Assembly: GCA_039799905.1 (NCBI GenBank)
Contig: JBDLRP010000032.1
Span: 62,070 to 126,069, forward strand
Length of the DNA: 64,000 nucleotides
Direction of reading: 5' to 3'
Source: Pseudomonadota bacterium
GTDB taxonomy: Bacteria; Bdellovibrionota_B; Oligoflexia; Silvanigrellales; Silvanigrellaceae
Shown here: positions 1 to 64,000 of the stretch, piece by piece
How the letters are laid out: each line of letters opens with the position of its first letter
How positions within the stretch are numbered: the stretch's first letter is position 1
Position numbers and translations under genes: made by a program
Notes under the pieces: model-generated
The model's database searches: none
The model's input: only the letters and a program-made list of their open reading frames with translations
What the model was told of the DNA's origin: nothing

Positions 1-447
1 AGAGTCCGATAGGCGCGACCATGCTTTACTCTTTTCGCTGTTTGAGCGGGCCTGAGCGGCAGCATTATGGCAGCGAATCAATCCGCTCTGGGTCTGGCTC
101 TGTGCGGCCATTACTCCCGTCAATTGGCCATTGAGGAGTGTGGAGATCTTCTGCTGTGACTGCTCTGCGGAAGCAACTGCACGAAGCGAATCGTCGAGTC
201 CTGAGCGAACTGATTCAAGGCCGTCACCGGTGGAGGTCAGAAGGTTTTTAACATCTTCAAGCGAGGTGCGGATGAATTCCTGCACTTCGGCGTTGGCGTT
301 TGCGGACTGCTGACCTGCGAGTTGCCCGAGGCGTTGAACCTGAAGCGCAATTTCGCGGAGAATCAGGTCGACGGCCAAAGGCAGCCCTGTGCTTCCCTGC
401 GGAGCAACAGCGACTGGGGATGCCTCAAAAGTTTGGTTGGCGTTCAC
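1..447 (-). CDS. Hypothetical coiled-coil protein, runs off the window edge
   Basis: Open frame read manually from GTG at 447 (GGAGG 5 nt upstream): VNANQTFEASPVAV...LILREIALQVQRLGQLAGQQ... It is helical, Q/S/A-rich and has no stop before base 1. Not in the ORF track. Confidence 0.6.
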   Translation of the reverse strand, partial: MNANQTFEASPVAVAPQGSTGLPLAVDLILREIALQVQRLGQLAGQQSANANAEVQEFIRTSLEDVKNLLTSTGDGLESVRSGLDDSLRAVASAEQSQQKISTLLNGQLTGVMAAQSQTQSGLIRCHNAAAQARSNSEKSKAWSRLSDS

Positions 448-525
448 GGAATGCCTCCACTCGCCTTGTTACGTCGGCTTCAGACCGTGTGATCGGAGAG
501 TTGGCGAGAGTCTCAAGTCGGTGCG

Positions 526-1452
526 TCATTGGTTCGGACACTGGGCAATTTTTTTCACAAGTGGCTTGAGGCTCTGTGGAACCAAATCTTCCGATTTTTT
601 CTGGCTGAGATCGATTTCAAGATGTTCATCGCTCCAGCTGATCTTGAGCTTCTCTTGAGAACTGAAGCTGAGCGTGACTCCGAAGTCTTTGAGTCGTTCG
701 TTGGCCATTTGCGCTGCTTCTTCCCGATTGCGTGCAAGAGAGAGACGCAGGCCGAGCAAATTGACAGCGGCTGCCATGGCCGGATCGATTACGACCGCAG
801 GACGGGGGGGTGGCGTGGGTGCGGCAGCAGGTGCGGGGGGTGCTGCTGCGGGAGCTGCTTTGCGAGCCGGCTTTTTGAGTTTCACTTTGAGCTTCTTGAA
901 AACTTCATCATCGAGCAGGGGCTGCGAATCATCAATAAAATGTTCCCGTTCACGATTCTGCTGCGCAGACACTCCGACGGCACCGCGCGAAGCTTCAAGA
1001 AGCCCCGAAAGTTTGAGCCGCCCGGGCTCGACTCCGTAGAGTCTGCACAGCCCGTTGGAGAGTTGCTGAACCGTGGCAATCACCGGAACAATTTTCTTGC
1101 CAAGAAAGAATTCGAGTTGGTTGAGGGTGCCTTTGTCTGTCGGGTCTTCGATGAGTGCGTATATTTGGTTTTTTTCTTCCGCAATCGGCAGTACGCAATA
1201 GTGCAGGGCGACGTCGGCTGGAATGATGGCACGCAGCGAATCATCCAATTCTTCAATCACCTGATCGGTTGCCGCCGAGAATCCGTAGTATCTTTGCAGC
1301 AGTTCCTTGATCTCGCCGGGGGTTGCGACGTTTAGAGAACGCAACACGCGGACTGGGTTCTCGCCCAGCTGACGGGAGGTCCTACGGAGTGCGGAGAGCT
1401 CGGTAGACGACAAGTGTCCATCCTGATACATCAATTGAAGCAAATCATGCAT
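526..1452 (-). CDS. GspE/PilB N-terminal-domain protein (T2SSE_N/MshEN-like) without an ATPase domain
   Basis: IPADVALHYCVLPI...DPTD...QLEFFLGKKIVPVIAT matches the GspE N1 domain pattern. A Pro/Ala linker follows and there is no Walker A motif. Confidence 0.65.
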   Translation of the reverse strand: MHDLLQLMYQDGHLSSTELSALRRTSRQLGENPVRVLRSLNVATPGEIKELLQRYYGFSAATDQVIEELDDSLRAIIPADVALHYCVLPIAEEKNQIYALIEDPTDKGTLNQLEFFLGKKIVPVIATVQQLSNGLCRLYGVEPGRLKLSGLLEASRGAVGVSAQQNREREHFIDDSQPLLDDEVFKKLKVKLKKPARKAAPAAAPPAPAAAPTPPPRPAVVIDPAMAAAVNLLGLRLSLARNREEAAQMANERLKDFGVTLSFSSQEKLKISWSDEHLEIDLSQKKSEDLVPQSLKPLVKKIAQCPNQ

Positions 1453-1623
1453 TTCAGTTGTGTCCTCGGCTGTGGGTCAGCTCCCACTCCCCAGAGAATA
1501 CACGGCTTTTTGCAAAGATGTTGGGCAAGACTTTGCGCGCTGACCGAGGGATTGACGTGCGCCTTGAAATCTTGTGGTAATGTGTTTCTGGCAAAGTCTC
1601 CAAGGAGTGAGGGACCCTGATTT

Positions 1624-2217
1624 ATGAGCAAGGCGGATTTGGCGGCCGAGAGAAAACTTCAGATTATCAATGCGACAATCGAGTGCATCGCACGTTATGG
1701 CTACAACAATTTTTCGATGCAGGATGTCGCGCGTATTGCTGACGTTTCGAAAGGAATTATTCATTACTACTTCCTCAACAAGGAAGACCTGATGATGGCC
1801 GTTCTCGACAGAGTGGCCGGCGACATTGAAGGTTTGCTTGCAGGAATTACTGAGAAAACGCAGGATCCCGTCGAACAACTCCGCCAGCTTATTCGCGTCT
1901 GCTTTGACATCGTTCGCCAGAAGCGTGAGTACTATTGCATTAACATGGACTTCTGGACGCAAATAAACCAGAAGGAAAAAGTCAGGCTTGCGGTGGCCAA
2001 GCATTACGGCAAGTTCCGCACGACGACAGCCGCAATTGTGCAAGCCGGAGTTGATGCCGGACACTTTAAGCCAATTGATCCAACCCATGCAGCCAGCGTT
2101 ATTATTGCCATAGTTGATGGCATCTCGTTGCAGTGGCTCTTTGAAGAGAGTTCTTTTCCCTACGATGATATGATCAAGACCAGTGAAGAAGTGGTTCTGC
2201 GTTTTCTGACAAAGTAA
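1624..2217 (+). CDS. TetR/AcrR family transcriptional regulator (BetI-like)
   Basis: N-terminal HTH: IINATIECIARYGYNNFSMQDVARIADVSKGIIHYYF. GAGGGA RBS upstream. Confidence 0.9.
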   Translation: MSKADLAAERKLQIINATIECIARYGYNNFSMQDVARIADVSKGIIHYYFLNKEDLMMAVLDRVAGDIEGLLAGITEKTQDPVEQLRQLIRVCFDIVRQKREYYCINMDFWTQINQKEKVRLAVAKHYGKFRTTTAAIVQAGVDAGHFKPIDPTHAASVIIAIVDGISLQWLFEESSFPYDDMIKTSEEVVLRFLTK

Positions 2218-2253
2218 CGTCTGACAAGAGTTGCAGAGACGAGGCTGCCAAGG

Positions 2254-3414
2254 ATGGACAGTTGGTTTATTACAGACGGGGTCGATGAAGAGTCGATCCT
2301 GCCGCCGCAAAGTCCGGAAGAATACAAACATCTGGTCGGTCTGGTTTCGTCCATCACCGACTTTCCCCGAATGAGTCAAAAAGAACAAAACTCGCTCATC
2401 CGCGAGTTGGAGGCCTATGAGTGTTATCATCAGGTCGACCAACTTCTCCGTTGGCGACTGTCACGGCCCGAGCGGACACACCAGCAATTGATGCAGGATT
2501 ATGTCTGGCTGATGCGGGTTCTGTATCTGGGACTCGACTCCTTTGATGCTTTTGTTGAGGTTGCTAAGAGGTTCATTGCTGAACTGCAGGTTCCGTTTGC
2601 AACCGTCCGTCTGCGGGTGCTGGATGAAATCCTCGGCCCCGAAAATTTCCGCGAGCATGCGCAATTGATGAGCGCAGTGGTCGGAGATATTCACGAGGTT
2701 TCGCAGAAAGTCTTGCTTCTGGAGCGCCTTGCGCTGGTCTATGAAAAGAAGCTCTTCATGGAAACCGAGTTTGAGGCCATCTATCACCAGATACTCAAGC
2801 TCGACAAAACCAACGAGAAGGCGCGGAAATTCTTCAAACTCAGCCACATGCACAACATGGAATGGGCCGAGGCGGCCGAACAGCTGAAGGTTTTGGTCCA
2901 TCATGCTGAAAACCTGCAGGAACGTGTTCGTTATTCACACGAACTGGCGCAACTCTACCTTTACAATCTCAATCAGCCGGGTGCTGCACTGGAGCTCCTG
3001 CGGCCATTGTCGATTGAATATCCCGAAGTCAGGCACTCTTTGATTGAGGCCTTTGAGAGGCTGGACCTTGTGGATGAACTTTTGTCGACTTTGGCGAGTT
3101 TTGAGCGCTCGTCGCGCGACTCCGAGGAAACCAGCCAGTTCAAGTTCAGACGGGGCAATGTGCTGCTTAAAAAAGGCCGGATTGGCGAGGCCGTCACCGC
3201 GTTCCGTGATGCCCTGCACCTTCAGCCTGCATCATTGCTCATCCATGAATCGTTGGTCTCCGCGTTGGTGGAGCTCGGTTCCGTTCAGCAGCTGGGTGAT
3301 GAGTTGGAACGACTGCGGCAGCAGGTGAAGCTCGATTCCAGCCGATCGACCCTCGATGAGTTGATTGAACGGGCGAGGCGTATTAGCGAGACGCAGGTGT
3401 CTTTTGCACCGTGA
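2254..3414 (+). CDS. Tetratricopeptide-repeat protein
   Basis: All-helical, with TPR-like segments such as FRRGNVLLKKGRIGEAVTAFRDALHLQP. Confidence 0.7.
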   Translation: MDSWFITDGVDEESILPPQSPEEYKHLVGLVSSITDFPRMSQKEQNSLIRELEAYECYHQVDQLLRWRLSRPERTHQQLMQDYVWLMRVLYLGLDSFDAFVEVAKRFIAELQVPFATVRLRVLDEILGPENFREHAQLMSAVVGDIHEVSQKVLLLERLALVYEKKLFMETEFEAIYHQILKLDKTNEKARKFFKLSHMHNMEWAEAAEQLKVLVHHAENLQERVRYSHELAQLYLYNLNQPGAALELLRPLSIEYPEVRHSLIEAFERLDLVDELLSTLASFERSSRDSEETSQFKFRRGNVLLKKGRIGEAVTAFRDALHLQPASLLIHESLVSALVELGSVQQLGDELERLRQQVKLDSSRSTLDELIERARRISETQVSFAP

Positions 3415-3439
3415 CTCTCTTTCGATTGGATAAATTCAG

Positions 3440-4777
3440 ATGCCGGCAACTATCAACAATCAGTTTTTGTCGAACGTAAGCCAACCGGAAGTTTCATGGC
3501 GCTGGCCTACCTATCAATCGTGGTTGAACAGGGAGGATTTCTGCACAGTTGATGCGGGAAATAAGCCTTTCTGGTGGAACGTTCTACCTTCTCCTGTCTT
3601 CGAAAAATTCCGCTCGGCTGCGTTTATTGAATGGCGTTATTACTCGATCATCAGCCGCTCTTTTCATGGTATCTGCGGATTTTCCCTCTTCAATCCGGAA
3701 AATCACTTTGCACAGTTTAGCGAAGGCGGACTGATTGCAATCATTGCCGGTGCCCTCGACGGCGCAGCCGAAGCGCTGGCACAAAAAGCTCCCGCCGATG
3801 CACAGCAGCAAGCCGCGCGAATCAAAGAATTATGCTACATGCATGTTTTTCCGATGGACACCGTTATTTTTTACGGACCCAACCGCGAACATGTGCGCGC
3901 GAGTCATGAGGGTATCGAACTGAAAATCGAACAGGTTGATTTTCAGACCGCCGATGTCACATTTGAAATGGAAGGCGGACTGAGCGTTAAAATTCGCCAT
4001 CAGGCCGTCAAAGGTTGTCCTGTTCTTGCGCCGGTCACGGGAACGGATTTTCGCACCATACCGGGTGCTCATTGGACGGTTTTCAATCCTTCGCCTGTCT
4101 CGCAGGTCAATGGCTCGATCATCATCCGTCCGGGTCTGCTCAATCATTGCGAAACTCCGGTCGGGCTCAACAGTCCGAATTTTATTTCTCAGCCGCTCGC
4201 TGAAAAGCTTTACGATGGCTACGTGAAGGTACCGCTCGAAAACGCAGCCGGTTATTATGAGCATAGTTTCGGACTCAATCCGATGCCTCTGCACGGATGG
4301 GATTTTGTTTTTGTTCCATGTCCAGAAGCGCAGGCCGGATTGGTGCTGCAAACGTATCGCGGCAGCCAGCAGGTGACCTATCTTGAGGTCGTTTGGGCTG
4401 AAGCTGACGGTCAGTGGAAGACTCTGCACATCCCGTATTCTGACTGTCAGATCGAATGGGCCGAGACCAACTGGCATCCGCAGATGCGCGTTCACGTCCC
4501 GCGCAAAAGAATCGTCCGTGCCCAGCATCAGGGATACAAAGTCGAGCTGATCAATCAGGTGGTCGGTGAAATTCCCTTTTTGCGTGCGCATTCTCCTGTC
4601 GTACGGCACTTCTTCATTTCCGAGGAAATTTCCCTGTCGAGCTGGACTGTCACAGACCCGCAGGGACGTGTCTGCGTTTCTGTTCAGAATGCCCTTTCAG
4701 GCGGGGAAACTGCGCGAGGCCGCTGGTACTACAACCTCAATGGAATCTTTTCTTTGACTTCATCCAAGCCGTTTTGA
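3440..4777 (+). CDS. Hypothetical protein, possibly tocopherol-cyclase/CrtC/AttH-like beta fold
   Basis: 445-aa ORF in an operon-like arrangement. EWRYY and GYYEHSFG resemble motifs of this clan. Confidence 0.5.
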   Translation: MPATINNQFLSNVSQPEVSWRWPTYQSWLNREDFCTVDAGNKPFWWNVLPSPVFEKFRSAAFIEWRYYSIISRSFHGICGFSLFNPENHFAQFSEGGLIAIIAGALDGAAEALAQKAPADAQQQAARIKELCYMHVFPMDTVIFYGPNREHVRASHEGIELKIEQVDFQTADVTFEMEGGLSVKIRHQAVKGCPVLAPVTGTDFRTIPGAHWTVFNPSPVSQVNGSIIIRPGLLNHCETPVGLNSPNFISQPLAEKLYDGYVKVPLENAAGYYEHSFGLNPMPLHGWDFVFVPCPEAQAGLVLQTYRGSQQVTYLEVVWAEADGQWKTLHIPYSDCQIEWAETNWHPQMRVHVPRKRIVRAQHQGYKVELINQVVGEIPFLRAHSPVVRHFFISEEISLSSWTVTDPQGRVCVSVQNALSGGETARGRWYYNLNGIFSLTSSKPF

Positions 4778-4871
4778 TTTTTTGAACTTAAAGTCAAAAT
4801 TCAGATGGTCCAGTCTACGACATAAAGTGCTACTTTCTTCTTTGAAACTTCAATTTCAGAGAAGAAGAGAC

Positions 4872-5477
4872 ATGAATTTAAAAATTCCTGTATTGTCCAT
4901 AAATATTTTTATGTTGTTTTTATTTCTGCAGCCTGCGCGCTCTTACGGTGCACTGGATGATATTTATATTGTCCAGCGGGCGGGTGTGACATCCTCGAAG
5001 GGCGATTTGTCGAAATACCCCAAGCACCTGAGTTATCAGACGGCGCTTGCAAAGACCTATAAGTCTTATGCACCATCGGTCAGTATAGATTTCGCACATG
5101 AAATTTCGTTCTTATATGATTCATTCAAGACGCGCGGCGAAAATACTTTGCTGTTTCCGCTTATGCCTGCCAGTGAGGCGCGTATTTATGAACCTGCGCT
5201 CTCTTTTGAGGTGTGCGCATTTACCATGAGCCGCGTCCGTCTCTGTGGGGCAGGCGGTCTTTCACTCATGCACATTCAAACAAACATCAAGAACTACCAG
5301 ATGTACACGGGCATCCCTGCACAGATGCGATTGGTCTGGGTTTCACCTGGTTCGCCGTGGACACTTGAAACAGGCGCCCGCTACCGCGCCGTCCGCAACC
5401 GCATAGAAGGCTTTGTCAGCAAGCATGAAGACACGACCTACTTTCTCGGGTTCGGATATCTGAAGAGCTATTTTTGA
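4872..5477 (+). CDS. Putative small outer-membrane beta-barrel protein
   Basis: ATG at 4872, signal-peptide-like N-terminus, amphipathic strands and a terminal Phe (YFLGFGYLKSYF). Confidence 0.55.
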   Translation: MNLKIPVLSINIFMLFLFLQPARSYGALDDIYIVQRAGVTSSKGDLSKYPKHLSYQTALAKTYKSYAPSVSIDFAHEISFLYDSFKTRGENTLLFPLMPASEARIYEPALSFEVCAFTMSRVRLCGAGGLSLMHIQTNIKNYQMYTGIPAQMRLVWVSPGSPWTLETGARYRAVRNRIEGFVSKHEDTTYFLGFGYLKSYF

Positions 5478-5512
5478 TTCATTGAAGAATGCGTACCTGA
5501 GGAGAATCACCT

Positions 5513-6793
5513 GTGAGAAATAAAATCTTTCGTTCAGAAGTTCTTGTTGTTTTCCTATGGCTCTGCGCATCCTGCAGCGTTTCATTGAAAATCGTCGGCG
5601 AAGATCCCGAGACTGACTCTGAACGCAAGGCCATCGACCCGTTGTCGGATGCCGCCAATCCGTCGCATCCGATTTTGCGCTGGAGAAAGGAACAAGCGGC
5701 AACCCGACAAAAGGCTCAATGGGCGACAGAGTCGCAAAAGGCTCGTGCTGCGGTTGATAAGATATCGTCAGGTCCATATTTCAGCTGCGCCACAAATCTT
5801 AAAAAAGAAATCAAATGTTGGGGATATGACCCAAACGGAGCAACCGGAAGAGATGATAGCGGTGTCGACAAAGTCAATTATTTTGAATCCTATATTGGTC
5901 AAGTCCGGAGGGTTGTGAGCGGCCAGACTCACACTTGTGTGCTTGCAAATGACTCAAAGTTAACTTGTCACGGAAAGAACACTGCGGGGCAGTTGGGCGA
6001 TGGCACGACGGATTCGACTTTCAAACCGGTGTCTCCGCTTGGCTTTGCATCGGACGTCAGCTGGGTCGGAGTTAATTCGAATCGGACCTGTGCCATCAAT
6101 CGCACCGGTGATTTGAAATGTTGGGGGAGCGGCTACTCTCAAACCCCACAGCCTGCTTTCAGCCGGCTTGATTCGGTTGTGTCGGTTGCTATGGGGTCAG
6201 GTCATTCATGCCTGCAAGACGCAAATTTTTCAGCGCATTGCTGGGGGTATAACTTTAAGGGACAGCTGGGACTCGCATCGAACCAGTTTTCGTCCACATC
6301 TACTCCTTTCGTCGTCGATGGTTTGACCTCCGGAGTGATTCAAGTTGCTGTCGGAAGTGAACACTCATGCGCCCTTCTCTCTGGTGGAGCAGTGAAATGT
6401 TGGGGCGGAAATTCGCGCGGTCAGCTCGGCAACGGCACAACGGAAGATCAGAAAAGTCCTGTTGAAGTGACCGGCCTGCAAAGTGGTGTGACAGCAATTG
6501 CACTAGGAAATGAGCATAGCTGCGCGCTGATGAACGGCGGCGGAATCAAGTGCTGGGGCCTCAATAGTTCGGGTCAGCTCGGGGACGGTACGAGTGAAAA
6601 TCGCAATGTACCCACCGACGTTGTCGGACTTTCAGCCGCGATTGAACATTTCAGCGCAGGCCCACAGTTTACCTGTGCGATTGACAAAGACTCGACTGCT
6701 TGGTGCTGGGGTGAGAACAGCGGTTTTAACCATCTTGGCAATGGAACTAGCACCGACAGCAACGTTCCGGTCAAGGTCAGCAACTTCAATTGA
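5513..6793 (+). CDS. RCC1/BLIP-II repeat beta-propeller protein, likely secreted or lipoprotein
   Basis: Repeated HSCAL..GG.VKCWG.N..GQLG.GT units. GAGGAG RBS before a GTG start. Confidence 0.9.
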   Translation: MRNKIFRSEVLVVFLWLCASCSVSLKIVGEDPETDSERKAIDPLSDAANPSHPILRWRKEQAATRQKAQWATESQKARAAVDKISSGPYFSCATNLKKEIKCWGYDPNGATGRDDSGVDKVNYFESYIGQVRRVVSGQTHTCVLANDSKLTCHGKNTAGQLGDGTTDSTFKPVSPLGFASDVSWVGVNSNRTCAINRTGDLKCWGSGYSQTPQPAFSRLDSVVSVAMGSGHSCLQDANFSAHCWGYNFKGQLGLASNQFSSTSTPFVVDGLTSGVIQVAVGSEHSCALLSGGAVKCWGGNSRGQLGNGTTEDQKSPVEVTGLQSGVTAIALGNEHSCALMNGGGIKCWGLNSSGQLGDGTSENRNVPTDVVGLSAAIEHFSAGPQFTCAIDKDSTAWCWGENSGFNHLGNGTSTDSNVPVKVSNFN

Positions 6794-6805
6794 AAAATCT
6801 CTCAA

Positions 6806-7945
6806 TCAAACAGTTTTGATTGCACGGACTGCAGAGAGCACTTCGTCCACAGAGAGCATTTTCATGCACTCGTGGGTGCCTGTTTTGCAGTGGTTCGATT
6901 CGCAGCGCACGCAGCCTTGGCTGCGCTGCACGGGAATATGCATGTTCCGGTCGGGATGAGTCCAGTTGATGGCCGACGTGGGACCAAAGATTTGCACCGT
7001 GCGCGCACCACCGGCGACAGCCACATGCGAAAGGCCGTTGGTATTGCCAATCCATACCAAACCCTCAGCCGAAAAAACTGCAGCCTCTGAGAGTGTCAGT
7101 AACGGCGGCACAACAGATGATTCTGGAGTGATGCCAATTTCTTTGAGCTTCGCAGACAGTGACGCATGGATTGAATGGACGAACTCTAATTCTCCCGGCC
7201 CCCAGAACCAGCAAACCTTGAGGCCGTCTTGCGTGATGAGGCGGAGCGCAAGTTCAACAAAATGCTCTGCCGGCCATTGCCGCAACGGCCTGCGGGAGGT
7301 TGGGCTCAGCACAACGAAATTATTTTTAGCAAGTCCGAGCTGTCGGATGAGGTCATTCATCCGCTCTTGCGTCGGCACTGGTGCGGGGATCCAAGAATTC
7401 AGCCATTCAGCGGGTGGTTCATCGATCAGTTGGTTTGCAAGAAAGGGGCTCAGGAGCCGCAGCCGCGCGTGTGCGGCGTAATAGTTTTTCCACTCCGTTG
7501 TGTCGCACAGACGTGTGTACGCCCAATCTCGGTTCCAGCGTGTTTTCACTCCGTGCCGAACTCCGGCCGATGTCAGGCGAGTCATGATGGCGGTCTTGGG
7601 AGTGCAGATGGCATCTGCAACAAAATCAAATCCGCTGGCGCGAAGTTGTTTTAAAAAAGTGAACTCAAGTTGCAAATATCGAATCAGGTCGCGCAGATTA
7701 TCTAAAGGTTTTGTTAACAAATTTTTGATTCCGCGGCGTTTTCGCACGGGATAGTAGACAACTTCATTGAGCGCCGGATGACCTTCCAACAACTGGCGGC
7801 CCATGGGATGCGCAATCCAGGTGATGTGCGCGTTTGGATAAAGATGTCTAAGCGCGAACGCGATCGAAGAACCAAGAAGAATGTCTCCCAGCTGGCGCGG
7901 CAGAATGATCAGGATTTTTTTGAATTCCTGCGGGCTTTCGCTCAT
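6806..7945 (-). CDS. Glycosyltransferase family 9 (LPS heptosyltransferase-like)
   Basis: ILIILPRQLGDILL and GLSHVAVAGGARTVQIFGPT motifs. ATG at 7945 overlaps the upstream stop. Confidence 0.85.
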   Translation of the reverse strand: MSESPQEFKKILIILPRQLGDILLGSSIAFALRHLYPNAHITWIAHPMGRQLLEGHPALNEVVYYPVRKRRGIKNLLTKPLDNLRDLIRYLQLEFTFLKQLRASGFDFVADAICTPKTAIMTRLTSAGVRHGVKTRWNRDWAYTRLCDTTEWKNYYAAHARLRLLSPFLANQLIDEPPAEWLNSWIPAPVPTQERMNDLIRQLGLAKNNFVVLSPTSRRPLRQWPAEHFVELALRLITQDGLKVCWFWGPGELEFVHSIHASLSAKLKEIGITPESSVVPPLLTLSEAAVFSAEGLVWIGNTNGLSHVAVAGGARTVQIFGPTSAINWTHPDRNMHIPVQRSQGCVRCESNHCKTGTHECMKMLSVDEVLSAVRAIKTV

Positions 7946-8862
7946 GCCTGCGCGCCGCCTGCTGGTTTTCTCGACCATTTGCGGTAGTCCCAGCTCCACT
8001 GCCACGGCGAAATCCGAATCACCGCTTCAAGCCAGCGAGCATAAGACGTCAAGATGAGCGCCGAGTTCAGATCGTTATCCGCATGAGCTGTGAAGTGTCG
8101 CCCCTCGAAAGTGTAGAAACCGGGCCACAACCGGCGCGAAGTGACAAACACAAACTCACTCTTCATGCGCGCACATACGTCCACTCCACCACCGGGAAAT
8201 GCGCTCTGAGCACCAAAAAAATCGATAAAAAATCCGGCCGAAGCGGGCTTTTGGTCGACAAGAAGCGCAAGTGCGCGTCCGCTCTTGAGGGCCTGCAGCA
8301 TCGCGCGCGGGAGGTCTTTGCGGTTGGTTTGCAGGACTTCGATTCCGCGCAGGTTGCGGTACCATTCGAGCAGGTTCGTGATCCATTCCCAGCGGCTTGG
8401 TTTGGCCAAAGCAATCAGCCTTTGTTTTCGGTTCACCTGCGAGACCAGCAATGAGTTCAGGCACTGCGCGGTTATTTCAATATTTCCGAAATGTGCGCTG
8501 AGGACGGTCAATGCAACGTTCTTCTGCTGGGCTATGAGTGACGCTTTTGTCACTGATTCGCGGGCGGCCGCATTGTCACGGATGGTGACAAGACCCAGTG
8601 GCCAAAAAATAAAATCCTCTATCAGCAGCAAAATATAGTGAAACAGTGTTGCCGCGGTGGCCATAATCCGCAGTGCGGGTTTGAGTCCCAGCCGCGCGCG
8701 AAAATTTTCGCGTGCCGTGCGCGCAGGAAAAAGCGGCGAGATTGCGATAAAAACGCAGAGTAAAAACAGAAGGAAATAGAGCGGCAGAAGCACGGCATTG
8801 AGCAACAAGTTGCCGCCGATTCTTACTGGGGAACAGTTGTCAGGGCTGCCGACCGCCTTCAC
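7942..8862 (-). CDS. Lipid A late acyltransferase family (LpxL/HtrB-like)
   Basis: HFGNIE motif, LLVDQ, and C-terminal IRISPWQWSWDYRKW. Confidence 0.8.
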   Translation of the reverse strand: MKAVGSPDNCSPVRIGGNLLLNAVLLPLYFLLFLLCVFIAISPLFPARTARENFRARLGLKPALRIMATAATLFHYILLLIEDFIFWPLGLVTIRDNAAARESVTKASLIAQQKNVALTVLSAHFGNIEITAQCLNSLLVSQVNRKQRLIALAKPSRWEWITNLLEWYRNLRGIEVLQTNRKDLPRAMLQALKSGRALALLVDQKPASAGFFIDFFGAQSAFPGGGVDVCARMKSEFVFVTSRRLWPGFYTFEGRHFTAHADNDLNSALILTSYARWLEAVIRISPWQWSWDYRKWSRKPAGGAQA

Positions 8863-8877
8863 GCCAAAATACTCTGT

Positions 8878-9903
8878 TTACTTGTCGTCAGGTGACAGTG
8901 CCGATGCACTGCGGATGCGTTTGTGTTCCGGAAACAAATGGGCCGCCTTGTAGCTGCTTCTGACCAGCGGACCGGAGGCGACTCCGCGGAATCCGATGGA
9001 ATCAGCGAACCGCTTCCAGTGTGCGAATTCATCGGGGTGCACAAAGCGCTTTATCGATAAATGCTTGTTGGAGGGTTGGAGGTATTGTCCAATTGTAACA
9101 ATCTCGACTCCAAATTCTCTCATGTCGCGCAGTGTTTGTTCGATTTCCGCGGGCTCTTCGCCGAGCCCGAGCATCAGCGCGCTCTTTGTGAATGTTTGTG
9201 GGCGAAGGCGCTTGGCGTTTTCAAGAACACGCAAACTTTGGTCGTACTTCGCCCGCGCGTCGCGCACGCGCGGGCTGAGGCGGCGGACTGTCTCGAGGTT
9301 GTGAGCAAACACATCGACGCCATTGCCTGCAAACAAGACCTCGCGCAGAGGCTCCTGCTGACCTTGAAAATCGCCGGCAAGAATTTCGAGAATTAAGCGC
9401 GGATTTTCCTGTTGGATTGCCGCGACAGTTTTAGCGATGTGTGCCGCTCCGCCGTCGGGAAGGTCGTCGCGGTCGACCATCGTGATGACCGCGTAGTCGA
9501 GGTTCATTTTTTTAATGTTGCGGGCGGTGTTGAGCGGTTCGTCGGGGTCGAGCAGGCCGGCAGGATTTCCCGTTTTTACAGCGCAGAATCGGCATCCGCG
9601 CGTGCAGGTGTCGCCCAAGATCATGAAAGTTGCGGTTCCGCTGTTCCAGCATTCAGAAATATTCGGACAGCGGGCCTCTTCGCAAACGGTAAAGAGTTTT
9701 CCCTCGCGCAGATTGCGCTTGATGTCGTAGAGACGCTCGCCCTTGATTTGTTCTGATTTGAGCCAGCGCGGCTTGAGAGGCTTGCCGGTTCTGGCGTTGA
9801 TTTCGGGTGTGACGCTCAGTTCCGCCAGTTGCTCGTGCGACAGGGTGCTCGAATTTTCTTCCTGTCCGACCTGCTGGTTGTTTTCGAGGCTCATGTTATG
9901 CAT
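8878..9903 (-). CDS. lipA: Lipoyl synthase
   Basis: CEEARCPNISEC, radical-SAM CTRGCRFC, DRDDLPDGGA and SGPLVRSSY motifs. Confidence 0.97.
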   Translation of the reverse strand: MHNMSLENNQQVGQEENSSTLSHEQLAELSVTPEINARTGKPLKPRWLKSEQIKGERLYDIKRNLREGKLFTVCEEARCPNISECWNSGTATFMILGDTCTRGCRFCAVKTGNPAGLLDPDEPLNTARNIKKMNLDYAVITMVDRDDLPDGGAAHIAKTVAAIQQENPRLILEILAGDFQGQQEPLREVLFAGNGVDVFAHNLETVRRLSPRVRDARAKYDQSLRVLENAKRLRPQTFTKSALMLGLGEEPAEIEQTLRDMREFGVEIVTIGQYLQPSNKHLSIKRFVHPDEFAHWKRFADSIGFRGVASGPLVRSSYKAAHLFPEHKRIRSASALSPDDK

Positions 9904-9965
9904 CTCCCAAGATAAACGGCTGTCTAACAGCCAGTCCGGTCACCCGCAAGGCAAGGTTGGTCAGC

Positions 9966-11039
9966 ATGGCACGGATTCCCACGCTTGAGATTCAAATAGC
10001 TAATATGAAAGGTCTTTTGCGGACCATGTGCGATCGTGTTCACGCCGGTTTACTGGTGGTTGAACAACATCTCCATGTTCCGAATCTTGAGGCCCTCATC
10101 AAGGTTGTCGCACTCGATTCCGAGGTTGACCGCATGGAACTCGAGCTTGATGAGGCGGTTTTGCAGATTTTCGCCACCCAGCAACCGCGCGCTCAGGAAC
10201 TGCGGCTGGTTTACGCGACTGCCAAAGTGGCTCACCACGTCGAACGCATGGGTGATGCCGTAGAAAGCTTGGCCCGTCAGCTGGCCACTGCCGACTTGTC
10301 GGAAAGCAGAAGTTTGCTCATTGAGATGATCAGCCATGTGAAGGACCTTTTTGCGCGTTCCTACGCCGCAATGTTTGAGCAAGATCACACGCGCATTCAG
10401 GAAATTTTTGATCTGGATGATGCCGTTGATGAGTGTCAGCGCGCAATCGTTAAAATTGCGAAGGATATGTTTCTCTCGGCTCCACGTGATCCGAAGGCCG
10501 TCGAGCGCGGTTTGAAGCTCATCACCATTGCATCCAAACTCGAGAAGATTGCTGACCTGTGTTGTAACTGGGCTGAACAGACCGACTTTGCCGCGCACGG
10601 ATTTGCCCGCAGGGTGCTCAAGAAACGCCGCCTGCGAGTGGTTCTTATGGATGATTCTGGCGGTCATGTGGCGCGCATTTTTGCCGCCCAACTGACCAAA
10701 AATCTTTCCGACGGGGTTGATGTGACTGTGGCGACGACCCGCCTCGACTCGGGCGAAGGCAGGCTAAATACAGAGATACTGCCCGAGTCTGCGGTGGCAT
10801 CTGAATTTCCCGTTGCGAGGTTCGAGCAGGTTTCTTGGTCACGCTGTTTTTTGCTGGTTAATTTGGGCTGCGAACTCGAAGCGCGTGAGCGCGATGGTAT
10901 TCCGCACAAAACAATGGTTCTAGAATGGCAGATGCCCAAGAGCGGCAGCGATGAATATGAGACACAGATGCGTCAGAGGCTTGGTGGGCTGGCGAGCATT
11001 CTGGCGCGGTCGGATGTTTCCTTGGGAAACATGAGCTAG
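9966..11039 (+). CDS. phoU: PhoU-domain protein with an extra C-terminal alpha/beta domain
   Basis: Two PhoU repeats (DSEVDRME...QQPRAQELR...VERMGD; LDDAVD...LEKIADLCCN) followed by a C-terminal extension of about 140 aa. Confidence 0.8.
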   Translation: MARIPTLEIQIANMKGLLRTMCDRVHAGLLVVEQHLHVPNLEALIKVVALDSEVDRMELELDEAVLQIFATQQPRAQELRLVYATAKVAHHVERMGDAVESLARQLATADLSESRSLLIEMISHVKDLFARSYAAMFEQDHTRIQEIFDLDDAVDECQRAIVKIAKDMFLSAPRDPKAVERGLKLITIASKLEKIADLCCNWAEQTDFAAHGFARRVLKKRRLRVVLMDDSGGHVARIFAAQLTKNLSDGVDVTVATTRLDSGEGRLNTEILPESAVASEFPVARFEQVSWSRCFLLVNLGCELEARERDGIPHKTMVLEWQMPKSGSDEYETQMRQRLGGLASILARSDVSLGNMS

Positions 11040-11138
11040 ACTTGAAAAATCAAGGCTTCGGCCCGCGTAGCGAAATTGTCAGGAAGACTCATGATTATCA
11101 GGTTGCTTGAGAAATTGATTGCGGAAGGGCGCAGCGTA

Positions 11139-12020
11139 ATGCGTTTTGCCTGTTTCAATCTGCGTCGCGGAGCTCCGCTTGCGCTCTGTTTCTTGTCGGG
11201 TGTTGCAGCTGCAAATCCAACAACAGTTGACCTCTGGCGGGACATGGGTCTGAGTGCTTCTTTGCTGGGCGGTGGAACCGCACACGTCTCGGACAGTTCT
11301 GCCTCCGACAGAAATCCCGCAGGTATCGTGCGTGGACAAGTTTATGCCGCCACTGGCGAACTGGGTTGGACCGGGCAAAAGTCGCGGCAGACAGAGTTCG
11401 CGGTCTGCGATCCGACGCGCGCGTACTCTGAGCTGATTGCCTGCGTAAAAGTAAGGCAAACGCAAAAAATAACCGGTGCCACCGATCGCCGCTACACATT
11501 GGCCTTGGCAGATGTGTTTACCGGCGGATTGATTCTTGGACTTGCCGGTGACTACGTCGAATTTGCTCAGGAACGGAAGCCCTTTGCCATCAGTGCGCCT
11601 GCAAAGAGCGGGTTTCGCCTGCGCGGCGGATTTATTTATGCTCTGCAGGAGGGCATCTCTCTTGGCTTGCGGAGCGATGGTCTTTTTGATGCGACCAACA
11701 CACCGCGAAATCACGCCGCAGGGGTGAGTGCCCAGATTGGCAGGCACTTTCTCATCAACGGAGACTTGTTTTTTGACGCCGACGCCATGCGTGAGGCGCT
11801 GGTCGGGGTCAGTGTTCTTCCGCGTGACTTCCTTGATTTTGCCGTCAGCTATGGTTACGCCCCGAAAGATGGTTATCACAGAATCGGCGGCGGGCTGGTT
11901 GTGAGGTCGCAGCAGGCTCGGCTATCCTACACGGTAGTTCGGTCGTCTGTCGCTCCGACACAGTTGTTCCACACGTTTGGCATTGGAATCTTTATAGCCG
12001 GCGAAGCCGGCCCGGGGTAA
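11139..12020 (+). CDS. Putative outer-membrane beta-barrel protein
   Basis: Signal peptide, N-terminal GG...NPAG motif seen in FadL/PorV-like barrels, and alternating beta strands. Confidence 0.55.
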   Translation: MRFACFNLRRGAPLALCFLSGVAAANPTTVDLWRDMGLSASLLGGGTAHVSDSSASDRNPAGIVRGQVYAATGELGWTGQKSRQTEFAVCDPTRAYSELIACVKVRQTQKITGATDRRYTLALADVFTGGLILGLAGDYVEFAQERKPFAISAPAKSGFRLRGGFIYALQEGISLGLRSDGLFDATNTPRNHAAGVSAQIGRHFLINGDLFFDADAMREALVGVSVLPRDFLDFAVSYGYAPKDGYHRIGGGLVVRSQQARLSYTVVRSSVAPTQLFHTFGIGIFIAGEAGPG

Positions 12021-12026
12021 TGTTTG

Positions 12027-12677
12027 ATGAGTTTCACTTCGCAGGGCAATTCGTTTCTGGCCGGCAACAAAAAGAACGACTCGCTTGTGGGCCGTGACGT
12101 CGTTTCGTTCTGCGGAAAGTGCAAACTGAATTTGTCGCACACCGTCGTGACAGTTTCGAGCAAAACACAGCCTAATCGTGTTCAGTGCAATACTTGTAAG
12201 TCCGAGCACGCCTTTCGGGGAGTGAAATCGGCCAATGAACTCAAGAATCGTGCAATGGGAGATGATGCTATGTCAGAACGTGACGAAGAAGTTGATCTTG
12301 ATTTGGACTCGGGCGGCAAGGCTTTGCTTGGTGAAGGTGCGACCAAAAAGCGCGCCAAGGCAAAACCCAAAGCGAAAAAATCGAAGGACGAGAGCGAGAG
12401 CAAGTCGAGCTCAAAGTCGGGTGCAGCAGCATTGCCGCTGAGCATGCTCTCGGCGAGCAACGAAGACAAACAGCTCTTCAGCGACAAAAAAGCTGCCCTG
12501 AAGGCCTCAAAGGTGGCTCCCAAAGACTACAGCATCAAAATTCATTTGAGTGTTGGTGATGTGGTCAATCACAAGACTTTCGGTCTTGGATTTGTGACTG
12601 CCGACGGTGGTCTCAATAAGGTCGAGATTCTTTTTGAAGGCGGACGCAAGCTTCTGATTACAGGTCCGAAGCCCTAA
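12027..12677 (+). CDS. Zn-ribbon protein with Lys-rich linker and Tudor-like C-terminal domain
   Basis: CGKC...H...CNTC...H at the N-terminus and VGDVVNHKTFGLGFV...KVEILF at the C-terminus. Confidence 0.6.
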   Translation: MSFTSQGNSFLAGNKKNDSLVGRDVVSFCGKCKLNLSHTVVTVSSKTQPNRVQCNTCKSEHAFRGVKSANELKNRAMGDDAMSERDEEVDLDLDSGGKALLGEGATKKRAKAKPKAKKSKDESESKSSSKSGAAALPLSMLSASNEDKQLFSDKKAALKASKVAPKDYSIKIHLSVGDVVNHKTFGLGFVTADGGLNKVEILFEGGRKLLITGPKP

Positions 12678-13425
12678 CGTCCTCGCGCTCGCGCTCGCTG
12701 CTGTTCTGCGAAGACGCACTGAGATGCGAGCTGTCTGAAGCTCTCTGCTTCGGGTAGTAGTAGTCCATGACCCGCCAAATTGAATCGATTTCTTCGTTTG
12801 AAAGCCCGAAGCGCTTCGCGTTCTTGACTTCATGCATGTAGGCTTCGCGTTCTGCCGACCATGTGCCGTCATTTTCAAAGAGCTCTTTCGCGCTGGGCTG
12901 AAGCGCCGGAATGACGCGACCAGCCAGACGCCGAGCGCTCAGACTCCACTGTGTCAGCTGATCGATGGCGACAACTTTGAAGAACGATTGCGGAACGTGG
13001 ACTTCAATTTCATGTGCGAGAGTTGAACCAAGGACACCCCAGCTTGTAAAGGCGGCGGGGCCGATGGTCACACGTTTCTGGGGTAAAATGAGACCGCCTG
13101 TGGTTAACCCGCGGTCGCCCAAAAGAGAATCAAACTCTGGTCCGTCGACGGTGTCAGGCGTTTCGATCGAGAACATGACCATCGCAATGTCGACCGAAGT
13201 CTGACTCTGTTCTGGAAATCCGCTCGGCGCCGAGACTTCGACTCCGGCAATTGATTTTTGGTATTCTCGGTAGGCATGCAACTCACGGTTCGCCCTGACC
13301 GTCATCACAACCCCGAAGGCGCTCACCACGAGAGCAGCGAGCAGCGGCAGATTATGGACTAAGCGAAGCAGCATGACGAGCCCCACACATTTTGGCCGGT
13401 AACGCACCCCTGTGGGATCGTGCAT
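12658..13425 (-). CDS. Membrane-anchored hypothetical protein with a zincin-like HExxxH motif (start uncertain)
   Basis: N-terminal TM helix, STLAHEIEVH, and downstream AEREAY. Confidence 0.55.
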   Translation of the reverse strand: MHDPTGVRYRPKCVGLVMLLRLVHNLPLLAALVVSAFGVVMTVRANRELHAYREYQKSIAGVEVSAPSGFPEQSQTSVDIAMVMFSIETPDTVDGPEFDSLLGDRGLTTGGLILPQKRVTIGPAAFTSWGVLGSTLAHEIEVHVPQSFFKVVAIDQLTQWSLSARRLAGRVIPALQPSAKELFENDGTWSAEREAYMHEVKNAKRFGLSNEEIDSIWRVMDYYYPKQRASDSSHLSASSQNSSEREREDVRASDL

Positions 13426-13647
13426 CAGCGGCAACTCCACCTGGCCCTTAGAAAAATCTGTGCCAACCCGAGTTTGATGGATACTTATGCTGATTTGTGA
13501 GTGTTTTCCAGTCCTAAACCATTGGGCTCTGAGCGGAGGAGGAGTCCAATCGTGCTTTTGCCTGTTTAAATGTTGGACACCGACCATTTTTTCGCTTGTC
13601 TTTAAGGTGGTTCCGATGGACACCCGGTGCAACGGGAGACGACAACT

Positions 13648-14331
13648 ATGGCGGAAGTGGTACTGGTCAAGGAACGGGTTGTGCTCGGAATTACCGGCGC
13701 AAGTGGGTCCATCTATGCGGAGTTGATGCTCCGGTCGCTACTTGCAGCAGGTGTCAGAACCTATTTGGTTGCTACAGACACAGCGCGGAAAGTCATTGCC
13801 ACTGAGCTGCCCGAGAACTGTCTCATCGCGCAGGTCCTGTCGAGTGGCCTGCAGGCGCGCCTTGAAACAAATTCCGCCGTCGCGGCGGCTGCAGAGAGTT
13901 CGGGCCTGTCCGCAGAGAATATCGCCCAGTTGCGCGTGTTTTCGAATGATGATTTTTATGCCCCCATTGCCAGTGGTTCCGAGGGAGCGACACACATGGT
14001 TGTTGCTCCTTGCAGCATGGGAACGATGGCGCGCATTGCGCACGGCATGAGCACATGTCTTTTGGAACGCTGCGCTGATGTGATGCTCAAGGAAAAGCGC
14101 ACGCTGGTGATTTCGCCCCGCGAGACTCCGCTGAGCACCATTCATCTGCAAAACATGCTCACCCTTGCACAGGCCGGTGCGGTTCTTGTGCCGGCGATGC
14201 CTGCGTTTTACAGCCGCCCACAGAGTGTTGAGGAGGTTGCTCTTTTTGTGGTCGAGAGATTGCTTGATCAATTGAGGCTGACGACGCCTCTCCGGCAAAA
14301 AAGTGTTCGCTGGAACATCCGCAGGCTTTGA
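13648..14331 (+). CDS. ubiX: Flavin prenyltransferase UbiX
   Basis: GITGASG, APIASGS, PCSMGT, ADVMLKEKR..PRETP and PAFY motifs. Confidence 0.95.
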   Translation: MAEVVLVKERVVLGITGASGSIYAELMLRSLLAAGVRTYLVATDTARKVIATELPENCLIAQVLSSGLQARLETNSAVAAAAESSGLSAENIAQLRVFSNDDFYAPIASGSEGATHMVVAPCSMGTMARIAHGMSTCLLERCADVMLKEKRTLVISPRETPLSTIHLQNMLTLAQAGAVLVPAMPAFYSRPQSVEEVALFVVERLLDQLRLTTPLRQKSVRWNIRRL

Positions 14332-14410
14332 TCCCGCACGCAGGCTTCAGCGAAGTTCTTTCTGCGTCAGCATTAGTTTCAGCAAACAGAAATCGGATAG
14401 CGACTCGTTG

Positions 14411-14929
14411 TCATTCCCCAAGCCGCTCATCAAGGCGTGCGCGGCATGCCTCGACCTTGGGTTTGAGTGACGGAACTGCACCGCCGCAGTCCCAGTCTTT
14501 CCAGCCGGCACGCGACAATCTGATAAATCCGCAATCGGCATTTGTTTGTGGATCTTCGAGGTCATAACCGCATTTGCGGCCGCGCGTGTCCCATGCTGGC
14601 TGAGTCGGATGAAGTACGCCGCGCCCCGCTTCGGTACCCGGATACGAATCGTTGATTTGAAAAAGTCCGACGTGGACTCCTGTGCGCATATCTGCCCTCC
14701 CTGCGGATTCGCACAGGATGATGCATGTTGCGCGATTGCGATCCCAGCGGGGAAAGCCAGCTTTGTCGACGTAGGAACGCAGTTGCAAAAGCTCGCTGTC
14801 GGACATCAGCAGGTCGTCGCTGGCACCTGTTACTTTAGATTCATGAGCGGATTTTTTTGCATCTGAAGAGCACGAGGCTGCAATCACAGTTGTCATGCAG
14901 AGTGAGAAAATCAACTTCATGTTTTTCAT
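14411..14929 (-). CDS. Lipoprotein with a lysozyme-like/SLT transglycosylase domain
   Basis: Lipobox IAASC, catalytic CES motif, GLFQIN, and GWKDW. GAGGAA RBS. Confidence 0.75.
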   Translation of the reverse strand: MKNMKLIFSLCMTTVIAASCSSDAKKSAHESKVTGASDDLLMSDSELLQLRSYVDKAGFPRWDRNRATCIILCESAGRADMRTGVHVGLFQINDSYPGTEAGRGVLHPTQPAWDTRGRKCGYDLEDPQTNADCGFIRLSRAGWKDWDCGGAVPSLKPKVEACRARLDERLGE

Positions 14930-15155
14930 TTCATCATTCCTCTTGTGTTTTGCCTGACATACTAAAAGGTGTTTGAGGCACGCAACCTAAAAATTTTTTT
15001 CGTGTTTTATTTTGGCTCTTAAATAGCCGCAAATGCGAGATATTTTTTCTGTTTTATTTTTTAGTCCAAAATTAAAAAACTGCGTGTTTTCGAAATGGGT
15101 AAACTTTTCCTGCCGCATTCCGATGCTCTTTTCAGTTTAGAGGAAGGAGAAAAAT

Positions 15156-16013
15156 ATGGTGTGCCGTTGGTTGGTGCCGCTTGGCGCCTGCTTTCTTGTT
15201 GCGTGTGGCAACAGTGATCCTGAAGCTCTCATGCGTGCAGAGATTCTCAACGTGGGTTTCATTCCCTATGAAACGCCTCTCGAATTTGCGGGCACGGGAA
15301 CACTCGTCGGTGGCAAGCCCTACGAGATGCAGCTCATCGCACCGCCGGAGAGTTGTTTTCCAAATTCCGCAGGTGGTTCGCCGACACAGTTGCGCGTTGT
15401 CGACAATACCGAATTACCGATGAAGTCGAATGCCTTTCAGCTCACAGGAAATGCCCGAGTTGGTTTAGTGGATGCACTCGGCAGTGGTAATGCTCCCATT
15501 TCTGCGGGTGTATCGTTCAACAGGGCACAGCGTGTGGATTTCAGTTACACAAGGCCAAAGCGGGAATATTTTGATGCGATCAAGCTCACCGGCTTTTATC
15601 GCAATCAGCTCCCCGACATTTGCAAAGATTATCTGGATAAGGTCGGCTTCATCTCGGAAGCAATCAAAGTGGATGAGATGAGATTTAAATTTTACTCTTC
15701 CAACGGTGCGGCAATCGACCTGACAGCGATTGATCCCAAGACGCTGCTGGAGATGAGTGTCGGCACCAGTTGGCAAGTTGTGAAAACATATGAGTTGGTC
15801 ATTTCGACGCCAAAATACATCGGATACCGCATGGGGCGTCTGACGCGCGGAGATGACGGTGTTTCACTTTGCCGTGCAAACACGGTGAGCAAAGAGGGGA
15901 ATTATCAATTCCAGTGCCTGAACATGTTTCAGGACCTTGCCCGTCTGAGCAGCCGTTCGTTCACACCTCGCGGGTTCAAGGTCGGGCTCGACGACGTCCT
16001 AGAGATCGAATGA
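15156..16013 (+). CDS. Lipoprotein, candidate gasdermin-like pore-forming protein
   Basis: AAGGAG RBS and lipobox LVAC(17). The sequence pattern resembles bacterial gasdermins (see findings). The CDS itself is well supported; the product call is an inference. Confidence 0.45.
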   Translation: MVCRWLVPLGACFLVACGNSDPEALMRAEILNVGFIPYETPLEFAGTGTLVGGKPYEMQLIAPPESCFPNSAGGSPTQLRVVDNTELPMKSNAFQLTGNARVGLVDALGSGNAPISAGVSFNRAQRVDFSYTRPKREYFDAIKLTGFYRNQLPDICKDYLDKVGFISEAIKVDEMRFKFYSSNGAAIDLTAIDPKTLLEMSVGTSWQVVKTYELVISTPKYIGYRMGRLTRGDDGVSLCRANTVSKEGNYQFQCLNMFQDLARLSSRSFTPRGFKVGLDDVLEIE

Positions 16014-16023
16014 TCGCATTGTT

Positions 16024-16070
16024 TCAGCTGCTATGCCATCCTCGGCGAAGGCATAGCAGCTGACAATTTT
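16024..16070. terminator. 14-bp perfect inverted repeat between convergent genes
   Basis: TCAGCTGCTATGCC (16024-16037) pairs with GGCATAGCAGCTGA (16050-16063), followed by CAATTTT on the plus strand. Confidence 0.65.
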
Positions 16071-17299
16071 CTTCCCGCGATGAAGTCTCCAACGACAAAA
16101 GCGACCGTCAAAACTGCACCCAACAAAGGAAGACTCCAAACCCCGAAACGTTCGATGAGAAATCCGCTCAAAGGGAGAAAAATAATGAGCGCTAACCGTG
16201 TCAGAACTGAGAGAGCCGAGAGGACGGACGCACGACGCTTGTCTTCAATAAGATTGTGCAGCTGAGCGGAGGCACTCAACGTGTACAAGCGGACGAAACC
16301 AAATAGTCCCAGAACGCCGAGTATGCAAAGCCAAAGTCCTGATTTGAAGTAGACTGCAAGCGTTAGAAAAATTGCAGAAGCACCAAGCTGCCCGAGCAGA
16401 ACTCGACTGCCTGCGCCAGAAACCCGTTCAATGCTCAGCGCCTTGCTTGCAATTGACTGAATCACCAGAATTGCGAAAAAGAGCGGTCCAAAAAAAGAGA
16501 GCTTGATTCCGCCAATGAAGAAATTCTCCTGATTGTTATTCATAAAGAAGTATTGCCAATAGGGAATAATCAATTGGTAAAAGACTCCAATTCCAATGAA
16601 CGGAATCGCGATTTTTCGAATCTCGGACGTTGTCCAGATCTGACGCAGGACCTCGCTGAGCTCACCCTGGAGCAATTTCAAAACAGTCGGCTTTGATGAA
16701 GATTTTTGTCCGCTCGAGTGCTCAGCATGAAATGCCGAGTCATCCTTCATCAAAAGTGGAATCAGGCATGTGATCAGCAGGAGAAGAGCTGAAGCAATCC
16801 ACCAAAACAGAGACGAATCAGGGTTGACGAACGTTCCGCCCACGAGTGAAAACAAGGCCATCATGGCAAATAGAACGGCATGATAGTCGCCCAACAATCG
16901 GTTGAGCGCAGGTCGACCGCGGTCGGAAATGTATTTTTCGGCAAGATGTGCATCGAAGGCACCGTTAAAGGACGCAAGTGACAAAGCATTCAATCCCTCT
17001 GCAAGAAGAAGGACCCAGAAAGTGGAACCCGCAGCCGTCAGAGCCAACCAGGATGCTCCCGCTGCACTCCCCAAAATAAGACAGACTCGGCGTCCTCTGC
17101 GGTCTGCAAGAACGCCCAAAGGAAAGTCCAGAAGCATTAGAAGCAAGGCTTGGAACGATTTCATCAGTCCAAGTTCACCCGCAGTAATTCCTTTGCTCAG
17201 TAAGTACAGTGCCGATGTGGCTCCAATGAGCATTCGGGCACTTGAAAAGACCAGCCCGATGGCTGCAACGCTGTTTATTGACGTGAGCATACTTCGCAT
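16031..17299 (-). CDS. MFS efflux transporter (MccC-like exporter)
   Basis: About 12 hydrophobic segments and MFS motif A GVLADRRGRR. Its start overlaps the end of mccB. Confidence 0.85.
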   Translation of the reverse strand: MRSMLTSINSVAAIGLVFSSARMLIGATSALYLLSKGITAGELGLMKSFQALLLMLLDFPLGVLADRRGRRVCLILGSAAGASWLALTAAGSTFWVLLLAEGLNALSLASFNGAFDAHLAEKYISDRGRPALNRLLGDYHAVLFAMMALFSLVGGTFVNPDSSLFWWIASALLLLITCLIPLLMKDDSAFHAEHSSGQKSSSKPTVLKLLQGELSEVLRQIWTTSEIRKIAIPFIGIGVFYQLIIPYWQYFFMNNNQENFFIGGIKLSFFGPLFFAILVIQSIASKALSIERVSGAGSRVLLGQLGASAIFLTLAVYFKSGLWLCILGVLGLFGFVRLYTLSASAQLHNLIEDKRRASVLSALSVLTRLALIIFLPLSGFLIERFGVWSLPLLGAVLTVAFVVGDFIAGRKLSAAMPSPRMA

Positions 17300-18315
17300 G
17301 ACAGGCTCCGAGAAAAGTTTTGCTTTTGGATTTCCAAGCTGTGTGAATAAAAGCCCAAGCGTTGATTCAATGAATGGACCTCGCCGACTCCGGTCAAAAA
17401 ATTCATGATATCGCGTGCTGCGAGTGCCGCGGCCATCTGATTGATGGGGCCCGATGACGCCGGACGATGCCGGGCATTTACCTTTTTAAGAAGATCCGTG
17501 AATGACGCATCATCCGAGTTAAAACTCGCATAAACCTTGCTGCATTCGTGACAGCCGGTTTGCTGCGGCACAACCAATGGGCCCCAAATTGCAATATCAG
17601 CGCAGTATCCGACGTTTATGTAAGGAATTTTTCTGCGCACGGATTCTCTGTTTACCCAGAATAACAGTTCCGACGGAGAATCTGCCGACAGCACCCAGAG
17701 ATCAGCATCTGGAAGATGCGAAGTCGCGATCTCTTCACTCAAATCCAGCTCAGCGGTGTGGATCTCAACTTCTGAGTTTCTCTCCGAGAGTTCACGGGCA
17801 AGGACTTCGATTTTCTTTTCGCCAACGTGTTGCTCTTTGAAAACAAATTGGCGTGTCAGATTTGAGAGCTCAATTGTATCGAAGTCGACCAAATACATTC
17901 TGCCAACCCCGGCGGTGGCAAGTTGCATGGCCACGGCGTTGCCAATTCCACCACATCCAATCACTGCAACAGTGGACTCAGCCAATCGATGCTGCGAACG
18001 ACTTGGTTGTGCATCTCCCATCAAGGAGAAAAACAGTGCATTTCTTGAATAACGACCTGCGGTGGTAATATCGGAAGAAGACATCAATAGAGCTGAATCT
18101 CGAAGGCGCTCGTAGGCCTTCTTCAAGTCTTCTGAACCAGCCAGATCACTTTCAATCTCGGTTGTAGAACGCGGTTCCAGAAAATATTTGAGCACACTCT
18201 TGAATGCTGACTTTTCAGAGGCTTCAGAGGTTGTGATTCTGCAACGTCCCGCTCCCAATATGAGGGTTTCTCCGCGGAATCCTGCTTGTACATATGGGGC
18301 GAGTTCAACTTGCAT
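17275..18315 (-). CDS. mccB: MccB-type ThiF-family peptide adenylyltransferase (alternative TTG start at 18330)
   Basis: RYSRN, VIGCGGIG, D.DTIELSNLTRQ, ADLWVLSADSP, PYINVGY..DIAIWGPLVVP..TGCHEC and terminal CEVC. Has an N-terminal peptide-clamp region and is collinear with E. coli MccB as recalled. Confidence 0.9.
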   Translation of the reverse strand: MQVELAPYVQAGFRGETLILGAGRCRITTSEASEKSAFKSVLKYFLEPRSTTEIESDLAGSEDLKKAYERLRDSALLMSSSDITTAGRYSRNALFFSLMGDAQPSRSQHRLAESTVAVIGCGGIGNAVAMQLATAGVGRMYLVDFDTIELSNLTRQFVFKEQHVGEKKIEVLARELSERNSEVEIHTAELDLSEEIATSHLPDADLWVLSADSPSELLFWVNRESVRRKIPYINVGYCADIAIWGPLVVPQQTGCHECSKVYASFNSDDASFTDLLKKVNARHRPASSGPINQMAAALAARDIMNFLTGVGEVHSLNQRLGFYSHSLEIQKQNFSRSLSCEVCSRQ

Positions 18316-18344
18316 GATTTTGAGTTCCAAAAACGGTGGAATGA

Positions 18345-18383
18345 GAAAAATAGTGAGCCCCTCGACAATCGTTGAGGGGCTCA
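18345..18383 (-). terminator. Hairpin between mccA and mccB (intrinsic terminator/attenuator-like)
   Basis: Minus strand reads TGAGCCCCTCAAC-GATT-GTCGAGGGGCTCA, followed by CTATTTTTC. Confidence 0.8.
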
Positions 18384-18396
18384 GTTCAGCAGACGC

Positions 18397-18420
18397 TTAG
18401 TTACGAACGATGAAATCCAC
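18397..18420 (-). CDS. mccA: Microcin C-like precursor heptapeptide MDFIVRN
   Basis: AGGAGG-GTCCC-GTG GAT TTC ATC GTT CGT AAC TAA: seven codons ending in Asn, directly upstream of mccB. Confidence 0.9.
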   Translation of the reverse strand: MDFIVRN

Positions 18421-18467
18421 GGGACCCTCCTGTCATTGACGCTGTGATGTGTAACCAAGAATCGGTT

Positions 18468-18483
18468 AGCAACTGGCGTGCCA
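18468..18483 (-). promoter_or_regulatory. Sigma-54 -24/-12 promoter upstream of mccA
   Basis: TGGCACGCCAGTTGCT matches consensus TGGCACG-N4-TTGCW exactly. Confidence 0.75.
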
Positions 18484-18687
18484 AGTGATCGGGATGGCTA
18501 TTTGATCAATAAAATAATGTGCTTATAGAAAAATGGGATTTCGAAGGAGCATTGTTCATGAATCGTTTGAATCACCTGTCCGATTTCCAACCAGAATCTG
18601 GCTGAAAACCGTTCATGCGATCGTGGGCGCTTGCGTGATGACTTTCAATGACTTCTGGATGTGCTGACAGTCTACAAACGATTGGCG

Positions 18688-20001
18688 TCAGCTGCGGGGC
18701 AATCGTATAAGAACCTTGTCGACACGGTTGCCATCCATGTCGATGACTTCGTAGCTGACATCATCAGATTCAAATGCGTCGCCGGTTTTTGGAATTTTTC
18801 CCAGCTCACTCAGGATGAAGCCTGCAACCGTGTGAAAGTTTCCGCTGTCTTCGCCGCGGAGCTTTGCGAGCTTGAGTTTTTCACGCAGTTCTTCAACGGT
18901 GACAAGGCCATCGACGATCCACGTACCGTCCTGCCGCTTGACGATTGTCGTCGACTTGTCATCCATGGTGTCGGCAAAGTCGCCGACGATGGCGCGCAGG
19001 ATGTCGGTGAGTGTGAGCACGCCCTGAACATTTCCGTATTCATCTACGACAAAGGCGAAGTGCGTCGCCGAATTTCGGAACAGTTCGACGCTGCGCGACG
19101 CGTCCGCGTTTTCCGGCAGGTAAAGTGCTTGTTCCAGATAAAGGGTCAGGTCGAAGGGTTGGCCCAGAAGTTGCCTGCTGAGAATGTCCTTGACGTGAAT
19201 GACGCCTACAACGTTGTCGAGAGATCCTTTGACAACAGGAAAATGTGAGTGTCGCGCATCAATAATCTTCTTACGATTTTTTTCAGCCGGGTCATCGATG
19301 TCGAGCCAGACGACTTCGGGGCGTGTTGTCATGAACGAGCTGATGCGTGCTTCGCTGAACTCGATGACGCCTTGAACCATGCGTCGTTCAGTTGCATCAA
19401 ATGCGCCGGTGCTGGCTGATTCCTGTAGCAGAGATTTGATTTCTTCCGGACTCACCGGTTGCGCTTTTCCGTTCACACTCAATCCAAGGAGTTTGCAAAC
19501 GGCATCTGTGCACAGGGCGAAAGCTCGCACGAGCGGATGAAAAACTCGGGCGATCAGCAGGACAGGGCGTCCGGCCCATCGGGCGATGGTGTTGGGCGAG
19601 TGCAGAGCAATGCGTTTTGGCACCAGCTCGCCAAAAATGACGCTGACGACCGTGATGACCAGCACGACAAAAAGCGAGGCGAGCCAGCGGCTTTGCGTCT
19701 CTGGGACCTCGAGTTGCATTAGAAACGCATTGATATGCTTCACAAAGGTGGCGCCAGAGTAAACACCGGTCGACAGAGCGATTAGGGTCATGCCGATTTG
19801 AACTGTTGAAAGAAGTTCCGCCGGACGCTGGTTGAGGTCCAACGCGGCCGTGGCTCCCAGATCCCCTTCGCGTGAGAATTTTTCAAGGCTGGCCTTGCTC
19901 GCTGAGAGCAGAGAAATCTCGGCCATGGCAAAAAAGCCATTGAGAACGACCAAACCCGACAAGATTATGAGCTCTGTCATGAATGCAGGAGATTCGATCA
20001 T
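18688..20001 (-). CDS. HlyC/CorC (CNNM) family transporter with CBS domains
   Basis: NGFFAMAEIS, IFGELVPKRIA, HSHFPV, VVDEYG and TVAGFIL..LGKIP motifs. Confidence 0.93.
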   Translation of the reverse strand: MIESPAFMTELIILSGLVVLNGFFAMAEISLLSASKASLEKFSREGDLGATAALDLNQRPAELLSTVQIGMTLIALSTGVYSGATFVKHINAFLMQLEVPETQSRWLASLFVVLVITVVSVIFGELVPKRIALHSPNTIARWAGRPVLLIARVFHPLVRAFALCTDAVCKLLGLSVNGKAQPVSPEEIKSLLQESASTGAFDATERRMVQGVIEFSEARISSFMTTRPEVVWLDIDDPAEKNRKKIIDARHSHFPVVKGSLDNVVGVIHVKDILSRQLLGQPFDLTLYLEQALYLPENADASRSVELFRNSATHFAFVVDEYGNVQGVLTLTDILRAIVGDFADTMDDKSTTIVKRQDGTWIVDGLVTVEELREKLKLAKLRGEDSGNFHTVAGFILSELGKIPKTGDAFESDDVSYEVIDMDGNRVDKVLIRLPRS

Positions 20002-20054
20002 GTGCGTTCCACCCTTGACTTCCGGATTGCGCTAGCATACCACAGCCTCGCCGT

Positions 20055-20139
20055 GCGCAGATGGCGAAATTGGTAGACGCACTCGTTTCAGGTGCGAGCG
20101 CCGCAAGGCATGAGAGTTCGAGTCTCTCTCTGCGCACCA
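20055..20139 (+). tRNA. tRNA-Leu(CAG)
   Basis: GCGCAGA acceptor stem, anticodon loop TTCAGGT, long variable arm, GTTCGAGT T-loop and encoded CCA. Confidence 0.95.
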
Positions 20140-20318
20140 TCCTTTTCTCAATATACCTGAAAATACAATTAAATATCCGTAAATTTTCTTTCTGGACACG
20201 CGGGAAAAGTTTTCCGCCCGTCAGGCTGTCGGCCAATTGACCAATTTCGAACTGTGTCCGCTTGGATTTCCTTTTATGCTTTCGGAGAGAACCTTTCAGT
20301 TCACCGGAGGCCGACGGA

Positions 20319-21278
20319 ATGACGACCACATCCATGGTGCGCAACCTGTTTGTTTCGCTCGTATTGAGCTCTGCGCTGTTGTGGCAGACCGGTTATGCCG
20401 CTCAGGATTCCAACCGGGAAATTGTCGGCGGCACGATTGTGACCGACCCATCCAGTTTTGAATATCAACATACAGTCAGACTGCTGATTGGTGCGGTTAC
20501 AGCCGGCGATGATCTTCCGGCTCACCTGCGCGGATTGCGTCTGAGCTGGCGTTGCTCGGCGGCAATCGTCGCGAAACAGGTTTTGATTTCTGCCGCGCAC
20601 TGTTTTCCTAAGTCGATGAGTCTCAAAGATTCACAGTCTCCCCGCGTGTACCGTGCAGACGTGAAGGACATTAAACTTGAAGCATTTTTCAAGACCGATC
20701 CGCGCAGTGATCGAGTCAGCGGAATCCGTGCGCAGAAAATAATCGTGCACGAAGGGTTTAGAGACGACTGGACCTCCAACGTGAGTGACGTCTGGAACCC
20801 TGCAGAATCCATTCACGACCTAGCGCTCATTCAGCTTGCCGAAACTGTTCCCGCAGATAAAAAACCCGCGGCATTGCTCGCTGCTGGAGAAACTCAGTTG
20901 CAGGACGGAGAGACGTTGGTCATGTCCGGCTACGGACGTGACCTGTCGGATGAACAGATATCACTGCCGCGCTTGCGCACTGTTGCTGTTCCACTGCGTG
21001 AAACACTGCGCAACGGAACCGAGTGGTACGCGGGTGCTGGTGACACGACAAAAGCTGGCAGGGTGGAGCGTCCGGCTGGTGGCTGCATGGGAGATTCGGG
21101 TGGGCCGGTTTTTGCACGCCGTGGCGATTCCGCGCGGCTTGTCGGCGTCATCGTTCGCGGTCCGGATGAGAACAATGGCGGTTGTGCTGCAGCAGTGACG
21201 ATTTCCACTTCACTTCCCGCATACAGCGCTTGGATTTCTGCGAAGCTCAATGAGCTGAACCGACTGCAGGCCGAGTAA
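20319..21278 (+). CDS. Secreted trypsin-like (S1) serine protease
   Basis: Signal peptide, IVGG, SAAHC, HDLALI and GDSGGP motifs. Confidence 0.92.
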   Translation: MTTTSMVRNLFVSLVLSSALLWQTGYAAQDSNREIVGGTIVTDPSSFEYQHTVRLLIGAVTAGDDLPAHLRGLRLSWRCSAAIVAKQVLISAAHCFPKSMSLKDSQSPRVYRADVKDIKLEAFFKTDPRSDRVSGIRAQKIIVHEGFRDDWTSNVSDVWNPAESIHDLALIQLAETVPADKKPAALLAAGETQLQDGETLVMSGYGRDLSDEQISLPRLRTVAVPLRETLRNGTEWYAGAGDTTKAGRVERPAGGCMGDSGGPVFARRGDSARLVGVIVRGPDENNGGCAAAVTISTSLPAYSAWISAKLNELNRLQAE

Positions 21279-21281
21279 AAA

Positions 21282-21632
21282 TCACTTCATGCCCCTGGCG
21301 GTGTCCAGACAGCTGGTCAGTTCCGCCGATGGTGTCCAACCGCAATTTCCGTCTGACTGTTTTTCGCAGCGTGCGGTCTTGTAGCAGGCATATTCCTCTC
21401 GCCACATGCACGTCGAAACAACCGACTGGCCTTCAGGTGCACAAAGATGTCCGCTGCAACCCGTGCGTGCGCAACCTGCGCCTGTGAAGGCCTGCTTTGC
21501 GTCGGCAGCCGATTGAGTTGAACTTGGCTCAACTGCCGGTGATTGAGTTTGTTGAGGTCCCTTGCACGCGCAGGCGGAGATGGCAACGAAAACTGTGGTG
21601 ACCACAATCGGCAGGACGTATTTCAGACGCAT
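21282..21632 (-). CDS. Small lipoprotein with an eight-cysteine domain
   Basis: Signal ending in ACAC, then CARTGCSGHLC...TC...ACYKTARCE.Q.DGNCGW...SC. Confidence 0.7.
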   Translation of the reverse strand: MRLKYVLPIVVTTVFVAISACACKGPQQTQSPAVEPSSTQSAADAKQAFTGAGCARTGCSGHLCAPEGQSVVSTCMWREEYACYKTARCEKQSDGNCGWTPSAELTSCLDTARGMK

Positions 21633-21749
21633 CTTTGTTTCTCCGTTTTCAGGTTGTCAGCCTTTACAGCATACTACCCACGGGAGAATTTTGAATCGTT
21701 TGAAATTTGATTGTTCGGTCAGTGTATCGTCTGGTGGTTTTTTTTTTAA

Positions 21750-22382
21750 TTACTGGGCGCCCAAAACAACAGGACCTGTCGGTTCGCTTTCCGAGGATTC
21801 AAATGCTATCCCGACAGTCGCTCCGGCACTGATTCCCAGCGCAGAAAGAGCCGCCTGTGAAAGCATGATGCCCCCTTCGCTGGTAATGGGTGGCCCCCAA
21901 TCGACAACCCTGACCACCACTGCTCGGGTGATTTGCGTAGGCGTGATGACAATGAGTTTACGGTTGGCAAAGAATTTCATTCCTGCTTCGGGTCGCGCAC
22001 CGTAATCCCAGCGCATCGCGCAGAAGTAGGGATCTTGAGTGCGCGAGAGATCTTCAGCTGTCAGCGAGCTCAAAACACTAACGTTGCGCTGAAAGCCCTG
22101 CAGCGGATACCCTTCGGAACGGGTGAAAACCCAGTTCAGGTTGCGGAATTGCCCTTTGACGGCAAGAACTTCAGGTATTCTGAATGATGATTTTTCGATG
22201 CCGGCGTTGTGGGCTGCAAGGACATCGTTGGCCAACAAGCTTTGTGTTCCGTTGGCGATACCTTCAGCAGGTGTCCAACGGCAGGCTGGGAGCACGCTTA
22301 TGATCGCGCCAGTGAGCAAACCGCCCATCCAGAACCGATGATGTAGTTTTCGAAAACGGCGGAATCTGACTGTCTGCGTCAT
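21750..22382 (-). CDS. RlpA/DPBB-like lipoprotein (putative lytic transglycosylase)
   Basis: Lipobox LPAC, FCAMRW, VVVRVVDWGP and LSQAALSALG motifs. Confidence 0.6.
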   Translation of the reverse strand: MTQTVRFRRFRKLHHRFWMGGLLTGAIISVLPACRWTPAEGIANGTQSLLANDVLAAHNAGIEKSSFRIPEVLAVKGQFRNLNWVFTRSEGYPLQGFQRNVSVLSSLTAEDLSRTQDPYFCAMRWDYGARPEAGMKFFANRKLIVITPTQITRAVVVRVVDWGPPITSEGGIMLSQAALSALGISAGATVGIAFESSESEPTGPVVLGAQ

Positions 22383-22423
22383 TTGGATCCCCCTCCCCCC
22401 TAACACGCGCACGTGCAATGCAG

Positions 22424-22439
22424 AGCAAAAGTCCTGCCA
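22424..22439 (-). promoter_or_regulatory. Sigma-54-like promoter
   Basis: TGGCAGGACTTTTGCT (GG-N10-GC), about 40 nt upstream of the ATG at 22382. Confidence 0.6.
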
Positions 22440-22532
22440 GTCAGTGAGATTCGCCGAGATGTACTAAACTTAATTAATTTTGGAAGGTTAGGAGAATTGT
22501 TCTGGGGTCGGCAAGGTGGCTCCGACGGCTAA

Positions 22533-23900
22533 TCATTTGACAGTGGCTTTGAACTGCGCAGGCTGACCAGTTGAAGCCAACACACTCAACCAGAGCGGGC
22601 AGTTGGTATCGAATTTTTTGCGGCCGCGGGTCACCAGCTTGAGTGGAATGTTGGTGAATTGCTCGTGCGAATACCCGACCATCATACCGGTTTTGCCGGC
22701 CATCGCCGCGTGCACAGCATTTTGTCCGAGAGCGGCGCAGAACACCGAGTCATCGGATGATGTAGTTTGAGCGCGCAGCATGTAGCTCGGGTCAATGTAC
22801 TTGAGTGTGGTTTCGATTCCCTGCCGCTTGAAATCCTGTGGAATAACTTCTTTCAGATACCGGCCGACGTCCTTGAGCTTGACGTTTCCGGAGGCATCGG
22901 TCTCTTTGCCGGCATCAGGAAAAAGATTCTGCCCGGCACCTTCCGCGACTGCGACTGTCGCATAGCCCTTTTCCACGACGCGGCGTGTGAGCACACTCAG
23001 GAATCCATGTTCGCCTTCGAGGTTGAGCTCAACCTCTGGAATGAGTACGAAGTCAATGTCGTTCATCGCGGCCGCAGCGCTCGCAGTGAGAGCTCCAGAT
23101 TGACGGCCCATGATCTTCACCAGTCCAATTCCATTCACAGCTCCGCGCGCTTCGGTCTGCGCGCAGCGGAGCGCTTCAACCGCTTTGCCTACGGCCGTTT
23201 CAAATCCGAAGCTTTTTGAGACCCAGAGAATGTCGTTGTCAATGGTCTTGGGAATTCCAATCACTGCAATTGGCAAATTGCGTTTGGTGACTTCTTGATA
23301 AATTGCATTCGCACCGGCCAGAGTGCCATCACCCCCGATGGTGAAAATGATGTTCACATCACGCAGTACAAGTGCATCGACGATTGCAGATGGATTCGAA
23401 TGTCCGCGCGCGCTGCCGAGAATGGAGCCGGCTTCAAAATCGATGTTCTGCACCGAGCGTGTGTCGAGACGCCGCCAAGGGAATTTGAATCGTTTGGATT
23501 CGGTGTCGTGCGCAAAGCCGTAGTAGCCGAAAGGAACCCCAAAGATGTTCCGCACGTGATAGCGGTCGTGCAGCATGGTGACCATGCTTTGTACGACATT
23601 GTTGAGGCCGGGGGCGAGACCGCCGCAGGTTACAATTGCGACTCGCGTATTTGCTGGATCCCAGAAGATTTTCTCACGAGGTCCGGCAAGTTCCATGGAA
23701 GCCAGACTTGCAGCAGTGTCGGAGCCAGCCAGTGGATGTGACTCGAGCTGCCTGAGTGTAATGTTAACAAGAATGCGGTCGAGGGCGTCATCCAAAAACT
23801 GATGCGTCAGGAAGGATCCCTGCAGAGGGGAAGTCCGAGTCGCAGCACCGTAGCGCGCTGTCAGCGAATCGACGAGAAAATCAGCAGGAGACAATTCCAT
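22533..23900 (-). CDS. pfkA: ATP-dependent 6-phosphofructokinase
   Basis: TCGGLAPGLN, GGDGT, PKTIDND, FGFETAV, MGR and IDPSY motifs. Confidence 0.92.
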   Translation of the reverse strand: MELSPADFLVDSLTARYGAATRTSPLQGSFLTHQFLDDALDRILVNITLRQLESHPLAGSDTAASLASMELAGPREKIFWDPANTRVAIVTCGGLAPGLNNVVQSMVTMLHDRYHVRNIFGVPFGYYGFAHDTESKRFKFPWRRLDTRSVQNIDFEAGSILGSARGHSNPSAIVDALVLRDVNIIFTIGGDGTLAGANAIYQEVTKRNLPIAVIGIPKTIDNDILWVSKSFGFETAVGKAVEALRCAQTEARGAVNGIGLVKIMGRQSGALTASAAAAMNDIDFVLIPEVELNLEGEHGFLSVLTRRVVEKGYATVAVAEGAGQNLFPDAGKETDASGNVKLKDVGRYLKEVIPQDFKRQGIETTLKYIDPSYMLRAQTTSSDDSVFCAALGQNAVHAAMAGKTGMMVGYSHEQFTNIPLKLVTRGRKKFDTNCPLWLSVLASTGQPAQFKATVK

Positions 23901-23928
23901 CAGTCAGAACCCCGTGTCCATTTTTACG

Positions 23929-24645
23929 TTACACAGAGGCTACATTTTGTTCCTCAAAGATGTCTACCAGCGCCGCTTGCGCCATATCGAGGAGTCCGTT
24001 CAGCTGGCTGCGCGAAAATGCTTGTTTTTCGGCAGTTCCCTGCACTTCAAGTAAGAGTCCCGAGCTCGTCTGTACAACGTTCATATCGACGTCAGCCTTC
24101 TGGTCTTCAAAGTAGTCGAGGTCGACGAGCAGTGTTCCCTCGACAATACCGACCGACACAGCCGCAACTGCCTCGCGGATGGGATTGGTTTTGAGTTTGT
24201 TCATTTTGATGAGTTTTTCGACAGCGATGCGCAATGCCACATAGGCTCCGGTGATGGCCGCCGTGCGGGTACCACCATCGGCCTGCAGCACATCGCAGTC
24301 GAGCGTGATAGTGCGTTCGCCGAGTTGTTTCAGGTCTACGACTGCGCGCAGGCTGCGGCCGATCAGACGTTGAATTTCCTGCGTGCGGCCAGAAAGATTC
24401 TGGCGTTCCCGGCGTGAGCGTTCCGAAGTCGATGCTGGCAGGAGCGAATACTCGGCAGTCACCCAGCCCTGTCCGCGGGTTCCGCGCATCCAGTTGGGAA
24501 CAGAGTCTTCAACCGATGCAGTGCACATCACCCGTGTCTCGCCATATTCAACCAGCACCGAGCCCATCGGGACGTTGGTAAAGTTGGGGGTGATTTTGAT
24601 GGGGCGAGTTTGTGACACGGTGCGGTTGTGCGAGCGGCTGAGCAT
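23929..24645 (-). CDS. rph: Ribonuclease PH
   Basis: [27 protein letters not shown] and [18 protein letters not shown] motifs. Confidence 0.97.
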
Positions 24646-24732
24646 GACAATGACCTCTTTGGAAAATAAAAACGTCCAGCAGCGGTCTTCTAGCTCGCGC
24701 TCCCAGCAGTGACAAGTTCACAGGGTCTTGAA

Positions 24733-25275
24733 TTACTGCAGTTGCACTGCAGCTGAGCGAAAATCACGCGGCAACGCGCGTTCCGGAAGAATGTGGATAC
24801 TCGGGTGTGAATTGCTCTGTATCCATTCATTGATACCGGGGCCGGTTTCGTTCTGAATAAACCTGACCAATCGTCTTGCCAGCCAGTGAACGCCTCTATC
24901 ATCCCATTCGAGCTCATCGAGAGTCAGACCCTTTACGCTGCTTGTCGCGATTTTACGTCCGCGTCGGAAGAAGCTGACTACCGGCGTATCGAGTGGTCCG
25001 CAGGCGAAAACACATTCGTAGCGCAGGCCTGAAGTTCGGCAAACCACCAAATAACCTGAGCTCGTGCGTGAAAATAGCAACCACAGGCCCGAATGGAACA
25101 CGCTCGTCCAAGCGTGGGAGCCATACATGCTTTGAAATGATGCATTTGAGATGTAGGCAACCAGATGGCTGGGGTGTCCGGCTTTGTCATAAGCCGTTTT
25201 GAGTTCAGTGTTGTTGAGCAGTTCGGAGCCCAGCTCAGAGGTCCAGGGGACCATCGGCAGGTCAGCGAGTCGCAT
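24733..25275 (-). CDS. Hypothetical protein
   Basis: 180-aa ORF with an AAGGAG RBS, lying between ilvE and rph on the same strand. Confidence 0.65.
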   Translation of the reverse strand: MRLADLPMVPWTSELGSELLNNTELKTAYDKAGHPSHLVAYISNASFQSMYGSHAWTSVFHSGLWLLFSRTSSGYLVVCRTSGLRYECVFACGPLDTPVVSFFRRGRKIATSSVKGLTLDELEWDDRGVHWLARRLVRFIQNETGPGINEWIQSNSHPSIHILPERALPRDFRSAAVQLQ

Positions 25276-25398
25276 GGGAGTTCTCCTTGTCAGGCGATAA
25301 CATCGCGCTCAAGGCGTGAATTAGCACTTCGACTTGTGGACTGTCCTGTGCGGCGGCGGCAGACATTTGACGCTCAGAGTCTTGCCCTTACTTTTGCC

Positions 25399-26502
25399 TC
25401 ATTGAGAGGCGACAAGTGTGCGCCAGCCGAATGGGTCTGCAGATTTTCCGATTTGGATGTCGATGAGCGCCTTCTTGATGTCCATGCTGACCCGACCAAT
25501 CCGGCCTTGGTTGATTTCGATCCGCTCTGTACCGTCAACGAATTCAATGACCGGTGATACAACTGCTGCGGTTCCACAGCCAAAAACCTCGGTCAGTGTA
25601 CCGTTGCGTATGTCGCGCAGAACGTCTTCGATATTTAGACGGGTTTCTTCAATTGTGTAGCCAAGATGTGCTGCGAGTTTGAGGATCGAGTCGCGGGTGA
25701 CACCCGGCAGAATACTTCCCGTAAGCGCTGGTGTGAGGATTTTGCGGTCATAGACGAACATAATGTTCATCGCACCGACTTCTTCGACAAAGGCTCGCTC
25801 AAGACCGTCCAGCCAGAGCACCTGCTCTGCACCTGCAGCGCGCGCCCTTTGCAGCGCAGGCAGAGCGGCAGCGTAATTTCCGCCACATTTGGCTTCGCCG
25901 CAGCCGCCGGGTACGGCACGCACGTGTTCGCGTTCAATGTAAACGGAAACACCTGTCTCGCGTTTATAGTAGTTCTTTGCCGGACTGACGATCACGAAAA
26001 ATCGGTAGGCCAGCGACGCTCGGTACGAGACCCCTGTGTCGAGACCTATGAGTGTGGGACGCAGGTAGAGTGACCCCGGATTGTCGAGAATCCAGTCCTG
26101 TTCAACGGCCACCAGCTCTTGGATGCTCCGGAGAAATAAATCCTCCGGTACCGGCTGCATGCCGAGACGTGTGGCTGAATTGGCGAACCTGCGCGCGTTT
26201 TGCTCGGCCCTGAATAGGTAAATTTGCTCGCGGTTTTTAGCGTCACGATAAGCCTTGAGCCCCTCAAAAACCTCCTGCCCGTAGTGAAAAACGACAGCAT
26301 CCGGGCTCAGATTGAAGGGTGCGTAGGGCAAAATTTCAGGGGTCTGCCATCCACCTTTTTGCGGCAGGTAGTCGCATACGAGCATATGGTCGGTCTGGGT
26401 GCGGCCAAAGGGAATGTCGTCAGCGAGGGTCGGGGGAGTTTTGCGCTTATGACGCGGCAAAAGGTCTTTGAGAACCCTTTGCTGAACAGCTGACTGAGGC
26501 AT
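25399..26502 (-). CDS. ilvE: Branched-chain amino acid aminotransferase
   Basis: HYGQEVFEGLKAY, LYLRP, KCGGNYAA, EEVGAMN, ILPGVTRDS and GTAAVV motifs. Confidence 0.95.
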   Translation of the reverse strand: MPQSAVQQRVLKDLLPRHKRKTPPTLADDIPFGRTQTDHMLVCDYLPQKGGWQTPEILPYAPFNLSPDAVVFHYGQEVFEGLKAYRDAKNREQIYLFRAEQNARRFANSATRLGMQPVPEDLFLRSIQELVAVEQDWILDNPGSLYLRPTLIGLDTGVSYRASLAYRFFVIVSPAKNYYKRETGVSVYIEREHVRAVPGGCGEAKCGGNYAAALPALQRARAAGAEQVLWLDGLERAFVEEVGAMNIMFVYDRKILTPALTGSILPGVTRDSILKLAAHLGYTIEETRLNIEDVLRDIRNGTLTEVFGCGTAAVVSPVIEFVDGTERIEINQGRIGRVSMDIKKALIDIQIGKSADPFGWRTLVASQ

Positions 26503-26644
26503 AACTTCTCCCCCCGCGGCGGTTCAGCACTGATTTGTGCTGTAGCTCGCCGATCCCGCGGTAGAATAGAGTCTGCAATTCAGGACGCAAGCCCCCCAAG
26601 ACACTTGACAACCATTTAGCCGTTTTCATATACGGCAGGTGAGT

Positions 26645-26719
26645 TGGGGCATCGACAAGTGGTAAGTCAACGGATTTTGATTCCGTCATTCCTAGGTTCG
26701 AATCCTAGTGCCCCAGCCA
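26645..26719 (+). tRNA. tRNA-Gln(TTG)
   Basis: TGGGGCA/TGCCCCA acceptor stem, ACGGA-TTTTGAT-TCCGT anticodon arm, GGTTCGAATCC and CCA. Confidence 0.95.
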
Positions 26720-26732
26720 CACTCACCTCTTC

Positions 26733-27290
26733 TCAGCCTTTGGCAAACAAAGCCGCAAGCTCGTCCTTCAGTTTCAAGACCACGTCGACCTCGACATCCA
26801 TATCGACCGGAAGATTTTTGAGTACTTCCAGTGGTGTGAGTTTGTTGTCGTCCTGAAGCGACATTACAATCGCAGAGCGGACTGCCTGAACCGAAGCGGT
26901 TTTCGTCAGGTGCGGATGCACAGCGTCGCCCAGTTTGTTGAGAACCGCCACACCGAACTGGTTGTTGAGGATGGTGCTCGTTTCAACCAGGTCGAGATTG
27001 TATTCTTTTGTTAGTTGAGCTCTCAGGGCATTGGCATCCAGTTTGCCGAATTTGATGAAGTTGCCGATGTCGCCGTTGGCCACTCCGCGGGATGCAAACT
27101 TTTCCAAATCACTCACCGACACCGAGCGGATCAACGATCCGTAAATGAAGTAAATGCGTTTGTCCTGCAGTGTATAGTTTGCATTTGTGCTTTCTATGGT
27201 CGCGTCGACTTTCCGTTTGCACGAAGGCAAAAGCATCGAGCCAAGAGCCAGAGTGGACACAATGACTGAAAACAAAAGACGACCCGACAT
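26733..27290 (-). CDS. Lipoprotein with a DUF1400-like domain
   Basis: Lipobox LPSC. IYFIYGSLIRSVSVSDLEKFA..G, AVRSAIV and LTPLEVLKNLP match the pattern recalled for DUF1400. Confidence 0.6.
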   Translation of the reverse strand: MSGRLLFSVIVSTLALGSMLLPSCKRKVDATIESTNANYTLQDKRIYFIYGSLIRSVSVSDLEKFASRGVANGDIGNFIKFGKLDANALRAQLTKEYNLDLVETSTILNNQFGVAVLNKLGDAVHPHLTKTASVQAVRSAIVMSLQDDNKLTPLEVLKNLPVDMDVEVDVVLKLKDELAALFAKG

Positions 27291-27338
27291 AGCAATCCCT
27301 CCCACTAATTAATGCTTCTGTCTTGAGACTGAATCGGA

Positions 27339-27872
27339 CTATTTGAGGCAGGTGACTTTGAGGTTGGCGCTGCAGCTGAGACCTTCGTCTGTCACCAGAG
27401 TTTTCAGTTTCGGCAAGCCCTTGAGCAGCTCGTCGATCTGACGCTGCGTGAACTTATTGCCAAGCAAATGCAAAGTCGAGATGTTTTTGAATGCAAGAAT
27501 GGGAGAGATGTTGGTAAGATTTTTCCCCGACAGATCGACGTGATCGAGTTTACGCGCGGCCCAGCGCGCTAAATCCGCAGTTTTTTCGATGTTCAAATGG
27601 TACATCGTCATCGAGTCGAGGATCGCATCAACTGTGCGCTCCTCTTCAGCGTTGAGGTTTTTCTTGCTTAGCCAATCTTCTGCGCTCAGTGTTCTGACTG
27701 CTGGAGCGGTTTGAACAGCCTGACCGTTGTTTTTCGTTTGTGCCTGTTCCGCGGCTTTGTTTTGTGAGCTGCTTGAAGACAGCGATTCTGTCGCGGGTTT
27801 GCAGGCGGCCAGTGATGCGACGATCGGAAGTAAATAGCAGGCCAATAGTTTTGTTTTTGCCGATACTGACAT
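27339..27872 (-). CDS. Lipoprotein with short leucine-rich repeats
   Basis: Lipobox LAAC and LRR-like units LDHVDLSGKNLTNISPI and ISTLHLLGNKF. GGAGG RBS. Confidence 0.7.
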   Translation of the reverse strand: MSVSAKTKLLACYLLPIVASLAACKPATESLSSSSSQNKAAEQAQTKNNGQAVQTAPAVRTLSAEDWLSKKNLNAEEERTVDAILDSMTMYHLNIEKTADLARWAARKLDHVDLSGKNLTNISPILAFKNISTLHLLGNKFTQRQIDELLKGLPKLKTLVTDEGLSCSANLKVTCLK

Positions 27873-28126
27873 GAACGACCTCCGTCAAAAGACACTCTAC
27901 GTCATGTCGGCAGAATTTTGGCAATTCTTTAATAATTCGAACAAAGCTCTGTTATTAAATAAGATTGTGCTTAGGTTTTGCTTCGAGCTCGATGAGTCGA
28001 CGTCGAACTAGAGGGCGTTCACTTCAATGGAATCATGACGCTTCAGACTTATCTTACTTAATCTCAGTTCTCGGTTAGACTGTTGGCAACGATCTACGAT
28101 AACTGAGAAAAAGGGCCCAATCTGTC

Positions 28127-28921
28127 ATGGCCGGACAACATCACTGTTCATTTGTTGCACGCATGAATTGGCGCCGCTCGGGCGCATCTGTACACCCATC
28201 GGTTCATGTTCTTAGCCTCCAACAAAATTGCACATCTGCGGCTTCAAATCAGACAATCGCATGGATTGTCGGTACCGGCGGAGCTCATGCCGGCGAAGAT
28301 TTCAGATTGACGCAAGGAGAGTCAGTCATTGGCTCCGGATGGGACGCAGACATTGTCTTAACCTCTCCCGAGGTCAGCAGAACTCACGCAAAAATCAGCA
28401 GCACCAATCATTTGTGTGTTCTCGAGGATCTTGGCAGCGGGTCGGGAACATTTGTCAACGGCGAGCGCTGCGACGATCCGCGTGCTCTCAATCATCGTGA
28501 TGTCATCAAGATTGGCATGGGTGAATTCATTTATTTTGCACTTGATCCCGAGGCTGCCCAAATTCAGGCGGTGAAACCCAAAACTGTATCCAGTCCCTCC
28601 GGCAATGTTCAGCCGGGACGGGCTGCTGTCGTCGGATGGCTTGTGTGTCAGTCGGGAGAACTGAGCGGGCTGGATTTCAGACTGACAGCAGGTGTGAATC
28701 GTGTCGGAAGTTTGAGCGGGCTGGAAGTGACTATCCCCGATCCGAATCTCAATTCCATTCACATGAATCTCGAGTGCACTGCAGAGCGAATTTACATGCG
28801 TCCGATGTCGGCCGGTCTGCAATTGATCCGCAATAATCAAATGATTGATGCTGGAGTTCTCAAAGATGATGATTTGATTCGCTGCGGCTCGTTGATCCTC
28901 CGTTTCAGGAGCTACTCATGA
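28127..28921 (+). CDS. Tandem FHA-domain protein
   Basis: First FHA: IG..WDADI...VSRTHA...EDLGSGSGTFVNG. A second, degenerate FHA follows. Confidence 0.8.
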   Translation: MAGQHHCSFVARMNWRRSGASVHPSVHVLSLQQNCTSAASNQTIAWIVGTGGAHAGEDFRLTQGESVIGSGWDADIVLTSPEVSRTHAKISSTNHLCVLEDLGSGSGTFVNGERCDDPRALNHRDVIKIGMGEFIYFALDPEAAQIQAVKPKTVSSPSGNVQPGRAAVVGWLVCQSGELSGLDFRLTAGVNRVGSLSGLEVTIPDPNLNSIHMNLECTAERIYMRPMSAGLQLIRNNQMIDAGVLKDDDLIRCGSLILRFRSYS

Positions 28922-30447
28922 TCGGCATCCGTCAGGTTTTGGCGTTTCTGGCGTGTACTTTTTTATGCTTATCATCGGCCCGCGCGCAGGTGACGCCCGC
29001 TGCCGGCGAGGAAAAACTCAAGCGCAACGTTGTTGTCCGGGCGCATGAAGTGTTCGACAAGCGCAAGTTAAGGCTGTTTGTCGTTGTTGATGAGGCAGAC
29101 ACAGAAGGGCGGTATCTGCTCAACACGCTGGACGCGAGGTCGTTCAGGCTGTTTGGCAAGGACAGCGAGGATGCTCCTGTCGAGGTTCTTTCTTTGAGCA
29201 CGATTGTGACCAAATCACCGCCCGTGCTGCGCGAGACTGCGATTATTTTTGAGTCAAGCGCCGAACTGACGCAACAGCAGTCCGATGGAATTCGTAAAGC
29301 AGTCGCATCTTTTCTTGGTGGATATAGATCGGATGTGCTGTCGGTGCGGATGGGAAATGAAGAGAATTCCAGCCGACTGGCGTGGATTTCTCCAACCCAG
29401 TCGGAAAATCCGCGCGCCATCCAACGCTCTGTTCTGGACTCTCCCGTTCTGGCCGGTGCGCGCGGCCTGACGCCGGTATTGTGTGATGGCATCCGTGATC
29501 TGAACGTGGTCGACTCGCAAGGCAACGGCCCGCATGTTCAGCGCAATGTGATAGTTGTTTCGTCCGATATGCCAGCGGAAACTAAAAGCTTCGCCGAAAT
29601 GGCGAAATGTCTTTCAGAAGCCGACGATATCGGAGCGCGAGTCTTTTGGGTTAAACTGAGGTCCGCGCCGTTCGCAGGGGAAGGCCTCGGAAAATTTGCC
29701 AAGGTTCTGTCTGCTGGAGTCTCTAAGTCGAGTGGCTTCATCCACTCAATTCCGCTGTCTGCCGACCCGTTGCCGGCATTGAACAATGTGCGTTCGTATC
29801 TGGATGACGAATACATTCTTGAGTTCGACTTGGATCGCCTGAAACCCTACTCAGACACGATTGAGCTTGAATTGACGGCGAATTATCACGGAAACATCAT
29901 AAAAAGTGGATTTTTCGCAGCCGAGGGATTCACTCCTTACCCCTCACCCGAGGACATTGCACAGCAGGCGAGAATTCAGGATGCCTCCCGTCGCAAGGAA
30001 TTTTTCACCGTCGGTCTGATAGTTGGAATTTTGTCGCTGACCGGCATATTTTTTTGGTTTCGTTTGAAGAAGAACGTTCACGTTTGTCAGGAATGTTCGT
30101 TTGTTGTGGCACGCAATTTTCAGGACTGCCCGTTTCGCAATCCAAAGTGTTACGGCCGACTGAGTGTTATCCACGGACCTCTGTTGGGCAAAGTTTTTCC
30201 GCTTTTTTCCGGCGAAAATTCATTGGGAAGCCGGCGTTCCAGCATGGTACGTTTAAGGGGGAGAGGTATCTCCGCAGATCATGCCAAGATTGTACTGAGC
30301 AAGCGAAAAGCTCTTTACTCTCCGGTGAAGGGGAGCGAATGCCGCATCAACGGCGTCGCTGCGGTCGAGCCTCGTCTGCTTGGTTCCGGCAGCGTCATCA
30401 GGATTGGTGATTGTGTTTGCCGCGTGGATTTTAAAGAGGGTGAATGA
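28918..30447 (+). CDS. Signal peptide + vWA-like extracytoplasmic domain + TM + Cys-rich motif + C-terminal FHA domain
   Basis: TM helix near residues 362-381, CQEC...CPF...C, then ISADHAKI...ING. ATGA overlaps with both neighbours. Confidence 0.7.
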   Translation: MIGIRQVLAFLACTFLCLSSARAQVTPAAGEEKLKRNVVVRAHEVFDKRKLRLFVVVDEADTEGRYLLNTLDARSFRLFGKDSEDAPVEVLSLSTIVTKSPPVLRETAIIFESSAELTQQQSDGIRKAVASFLGGYRSDVLSVRMGNEENSSRLAWISPTQSENPRAIQRSVLDSPVLAGARGLTPVLCDGIRDLNVVDSQGNGPHVQRNVIVVSSDMPAETKSFAEMAKCLSEADDIGARVFWVKLRSAPFAGEGLGKFAKVLSAGVSKSSGFIHSIPLSADPLPALNNVRSYLDDEYILEFDLDRLKPYSDTIELELTANYHGNIIKSGFFAAEGFTPYPSPEDIAQQARIQDASRRKEFFTVGLIVGILSLTGIFFWFRLKKNVHVCQECSFVVARNFQDCPFRNPKCYGRLSVIHGPLLGKVFPLFSGENSLGSRRSSMVRLRGRGISADHAKIVLSKRKALYSPVKGSECRINGVAAVEPRLLGSGSVIRIGDCVCRVDFKEGE

Positions 30448-31649
30448 AAGTCCGATTTATCGTCAGGTTCATCGCAGGGCCGTTGCACGACCGCACCTTT
30501 GAAATCGGTGACGGTGAGGCAAAGATGATCGGCAAAGGCGAAAGCTGCGATATCAAAATTGCCGATGATGTGATGGTCAGCCGCTCGCACTCACGTCTCA
30601 GTCTTGAACGCGGTCTTCTCTGGATAGAAGACTTGGGGAGCCGCAACGGCACCTATATTAACAACAAGAAAATAGATAAAAAAACGCTGTTGCGCTCGGG
30701 CGACAAAGTGAACATAGGGCAGGTGAGCACATTTCAGTGTTCACAGTGGAATGCGCTGGAGCCCTCGCGTTTTGCAAGTGCCGTCATGACGAGAGTGACG
30801 GATATGTCCAAATACATCCGTCGTCGCCCCAAACGTTCTTTGCTGCCGCAGTTTTTTTTGATGCAGCTGCTGGTTGCGGTAGTCATAGGCGGTGCATGGT
30901 TCGCAGGCAAGAGGTACAAACTTCGTGCATCAAAGCCTGCGCAGGAGTCGCGACCCGCTGAACAGACTCTCGCAGCCGTTCCCCAACCCGCTGCGGTGCA
31001 GACGCTGACTGCTCCTCCCGAGGTGGCAAGGAACTTCATATGGGATGAGATTGTCACTATCTCGCGTCGCTTCGGCGACACTCCGCCTTCTGCGCTGGAC
31101 GCACAGTTTCAGAAAAAGGTTGAAGAATGGATTGAGCGCTTCACCCGCCGTGACGCCCATAAGGCATTGTTCGAAAAGAAGAGAAAGTATTGGCCGGAAA
31201 TAGAATCCGCTCTGCAGAAAGAAGGCCTTCCCGTTGAGCTCGGCTATCTGGTCTGGGTTGAATCCGAGTTCAACATCAATGCGCTCAGTCCGGTCGGAGC
31301 GCTCGGATTGTGGCAGTTCATGCCAGGAACTGCGCGCGACTTTGGACTCAGGGTTGATCCCGGTGCAAAAATTGATGAGCGATTGAACGTTGAGAAGAGC
31401 TCTAAGGCAGCGGCTGAATATCTTTCAATGCTGCTCAAACAATTTGGAACCGACCGTTACATGCTGGCCATCGCATCTTACAATGCGGGTCAGAACAAGG
31501 TGCAGCGCAAGACTCTCGCCGCTCGCATCAGGCGCGCGCCCAAGCCTGATTTTTGGGCCCTGCGCGATCAACTTCCGCAGGAGACGGTGGATTATGTGCC
31601 GAAAGTTCTCGCGGCCATCATCATCAACCGCAATCCGGATCGCTGGTGA
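30444..31649 (+). CDS. FHA domain + TM + MltD-like lytic transglycosylase
   Basis: VSRSHS...EDLGSRNGTYIN, then a TM helix, then VESEF, GLWQFMPGTA, SYNAG and ETVDYVPK. Confidence 0.9.
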   Translation: MKVRFIVRFIAGPLHDRTFEIGDGEAKMIGKGESCDIKIADDVMVSRSHSRLSLERGLLWIEDLGSRNGTYINNKKIDKKTLLRSGDKVNIGQVSTFQCSQWNALEPSRFASAVMTRVTDMSKYIRRRPKRSLLPQFFLMQLLVAVVIGGAWFAGKRYKLRASKPAQESRPAEQTLAAVPQPAAVQTLTAPPEVARNFIWDEIVTISRRFGDTPPSALDAQFQKKVEEWIERFTRRDAHKALFEKKRKYWPEIESALQKEGLPVELGYLVWVESEFNINALSPVGALGLWQFMPGTARDFGLRVDPGAKIDERLNVEKSSKAAAEYLSMLLKQFGTDRYMLAIASYNAGQNKVQRKTLAARIRRAPKPDFWALRDQLPQETVDYVPKVLAAIIINRNPDRW

Positions 31650-32616
31650 TCTCAACAAAGAAACAATCCTTTTGCCAGTCCTTGAATTCCTGCTTGAAAT
31701 TTCTCTGTTGCAATTGCTTTTCTGCGAGTTCGCCACTTGCTTCACAGAGCAGGATCTTAGCATGGCCCTTGTAGTATCTGGGGCGCGCCAGAAGTCGGCC
31801 TTTGCTGGACGTTTGCCCGCACGGCGTGTTCGACTGTTGCCGGCGTTGGAGAACTAAAAAGCTGACCGGCAGACTGCGCAAATCGATACCCAATTCCCTC
31901 GCAAGGTGTGTCCAATCCGCATCCTGAAACAGACCTGCCGGCGGTGGAGCGAAGAAGTGACACCAGTCGCGTTCTCTGCCTTCCAGAGGGCAAGTGCCGG
32001 AGTGAGGGCAGGGTGCGACAACCTCGAAGTCATCGCTCAATTCCCTGCGCACCTGAATGAGCCGTTGCGAGCACAGGGGAATTCCCGGCTCAACCCAGAT
32101 CAGTGCCGATGCCGAGCGGACGGAGTTGAGCAAATTTTGCAAGTCTGCGGGTGAGATCTCTGTCAGGATATGACTGATAAGCACAAGATCAGCAGAATCG
32201 ATTTTGAGTTGATTTGGTGAATGGCCCGAGACCCGAGCTGCCGGCGCATGGGAAGAGAGTTTGCGAGCAGCAAAAGCGCGCGCCCGTTCGGAGCGGTCGG
32301 AGCAGACGATTTCCTGAGGTGACCACTCCGGGCGCAGACTCAGCAGCGTTTCAGCGGCCACTCCGCTTCCACAGCCCCAGTCGGTCCATCGCTGGATCAG
32401 TGCAGGCGGCGACCACCCACGCTGGACCAGCTCCCCGATAACGGCCTGCCACTTCCAGCCGATTCGTCTTGCATAGGTGTTGTCATAGAGCTCCAACAGC
32501 GCATCATCTTGCCAGTAGTCGGCCAGCCCGCCACGGGTCGGGGCCTCAAGAAAAAGTTGCCTCAGTCGTTGAAGATCTTTGACTTCGGTGCGAGTTTTTG
32601 AAACACCCTGAGGCAT
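31624..32616 (-). CDS. Rsm22-family SAM-dependent methyltransferase (start uncertain)
   Basis: DWGCGSG, SHILTE, VEPG and APCPHSGTCPL....DWCHF motifs. Confidence 0.8.
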   Translation of the reverse strand: MPQGVSKTRTEVKDLQRLRQLFLEAPTRGGLADYWQDDALLELYDNTYARRIGWKWQAVIGELVQRGWSPPALIQRWTDWGCGSGVAAETLLSLRPEWSPQEIVCSDRSERARAFAARKLSSHAPAARVSGHSPNQLKIDSADLVLISHILTEISPADLQNLLNSVRSASALIWVEPGIPLCSQRLIQVRRELSDDFEVVAPCPHSGTCPLEGRERDWCHFFAPPPAGLFQDADWTHLARELGIDLRSLPVSFLVLQRRQQSNTPCGQTSSKGRLLARPRYYKGHAKILLCEASGELAEKQLQQRNFKQEFKDWQKDCFFVEITSDPDCG

Positions 32617-32657
32617 AAAGGCTCCCTGCGCGTTGCCATGCTTGAGCGAGGATTCCG

Positions 32658-33620
32658 ATGACTGCGACACAACTCACTTTTGCTGAGAAAGCTGAACGGC
32701 ACTGGACGCCGGAGCGCATCCGCAAAGTCACGGCCGGTAAAAAATACATGGTTGATCCGCTGAAGGGAAGTGAGCTCTTGCGTGCCATAGGTCTTCTCAA
32801 TGGCGATGCGAGCATGCCTGCCGATGCGGTTCGGAAATATGCACAAATCAATCACATGATTCAGCTGCTCGAGCCTATGATCGTCGATCTCGGCTCGCGC
32901 TTTGCCAGCGTGAAAATTCTTGATTGCGGTTGCGGGAACTCGTACCTGACAATTCTGCTGGCATGGTGCTTTCGCCATGTCTGGCAAAAGAAGGCGCAGA
33001 TTATTGGAATAGACACGCGCGCGGATGTTATCGCGAAATCGGCGCGGCGTGCTTCCGAGCTCGGTTTGGACGACCTGTTGCAGTTTGAAACCGTGAGTGT
33101 GCAGGATTATGCTGCCCGTCGTGCAAGCACTCAGTCGGCCGAAGAACGCAAGGCGTCGCGCCCGCATTTTGTTGTTGCATTGCATGCCTGCGACACCGCC
33201 ACTGACGACGCTCTTGCACTGGCGTTTGCTGAGCGCTCCGATGCATTCGCCGTGGCACCCTGCTGTCAGGCGGAATTGGCCGGACACTGGCGCCAGAAGT
33301 CGGCCGAGAATTTTAAAAATGCATTTGCCGTGTTGATGAATTCGCCCGAGCTGCGCCGCGATTCCTGTAGTACATTTACAGACGCCATGAGAGTTTTGCT
33401 CGCGCGTGGAAGCGGATATGAAGTGACCACGACTGAGTTTGTTCCGTCCGCCCACACGCCCAAAAATCGTCTGATTACCGGAACTCGCCGCGGTGCCTAT
33501 ATGGAATCTGCAATCAGTGAATACGTCCAGCTGACGCAAGCACTCGGAGCCGGTATCGCCCTGCAGAACAGGCTTCCCGCCGAAGCCGCGGAACTTTTGG
33601 CTCAAAAGATTTTACGATAA
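32658..33620 (+). CDS. SAM-dependent methyltransferase
   Basis: LDCGCGNSYLT, ALHACDTATD, APCC and HTPKN motifs. Confidence 0.85.
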   Translation: MTATQLTFAEKAERHWTPERIRKVTAGKKYMVDPLKGSELLRAIGLLNGDASMPADAVRKYAQINHMIQLLEPMIVDLGSRFASVKILDCGCGNSYLTILLAWCFRHVWQKKAQIIGIDTRADVIAKSARRASELGLDDLLQFETVSVQDYAARRASTQSAEERKASRPHFVVALHACDTATDDALALAFAERSDAFAVAPCCQAELAGHWRQKSAENFKNAFAVLMNSPELRRDSCSTFTDAMRVLLARGSGYEVTTTEFVPSAHTPKNRLITGTRRGAYMESAISEYVQLTQALGAGIALQNRLPAEAAELLAQKILR

Positions 33621-34462
33621 ATGTGGCAATAGGGCGTTTTGGCCTGATGGAAATAGTACTTTTGGTGTTCTGCTTCAGCCGGCCAAAAGCGGGCATTTTC
33701 GCGCAGCTGAGTTGCAACCGCGTATCCCTTGCTTTGCAGAAGTCCAAACAGCTTTTCTGCGACCGCATGATCTTCGGTGTGACGCAAAAACAGCGCTGAG
33801 AGATATTGCGGACCGATGTCCGGACCCTGTCCGTTGGTTTGCGTGAAGTCATGTGTTTCAAAGAAGAGTCTGCAAAGGTCTTCGTAGCTGACCAGTGTGG
33901 GATTGAACGTGACCTCGCAGCACTCGAGATGTCCTGTGGCTCCTGCACAAACCTGCTTGTAGCTGGGAGATTCCGTGTGTCCGCCGGCAAATCCAACACG
34001 GGTGGCGAGTACTCCCGGCAATTTGGCAAAGTGATATTCGGTTCCCCAAAAGCATCCAGAGGCAAACAGGGCGACCTCTGTTGGCTGCTGCTCTGCAGCC
34101 TTGAAATTCAAGCTAATCGAATTAACGCAATGGCGGATGTTTTTTGAGGTGAAACCTTCACCTTCGAAAACATGCCCAAGGTGTCCGCTGCAGGCGGCAC
34201 AGACAATTTCAGTACGACGTCCATCTCCATCGGGGATGCGCTTGACCGCTCCCTTTATTTCATCATCGAAACTCGGCCAGCCGCAGTGGGAGGGAAACTT
34301 GTCTTGCGAACGATAGAGTTTCGCGTCGCATTTTTTGCAATGATAACTGCCTTCGGAGATGTTGTTGCAATACTCTCCTGTGAATGGCTTTTCGGTTCCC
34401 TTTTGTTCTATGACATATCGCTCGAATGTGGAAAGCGGCCGTGCCGTTTTGTTATCGCTCAT
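33602..34462 (-). CDS. msrAB: Bifunctional methionine sulfoxide reductase MsrB-MsrA
   Basis: MsrB part: GTEKPF, CGWPSF, HLGHVF, RHCVNS. MsrA part: GCFWG, QGPDIGPQY, EAEHQKY. Confidence 0.95.
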   Translation of the reverse strand: MSDNKTARPLSTFERYVIEQKGTEKPFTGEYCNNISEGSYHCKKCDAKLYRSQDKFPSHCGWPSFDDEIKGAVKRIPDGDGRRTEIVCAACSGHLGHVFEGEGFTSKNIRHCVNSISLNFKAAEQQPTEVALFASGCFWGTEYHFAKLPGVLATRVGFAGGHTESPSYKQVCAGATGHLECCEVTFNPTLVSYEDLCRLFFETHDFTQTNGQGPDIGPQYLSALFLRHTEDHAVAEKLFGLLQSKGYAVATQLRENARFWPAEAEHQKYYFHQAKTPYCHIYRKIF

Positions 34463-36948
34463 GATGCCTGCGCTTGCTCCTCGGTGTTTTCAGCCGGAAC
34501 CGCAATTTCATAGATGGTGACCAGAGCATTGCGGCCTTTGACCCTCACGGAATCCAACATGCGGGTGTTGAATTCCTTCGTTTCCAAGGCATTCATATGC
34601 TGCAAAACGTCTTCACTGACAACGATTTGAGCCGAATATTGCTTTGTCAGCGACTCAAGGCGCGAAGCGAGATTGACGGCGTCGGACATCACAGTTCCCG
34701 ATAGCCGCTCGGCGTAACCGACAATCCCAAGAACCAGCGTGCCGTAGTGAATGCCAACTCCGATACAGATATCTTGACTCAGCAAACCGGACCATTTGTC
34801 ATTGAAGGCACGCAGGGCGATTTGCATGTCCACAGCACAGCGGGCCGCATGGACAGGCGATTCCGGAAACAGCGCCATAATCGCATCACCAATGTACTTG
34901 TCGATAAAGCCGCCGTGATGACGGATGATTGGGCCAATCTGAGTAAGAAAGTTGTTGATGAATTCAAAGTTCTGAGCAGGGGTCATTCCCTCGGAGATTT
35001 GCGTGAAATTTCTGATGTCGGCGAACATCACGCACATTTCAGTTTCGATGTGGTCTCCGAGATTGAAGTCGACGAGACTTTCTGAATTGAGCAGCCGCAA
35101 AAAGTCGCGCGGTACGAAGCGCATCGACGCCTGATGCATTTTTTCAAGATTTGATGCCGCTTCCTGTGTTTCAAGATGATTTGCGAGAGCATTCGCTATC
35201 GTCGTCAGAAAGTGCTCTTCCTCTTCGGTGAGTGTCTCCTGCTTGACGTTGTCAAAGCGCAGGACGCCGCGGTACGTTGTCGCGCCGTGCAGCGGAATGT
35301 AGAGGCTCCTGTAGGTGAGTGTTATGTGCATCTGATATTGTTCGGTCGTCCATTTGTTATTTTGAATGAATTCAAAGGGAGACTCCGTGGCGGTCGGCAG
35401 AGCCTCACGGATCGCCTTGGCGGCAATGTCGACGGCCTCATAGGGACTCAGCGCACGTTGCATTGAAAGAACTCCAGTAAATAGAGCCTCAAGACGATCC
35501 TTCATGTCGCGTCCGTAACTGAGCGATGTGCGCGTCTTCATACCAAGAAAAAATGCTGTCAGGGCTGTCTGGCTGGGAAGAAAAAACAGGTCTTCGGATT
35601 TGAGAATTTTTTGTGTCGGCTGAATCAATTCCTTAAGATTAGACGCACCAAAGATTAGCAGAGGCAGAAAGACACAGACGAGCCTTGCGAAGTAGGATGG
35701 CGTTCCGAAGTCGTCGGTTGTGCTCTGAAAACCAGAGTGAACCACGTGACCCATGTGAATAGCTCGGCTCTGTCGAACATAAAAACCGCTCATGAGTGCA
35801 ATGCATCCCAGACCTCCGCCAAGCGCATCGCGCCACAGATGCGACTGGATTAGGAATGTCTGTGGTGACTGTTTCGCAACGGCGGAGGCGGCGACAAAAA
35901 GCAGAGAACACAAAACTGAAATTGCGATTGTGGCTGGTTTGCCCCATTCATCACCCGACGCTGCGCAGTAAGCATAACGCACCAGCATTGTCAGAATGAC
36001 ACCCTCGAGCATAATGCACAGTGTGCACAAAACTGTTCTGATGACAGGGTCTGTCACGATCGACTGCTGAATGAAGATGATGCAACCGGCATACAAGACC
36101 ATCCAGAGAGCATAATCGGAAAGTGTGTTGAGGAGTTTTTGTCCGCGAAAAACGAAGCGGAAGGCGATCACAAAAATCGGCATCAGCAGTGAAATGAGAT
36201 TCCACAGAACGACAGAAGAGAGTGTGAGTTGATCCAAGGACATCAGCTCGTGAAGATATTGGTTCTCTGTCAGCACTATGGGCCAGCGTGCTGGCCCAAT
36301 GTCGGTGCTTTGGCCAATGGCGATGAAGTATTCCAACCTATTTTTTTCTGGAACAACCTCGTAGCCGGAAAAACGGTTTTGCGCGAAACAGCTCATTTGT
36401 TCGGGCTGGTTGATAGGATCAAAATCCGGACTACCCGCCCCGCCGACGCGTGGCTCGCATTCTGTTGATCCCAGCGTGACAAGCTGGGCCTGTGATGGCC
36501 ACTCTGGATTGATCGAAGAAACGCGCGCGCCCAGCCAGTCTTTCTCTGGTCCGTTAAGGATTCTGCTCAGGACGAGCAGTGTTGGCCGCTCAGTATGTTC
36601 GACAATGCGTTTGCGGATGTCACTGCTGAGAGGAATTTTGACCCGCGAAACAAGTTGCGGTTGCCCGGCGGTGGCCTCAACTGCAACCTGTTTGCAGTTT
36701 TCCAAATCGGATTTGAAAGTCGGGCAGCGGTAGGCGCGCAGTGTCCAGTCGCTCAGCTTGACCACGCGTCCCTGATTGACGAGCCGGTTGAGCCTGCTTT
36801 CAACGTCAAAGTATCGGGCAACCAAATTGAGCGCACTGCCCAAGCTTAAAATAAGCAGGAGCCATGCGAGAGCCTGTCCATAGCGGCGATGGATTTTTGC
36901 CGCATCGCGCTGAGAAGCTGGCGTTATGGAGTTGACCGGTTCTTCCAT
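34459..36948 (-). CDS. Multi-TM class III adenylate/guanylate cyclase
   Basis: Periplasmic region, about 7 TM helices and a GAF-like segment, then MFADIRNFT, DKYIGDAIMA and DAVNLASRLE. Confidence 0.9.
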   Translation of the reverse strand: MEEPVNSITPASQRDAAKIHRRYGQALAWLLLILSLGSALNLVARYFDVESRLNRLVNQGRVVKLSDWTLRAYRCPTFKSDLENCKQVAVEATAGQPQLVSRVKIPLSSDIRKRIVEHTERPTLLVLSRILNGPEKDWLGARVSSINPEWPSQAQLVTLGSTECEPRVGGAGSPDFDPINQPEQMSCFAQNRFSGYEVVPEKNRLEYFIAIGQSTDIGPARWPIVLTENQYLHELMSLDQLTLSSVVLWNLISLLMPIFVIAFRFVFRGQKLLNTLSDYALWMVLYAGCIIFIQQSIVTDPVIRTVLCTLCIMLEGVILTMLVRYAYCAASGDEWGKPATIAISVLCSLLFVAASAVAKQSPQTFLIQSHLWRDALGGGLGCIALMSGFYVRQSRAIHMGHVVHSGFQSTTDDFGTPSYFARLVCVFLPLLIFGASNLKELIQPTQKILKSEDLFFLPSQTALTAFFLGMKTRTSLSYGRDMKDRLEALFTGVLSMQRALSPYEAVDIAAKAIREALPTATESPFEFIQNNKWTTEQYQMHITLTYRSLYIPLHGATTYRGVLRFDNVKQETLTEEEEHFLTTIANALANHLETQEAASNLEKMHQASMRFVPRDFLRLLNSESLVDFNLGDHIETEMCVMFADIRNFTQISEGMTPAQNFEFINNFLTQIGPIIRHHGGFIDKYIGDAIMALFPESPVHAARCAVDMQIALRAFNDKWSGLLSQDICIGVGIHYGTLVLGIVGYAERLSGTVMSDAVNLASRLESLTKQYSAQIVVSEDVLQHMNALETKEFNTRMLDSVRVKGRNALVTIYEIAVPAENTEEQAQAS

Positions 36949-37005
36949 GCAGGTCTGATTCTCCGCCTCGGTGGATTGTCATCAGTGACAATCCACCACA
37001 GGGAG

Positions 37006-39594
37006 TCATCGGCACGTTGAGTTTTTGGACGACTGCACTTCTTGCCCGCCTGTGCTGGGGATGACGGCAAGACCACCTGAGACGGGACGGTCTTGAACCG
37101 TGCTCAACATGAAAATTGGCCACAATCCAAACGCAGATACAGTCGTTCCACTGTCACCGGCGCCAAGAAAGTATCGCGCAGAATAAGGCGAGTAGTGAGT
37201 CTGCGGGAATGCCACCGAGCCGTATTTTGCCTTTTCGGAGTCCGGTAGCCAATTGGGAACTTGAGTTGTGAAGTTGAGGTGCGCCTGCATCAGAGCCAAA
37301 TCCTGGGTGAGCACACCGACAGTAGGGACCTTCTCCGGGTCGGCCAGAGGAGCGCAATAACCAGTCTCGTCGTTTGCTCCATTAGCCGTGCAGTAGCTTA
37401 TTTCGACATGTCCCGCTCCCATTAGGCGGGCTGCCAGTTCTGCAGGGTGGTCGGGCTGTTCTGCGGGATTAATGAAAAGCGATGCAAAAGGGATGCCAAC
37501 AGGCCTTCCAGTTTCTATCATTTCGCGATTGCTCAGCGTTATTTTCTTTGTTGTTGACTGAATTTCCGATTTGACAAATGAGACATCCGTGAAAGCAATA
37601 CCCTGCAGCAGACCGGCGTATTCCTTGTAACCGTTGTACAGGCGTCCCATGCCGGCAGGAATACAATTCAGGTAATTCAACCGAGCGATGAGATTGTTGT
37701 GAAAAATCGCTGATTGAGCAGCCTCTTCGCTGCCGTAAATAATTATTTTGGCCTCGCGGGAGAGGTTCCTTTCCAAGCGATGGAAATTGTCCTGAGTAAT
37801 CGAAGGTTTTGTTTTGAAAGCACACCTTAGTTGTAAATCAGAGTCGATTTCCTCGACCACGACGTAGTTGTTGGCAGCGACTACATCGACGTTTTTACCG
37901 TCGGCCACAGAGGTGAACGAGTTTAACATGCCGTCGAGAATCCTACCGCTGGCACCTCCATCAGAGCACAACTCTGCAGACGTTCCGCCGCAGAAGTTGG
38001 TATTGTAATCACGCAAGGCAGCCATTGGCATGCTGAGAGCCAGCGAGGCCGAGTCGCGCATTCGCTTCATCACCAGCAATGGTGAGACAGATGCCAGCCT
38101 CAGGCTTGCCTTGATGTTCTCATGCTCCAGCTGCGCCTGTAAATTTGCTTTTTCGACGTCAGCTGCAGCTGCTGATGCTGGCGGCGCAGGACAAACACCG
38201 ACTTCGTTGTCACGAAGATCTGTGCATTTTACATTATCTCGATCAAATTTCTTTCCAATGAGTGTGCACTTGGATTCCTGTAAAGCGAATTCCATCAGAC
38301 TCATGTTCAAAAATGAACTGTCGCCCTGTCCTGCGGTCGCATTAAAATTTGGAAAAACAAATTTAAAAATATCGACAAAACCGGCGTCCATGGACTTGTT
38401 ATAAATCCAGGTTGTGACGTAATTTTTATTCATTGATTGAGCGAAAACATCCGTAAATGAAAATCCTGGATGCGTCTGCGAATAGCTACAAGAGTTGACG
38501 CCTGCAGGTGGGGAAAACGGTTGCGTGCCCGCAGTAATTTCGGGGATAAAATGTTTTTTCCCCTGCCCGGCAAGCTGAGCCATAAATTCGATTGCTTTGC
38601 TTTTCTGAAAGTTCTCAACGTTGCTCAAATGCTTTTTTTGATTCTCATCGGCCGGAGAACTGAGTTGGATGGGAACAATCACCATGTCCTGCTGCGAAAA
38701 ACAAAGTTTGTGGCGTCCTGTGTTGAGCGACTTGGTGCGGAAAAGTTCCGTTATCAGTCGTTTGTTTTTAGACCTGTATTTAATTTTTTGACCTTCTGTT
38801 AGCGGATTAAAAACCTCTAAGATGAAAGCGGACAGTGCAGAATCGTTCTCGATGGTTGAGACTTCCGGAAACTCATCCGCTATGCGCTGCCTGAGCTTTT
38901 CGTCAGCATTGCAAACGTCAAGCACCTGCTCATCGAGAAACACCGATGTCTTGCTGAATTCACGTCCGACAACCTGCTGTGTTGCCGGCGAATTCAGTTT
39001 GTCGACATCTGCAAAAAACCGCTCGTACATTGCTGTCACAGGTGTTTTGTAGCTGAAATTCAGCGGCGTTCCGTCTTCCGTGTAGGCAACAAGAGTTTGC
39101 GGTGTGGTCAGCATCGATCGATAAAGTTGATATCTGGTCTTCATGTCTTTCAGCAGACTGCGCACTGGCTCAATGCCGATGGCAGGATTGCTGAGTACCT
39201 GATTTCTGACCCTTGAATCCCAAACGCGATAAAAGCAGTGCGCTGAAGTATGCAGCTCAAGATTTTGTCCGCCGCCTACCACTTCCAGTTGCAGTTGCGA
39301 AAAATTAATTGGAGTTGCAGCTTCAACGCGCTCTCCTGAGGCGAGTTTGTGATAAGCGTTGAGTTTATGCATCAGGCGCGCGTTGCACCGGGATTCTATT
39401 GAGATTTTGTCGGCGGTCGCTTTGAAAATAAGCAGAACTGCACTCGGATCATAGTTTTCTGGTTTGCCAGCCGCGATGACAGGGTCAGTCATTGCCTTCA
39501 GATTGCTACAGTTGCTGCTGCGCGTTGAACGGGACGTGCCGCACGCAGCAATGAGAACCGCCCCGGCTGTAACAAGACTGGTGTGCCACCGCAC
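37006..39594 (-). CDS. Large lipoprotein with widely separated trypsin-like catalytic motifs
   Basis: GGAGG RBS before GTG at 39594, lipobox IAAC, and TSAHC, QDMVIV and GDSG motifs. Confidence 0.6.
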   Translation of the reverse strand: MRWHTSLVTAGAVLIAACGTSRSTRSSNCSNLKAMTDPVIAAGKPENYDPSAVLLIFKATADKISIESRCNARLMHKLNAYHKLASGERVEAATPINFSQLQLEVVGGGQNLELHTSAHCFYRVWDSRVRNQVLSNPAIGIEPVRSLLKDMKTRYQLYRSMLTTPQTLVAYTEDGTPLNFSYKTPVTAMYERFFADVDKLNSPATQQVVGREFSKTSVFLDEQVLDVCNADEKLRQRIADEFPEVSTIENDSALSAFILEVFNPLTEGQKIKYRSKNKRLITELFRTKSLNTGRHKLCFSQQDMVIVPIQLSSPADENQKKHLSNVENFQKSKAIEFMAQLAGQGKKHFIPEITAGTQPFSPPAGVNSCSYSQTHPGFSFTDVFAQSMNKNYVTTWIYNKSMDAGFVDIFKFVFPNFNATAGQGDSSFLNMSLMEFALQESKCTLIGKKFDRDNVKCTDLRDNEVGVCPAPPASAAAADVEKANLQAQLEHENIKASLRLASVSPLLVMKRMRDSASLALSMPMAALRDYNTNFCGGTSAELCSDGGASGRILDGMLNSFTSVADGKNVDVVAANNYVVVEEIDSDLQLRCAFKTKPSITQDNFHRLERNLSREAKIIIYGSEEAAQSAIFHNNLIARLNYLNCIPAGMGRLYNGYKEYAGLLQGIAFTDVSFVKSEIQSTTKKITLSNREMIETGRPVGIPFASLFINPAEQPDHPAELAARLMGAGHVEISYCTANGANDETGYCAPLADPEKVPTVGVLTQDLALMQAHLNFTTQVPNWLPDSEKAKYGSVAFPQTHYSPYSARYFLGAGDSGTTVSAFGLWPIFMLSTVQDRPVSGGLAVIPSTGGQEVQSSKNSTCR

Positions 39595-39713
39595 GTTATT
39601 TACCTCCGCTTCGCCCATTCCCATCTAAGGCTCATCGGAGGCCCAGAGACAAATATTAACCACCTTGTTTAATTATTCTAGGTACTCAATATCTCTGCAA
39701 TAAATCGCAATAA

Positions 39714-41078
39714 TTATTTGATTCTTCTGAGCGAGTCGGAGGTGTCCGGCTGTGACTCCGGCCCGATGCCGGCCAAAATGCCACGTGCCATTCCTACAAG
39801 GCTTGCAGAGTTTTCCAGACCATATTCCGAATGTTCTGCGGCCCCCGAACTCGTATGCGGAATCTCGAGTAGGTCGCTGACCAGTTGTCGGGGTGTTGCA
39901 TAGCAGCGCAATGCAGTCGCTGTTGCAGTGTAGCTGTCCCGCTCTTCAAAACGTATGGGGATTATAAGACCCTTCCGTTCCAATCTTTCTTGGTGCTCCT
40001 CCAGTTCATCGAGACTGATTTCAAGATGGGCGGCGACGTCGGCATGAGCGATCGGACGGCGCTGCTGGTTGAATGCTTCAATGTAGTATTCAAGCGTGCG
40101 GACGCAGTTGAGAATCGTTTCATGTGGAATTTGCCACGGGTGGTGGTTTGCTTTTGAACGCACTGTATCGAGATATCTTTCGACGGCCGAACAGGTGCAC
40201 GCGCCAAAAAGAATTCCCAGCCAGACCAGTCGCACCCAAATCAAGAACACCAACACCATCAACGGCAAGCTGCCGTACAATTGCAGATTTGTTCGGTTTG
40301 AAAAGACAAACGATGCGTATTGCACATTGATGGTTGCGAGCAGCTGAAAAATGATATGGGTTGTGATTGCACCCCAAAATGCCGAAACGAGACGGGGCTT
40401 TCGCTCTGGCAGCACAACAAACAAACTGCCAAAGCCAATAATCTGAACTAAATGTCCGACGGAAAACCGCAGTGCATCCACCAGACCAAATTGGCTGAGC
40501 AGACTTCCCGAAGAAGTGAAGGCAGTCAGCAGTTCAGAGGATTTTGCTGTGCTCAGAACAATGACCAGCGGAGTTGCCGAGAGCATGATCCAGTAGCTCC
40601 CGATTCTCTTAAATAGCGATCTGCGATCGCGAGCTTCAAAGATCCTATTGAAACTCTGTTCAATATTCATCATCAGGGCGAGAACGGTTGCAAAAAGGGT
40701 GACAAACGAGACCACACCGAGTGTGCCTGTCTGCAGATTGCTTACAAAACTGTCAATGAAAGTGTTCAGCTGCGCGGCGACGGGGGCAGGGAAGTTCTGC
40801 TGTAGAATTGGTTTGAGTGTGTTTTCGAGAAACTTTTGCAGACCGCCGAAGAGTTTAAAAAACGTGAAGGAGATTGCCAGCAGCGGGACAAGTGAAAGAA
40901 TAAATGTAAATGAAAGTGCGCGAGAATCAGTGGCGATATCGAATCGTTTTGCACGTTCTGCCGCATCGTGGAGAATGCGCAGAATCAGCCATCGCCAGTT
41001 GAGCTTGGTCTGATCTGCAAGCCGCACGCGCAATAATCTGTACCAATACACAGGGCGCACTGCCGCCATGATAGCCAC
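39714..41078 (-). CDS. YihY/BrkB-family inner-membrane protein with a C-terminal wHTH-like extension
   Basis: ALSFTFILSLVPLLA, NIEQSFNRIF and LYGSL...LIWV motifs. Confidence 0.88.
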   Translation of the reverse strand: MAIMAAVRPVYWYRLLRVRLADQTKLNWRWLILRILHDAAERAKRFDIATDSRALSFTFILSLVPLLAISFTFFKLFGGLQKFLENTLKPILQQNFPAPVAAQLNTFIDSFVSNLQTGTLGVVSFVTLFATVLALMMNIEQSFNRIFEARDRRSLFKRIGSYWIMLSATPLVIVLSTAKSSELLTAFTSSGSLLSQFGLVDALRFSVGHLVQIIGFGSLFVVLPERKPRLVSAFWGAITTHIIFQLLATINVQYASFVFSNRTNLQLYGSLPLMVLVFLIWVRLVWLGILFGACTCSAVERYLDTVRSKANHHPWQIPHETILNCVRTLEYYIEAFNQQRRPIAHADVAAHLEISLDELEEHQERLERKGLIIPIRFEERDSYTATATALRCYATPRQLVSDLLEIPHTSSGAAEHSEYGLENSASLVGMARGILAGIGPESQPDTSDSLRRIK

Positions 41079-41260
41079 CTTTTGAAACGGGTGTGACTTC
41101 CTTTACCTTGGCAAATTATCAAAAATAAGCGTTTAGTTATGCGGAAAAAATGTCGCCTGCGTCGGTGCTCCGGACTGCCCGTCGATCCGTCACGGGGATG
41201 ACACCCGTGAGGGGATATGTTTCGTTAATCTGATTGGGTATTTCGTGCTGCGGAGGATGC

Positions 41261-44200
41261 GTGAACTTAAGACAACTGCCACGAACGTTGAAAATATTTG
41301 CAGGTGTGGTGGGCAGTTTTGTAGTGCTCCTTCTGGGCATTGTGGTTGCCATCAAGAGTCCGTTCGTCATGAATCGGGTTCTCCCGCCTATCCAGAGCCG
41401 TCTCGAGAAAGATTTCAATCTCAAAACGAAGATATCTCAGCTTTCACTTGATCCATTTGCACGGGTGTCCCTTGAGGGAGTCAGCGCCGAGTGGACCGAT
41501 CCACAAATGGGACAAGCAAAAGTTGAGGTGGAAAGCGTACTTGTCAGTTTTTCTTTTTGGGAGCTTCTCAGGCGTAATTTGCAGGTTTCCGCCATTGAGG
41601 TGGTATCCCCGCGCATTTCGGGTGAGTTGAATCTGCCGCAAAGCAGCGCAAGTCAGAGTCCTTCAAACCCATTGCCGATGATCAGAAGTCTGTTGATGAA
41701 TCCGCCCGCCAGTGTGAACCTGAGTTCTTTCTCTGTGCGCGGACTTTCGATGGACGTCAAAGTCAAGCAGGGCAAGTTGATTGCATCTGCAAAACTCGAT
41801 GACCTTTCGCTGACGGCCTCGCTTCGACTTGCGATGAGCCGGTTGAATGCAGGTCTGAAGTTTTCTCTGGGAAATGCATCAGACAGTCTCGGCAAAATCA
41901 AATTGGAGGCGAAGAATATTGCGCCTGACCTGCCGCTCGTCTTCTTGGAAAGTGATGTGTCACTTTCGGGCACCGCCGATACCGAGCTTTCGTTTACTGA
42001 TCCGGCAAATCCATTTTTAGCCATCGGTGGAGTGTCGCTCGACATTCTTGCCCGCAAACTTCAGACAAATCTCAAAATGAGCAAGGCAGCGCAGGCTGAG
42101 GCTGCTCTGACCGAGTTGAAGGTGGCGAGTCGCCTGCCCGAGACATTACGTCTTTCCTTGCGCGAAATTTACCAGCTAGAAAGCCTTACGGGTGAGCAGT
42201 TTGCCAGTCAGCTGCAATCAAAATTATTGCAGATGGTCAAGCAAATTTCTCTTTCTGCCGACGCTTCGCTGCAGCTCAGCGGGCTGCAGGCCGCAGCTCG
42301 TATGCCTGCGTCGGGAGTGGATGCGGCGCTGCGTCTGAATGTTGAACTACCGCTCCAGCTCAAACTGACTCCTGAAGATTTTCTGCTTTCGTCGGACGGT
42401 AGGAAAATCACGCTTGATTTCGAAGAGCTCAAGTTGAAAGGAACCGCGTTTCAGAGTTTAAACCAAAACATAAAGTCCGAATTGTTGGCTGGTTTGCGCG
42501 TGAACACTCCCGTGCGTCTTGCGATGAAGGCACCGTCACTGAGCAAGAATGACAAGCCGCTCGATGGGGCACGTCTCGTCGGTCTTTCCCTCGAACCTGA
42601 TGTCGCTTGGGGGCAACCGTCAGAAAGACTTGTCGGCGCAAAAGTCAACCTGATCCACGAGGCGTCCGGTTCGCTAGCACTCAAGGCCGAGAGCGAGATA
42701 TTCGTGAAGGACAGGATGTTCGCGCTGATACCTGCCCTCAAGCCCGTCGCCGAGGCGTTGGGACAACTGAAAATACAGGCCGACGTTGATACATCACTTT
42801 CAACTCAATGGCGGGACCTGCAGGGCATTGTTGATTCGATGCTTGCAGGTGTGCGGAAACTCACAGTCGATTACAAAATTAAAATCGAACAGCTGACGCT
42901 GCCGCCCAAAAATTCTCCGACTGCATTGCAGCTGGCAGGAGGAGTTGTTGCGCTCGGCAGGGCTGAAATTCCGCAGCCGTCGGCATTGAAGCAGGTCAGC
43001 CTGACTGCCGATGTTGGTTGGGCAGGCGCGCCGCTGCTGAAAAACAAGGTGACAATCAGCAATCTACCCAAGCGTTTGGTGGTCAGGGGTGAAACGGACG
43101 TCGCCGCGCTCCTCCGCCTGCGAAAGATCACTCCGCTGGCAGAGCAACTGGGAATGCTCGGCGGCACCCTTATAAGCACCAAATGGCTTGCCGCGCTGCC
43201 GCACGATGCACAGACGATTTTGCAAGCAAGACTTCCGCCTCTTGAGCGGATGAATGCGGAAGCCACAGTGGATGCTGAGATTCGTTTTGCCGAGAAACCC
43301 ATTCAACCTGTCTTCGAAAAAAATGTTCTACAGATTGAGGGGCCTCTGAAAGCAAAAGTGCAGGCGACTCTTGGCCGTGGAAATGTTAATCTGATTGCGG
43401 ATTATAATCTGCCGAAGGCTGGACTACCGGCACTGGCCCTCGTGGACGTACTCAAAGGGCGAGTCAACGCGCGCACAAAAATTGATTTGCAGGGCGGGGT
43501 TGATGTTTCGCTGCAAACGGATATTGCCGCTGTATATCCATCCAAATCGATGAATCTACCCGAGGAAGTGTTGCCTTATCTGAACTCGATTTCAGCGAAT
43601 TTCGATCTGCAGTCGGACGTCAAATCACGAGTCGATGTCCGAAGCGGAACTGTCAGCACAGGCAAGGATAAATTCCGTGTGAATTTTCGCGGTGGAACTG
43701 ACATCAAAGCAACAAACAGCCGCTTCGACGGACAGCTGTCGATCACGCCGCCAAAGGTATTTAAATATGGCATCCGTGCTCAGGACAAAGTGTCGCTTGA
43801 CGGTGTTGTGCAGGTGGCATGGGAACTCACTCAAAAAGAACAGAAGGCGGTGCGGCTGCGTGGTGAGGCAAGCCTGGAAAACTTCTCGGCACAACACCAG
43901 CTCGGCGGGCTGCGCAATGCAAACGGACGCATACCCTTCCAGCAGGAACTCGAATTGCCGAACTTCAAGAGCCTGCGCTGGTCGTATCTGATTCAGGACA
44001 ATCCCTTCAAACGTGTCGATGCATCGAAGTTTGTTCCTCTGATGTCCGAGGACTCATTTCTTGTGATTGATGAATTGAATGCAATCGAGAAAAAATTCGG
44101 ACCCTTGCGCGGGCGCTTTTCTCTCAAACAAAATATGCTCACCATCGACCGTCTCGATGCGGATGTGTTTGAGGGTGTATTGGCGGGGCAGGGATTTGTC

Positions 44201-44641
44201 GACATTCAGCCAACCCGCCTGATGGCAGGATTGCAGGGTCGCGTAACGAAATTGAACACCGCCTTGCTTGCAGCCAAGCCGGAAAAGGCGACGCCTGCGC
44301 CGCTCAGTGCACGCATGGCATTGGTGGTGGATCTATCCAAGTCGCTTGTTGAGGGACGTGTGGACGTGACTGAAATAGGAAAGAATCAACTTTTGGCCAT
44401 GACAGACGTGTTGGACCCGACAGGCGCCGACGCCATGCTCAACAAGGCAAGGCTGGCACTTTCGGCAGGGTATCCGACCTACGTTGGAATGCAGATGCAG
44501 CAGGGGTTTCTTGACCTCGACATTGGACTCGGCGGAATTGTTTCGCAGCAAATAAAGATTCCGAATCTGCCACTCACACCCATCATAAACGCTAAAACTC
44601 AGGACATTGTTAAAACATTGAGAGAGGTACCCATACAATGA
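41261..44641 (+). CDS. AsmA/TamB/YdbH-like large periplasmic beta-groove protein
   Basis: GGAGG RBS before GTG, a single N-terminal TM anchor, and about 1100 aa of amphipathic beta strands. Confidence 0.65.
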   Translation: MNLRQLPRTLKIFAGVVGSFVVLLLGIVVAIKSPFVMNRVLPPIQSRLEKDFNLKTKISQLSLDPFARVSLEGVSAEWTDPQMGQAKVEVESVLVSFSFWELLRRNLQVSAIEVVSPRISGELNLPQSSASQSPSNPLPMIRSLLMNPPASVNLSSFSVRGLSMDVKVKQGKLIASAKLDDLSLTASLRLAMSRLNAGLKFSLGNASDSLGKIKLEAKNIAPDLPLVFLESDVSLSGTADTELSFTDPANPFLAIGGVSLDILARKLQTNLKMSKAAQAEAALTELKVASRLPETLRLSLREIYQLESLTGEQFASQLQSKLLQMVKQISLSADASLQLSGLQAAARMPASGVDAALRLNVELPLQLKLTPEDFLLSSDGRKITLDFEELKLKGTAFQSLNQNIKSELLAGLRVNTPVRLAMKAPSLSKNDKPLDGARLVGLSLEPDVAWGQPSERLVGAKVNLIHEASGSLALKAESEIFVKDRMFALIPALKPVAEALGQLKIQADVDTSLSTQWRDLQGIVDSMLAGVRKLTVDYKIKIEQLTLPPKNSPTALQLAGGVVALGRAEIPQPSALKQVSLTADVGWAGAPLLKNKVTISNLPKRLVVRGETDVAALLRLRKITPLAEQLGMLGGTLISTKWLAALPHDAQTILQARLPPLERMNAEATVDAEIRFAEKPIQPVFEKNVLQIEGPLKAKVQATLGRGNVNLIADYNLPKAGLPALALVDVLKGRVNARTKIDLQGGVDVSLQTDIAAVYPSKSMNLPEEVLPYLNSISANFDLQSDVKSRVDVRSGTVSTGKDKFRVNFRGGTDIKATNSRFDGQLSITPPKVFKYGIRAQDKVSLDGVVQVAWELTQKEQKAVRLRGEASLENFSAQHQLGGLRNANGRIPFQQELELPNFKSLRWSYLIQDNPFKRVDASKFVPLMSEDSFLVIDELNAIEKKFGPLRGRFSLKQNMLTIDRLDADVFEGVLAGQGFVDIQPTRLMAGLQGRVTKLNTALLAAKPEKATPAPLSARMALVVDLSKSLVEGRVDVTEIGKNQLLAMTDVLDPTGADAMLNKARLALSAGYPTYVGMQMQQGFLDLDIGLGGIVSQQIKIPNLPLTPIINAKTQDIVKTLREVPIQ

Positions 44642-44895
44642 ATAAAGTAACACTCACTATTTTATTGGGCGGACTTTGTTCCGCATGCGTCCCCACGCTG
44701 GTTGTCATCGACCGGACAACGCTGATCGAAGAAGAAAGCGCCGGTGACTGGCCGGACCTCGAAAAATCCGCTCAGCAAAAGGCTGTCGATTTTCGTCCCG
44801 TCGTCTTGCCGCCGGCCTCCACCGAGAAGCGCAAAGAGCGCGCCTATCAGGTCATGGACGGCGACTATTCATTGAGCAAAAAATCTCAGCGCTGA
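44638..44895 (+). CDS. Small lipoprotein (YnbE-like position)
   Basis: Lipobox CSAC. ATGA overlap with the upstream gene. Confidence 0.6.
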   Translation: MNKVTLTILLGGLCSACVPTLVVIDRTTLIEEESAGDWPDLEKSAQQKAVDFRPVVLPPASTEKRKERAYQVMDGDYSLSKKSQR

Positions 44896-44903
44896 GGACG
44901 AGC

Positions 44904-47900
44904 ATGCAAGGCAATCCTTCAATTCTGTTATCCGCACTGAATTCGGCAGTCCTCCGGCTGGCGGTAGTACCGTTGGCAATCGTGAGTTTTGCTGCCCAAG
45001 CAGCCAGCGAACCGGCACAAAAAATGCCGCGGATGGAAAATCTCGAAAAGCTTACCGTCGGTCCCGACAATCATTTTCAGGTGGCCATCGGCGGCGGAGA
45101 AGACAAGATCTTTTTCACCCGCAGCTCAAATCTCGCCACCCGTCTATACTGGCGAGGCCTAAAGGGCGCTCAGGCCCTCGGGCAGGTTCAGCCTTTGGTC
45201 AGGGCCGAATTCGATACCAAAGATCCCGCAATCAGTTTTGACGGCGCGAAAATCGCATTCACATCCTTCGAGCGACAGGCACGCGGGGATGTCTGCGTGC
45301 AGGACGTGGCCGCTGAAAAGGAAAAGCCCTCACAAATATGTGCAGAGGAAAAGGTCGCATCCGAGCAGCCGTTTTGGCTTGACGCGCAAACGGTTGGTTA
45401 CATCCGTCGACCCATTGGCAAAAGTAATGCGCAATTGGTCAGTTGGGATCTGCGCAGCAAGGAAAAAAAGGTCCTGTTTGAAGATCAGATTTTTTCCGCA
45501 CATGCCGATGCACAGGGACGATGGATTGTGTTTGCCTCCGTGGACGGCAATGCCGGCCGCACGGGCGGAGAATTTGAACGCCTGTTGAAGGTTTATCGGC
45601 GCAAGGACCAACAGTCACATCCGCTGCGCGTTTCGCTGCCCGGACTGTCCGGCTTTCCGCGATTCGATGACAGTGGCGAGTTTTTATATTTCGCGCAGTT
45701 TCCAAATGACACCAATTCTGATGCGCGGATAGACGGCAACGACAACGGTGTGCTCTTTCGCGTTCCGTCTGCTGTCCTGCTCGATGGCAAGGGAGTGGTC
45801 CTGCCTGAACAACTCACGACCGCCGAACAGAACTGCAATTATCCCGCGCCCGCGCGCGAATTCCTATACATGACCTGCGCATTCGAAGGCACACTGGATG
45901 TTTATCGGATTGTCAAAACCGGTCTCATCCCGACCCGCTGGAATGAAAATATTTTATTGGATTCATACCGCACCAGCCGCAGTATTGCCGAGCGCACGCT
46001 GATCATCAATACGTTGCGCAACCGCTTCGAGAAGTACCGCAATCTCGATTCGCTTGAAAAAGTGCTCAGCCAGCATTTTCTGACCGGCGAATATCAGGCT
46101 GCACTCTATTACTTGAATTTTGTCGAGGCCGCGGCGGCTGCCGGTGAAAAGTCCGGATACGCAGTTGTACGCAATATTCTGGAAATTCTTCAGTACCGTG
46201 CACGCGAAAGGCTGGATCAGATTTCCCCTGAGTTCGTCTCGCTTCTGAATGAAAAGAGAAAAATTCTCGAGCGGGAAAAAGGTGCGTTCAAGTCTTTCGC
46301 CGATCTTGGCCAGATTTTTATTGATCTCTCGCAACGTGATTTTACAAAGGCAAAAGCACGTTTCTCCAGGGTCAATGTTGCATCGCAGCAATCGCCGCTC
46401 GAGCAGTACACATACTTTTTGTTGAGCAGAACCCTGCTCGAGCAGAAGACCATCAGCACTGACGATTGGTATCGCGCCGCCGCTGCCGTTGCGCAGAGCG
46501 CAATTCTCAACGACGAAGCCAAGGCATATGTCTCTTCGGTGATGGTTTCAAAAATTGCAGAAGCCCACAAGACTGCCGCGGAGCGTTTGAGCCGCCTGCA
46601 GGCGGTTCGGAAGCTGGCCACGCCCGGTACGCTGCTCGATACCCTGCTGACCTCGCAGGATTTTGCACTGCAGGTGGCCGTGGCTGAGGGTGATGCTGCA
46701 GAGGACAAGCCCTTTCAGGAATTCAATAAGATTTTCGCCAAGACATCAGACCAGTATTACCTGAACCGAGCGTTGGCCGTTCAGGCTGTGCTGACCCTTG
46801 CCGAATTCAACAAGACGCGTGTCATGGGCTTCATTGCAGCGAACTGGCTTGCAGCGGCAAAAATCAGCGACACTGAGTACATGCATGCACGCGATCAGTA
46901 CGTCGGTGTCGTTCTCGACAAAGCCTATGGCTTCTGGGCGAAGCCCGATACAAAGTCGGCGTCGCAGGTGTTTTACTCATCTGTCCGGCTGACAGACGAT
47001 CAAGAGGCTCATCTGGGATTTGTGACAACCGTCCTGCAGGAAAACAACCGAAAGCTTTTGGATGAGCGCTATGCCAGTTTGAAAAGCGGCTCATTTACCG
47101 CGGCGAATGTTGATTTTGCCAAAGCAGCGGTGATGCTGTTTGACGATTTGTCACGACAAGAGAAGGGCTCTACCGAGCTGCTTGAACAGGCGGAAAAGAT
47201 TCTTCTCGGAGTACGCGACGACGGCTCGCGTCCTGCGGGCAAGCATCTGCTTTTGGGTTACGTGGCGCATCAAAAACTTTTACGAAAAATGAAGGGTTTT
47301 ACTTTTGATGAGGAACTCAGCCAAGCCGCGCATCATCAGTACATGATTGCTCTTGATTTGGGGCGGAAGAGTCAGCGTCTGACGGCACAGGTCCTCAATA
47401 ACCTTGGCATGCTGCATCTGCAGACCGGAAATTTCGGAATGGCGTCAGGATACTTTGCAGCACGCGAGAAAATTGCCTTCGAAAATCCGCAGGCGCACAT
47501 GTCTTTCTTGTGGAACTTCTCAAAAGCACTTTACCGCAACGGCGAATTTCCCCGTGCTGCCGAGGTTTCACTGCTTGGTTTGACCCTTGCCCAGCAGAAT
47601 AAAATGCCCGAGGAGGTTCAGTATGCTTGGACCGAACGGACGGCATTCCATATGTCACAGGCAGATCGCTTCAAAGAAGCTGCCGAGTATTACGCGAAAT
47701 TGTTGTCAGGAATCGAGAAACGGGGCGACGAAAACACGCTCAAGGCATTGCTGATGCAGGGCTGGTCGCTGATGAAGGCGGGGCAAATCAAGCAGGCCGC
47801 CAATGCCTTCGACAAGGTCATTGTTCTTGCTGACAAGTCCAAAATGCGCAAGGCGTCGGGTGAGCCCAACGACGTGCTTGAATTCCGCCCGCAACGCTAT

Positions 47901-48563
47901 TCTGCATTGGCCTTTGGCTTACTGACTCAAATGAGCAAGGTACCGGCTGCACGAATCCCATTGCGGGGCAGCCGCATGAAGCTCATGGCCGGTTGGGAAA
48001 ATTCACTGAGCTCATATGCACTCAGCAAAGAAAATTGGTCGCGTTTTATTTTGAAGGACTGCACATCGCAGGCAACGGACCTCTGGCTCTCGGGCGACCA
48101 CGCGGGTGCCGGGCGACAGCTCGATGAATGTCTGCAGAGGCTTGCCATTGCTGTCGAAGACTCGGGTGAAACTGCGGATGAAAGTGCCCTCGAGACCTTG
48201 CGCGTCACATGGATGCTGGCCTCACGGCTGGCCGAGAAGAATGTTTCTTTGTCGGCAACGTCAATGGATACGTATCTGCTTCTAAGCCGCAGGGCGTTGT
48301 CGAAGTTGGATTCACTGGCCGGTGCAAGCCGTCCGATGGCGGTGCGCTGGCTGCGCTTGAGCGCTGAGCAGTCCGTCCTGAGGTCAGCACTTTTGTCCTC
48401 AACAAAACCCGCATATATTAAGCCGGCAGACGCAGCGAAAGCATTGCAGCAGATTGCTGCTTCCGATCGTCTTGAACTGCTGAACGCAGACGAACGCCAA
48501 ACGCTTGCTGTGCATCTGGCGGGACTGCAAGAAAGACTCAATCGCGTGGGACAGGGGAAATGA
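44904..48563 (+). CDS. Exported TolB-like (PD40) beta-propeller plus long TPR protein
   Basis: Signal peptide, DPAISFDGAKIAFTS, Ca-loop-like DTNSDARIDGND, and a TPR-like helical C-terminal region. Confidence 0.75.
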   Translation: MQGNPSILLSALNSAVLRLAVVPLAIVSFAAQAASEPAQKMPRMENLEKLTVGPDNHFQVAIGGGEDKIFFTRSSNLATRLYWRGLKGAQALGQVQPLVRAEFDTKDPAISFDGAKIAFTSFERQARGDVCVQDVAAEKEKPSQICAEEKVASEQPFWLDAQTVGYIRRPIGKSNAQLVSWDLRSKEKKVLFEDQIFSAHADAQGRWIVFASVDGNAGRTGGEFERLLKVYRRKDQQSHPLRVSLPGLSGFPRFDDSGEFLYFAQFPNDTNSDARIDGNDNGVLFRVPSAVLLDGKGVVLPEQLTTAEQNCNYPAPAREFLYMTCAFEGTLDVYRIVKTGLIPTRWNENILLDSYRTSRSIAERTLIINTLRNRFEKYRNLDSLEKVLSQHFLTGEYQAALYYLNFVEAAAAAGEKSGYAVVRNILEILQYRARERLDQISPEFVSLLNEKRKILEREKGAFKSFADLGQIFIDLSQRDFTKAKARFSRVNVASQQSPLEQYTYFLLSRTLLEQKTISTDDWYRAAAAVAQSAILNDEAKAYVSSVMVSKIAEAHKTAAERLSRLQAVRKLATPGTLLDTLLTSQDFALQVAVAEGDAAEDKPFQEFNKIFAKTSDQYYLNRALAVQAVLTLAEFNKTRVMGFIAANWLAAAKISDTEYMHARDQYVGVVLDKAYGFWAKPDTKSASQVFYSSVRLTDDQEAHLGFVTTVLQENNRKLLDERYASLKSGSFTAANVDFAKAAVMLFDDLSRQEKGSTELLEQAEKILLGVRDDGSRPAGKHLLLGYVAHQKLLRKMKGFTFDEELSQAAHHQYMIALDLGRKSQRLTAQVLNNLGMLHLQTGNFGMASGYFAAREKIAFENPQAHMSFLWNFSKALYRNGEFPRAAEVSLLGLTLAQQNKMPEEVQYAWTERTAFHMSQADRFKEAAEYYAKLLSGIEKRGDENTLKALLMQGWSLMKAGQIKQAANAFDKVIVLADKSKMRKASGEPNDVLEFRPQRYSALAFGLLTQMSKVPAARIPLRGSRMKLMAGWENSLSSYALSKENWSRFILKDCTSQATDLWLSGDHAGAGRQLDECLQRLAIAVEDSGETADESALETLRVTWMLASRLAEKNVSLSATSMDTYLLLSRRALSKLDSLAGASRPMAVRWLRLSAEQSVLRSALLSSTKPAYIKPADAAKALQQIAASDRLELLNADERQTLAVHLAGLQERLNRVGQGK

Positions 48564-48564
48564 A

Positions 48565-49083
48565 ATGAAATCGTCTGCAGATTCAATCGTTGGAACAGAG
48601 CAACTTCGGCTCAACCGTGGCGGATTCACTTGTCTTCTGTCGCTGGCTTTTTTGCTCGCTTCCTGTGACATGGAAGAAAAAAAAGAAGCCGCACCTGACC
48701 TGAGCAAATTTTCGGGTCTCTACTCGTCGTATCTTTCGGGTTGCAAGGAGTGTCACGAGCCTAATAACGTGACCTACAAAGAGCAGGTTCTCAATCTCGA
48801 TATGTCCAGCGAAGAGACGGCCTACACGTCGCTGACCTCAACGGCCAACATTGCTCGGTGGGCGAGCTTGGGCTGCGATCCGGTTAAGTATGTAAATGCG
48901 AGTTCTTCATCGGGTTCAATTCTCTATGCCATTCTCGATGCTGAAACGGCCGATGCGTTCGGCAACGGTGCATGCAAACCACTGAAACACACACGCAGCA
49001 ACGGCGGTGAGGCAAATGACCCCAGCGCCGAGCAAAAACAGGCCATTAAGGCCTGGATCGACAAAGGCGCCCCTCGCAACTGA
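48565..49083 (+). CDS. Monoheme c-type cytochrome lipoprotein
   Basis: Lipobox LASC, CKECH heme motif, and C-terminal AIKAWIDKGA. Confidence 0.75.
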   Translation: MKSSADSIVGTEQLRLNRGGFTCLLSLAFLLASCDMEEKKEAAPDLSKFSGLYSSYLSGCKECHEPNNVTYKEQVLNLDMSSEETAYTSLTSTANIARWASLGCDPVKYVNASSSSGSILYAILDAETADAFGNGACKPLKHTRSNGGEANDPSAEQKQAIKAWIDKGAPRN

Positions 49084-49100
49084 GGTCCGCGCCTTTATTT
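49063..49100. terminator. Possible terminator hairpin between convergent genes
   Basis: AAAGGCGC (49063-49070) pairs with GCGCCTTT (49089-49096), followed by ATTT. Confidence 0.45.
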
Positions 49101-49116
49101 TAAATCAATTGATATA

Positions 49117-49902
49117 TTAATAACGCTGAACAAATGCCTCGAATTTCGCATACAGTTGAGAAGCCGAGTAGGTGGGTTGTCCATAAGGGCTGCCGGGGAA
49201 CGAGGCCCAAGTTGTGGCAACGCCGTAGGCCGCACGTGAAAAATCGTTGAAGCTCGAAATGTTCATCACCGTGCTGTAAACACCCGCATCCTTGAGCAGC
49301 TGTACCGCTGCTTTGTCCTGACTCTCGGGCGTAAAATCACGAAGGGCAAGTCGGTACGCCAAGTTGTCCCATGTCGTAGAAAGAAACTGATAACGGCCAG
49401 CAGCATCGGAGCAAAGACTCCCTGAGCAGCGGATTTGCCGTGGGTGGTCGGCGTAACTGTAAAAGCGTGTGAAGGTAAACTGGATGTCGTAGCGATCATC
49501 CGTGCCTTCTGCATAACCAATCGTATCAAGAAATGCGCGGACGTTGGCGGTGAACTCGCTGCGCAAACTGGTTTTTGAAATGTGCTTCACAAACACATAA
49601 CCCTTTTTGAACTGACAGTCCGGCAACGTTTCGGTCAGGTTCACCAAATAGTGGTTTGCATCGTAGCGTGGCTGTTCCGACAAGGTGAGCTTGCGGCCTG
49701 CCGGAAGGTTGCACTTTTCGCTGCCAAAGGTCAGCGTTGCCGAGTCATCTTTGCTTATTTTGAGGACTGTATTTTGGCCGGTGATAATGAACTGTTCTTC
49801 TGATTCGGCGGTCATGGCACGCGCGTCGGTGCTTTCGATTTGTCCGCAGCCGGTGAGCACGCCTGTAAACACTGAGGCAACAATGAGTATCTTCCGAATC
49901 AT
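49117..49902 (-). CDS. Lipoprotein with a lambda-type lysozyme/transglycosylase domain
   Basis: Lipobox LTGC, AFLDTIGYAEGT, AAGRYQFLSTTW, DFTPESQD and WASFPG motifs. Confidence 0.9.
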   Translation of the reverse strand: MIRKILIVASVFTGVLTGCGQIESTDARAMTAESEEQFIITGQNTVLKISKDDSATLTFGSEKCNLPAGRKLTLSEQPRYDANHYLVNLTETLPDCQFKKGYVFVKHISKTSLRSEFTANVRAFLDTIGYAEGTDDRYDIQFTFTRFYSYADHPRQIRCSGSLCSDAAGRYQFLSTTWDNLAYRLALRDFTPESQDKAAVQLLKDAGVYSTVMNISSFNDFSRAAYGVATTWASFPGSPYGQPTYSASQLYAKFEAFVQRY

Positions 49903-49944
49903 GGTGTTCTCCCCGTATCGGGTCGTTTGACCCAAATGATGTCG

Positions 49945-49960
49945 AGCAATTTCGGGGCCA
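49945..49960 (-). promoter_or_regulatory. Sigma-54-like promoter
   Basis: TGGCCCCGAAATTGCT (GG-N10-GC), about 40 nt upstream of the ATG at 49902. Confidence 0.6.
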
Positions 49961-50083
49961 CGGAGAAGTCGGTTTTTTTTCAGGAATTTAGAAAATTTTC
50001 GGCTGTCAAAGGATTAGACGGTGGTTAGATTTTGCGTTGGGAGAAGATTTAATCGAGCTGACAAACTATAGTGTGTTGGAAGT

Positions 50084-51493
50084 CTAATCGGGTGTGGTGG
50101 GAGTCGGAAATTGAATCTCGTCGGTTACGGCCGACTCCGATGCTGAACCCACAAGTCCTGGGAGGGCAGCGGGGCCGATGATGCGAGCCTTGAATCTGTA
50201 TTTGATTCCTTCTTTGAGTCCGAAGTCCAGAAAGCTTTCCTCAAGACTATGTTTAAATACGATACCATCGGTTGTTTCACCACAATTTCCTAGTGCTTCT
50301 CTAAAGCTTTTTAAGAAGCTCCCATCTGCGTTCAGTATCTGGATTTCTAACTTGACACCTGAAGGAAACGAGCCCGTCGTAGGACAATTAGTGACAAGCA
50401 CTTTGGCATCAATTTTGGTTGCAGTGATTGTTATTTCCGGCTTGTTTTCAGTAGTCATTTGGAAGCTCACCAGATGGTTGAACTCGGGCCCCAATGGGGT
50501 CAAGTATTTTTTTGTACCGCCACTCGCAAGAGTCACGGTAGCCATCACGAGTTGTTCCGGAAAAAGCCCTTGACCTGTACTGAGAGTAAACCGCGCGTTC
50601 CAGACACCGTCGCCGGCAGTGGGATCCCCATGAGTGGCCTGAGTTTTGCCGCCGTCATCAAACATTTCTGTCTCGACACCGAAGCTCTTCAACGTGACCT
50701 TTTCCGCAAGTCCCGCCGGCAGTTTCAAGACGCACCAAAATTCGAACGATGGGTCTGCCGCTTTTCGCAATTGGTCACATTTGAGAAACCCCATTTTAGG
50801 TATGCCGTTGCTGTAGTTGTGCTGCCAGGGAATCTTTGCATCATCTGGTGACTTGTCGCTGTATGTTTGGGCATCATATATGTTTTCGACCGCATCACCG
50901 TCGACATCAGTATCGAGCATGTTGGGAATGGCATCACCATCAATGTCTGGCAGGAGTTGAAAGTTGGTCGAATAATCAGCTTTGAAAGGGGCAAGTTTTT
51001 CAGATGCACCCAAAGTCGTCTGAAAATCCAGTTCGGATTGTTGACTGGTTTCTAGCACATCAGGGCTGTTGGCTTTTCCGTCGCTGACTACCAGTGTTCC
51101 CAGATTTCCGCCTGTCTGGCCCATCCGAAAGATATAATATTTGAGTTCGCCGACCGGCGCAGATTTCTGCATCAATCCGCGCACCTGAAAGTCCGGACCA
51201 ATCAGCAAGCCGTAATATTTTCCCTGCGCGGGAACCTTTTCAATTTTAAAACTGTTTGAACTGATGTCGCCTGTAAAGACTTCGTTTGTGGCGGAATCTA
51301 AGAGAACAAACATACCGTTGGAAAAGGAATTGGCCGTCGGACTCCAGTCCGCAAATGCACCGCTGACGGTGATTTCTTCATTGGGTTCCTCGAGCGATTC
51401 GATGGGTTGGCGCGCGCACGATGAGCTCAGAACGAATCCGAAGGTCGTCGCGAGTGTGGCGTACGTGAGCCAATGAGTCCAGCGGGCCGTCAT
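50084..51493 (-). CDS. Lipoprotein with Asp-rich Ca-binding (TSP3-like) repeats and a choice-of-anchor-X-like motif
   Basis: Signal ending in SSSC, DIDGDAIPNMLDTDVDGD, and FDDGG...GDPTAGDGVW. Confidence 0.65.
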   Translation of the reverse strand: MTARWTHWLTYATLATTFGFVLSSSCARQPIESLEEPNEEITVSGAFADWSPTANSFSNGMFVLLDSATNEVFTGDISSNSFKIEKVPAQGKYYGLLIGPDFQVRGLMQKSAPVGELKYYIFRMGQTGGNLGTLVVSDGKANSPDVLETSQQSELDFQTTLGASEKLAPFKADYSTNFQLLPDIDGDAIPNMLDTDVDGDAVENIYDAQTYSDKSPDDAKIPWQHNYSNGIPKMGFLKCDQLRKAADPSFEFWCVLKLPAGLAEKVTLKSFGVETEMFDDGGKTQATHGDPTAGDGVWNARFTLSTGQGLFPEQLVMATVTLASGGTKKYLTPLGPEFNHLVSFQMTTENKPEITITATKIDAKVLVTNCPTTGSFPSGVKLEIQILNADGSFLKSFREALGNCGETTDGIVFKHSLEESFLDFGLKEGIKYRFKARIIGPAALPGLVGSASESAVTDEIQFPTPTTPD

Positions 51494-52302
51494 GGTTCAC
51501 CCCGCCCCAGCGCCAGACCGGCGCCCACTTGAATCTGCAGTCCCTGCGCTCGAAGAGGAAACTTATGGCCCTCGAAATCTGATTGCAGCACCTGACCCGA
51601 CAGGCGAAGAATGAGTCCCAGCGGACCTATGTAAAGTCCGCCGATGCCTCCGCTAAATGCAACTCTCCAGCCTGACTTTTGTTCCAAGCGCGCAGCCTTT
51701 TGAATCTCTGCAGAAGCGTTTTCTGAAGTCGGTAACGTAGTTACACCGGCGATAAAATAGTCGGCCTGAAATCCCGCATCCAGATCCAGGGAGGCTGAGG
51801 TGTGACGCAGCAAAAACACGTCTGTACCCACACCCCAAGCGCGCCAGTCCGGTGCATTGGATCGGCCGGCAAGGCTTGCAAGCCAGCCCGAGGACACTCC
51901 GCTTTGCGCGTTGACCAACGAAAGACCAAGTCGAACGGATTGTTTCACGTTCACCGGGATTTCAGCGGAATGAGAAAATCTGCTTTCGCTGAAAACGCCA
52001 GTTGCGCTCCGTTGCGCCGCGACTGCGGGATCCGAACGTGTATCCCAATAGGGTGACTCAACGTCCGCAGAAGACAAGCCATAAGTCGCCTGAAAATGCC
52101 AAACGTTTTGTGCAGGAGATGAACGCGTAGATTCACTGTTGGTCGTTTGCTTCGTCGCGGTGGTTGTCTGTTCGGGCGGGGTGATGCGGATTTCAGCACG
52201 CGCTGGGTGTGCCTGCAACAGCGCAGCAAAAGATGCGCCGCCGCAAAACAACCGAGTCACAAATGGTGAGATGTTTTTGTTCGTATGCCGCAAACCCGAC
52301 AC
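51490..52302 (-). CDS. Putative outer-membrane beta-barrel protein
   Basis: Signal peptide ending in ARA, then amphipathic strands. Overlaps the start of the downstream lipoprotein gene. Confidence 0.5.
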   Translation of the reverse strand: MSGLRHTNKNISPFVTRLFCGGASFAALLQAHPARAEIRITPPEQTTTATKQTTNSESTRSSPAQNVWHFQATYGLSSADVESPYWDTRSDPAVAAQRSATGVFSESRFSHSAEIPVNVKQSVRLGLSLVNAQSGVSSGWLASLAGRSNAPDWRAWGVGTDVFLLRHTSASLDLDAGFQADYFIAGVTTLPTSENASAEIQKAARLEQKSGWRVAFSGGIGGLYIGPLGLILRLSGQVLQSDFEGHKFPLRAQGLQIQVGAGLALGRGEP

Positions 52303-52423
52303 GCCCCCCTGCGTCTGTCAGGGGGTATCGGAACAAAAGTGCTTATGTTCCTGTTTGTGTCAGCGACTTGACGGAAGAAAACTGCAGCGTGCGGCTAAAG
52401 TCCTGAATTTACGGCGCATATTT

Positions 52424-53812
52424 TCAGAGTTCGATGCCTGCAGTCATGGTCAACGTCCAATCTGTTGCACTGGCCTCGAATTGGCGGATCAATTTGTTGA
52501 ATTCCGCGTTGTCAGAGGATCGGATGACCTCATTGGCTATCGACGACGGGATGCCGCCGGTGAATTCGCCGGCTCCGCCGCTGCGCGCGAGCGCGATGTT
52601 GAGCGTTGATTTCTGACTGACTCTTTCCGACCAGCTGCCGCGCACCAACCAGCTTTTGTCGGTCAGGTTGGTCAAGCCGGAGACGAGAACCGTTGAATCG
52701 TTGAGCGAGGCAGGCTGTGCGAGCAAAATATTTGCCGCGACGTAACGGTTCGCCAGATACAGCCTTTGCGCTTGTCCGCGCAGGAAAGAAACAGCTTCAC
52801 TGAGCGCGTTTGAACTGCCAAAGTCGTTCCAAAAATATTCAACCGAAAGATTTGCTGAGTCGCTTTCTGAGTACTTGATGTCATAGCGGAGTCCGCCGAC
52901 AACCTGTGCGATTGTCTGATTGTCCCTCTTGTACGAGATAATCGGCTGAGAGCCGTCGGCTGACGTGCTGCGGCGGAAGAAGTCGCGCTTGCTTTTGCGG
53001 GTGAGGGCCGTTTCGACAACCAAATCAACGGGACCAAGAGCTGTGTTTACGTCAAAGGCGTACTGTTGCGGCTGGTCGCGGCCTCCAGCAACGGTGGCTG
53101 TCAGCTCGCCAAGACCATAGTTGAGCTCGGCACGCGCGGCAAATTTGCTGTCGCGGGCCGCCTGTGCGTTGTCAAAGTTCGCAAGTAAATAAAAGTTGTT
53201 TCCCGACTTCTCGAAAGGCATGTGCAGCTTGAGAAGGTTGGCGCCAGCGCGCACGTCGTAAAGAGCAAATGGGTCTTTGGCTTCGACGGCGAAAAAGTCG
53301 CTCGGGTTCCAAAACGTCGCAGCGCCCCATTTGAGTTTTTGTTTGCCGAGCGTCGTGTAAACGCTCGTTCCGTTCCACTTGATCCAAGTTTCATTCACCG
53401 AGAAAGCCGGCTGATTCTGCGCGTTGCCGCGGCTCGTCACGCTTCCTTTGATATAGCCGCGTAGGTTGTCGGCAGGTCGCGAGTCCAGATAAAGCTCCGC
53501 TCCGGTTGAGTTGAGCATTCTGGCTTCAGCTGCGCTTGAGTTGCTGCCTTTGCTGAGAACCGATTGCAGTTCCAAACGACCGCCCAAGGTGAGTGTCTCA
53601 CCTTGAGTTTGCCGCGTGGTCACCGTGGTGTCGGGGCTTTTCACAGGCTCGGCAGTTTTGCCGGACTCGCTGGCTGCAGCACTACCACCGCCGAACATTT
53701 CATCCTCAAGTTTGTTTTCTGCCGCAAGTGAGGGAAGGGAGGGCAAAAGCAGTGCGGCAAACGCCAGCGAGCACAATTCTTTACGGGGGTGTTCAAGGAC
53801 AGGTCGTTTCAT
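52424..53812 (-). CDS. Outer-membrane beta-barrel protein of the ABC/LolA-like operon
   Basis: Signal peptide, LGKQKLKWG..FWNPSD motif and beta-strand pattern. Confidence 0.7.
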   Translation of the reverse strand: MKRPVLEHPRKELCSLAFAALLLPSLPSLAAENKLEDEMFGGGSAAASESGKTAEPVKSPDTTVTTRQTQGETLTLGGRLELQSVLSKGSNSSAAEARMLNSTGAELYLDSRPADNLRGYIKGSVTSRGNAQNQPAFSVNETWIKWNGTSVYTTLGKQKLKWGAATFWNPSDFFAVEAKDPFALYDVRAGANLLKLHMPFEKSGNNFYLLANFDNAQAARDSKFAARAELNYGLGELTATVAGGRDQPQQYAFDVNTALGPVDLVVETALTRKSKRDFFRRSTSADGSQPIISYKRDNQTIAQVVGGLRYDIKYSESDSANLSVEYFWNDFGSSNALSEAVSFLRGQAQRLYLANRYVAANILLAQPASLNDSTVLVSGLTNLTDKSWLVRGSWSERVSQKSTLNIALARSGGAGEFTGGIPSSIANEVIRSSDNAEFNKLIRQFEASATDWTLTMTAGIEL

Positions 53813-54588
53813 CGGCTTTGTGACTCCAACCAGGCTTTTGTAAAAATATTCGCGGGCAACGAGTCGAGGTTCACGTCACGAAGGACGACTGTCGTGCCGT
53901 TGCCCTTTTCGACTTCGTCAATGATGCGGATCTCGCGGGGAATATAGACATCCGCGCCCTTCGACTTACTGAATTTTTTGTCCCATGCCGGATAATAGAT
54001 TGTTCGCAGCAGTTTTTCCGAAAGCGAACGTTCTTGGCGTTTGAGAATATTGCGCGACGCTTTGTCGACCCACAGATGCAAAATCGGACTGGCAACATCG
54101 GCTTCACTTTTTGCAGTCAGCACAATGTGGTGCACATCGAATTTGCCGAGTTTGCTGTCGCCCATGAATTTCGCCGTATACTCATCCGACAGGCGTGATT
54201 CATCGAAATCCGAACGGCGCGAGTTGGTTCCGCCGATTCCGGAACGGTCGGTGCGGCGCTCCCATTTTCCGAGTGCAGGCTCATAGAGGAAGAGATTCTT
54301 TTCGAGACGCAGATAACCCTTTCCGGCCTCGCTCTTGGGCTTGCTGAACAGCAGCATCCACTTGTCGTCGGCATCGCGGCGGAAGATGGTGGCCTCAAAT
54401 GCCTGTGTAACTTTGTTCTTTTCCGACTGCTCGATGAACACAACCGATTTGTAGTCACCTGAGTTGCGTTGGCGATTGTCGATTTCAGCGACAAGACTTT
54501 TGAGTTCAGCTTCTGCCAGTGCGAAGGCAAGGCTAGGTACACTCAGCAAACCTGTAAAAATGAGACCAAGGGCGAGTTTGATACGCAT
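53809..54588 (-). CDS. LolA-like outer-membrane lipoprotein-sorting family protein
   Basis: F.KPKSEAGKGYL, LFLYEP and terminal LPANIFTKAWL motifs. AAGGAG RBS. Confidence 0.8.
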   Translation of the reverse strand: MRIKLALGLIFTGLLSVPSLAFALAEAELKSLVAEIDNRQRNSGDYKSVVFIEQSEKNKVTQAFEATIFRRDADDKWMLLFSKPKSEAGKGYLRLEKNLFLYEPALGKWERRTDRSGIGGTNSRRSDFDESRLSDEYTAKFMGDSKLGKFDVHHIVLTAKSEADVASPILHLWVDKASRNILKRQERSLSEKLLRTIYYPAWDKKFSKSKGADVYIPREIRIIDEVEKGNGTTVVLRDVNLDSLPANIFTKAWLESQSR

Positions 54589-54600
54589 GGTTTATCTCCT

Positions 54601-55941
54601 TTATTTTCCTTGATTGAGTGCCTGTACGGGCCGCATCTGGCTGGCCTTCTGCGACGGATAAAATGCAGCGAATGCAGTCAGCAGTGGCATGAAGATTACC
54701 GCAGTCAATATATGCTGCGGACTGAGCGACAGCCGGACGATATCAGTCATCAAAAAGATCCGCAGGCCGCTGTTGGTGATTGGCACCTGTGCGACGTTGA
54801 TGGTGGAGACAAGTATAATTCCGATCACTGAGCCAAACACAGCCCCGCCCAGACCAAGCAGAGCGGCTTCGAGCATGAACAACCGGCGGACTTGATTCTT
54901 CTGCATACCAATGGCGCGCAGTGTGCCGATTTCTTTGGTGCGTTCGCGCACGGTCATCCACATGCTGTTTGCGATACCGGTCGCAATGATGAGCCCCAGA
55001 ATAGCGACAAGAAACACCGACAGACCGTTCAAGCTGGTCACAATCCAGTTGATGAACGACACTTCGTCATCCCATGTGGTCAGGTCGAGTCGTAGCCCGC
55101 GCCAGTCTTGCCCGACAATTTTCTGAAACTTGAAGAAGAATGGCCGCGGGTCGTGCTCGAGAAGCTGGAAGCCGGCTTTGCTGAGCACTCCTTCGAGTTG
55201 TTTGCGTACTTCGTTCGCGCGGCGGATGTCCTTCAGGTAGATCCAAATAGCACCAGTTGTGTCGTCGCCGCGGCGGTCCAGATTAAGCACCGTTTGACGC
55301 GGGACAAAGACGCTGAAGTTGCTGAGAAATCCCATGTCGCGTGCAACGGCGACAACCGTTAGGTCGACCGAATTGGTTTGGCCGCCGGTAGCTTCTGTGA
55401 TGAAAGTGAGGGTGTCTCCCACGTCAGCACCGAGCTTTTTGGCTTGTGCCGCAAAGATGATAAGTGTGTCGGGTGCGCCGAAGTTGGCAAGATTGCCAAG
55501 CACCTTTTTCTGACCGCCTTTTTTGTACTCTTCCTGCTCGGCGAGTTTCAGCTCGCGCAGAAAAGCCGACTCTTCAAGAATCATCCCGTTGAGTCCGGTG
55601 TTGAAGGAGCCTGTCGGCCCAATCAGTCGGCCCCATCCGCGCGCGCGGTCGGTGACAGCGGCGAGTCCACTGACGTTTTCAGTCACGAGGCGGCGGATTT
55701 GCTCGCGGTTGGTGACCAAAGGGGTCGCAGAGTTGGCCCGCTGCTTGTAAAATCCCGCAACATTCACGTGACCAGTTGATGTCAGTGTCGATGCCTCAAT
55801 GAGGCGCTCGGAAACGCCCTTGCTGATACTGAGCAGAAGAAGAAGCAAAAGTGACACAAAGGCAATCGCGGAACCGAGCAACAACGTCCGCCGGCTGGCC
55901 TGCACCAGATTGCGCATCGCTATCAATAAAAAAGTCCACAT
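54601..55941 (-). CDS. FtsX/MacB/LolCE-type ABC permease
   Basis: IAMRNL and VRERTKEIGTLRAIG motifs with four TM helices. Confidence 0.9.
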   Translation of the reverse strand: MWTFLLIAMRNLVQASRRTLLLGSAIAFVSLLLLLLLSISKGVSERLIEASTLTSTGHVNVAGFYKQRANSATPLVTNREQIRRLVTENVSGLAAVTDRARGWGRLIGPTGSFNTGLNGMILEESAFLRELKLAEQEEYKKGGQKKVLGNLANFGAPDTLIIFAAQAKKLGADVGDTLTFITEATGGQTNSVDLTVVAVARDMGFLSNFSVFVPRQTVLNLDRRGDDTTGAIWIYLKDIRRANEVRKQLEGVLSKAGFQLLEHDPRPFFFKFQKIVGQDWRGLRLDLTTWDDEVSFINWIVTSLNGLSVFLVAILGLIIATGIANSMWMTVRERTKEIGTLRAIGMQKNQVRRLFMLEAALLGLGGAVFGSVIGIILVSTINVAQVPITNSGLRIFLMTDIVRLSLSPQHILTAVIFMPLLTAFAAFYPSQKASQMRPVQALNQGK

Positions 55942-55945
55942 ATGA

Positions 55946-58027
55946 TTACTCCCTGTCCTGCATTGCCGCTGCCGGCGAGATGCGGCTGGCCATGAATGCC
56001 GGATAAAGGGTGAATACGAGAGCGAGCAGAGCCACGCTCAAAGGTGCTAAAATTGCCACAACTCCCGAAACCTGCGGATATAGCCGCGGACCACCGAAAA
56101 GGAAGCTGACGAAGTCGGACGGAGCCGCGATGCCGCGCACGCTGAGGAATGAAACAAGTGCGACGGCGAGCAGCGAACCGGCAAACGATGCGAGCACTCC
56201 AACGGTCAGCGTTTCCACAAAGAACATCCGCAGAACAAAGACCTTCTGTGCACCAATCGCCCGCAGCGTGCCAATTTCCCGGGTGCGCTCCAAGGTTGTC
56301 ATCATGATCGCATTGTTGATGATGGCCATGGCGACAATCAAAATAATCGCAACCGCAACCAGCAGTACAGCACGGATCACCGTGACGAGTTGTCCGAGTG
56401 TACCTGCAGCCTGCTTCCAGTCGACCACCTTGAGATTCATGCCCGCACGCTTGAGCTGATCTTCAATTTCAAGACGTGTTGAGTTCATTCTGCGTGGGTT
56501 TTTGAGGACGATGGCGGCGTTGATTGCCATCCCCGATTCTAGTTCTGCAGGCGGGTATCCGCCGGTCTGCGCGCGTTTGAATTCCAGACTCGCTGGGGCC
56601 TCAGCGGACGCTGCATTTGAACTTTCTGCTGAGCGCTGTTCAATTTGAGTGTCGCCGCCAAACAGGGAGTCCTCAAGATTTCCAGCGTCGGCAACATCTC
56701 GCACCGAAATCTGTTTGCGGATGTCCTCAAGTTCCTTTTGACCCTCAGCGCTCATCCGGCCGTAAAGCTCGCGGTAGCTGACAAGGTCGACAAAGTTGAA
56801 GGCGCCCGCGAGGTCCGAACTTTCGAGTCCCTCAAACTGATAGATGCCATAGATTCTGAGCGGCACCGTTTTGAGGAATCCGCTGCGTGTGTAGGAGCGG
56901 AGGTTGATGGTGTCGCCTACTTTGAATGGATAAAGCCTGATGTTCGGCGCGATACTCTTGTAGAAAAAATCGAAGCGCGCAGTGAAATTGGAATCGTTGA
57001 CAGCGAGGAAATCACGGAGGATTTTTTCCGGATTTTCCTCGGAGCTGCCGAGAAATCCTTTGACGGAGTTCAGCACTTCGGCGCGCTTCTCTCCGGAGAG
57101 GTAAACGAGGATTTCCAGATATTGTTTCGGCAAATCGTTCGCAGTCGTGCGCAGCGATATGTCATTTTCGATTGTCTTTCGCTGAATGACGAGACCTTTG
57201 TAAAGGGAATCAAAGCCGCGCGCGACGATGTTTTTGATTTGTGAGTCATAAATTCTTTTGCTGACAAGAATTCCGCGTTCACCGGAAGGGATGTTCTCGC
57301 CCTCAACAACTTTGAATTTTTTGAAAACGTCGGCAAACAGGCTCGGATGGGTACCCATGTAGCGCAGGTAGAGAGGTTCCTTTTCACCGGATAAAGGTGC
57401 GATCTTAGACTCGAGAAAGATCATCAGCGATTCACTGTCGCTCTTGAGCCCTTGCCAGAAGTTTTCTGACATCGCTGTTTCGACATCAGCGATCTGTTTT
57501 CTCACGTCGTCCGGATTGGCGGCGATTTTGAGTTCATTTTCGAGGTCGGCACGCACGGTGCGCAAGTTTTCCTTGATGGTCTCAATCATTGCACGGATCT
57601 CCGGCTCGCGTCCGGATTTCACAACTGCCCTGAACTGCTCGAACAGCTCGTCGAGCAGATTTCCGCGCCCGAGAATCGCATTCTCAAAGCCGAGCGGAAC
57701 AATGCTGTCGACGTTGGGATTCTTGAGAATTTCGCTGCGCACATCCTCGAACTTTGGAATCTCGCCCAAGTCGTCGCGGCCGAAGAAGCCACTTCCAAAG
57801 AGTGCAAGGTCGTCTTTTGCGTCTGCCGAATACACCTGCAGGTGTCCGGCCACGCTGCCGATGATGCTTTGTGACATCGTGCTTTCGACACTGCCGAGCA
57901 GCGAGAGCCCGAATACGACGAGAAAGCTGCCGCACAGGAGAATGCCTCCTACGACAGCCGTTTTCACTTTGTGAAGGGCAAGATTGCGGATCGCCACCAA
58001 CAAGAGAACTTTGAGTTCTTCCAACAT
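55946..58027 (-). CDS. FtsX/MacB/LolCE-type ABC permease with a large periplasmic domain
   Basis: VAIRNL and LERTREIGTLRAIG motifs. Confidence 0.9.
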   Translation of the reverse strand: MLEELKVLLLVAIRNLALHKVKTAVVGGILLCGSFLVVFGLSLLGSVESTMSQSIIGSVAGHLQVYSADAKDDLALFGSGFFGRDDLGEIPKFEDVRSEILKNPNVDSIVPLGFENAILGRGNLLDELFEQFRAVVKSGREPEIRAMIETIKENLRTVRADLENELKIAANPDDVRKQIADVETAMSENFWQGLKSDSESLMIFLESKIAPLSGEKEPLYLRYMGTHPSLFADVFKKFKVVEGENIPSGERGILVSKRIYDSQIKNIVARGFDSLYKGLVIQRKTIENDISLRTTANDLPKQYLEILVYLSGEKRAEVLNSVKGFLGSSEENPEKILRDFLAVNDSNFTARFDFFYKSIAPNIRLYPFKVGDTINLRSYTRSGFLKTVPLRIYGIYQFEGLESSDLAGAFNFVDLVSYRELYGRMSAEGQKELEDIRKQISVRDVADAGNLEDSLFGGDTQIEQRSAESSNAASAEAPASLEFKRAQTGGYPPAELESGMAINAAIVLKNPRRMNSTRLEIEDQLKRAGMNLKVVDWKQAAGTLGQLVTVIRAVLLVAVAIILIVAMAIINNAIMMTTLERTREIGTLRAIGAQKVFVLRMFFVETLTVGVLASFAGSLLAVALVSFLSVRGIAAPSDFVSFLFGGPRLYPQVSGVVAILAPLSVALLALVFTLYPAFMASRISPAAAMQDRE

Positions 58028-58030
58028 GGC

Positions 58031-58714
58031 TTATTTCCTTATGTCTTCAATGACGCGGCCATCTTGCAGACGGACGATGCGGCGGGCGTGTTCGATGACC
58101 TTCGGGTCATGCGATGAAAAGATGAACGTGGTTTTTTGTTTCTCATTGAGCGAGCGCATGAGCTCGATAATGTTTTGTCCGGTTTCAGAGTCGAGGTTCG
58201 CCGTAGGCTCGTCGGCAAGAACAATTTTCGGCTGCGTTACAAGTGCACGGGCAATTGCCACGCGTTGGCGTTGACCGCCTGAAAGTTCATGCGAACGGTT
58301 CTTTGCTTTGGCACCAAGACCGACCTGCTCGAGCAGCGTTCCCACTCTTTCAGCACGTTGTGCCGCCGACATTCCACCCTTAAGAAGCAATGGCAATTCA
58401 ACGTTTTGGAAAACCGAAAGCACGGGCACCAGATTGAAGCTCTGGAAGATGAATCCGAGCGTGTTGAGACGCAGCTGCGTTTGCTCTTTGTCAGACAGGG
58501 CGCTGGTTTCTTTGCCCTCGATAACGACGCTTCCTGTGGTGGCAACGTCCATGCAGCCAATCAGGTTGAGAAGTGTCGATTTTCCGCATCCGGAAGGTCC
58601 GGCAATGGTGGTGAATTCCCCTTCGGCGATGTTCAGATTGATGCCATGCAGAGCGCGTACCATGGCCGAGCCCAAGGGATAATCTTTGATGACATTGTTC
58701 AATACGACCGACAT
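58031..58714 (-). CDS. LolD/MacB-type ABC ATPase
   Basis: GPSGCGKST, GFIFQSFNL, LSGGQRQRVAIARA and LADEPTANLD motifs. Confidence 0.95.
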   Translation of the reverse strand: MSVVLNNVIKDYPLGSAMVRALHGINLNIAEGEFTTIAGPSGCGKSTLLNLIGCMDVATTGSVVIEGKETSALSDKEQTQLRLNTLGFIFQSFNLVPVLSVFQNVELPLLLKGGMSAAQRAERVGTLLEQVGLGAKAKNRSHELSGGQRQRVAIARALVTQPKIVLADEPTANLDSETGQNIIELMRSLNEKQKTTFIFSSHDPKVIEHARRIVRLQDGRVIEDIRK

Positions 58715-58836
58715 AAGGACTCCATCGATTGCCGGATCAGCAGGCATCCGGTCCGCTTGTTGAAGCGACTATCGTAGTCCAGCTGTGTCGGTATTCAAAA
58801 TATAATCGGCTTTTCTTTTAAATATGGCTTGGCTGT

Positions 58837-59862
58837 TTATTCCCACTTAAACAGCCAAGAGCTGAGCGCGATGAAAACGGCACTGAGCGCCACCATGAGA
58901 GTCAGCGGGGCACTGACGTCTGCAAGTGTGGCACCTTCTGTGACGATCGCTCTTGTCGCGTCAACCAAGTGGGTGAGCGGGAAAATTTGAGCAATTTTTT
59001 GCAGAATTGGATTGGTACCTTCGAGCGAGAACCATACGCCCGAAAACAGCATCATCGGCCAGCTCAGCAGATTGAGCAGGCCGCCCGCGAGTTCTTCGCT
59101 GCTGATACGCGCTGCCACAATCAAAGCAAGCGAGATCATGCACAGCGATCCGATCAGCAAAGCAGCAAGAAGATGAATGTAGCTGCCGAGAATTTGAACG
59201 TCAGCGAGAAATTTGCAGCCAACCAGAACAATCGCGCAGGTGATCATCATCAACATGAGCCGACTTGCCACCTGAGCAGCGAGGAATTCAAACGCTGTGA
59301 CGGAAGTTGTCTTGATTCGCCGCAAGACGCCTGCCTTGCGGTAGCGAACGATCACATAGCCGACTCCGAAAAGAGAGCCGAACATCACGTTCATGCTCAA
59401 GAGCCCTGCAAGAAGCCAGTCGACGTAGCGTATCTCACGGCCGCTCACCTCGCCGCGGGTGATCGACACGGGTTGGCCTGCCAGATTCGTGGAGATGATT
59501 TTCTCCAGCAGATAACCTTTGGGAGACGATGAGTTGACCCAATACTGTGGCGAATTTCCCAGTTCGAGAACCATATCGAACTGGTGCCGTTTGAGTTTCT
59601 CAAGGGCCGGTTCGATGGTACTGACGTCGACGAACTGTATGAATTTGGTCGACAGGAATTCTTCAGCTTGAGTTTTTGCCTGCTCGTTTTGCGAAATCTG
59701 CCGGTGCAATGCGACTTTGAAAATGTCCTGATTCGTTCCCGAAAATGCAAAAGAGAAACCAATGACAATCAGGAACGGGAATAACAGACTCCATGACAAC
59801 GACCCCCTGTCACGCAGAAACTCCTGATTCCGCGCATGCAGCAATGCGAAAAAACGTTTCAT
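58837..59862 (-). CDS. ABC-2 type permease
   Basis: RYVDWLLAGLL, YRKAGVLRRI and FPLTHLVDA motifs. Confidence 0.9.
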   Translation of the reverse strand: MKRFFALLHARNQEFLRDRGSLSWSLLFPFLIVIGFSFAFSGTNQDIFKVALHRQISQNEQAKTQAEEFLSTKFIQFVDVSTIEPALEKLKRHQFDMVLELGNSPQYWVNSSSPKGYLLEKIISTNLAGQPVSITRGEVSGREIRYVDWLLAGLLSMNVMFGSLFGVGYVIVRYRKAGVLRRIKTTSVTAFEFLAAQVASRLMLMMITCAIVLVGCKFLADVQILGSYIHLLAALLIGSLCMISLALIVAARISSEELAGGLLNLLSWPMMLFSGVWFSLEGTNPILQKIAQIFPLTHLVDATRAIVTEGATLADVSAPLTLMVALSAVFIALSSWLFKWE

Positions 59863-60749
59863 TCGCGCAACTCCCGGCCGGTCAGGTGAATAAACAGATC
59901 TTCAAGCGTTGCAGTTCTGACCGACATCCGATTTAGGCTTATGTCTCTTTGAATGAACTGAGCGAGGGCCGCTTTGACGTCGGGAACATGAAATTCAACG
60001 CTGTTTTGCTTGCGTTGAAATTGCAGTCCGAAAGAGTCGGGCAGTGATGAATTCAGGTCGGCGTTCGGTATGTCGATGTACTGGCCTTCAAAGTATTGCC
60101 TCAAGAGATCCTGCGGTTTTCCCTGTGCGATAATCAGACCAGTGTCCATGATGGCAATCTCGTCACAAAGTTCATACGCTTCTTCCATATAGTGTGTGGT
60201 CAGAATCACGCTTTTGCCTTCCGCTTTGATTTTGCCGACGAGCGACCAGAGGTTGCGCCGCGCCTGCGGATCGAGTCCAGTGGTTGGTTCATCCAGAAAA
60301 ACTAATTCGGGATCGTTGATGAGGGCCAGTGCGAGCATCAAGCGCTGGCGTTGTCCGCCTGAAAGTTTGCGATTGTCTCTCTCGAGGAACTCTTCGAGTG
60401 TGCAGAGTCCGATGAGCTCGTCGATGCTGCGTGTCTTTTTCGAGAGGCTGGCAAACAAATTGAGACATTCGCGGACTGTAAGGAAATCCTGCAAAGACGT
60501 ATTCTGGAATTGAATGCCAATTTTGTGGTGCTGGTCGCGTGTGAGTGGTTGTCCGTCAAACAGCACTTCGCCTGCGCTTGGTGTAATGACGCCTTCCATC
60601 ATTTCGATCGTTGTTGTTTTGCCCGCACCATTGGGGCCCAAGAGTCCGAAACATTGTCCGCGGCGGACGCCAAAACTGACGTCTTGAACGGCAACCAGAC
60701 TTCCGTAGGATTTGCGCAAATGCCTTGCTTCGATGTGTGTTTGGTTCAT
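59859..60749 (-). CDS. ABC-2 type ATPase
   Basis: GPNGAGKTT, LSGGQ, FLDEPTTGLDP and TTHYMEEA motifs. Confidence 0.95.
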   Translation of the reverse strand: MNQTHIEARHLRKSYGSLVAVQDVSFGVRRGQCFGLLGPNGAGKTTTIEMMEGVITPSAGEVLFDGQPLTRDQHHKIGIQFQNTSLQDFLTVRECLNLFASLSKKTRSIDELIGLCTLEEFLERDNRKLSGGQRQRLMLALALINDPELVFLDEPTTGLDPQARRNLWSLVGKIKAEGKSVILTTHYMEEAYELCDEIAIMDTGLIIAQGKPQDLLRQYFEGQYIDIPNADLNSSLPDSFGLQFQRKQNSVEFHVPDVKAALAQFIQRDISLNRMSVRTATLEDLFIHLTGRELRE

Positions 60750-60850
60750 TTGTAAATCGCTATTAATACTGTGTTAATTGATTATTATTTCAAGCGACCC
60801 AAAGGTTGAGCCGAAGACTCCGCACACGTTTGCCGAGTGAGGAGCAGCAT

Positions 60851-63010
60851 ATGCGCCTGCAGTCTTTGATTCCACTGTTCAGCCTGATTTCTTTGTCTGC
60901 GTGCGTTATGCGCAAGCCCGCTGAGAATATCTTGCAGTTTGTTCCGGACTCGGGCGTTTCTTATCCCAAGGAGGCTGTCACGGATCTGGGGCTTTCCGAG
61001 GATTTGCTCCAGCGTGTTTATTCCAAACAAAATCTGCTCGAGGCACAGGCGCAATTGTCGTCTGACAAGGGCTATGAACTCAACATTCTGCTGCGAGAAG
61101 ACTGGCAGACGCGTCTTCCTTTGAAAGTGAAGTCGGGCGCCGTCAAGACTTTTCAGGATCTGCTGGACGCCAAAGAGGTCACAGGAATCGCAGATCTTCA
61201 GGTGTCGGATGTGCAGACCAGCCCGGCTACGGCAGACGGCCTGAGAAGGATGTCGGCGGTGAGCAAAAGGCCTGTGTTTGATGTAATGAAGGTGCGGACC
61301 TCGGAAAAAACAGTTCCGCAGTTGATTGCGGCCTTGAATAAACTTCACAGGCATTCCGCTGTTTTGTTTGCCGAGCCGAATTTCAAAAACAAGAAAGTTG
61401 TCCTTCCAAATGATCCGAGCATGCCGTCGTTGTGGGGAATGACCAAGATTTCCGCCCCCAGCGCATGGGATTCCTTCAAGGGAAATGAATCGGTGGTGGT
61501 GGCCGTCATCGACACCGGTGTCAACGTCACTCATCCGGACCTCAAGGACAATGTCTGGAAAAATACTCGCGAAACGGCCGGCAATGGTGTTGACGATGAC
61601 GGTAATGGCTATATCGATGACGTCAATGGATGGGATTTTGCATACGGAGACAACAACCCGAGTGACGTCGACGGACACGGTTCGCATTGTGCGGGAACCG
61701 TTGCGGCACGCGGAAACAATGGTCTTGGTGTGGTGGGTGTGAACTGGGTATCGCGCATCATGCCTGTCAAGGTCCTCGACGACAGCGGCTCAGGTTACAA
61801 CTATGACATATACAACGGTATCATGTATGCCATCGCCAACGGTGCAAAAGTCACCTCCAACAGCTACGGAGGCGGCGGCGCAAGTTCACTGATCGCTTCC
61901 GCGATCAAAGCTGCGCAGGATGCGGGAGTGTTGTTTGTGGCTGCAGCCGGCAACGAATCGGCAAGTTCCGCCTCGTATCCCGCATACTTCACAAAAACAT
62001 ACAGCAACGTCATTTCCGTTGCCTCGACCGACTCAAACGATTCTCTGAGTTCATTTTCAAACTACGGCGATGGAGTTGACGTCGCTGCTCCTGGAAGAGG
62101 GATCTTGAGCACTTCTTTGGGACAAAGTTATGTGACGCTCAGTGGAACTTCGATGGCAACACCCCACGTTGCCGGCATGGCCACGTTTCTTTGGGCTGCG
62201 TCGCCAAATAAATCGCTGGCTGATATCCGCTCTGCGATTGTGAGCAACTCGGATGCGGTTGCGGCGCTGTCGGGCAAGGTGGTCGCCAATGGTCGGGTTA
62301 ACCTAAAGGCGTCGTTGGATGCGATTGGCGGGGTTGTCGCTCCGACTCCGACTCCGACTCCGACTCCGACTCCGACTCCGACTCCGACTCCGACTCCGAC
62401 TCCGACTCCGACTCCGACTCCGACGGTGACCCCTTCACCATCTCCATCTCCGACGTCGTCGCCGACAGCGACACCCGTCCCATCGCCATCGCCAACAGCA
62501 ACACCTGAGCCCACACCCGCACCGTCACCCGCACCGACACCCGCACCGACAGTCACTCCAACTCCGGTCCCCACGCCGACCTTTGGCGATGGTTTGCGCT
62601 ACCGGATTTATCGCGGCTTCTGGATGCGTCTACCGAATTTCGATGCGCTCAGAGCTGTCGAGCAAGGAACAACTTCGGTTGTCACAATTGCTCCGGCGAG
62701 TTTCGCGAATCAATTTGGTATGGTCTTTGATGGGATGATTTGGGTTCCTGCCGACGGGGAATATCAATTCTTTCTCAGGTCTGATGACGGGAGCCGGTTG
62801 ACCATCAAGGGGCAGAGAGTCATCAATCACGATGGCTTGCACGGATTTAGCGAGCGCTCCGGCAAAATTGCGCTGACTGCCGGATTTCATTCATTCCGCG
62901 TCGACTATTTTCAATTGTTCGGTGGAAAAGGATTGCAACTGCAGTGGCAAGGACCAAGCTTTTCGCGCCGAGCAGTGCCGGAGCGGGGCGTGCTTTTCAA
63001 CAAACGATAA
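60851..63010 (+). CDS. Subtilisin-like S8 protease lipoprotein with a Pro/Thr linker and C-terminal PA14 domain
   Basis: Lipobox [27 protein letters not shown], (PT)n linker, and SDDGSRL.I...HDGLH. Confidence 0.92.
62341..62424 (+). repeat. Perfect hexamer tandem repeat (TCCGAC)x14 encoding the Pro-Thr linker
   Basis: Counted directly from the sequence. Confidence 0.95.
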
Positions 63011-63060
63011 GGTTGAAGACTTCTGCACAATGAATGTGTGTGTTTTCCGCCGGCGGGCTT

Positions 63061-63852
63061 TCAGTTGACCGGCGGAGTTTCTTTTTCAAGCAGGCAATAC
63101 GCGTCGCGCGCGAATACATAGTAGGCGGAGCCGAACGAGATGACGAGTCCGCGCAGGCCGTCGGTGAAACCGCGTTTAAGAACGTAGCGGCGAAAGAATT
63201 CCCAAATCGGACGTGTGAATAATTCAACTGCGAACACTTTGCGCTGAGTGCGGCGCCGTTCTTTGCTTGCCAGTTCGGCGTAGCGCGCATTTTTTTCAAA
63301 GTACTGGCGCAGGCTCGTATAGCTGTAGTGGTTGATTGGCTGATTGAGTTTCGTGACCTGCAGCGGGCCGCTTGCCTCAATCCCTTCATGCACATTTTTT
63401 TCGTTGAAGCGGCAGTATCGCCGGTTGAAAACGCGGGTGACGCGATCGGGCGACCAGCCGCAGCCACGGATGTGCTTTCCGAGAAAAAAATTTCGGCGCG
63501 GAAACGACATCACCTGTGACAATTCTTCAGTCCTGAGATGGCGGGTGATTTCCTGCGCGAGCTCATCATTCATGCGTTCGTCCGCATCGAGCCAGAGAAT
63601 CCAGTCGTGACTTGCGGCATCGACACCCACCTGACGGGTTCCTCCGAAACCCTTCCACTCGCTCGTGATGACTCGGGCATTTGAGAACTTGTTTACAGTA
63701 GAAATGGTTTCGTCAGTCGAACCGTTGTCGACGACTATGACTTCAGCAAAGGAACTCAAACTAGAAAGGCAATCACCGATGTTACTTTGTTCGTTGCGCG
63801 TCATGATCACAACGGACAGCTTGTGTGATTCTGCACGCTCGATTGATGCCAT
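63061..63852 (-). CDS. Glycosyltransferase family 2 (WaaE/KdtX-like)
   Basis: VVDNGSTD, WKGFG, WILWLDADE, VHE and GFTDG motifs. Confidence 0.88.
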   Translation of the reverse strand: MASIERAESHKLSVVIMTRNEQSNIGDCLSSLSSFAEVIVVDNGSTDETISTVNKFSNARVITSEWKGFGGTRQVGVDAASHDWILWLDADERMNDELAQEITRHLRTEELSQVMSFPRRNFFLGKHIRGCGWSPDRVTRVFNRRYCRFNEKNVHEGIEASGPLQVTKLNQPINHYSYTSLRQYFEKNARYAELASKERRRTQRKVFAVELFTRPIWEFFRRYVLKRGFTDGLRGLVISFGSAYYVFARDAYCLLEKETPPVN

Positions 63853-63883
63853 GAATGGCGACCCCGAGGTGAATGAAGAAAAA

Positions 63884-63960
63884 TGGAGCGGGAAACGGGT
63901 CTCGAACCCGCAACCCTCAGCTTGGAAGGCTGATGCTCTAGCCAATTGAGCTATTCCCGC
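63884..63960 (-). tRNA. tRNA-Gly(TCC)
   Basis: GCGGGAATAGCTCAATTGGCTAGAGCATCAGCCTTCCAAGCTGAGG...TTCCCGCTCCA. Confidence 0.95.
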
Positions 63961-63965
63961 TCTCG

Positions 63966-64000
63966 TGGTGGGGAGAAGTGGATTCGAACCACTGAAGACT
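63966..64000 (-). tRNA. 3' part of a tRNA, probably tRNA-Tyr (truncated by the window edge)
   Basis: CTTCAGTGGTTCGAATCCACTTCTCCCCACCA immediately upstream of tRNA-Gly. The anticodon is not visible. Confidence 0.7.

Follow-up and report, generated by a model that had tools for sequence, protein, structure and literature searches.

A minimal microcin C-type gene cluster with the predicted heptapeptide precursor MDFIVRN and a predicted sigma-54 promoter in a genome likely of the Silvanigrellaceae

The stretch of DNA that we analyzed as a whole, 64,000 nt long and hereafter called the window, contains a minimal mccABC cluster on its minus strand. The cluster consists of an AGGAGG Shine–Dalgarno (SD) sequence, a GTG-started open reading frame (ORF) for the heptapeptide MDFIVRN, a terminator-like hairpin, an MccB gene, and an MFS gene; a preliminary description had proposed just such a minimal microcin C-type cluster, and all of its parts are present. 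Running from the end of mccC to the region upstream of mccA, the features are as follows:

16018..16067, both strands: strong hairpin that covers the end of mccC and faces a convergent lipoprotein gene; possible terminator (z -5.4/-6.3 on the two strands)
16031..17299, minus strand: mccC, MFS transporter, predicted exporter (PF07690, E 3.7e-14)
17275..18315, minus strand: mccB, ThiF/E1-like peptide nucleotidyltransferase, 346 aa, without C-terminal fusion
18343..18383, minus strand: hairpin between mccA and mccB, followed by a U-rich tail; predicted to terminate transcription in part
18397..18420, minus strand: mccA, precursor MDFIVRN, GTG start (GTG GAT TTC ATC GTT CGT AAC TAA)
18426..18431, minus strand: Shine–Dalgarno sequence AGGAGG of mccA, kept in congener L006 and with a purine-rich equivalent in congener L007
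18468..18483, minus strand: predicted sigma-54 (-24/-12) promoter, TGGCAC-N5-TTGCT, whose GC ends 49 nt upstream of mccA
18578..18610: imperfect palindrome, some 100-125 nt 5' of the -24 element, that may be an activator site or else the terminator of the CNNM gene preceding the cluster

The precursor gene, together with its SD, occupies positions 18431-18397 of the minus strand, where the AGGAGG (18431-18426) is separated by a 5-nt spacer from the GTG start at 18420, and the ribosome-binding site and seven-codon, Asn-ended ORF are found there as previously described. A longer form of mccA is excluded because an in-frame TGA lies 15 nt 5' of the start; for the same reason, the longer in-frame precursors that can be read in L007 (24-32 aa) and also in L008 are impossible in the window. 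A 25-codon TTG ORF ending in Asn, which lies over mccA in another frame, was rejected because it lacks an SD and does not occur in L006 or L007. Only four seven-codon ORFs in the 3.38-Mb genome have both an SD and Asn as the last residue, and the chance expectation of such an ORF within 300 nt, taken from this genome-wide count, is 1.8e-4. MDFIVRN is identical in L006 and L007, the MccB enzymes of which are 89% and 76% identical, respectively, to that of the window. Across the three cluster-bearing genomes of the genus (3/3), mccA differs by four synonymous changes and one GTG/ATG swap, with zero amino-acid changes; a metagenome contig (L086) carrying the same peptide is near-identical to L007 and adds no independent evidence. 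In L008, an Oligoflexales genome with a 46% identical MccB, the precursor is MNFIVRN. It had been expected that a seven-codon Asn ORF would accompany orthologous mccB genes, and an SD-led ORF of this kind was found in all seven genomes of the class that encode an MccB at E <= 1e-35. Judged from this pattern of substitution, the MDFIVRN precursor is under selection. The hydrophobic carrier peptide had also been singled out as unlike microcin C, but hydrophobic heptapeptides (MRLIIRN, MIARLLN) are already catalogued, and the informative residue is Asp2.

The ThiF-family ORF spans 17275-18330 (PF00899, E 1e-42), and translation more likely starts at the ATG at 18315, where close homologues start, to give 346 aa. 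Of the structures in the PDB, that of E. coli MccB matches best (E 2.7e-73, compared with 6e-15 for ThiF), the protein scores under the ThiF and MoeB cut-offs, and its identity is 38.6% (global) to E. coli MccB and about 34% to B. washoensis MccB. In E. coli numbering, G124/G125/G127, D146, R157, Q158, K170, D214, R94, R322, and I243 are kept, the four Zn cysteines are retained, and Cys stands in place of two formyl-pocket residues, Glu26 and Val240. A predicted model (pLDDT 88) has a TM score of 0.89 to 6OM4, the complex of MccB with formyl-MccA. The enzyme, previously called MccB-like, is thus intact with its active-site residues kept, and by these sequence and model comparisons it is an MccB-type protein that has the N-terminal peptide clamp and the sites for ATP and Zn, rather than a housekeeping ThiF or MoeB. 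It ends at the Zn motif, and the methyltransferase fusion is absent. In a quick IQ-TREE analysis of 67 MccB enzymes, from which 7 short or broken ones were left out, the MDFIVRN enzymes group together (SH-aLRT 100); their sister is the MNFIVRN enzyme (99), and both lie among MccBs that go with heptapeptides.

The MFS ORF (16031-17299) overlaps the ThiF ORF by 25 nt, in agreement with the overlapping gene noted before. Over the first 99 aa, its product is 28% identical to E. coli MccC (E 9e-12); identity to the L006 and L007 counterparts is 90% and 74%, respectively. The hairpin that had been placed after the seven-codon ORF is likewise there (18383-18354): its folding energy of -23.5 kcal/mol (z -4.8) was matched by 0/200 shuffles, and its stem shows two-sided change at 5/11 pairs among four sequences, two of them near-identical. 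A simple terminator scan did not detect this intergenic hairpin. The palindrome at 18578..18610 is also present in L006 and was not seen in L007; a loose pattern for it is common across the genome.

Sigma-54 promoters are recognized by GG-N10-GC within TGGCAC-N5-TTGC. Upstream of mccA, the sequence TGGCAC-N5-TTGCT (18483-18468) is a perfect match to this consensus and the only one in the window; the earlier reading of the mccA upstream region was right about the ribosome-binding site but overlooked this site. A perfect site of this type occurred somewhere in 18 of 100 shuffled whole windows, and the genome contains 15, which gives an expectation of 2e-4 for the 95 positions that were scanned. 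With scores of 9-11 of 11, sites of this type lie upstream of the precursor in 6/7 class clusters, compared with 2/57 other loci, and four of the six are 48-50 nt from the precursor. No such site was found upstream of the precursor in the remaining class cluster (G052) or in the Bartonella, E. coli, and Anaerococcus (MKGTILN) mcc loci scanned. Within this genome, perfect sites precede an ATG ORF of at least 100 aa in 11/15 cases, while the corresponding figures are 2/17 for wrongly spaced controls and 139/600 for random places; a lipobox-type start follows 7/15 perfect sites, 0/17 wrongly spaced sites, and 7/600 random places. Together, these counts suggest promoter-like behavior of the perfect sigma-54-type motif in this genome, which also encodes RpoN and contains six strong activator-domain matches. 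A scan for sigma-70 promoters gave none upstream of mccA, and no activator motif common to 8 upstream regions was seen by eye. In the literature searched, sigma-54 or RpoN control of microcin C was not found, and the terms concerned other bacteriocins where checked.

The acidic residue at position 2 of the peptide has a precedent (here and below, papers are cited for their accessible parts). MDHIGFN, an Asp2 heptapeptide, was adenylated, yet the product did not inhibit E. coli, and a hexapeptide derived from it resisted trimming for 60 min; within the accessible text of that paper, MDHIGFD-AMP is the only Asp2 heptapeptide adenylate tested (PMC4010828). By analogy, the MDFIVRN product may be processed as poorly in E. 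coli. Since this precedent was poorly processed and inactive, the comparison of yejABEF+ and yejABEF- strains that had been suggested as an assay could give a false negative in E. coli, and Asp2 thus alters how the predicted compound must be assayed.

We also compared peptide residue 2 with the enzyme that reads it. In 6OM4, Tyr14 of E. coli MccB is the platform for peptide residue 2 (PMC6385645). Among loci in which a precursor was found, Arg or Lys occupies the Tyr14 column in 14/15 with Asp or Glu at residue 2, compared with 1/50 others. When loci were collapsed at 60% identity into 32 lineages, the figures were 5/6 and 1/26, and this column, which was first spotted by eye and then scanned, was the best of 350 (family-wise permutation, 7 of 2000); collapse at 50% identity gave 5/6 and 1/22 lineages (permutation, 17 of 2000). 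Exceptions are L012 and L085, and the MNFIVRN enzyme of L008 has Met at this column. Arg14 is shared by all of five closer homologues (P0003 and P0005-P0008), which are near kin and for which Asp or Glu at peptide residue 2 is predicted. An independent-pairs test (42 rows) was underpowered, with 3 supported pairs, of which 2.7 went the same way and 0 the opposite way (p 0.25). In a pairwise alignment with E. coli MccB, Phe13 of the window enzyme and not Arg14 falls opposite Tyr14, the register being off by one. A search for further lineages with an acidic residue 2 covered 400 scored Chlamydiota genomes along with 18 genomes of the order of G132; the new precursors all have Asn2 with Leu14, which fits the rule and adds no acidic case. 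A charge swap at Glu26 was rejected, as that column is only weakly linked (p 0.03-0.05). The pairing of a basic MccB residue 14 with an acidic peptide residue 2 is a likely recognition rule. Unrelated work aside, Tyr14 as an MccB term appeared in the literature searched only in the accessible text of the 6OM4 structure paper (PMC6385645). The rule matters because MccB/peptide pairs serve as orthogonal protein-labelling tools (PMC11118369); if true, the residue-14 code could be used for designing orthogonal MccB/tag pairs.

Three-gene mcc clusters are the majority type according to PMC8323819, so the earlier statement that they exist holds for the commonest published type. Minimal mccABC clusters are described for H. 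pylori (MKLSYRN), S. thermophilus (MKGTILN), L. johnsonii (MHRIMKN), and B. washoensis (MDHIGFN) (PMC4010828, PMC8323819). The present cluster resembles these in its three genes, its seven-codon Asn-ended precursor with a strong SD, its stand-alone MccB, its MFS gene, and the lack of a linked tailoring or immunity gene, but differs in peptide, host family, and the upstream sigma-54-type site. The gap that holds the intergenic hairpin measures 81 nt here, taking the likely mccB start, and 84 bp in H. pylori (PMC4231749). E. coli microcin C7 (mccABCDE and mccF) shares the MccB fold and active site, the heptapeptide, and the order mccA-hairpin-mccB-mccC. In contrast to that system, mccD, mccE, and mccF are missing here, the cluster is a chromosomal insert and not on a plasmid, Asp2 replaces Arg2 in the peptide, the enzyme residues Tyr14 and Glu26 are replaced by Arg and Cys, respectively, and where the E. 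coli mcc operon has a CAP-dependent stationary-phase promoter (PMC4231749), a sigma-54 promoter is predicted. The cytidylating clusters of B. amyloliquefaciens and Y. pseudotuberculosis also combine an Asn-ended precursor with an MccB-type domain, but have precursors of 19-42 aa, a methyltransferase-fused MccB, and MccS, none of which is seen here.

MDFIVRN gave no full-text hit and is absent from the accessible supplements of PMC6495379 and PMC8323819, although subscription papers and other supplements (PMC7157772, PMC9239234, PMC11118369) may list the peptide; mcc clusters in the host lineage were not found in the literature searched either. To that extent, MDFIVRN, the host group, and the predicted sigma-54 promoter are new, while the class is well known, and neither the chemistry nor the target is expected to depart from what is usual in it. 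These results extend microcin C-type clusters to Silvanigrellaceae and other Oligoflexia, add unlisted precursors, and offer two testable ideas, namely activator-dependent (sigma-54) mcc control and a rule by which a single residue of MccB reads the peptide.

The reading we favor, which we hold to be quite probable, is that of a three-gene mccABC cluster whose MccB adenylates the last Asn of formyl-MDFIVRN to give an exported microcin C-type prodrug that blocks aspartyl-tRNA synthetase (AspRS). It starts from what is present in the genome, that is, the anatomy of the cluster, a conserved peptide, an intact active site, and insertion into an otherwise empty site. The mechanism itself, every chemical and physiological step of which we infer, would run as follows. 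RpoN and some activator would transcribe mccABC from the predicted sigma-54 promoter upstream of mccA, and the intergenic hairpin would, as described for E. coli and H. pylori (PMC4231749), leave mccA message in excess. As work on the E. coli enzyme suggests, MccB would spend two ATP and proceed via a succinimide to form an N–P bond, making formyl-MDFIVR-isoAsn-AMP from formyl-MDFIVRN, with Arg14 of the enzyme putatively pairing with Asp2 of the peptide. The peptide-adenylate would be exported by MccC, its predicted transporter, and a victim would import it via a peptide ABC system, trim it, and lose AspRS activity. Asp2 would slow aminopeptidase trimming and so narrow the victim range, and may, in combination with efflux and housekeeping enzymes encoded elsewhere in the genome, protect the producer. 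Since MDHIGFD-AMP did not inhibit E. coli, antibacterial action by the predicted compound is less than certain.

We tentatively extend this reading to Oligoflexia mcc cassettes in general, as a proposal that in its entirety is possible and no better than that. The cassettes could be wired to sigma-54 within a secreted-lipoprotein regulon and release their product upon an activator signal (e.g., cell contact) and not upon starvation; an Asp2 lock would replace dedicated immunity and limit killing to bacteria with an acidic-residue aminopeptidase, and residue 14 would be a repeatedly arisen code for peptide residue 2. The same promoter type, common to secreted lipoprotein genes (7/15 perfect sites), would suit an adenylated peptide that acts as a signal or self-regulator and not as an antibiotic of competition, with Asp2 keeping it unprocessed, as would the inactivity of the Asp2 precedent on E. 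coli and the lack of a linked immunity gene. We nevertheless consider such a role unlikely: the McC-like compounds studied so far all target AspRS according to PMC9239234, the patchy presence of the cluster at different loci fits an antagonism cassette, and the related clusters L019 and L033 carry an acetyltransferase-like ORF directly after the MFS gene (by eye).

Returning to the prodrug reading, no mccD, mccE, mccF, or HIT gene adjoins the cluster, which bears out what had been noted for the window both on tailoring (no MccD/E) and on immunity (no MccE/F or HIT gene). The further claim that immunity would rely on efflux is too strong, as the genome encodes unlinked RimL-like and S51 enzymes. 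The former is a RimL/MccE2-like acetyltransferase found with E. coli MccE (25%, E 5e-18). The latter is a peptidase with Ser, His, and Asp in which Asp follows His by 27 residues (by eye), compared with 28 in MccG, the immunity protein of S51 clade V (spacing taken from PMC9239234); it occurs in 10/12 congeners, with or without the cluster, two of the copies containing a stop. Going by these likenesses, both enzymes may assist immunity. Three other candidates were rejected. A short HIT protein lacks the ExxxxxHxHxK motif used to recognize MccH (PMC7157772), keeps the third His, and is HinT-like, a second HIT match in the genome (L107) being weak; an S66 match, rather than being MccF, is the LdcA-like part of a fusion with Mpl; and a second AspRS that might confer resistance was not seen, as size and N-terminus identify the four PF00152 matches as AspRS, LysRS, AsnRS, and EpmA, the identity of AspRS being backed by a scan. 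On the side of uptake and trimming, a YejA search returned four family-5 binding proteins in the genome, none assignable; M18 aminopeptidase had no match in the genome, and three M17 enzymes were found (catalytic parts scanned).

With E. coli queries, neither MccD nor MccF had a match in the genome, which is 93.8% complete, and no mccS or carboxymethyltransferase gene adjoins the cluster. The predicted product is therefore likely an undecorated peptide-adenylate. The non-aminopropylated adenylate proposed earlier on the strength of the window gains from the genome-wide lack of an MccD match, qualified by an unlinked and distant match to the decarboxylase half of MccE (21%, E 1e-7). AMP is the likely nucleotide because every known in vivo cytidylating MccB carries a methyltransferase domain (PMC8323819), which is absent here. 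That the final product carries another nucleotide, or is decorated by unlinked enzymes, strikes us as highly unlikely. E. coli MccB does take all four NTPs in vitro (PMC8323819), and the distant decarboxylase match and the incompleteness of the genome leave some room for decoration; against this, there is no MccD match, methyltransferase fusion, or adjacent mccS, and the heptapeptide pairs tested so far were adenylated according to PMC4010828.

The host bacterium is uncultured and, going by the one lipoyl synthase gene of the window, likely a member of the Silvanigrellaceae: the nearest relative of this protein that is named below phylum level bears that family name (86%), Fluviispira and Silvanigrella follow at 66-69%, and some near hits have other, loose labels. 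An MccB at E <= 1e-35 was found in 7/131 class genomes, comprising 3/13 in the genus, 0/20 among other family members, and the others in the rest of the class; a profile search added two matches (26-29%), one of them with a seven-codon Asn ORF that lacks an SD. The flanking lipoprotein gene is present in 12/12 congeners. It directly abuts the CNNM gene, leaving an empty site, in 4/12, has the cluster at the same site in 1/12, and has other neighbours or contig ends in 7/12. The cluster was not found in 10/12 congeners, and L007 has the empty site and carries the cluster elsewhere in its genome. GC3 is 0.48-0.51 in the cluster, compared with 0.57-0.65 in 7 flanking genes. From the empty site in congeners, the copy at another locus, and the low GC3, the mccABC cluster is, by all appearances, a mobile insert. 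No transposase or integrase ORF was noticed beside it among the window ORFs. No phage vector for the clade emerged from 23 viral loci, of which one had a full-length MccB, 31% identical.

In public RNA data, one metatranscriptome run (X1) holds 0.39 of the sampled words, and four of its contigs match mccB and mccC and a fifth the lipoprotein gene, each at 99% identity or above; they come from one study and are strandless, and DNA carry-over is possible, so that they are weak evidence of expression. No X1 contig covers mccA, and a second run (X2) had nothing on the cluster, neither of which shows absence. A silent or decaying acquired cassette, as its rarity among congeners and low GC3 might suggest, has a very slight chance of being the right account given that the frames are intact, the peptide has changed only synonymously, the stem has changed on both sides, and the promoter-like site has been retained, to which may be added, weakly, the RNA-run contigs on mccB and mccC. 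A metagenome scan, covering 46 of 64 parts, yielded one locus.

Fifteen heptapeptide precursors were found at other loci that do not occur in the two precursor tables consulted (supplements of PMC6495379 and PMC8323819), namely MDITSGN (L009), MDDEASN (L012), MNTTLGN (L014), MNTVPGN (L016), MNSVVRN (L019), MNTTPRN (L020), MNDQSWN (L025), MNSTARN (L033), MNTDTSN (L035), MRKYVHN (L048), METEIGN (L065), MGDSMAN (L069), MNGFSSN (L071), MDDLIRN (L072), and MNIITMN (L165). A putatively viral contig from the IMG/VR viral collection (L128) also encodes the precursor MLGKTRN together with an mccB of full length.

At two of these loci, both with sigma-54-type mcc clusters, inspection by eye placed an ORF directly after the MFS gene:

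L019, 2857-3477: acetyltransferase-like ORF
L033, 8277-8861: acetyltransferase-like ORF

We regard these ORFs as candidate immunity genes; in this arrangement, the two clusters differ from the cluster in the window.

At four further loci, the mccB frame ended early (31 aa in L041, 214 aa in L042, 155 aa in L073, and 214 aa in L161) while the adjoining precursors were intact, and these shortened frames are possibly pseudogenes or assembly errors. Other ThiF–MFS pairs, with 26-29% identity to MccB, were detected in two genomes of the same family: no heptapeptide was found near the pair in G023 (L155), and in G028 (L156), a 7-codon Asn ORF was present without a Shine-Dalgarno match.

Two genes near the cluster in the window were also noted:

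15156-16013, plus strand: lipoprotein-like gene, convergent on the mcc cluster
14411-14929, minus strand: small lipoprotein-like gene, between ubiX and the lipoprotein-like gene at 15156-16013

The first, found in 13/13 genomes of the genus, weakly matched prokaryotic gasdermin (E 5e-6, 26 bits vs. a cut-off of 100). An Atlas lead in the same direction was faint (0.84, with Bact_GSDM seen in 13% of members). The second gave a weak lysozyme-like match (SLT_3), under the cut-off, and may be a second insert, since no match was found at that place in three congeners (L088, L089, and L094).

Across the genome as a whole, there were 15 perfect TGGCAC-N5-TTGCW sites, and because about half of them lie 5' of lipoprotein-type ORFs, this sequence pattern suggests that the host lineage has a sigma-54 regulon made up of secreted proteins. 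Elsewhere in the same genome, a single frame of ~870 codons was observed:

Contig C36, 3053-5668 (L105): LdcA-like S66 peptidase fused to the murein-peptide ligase Mpl
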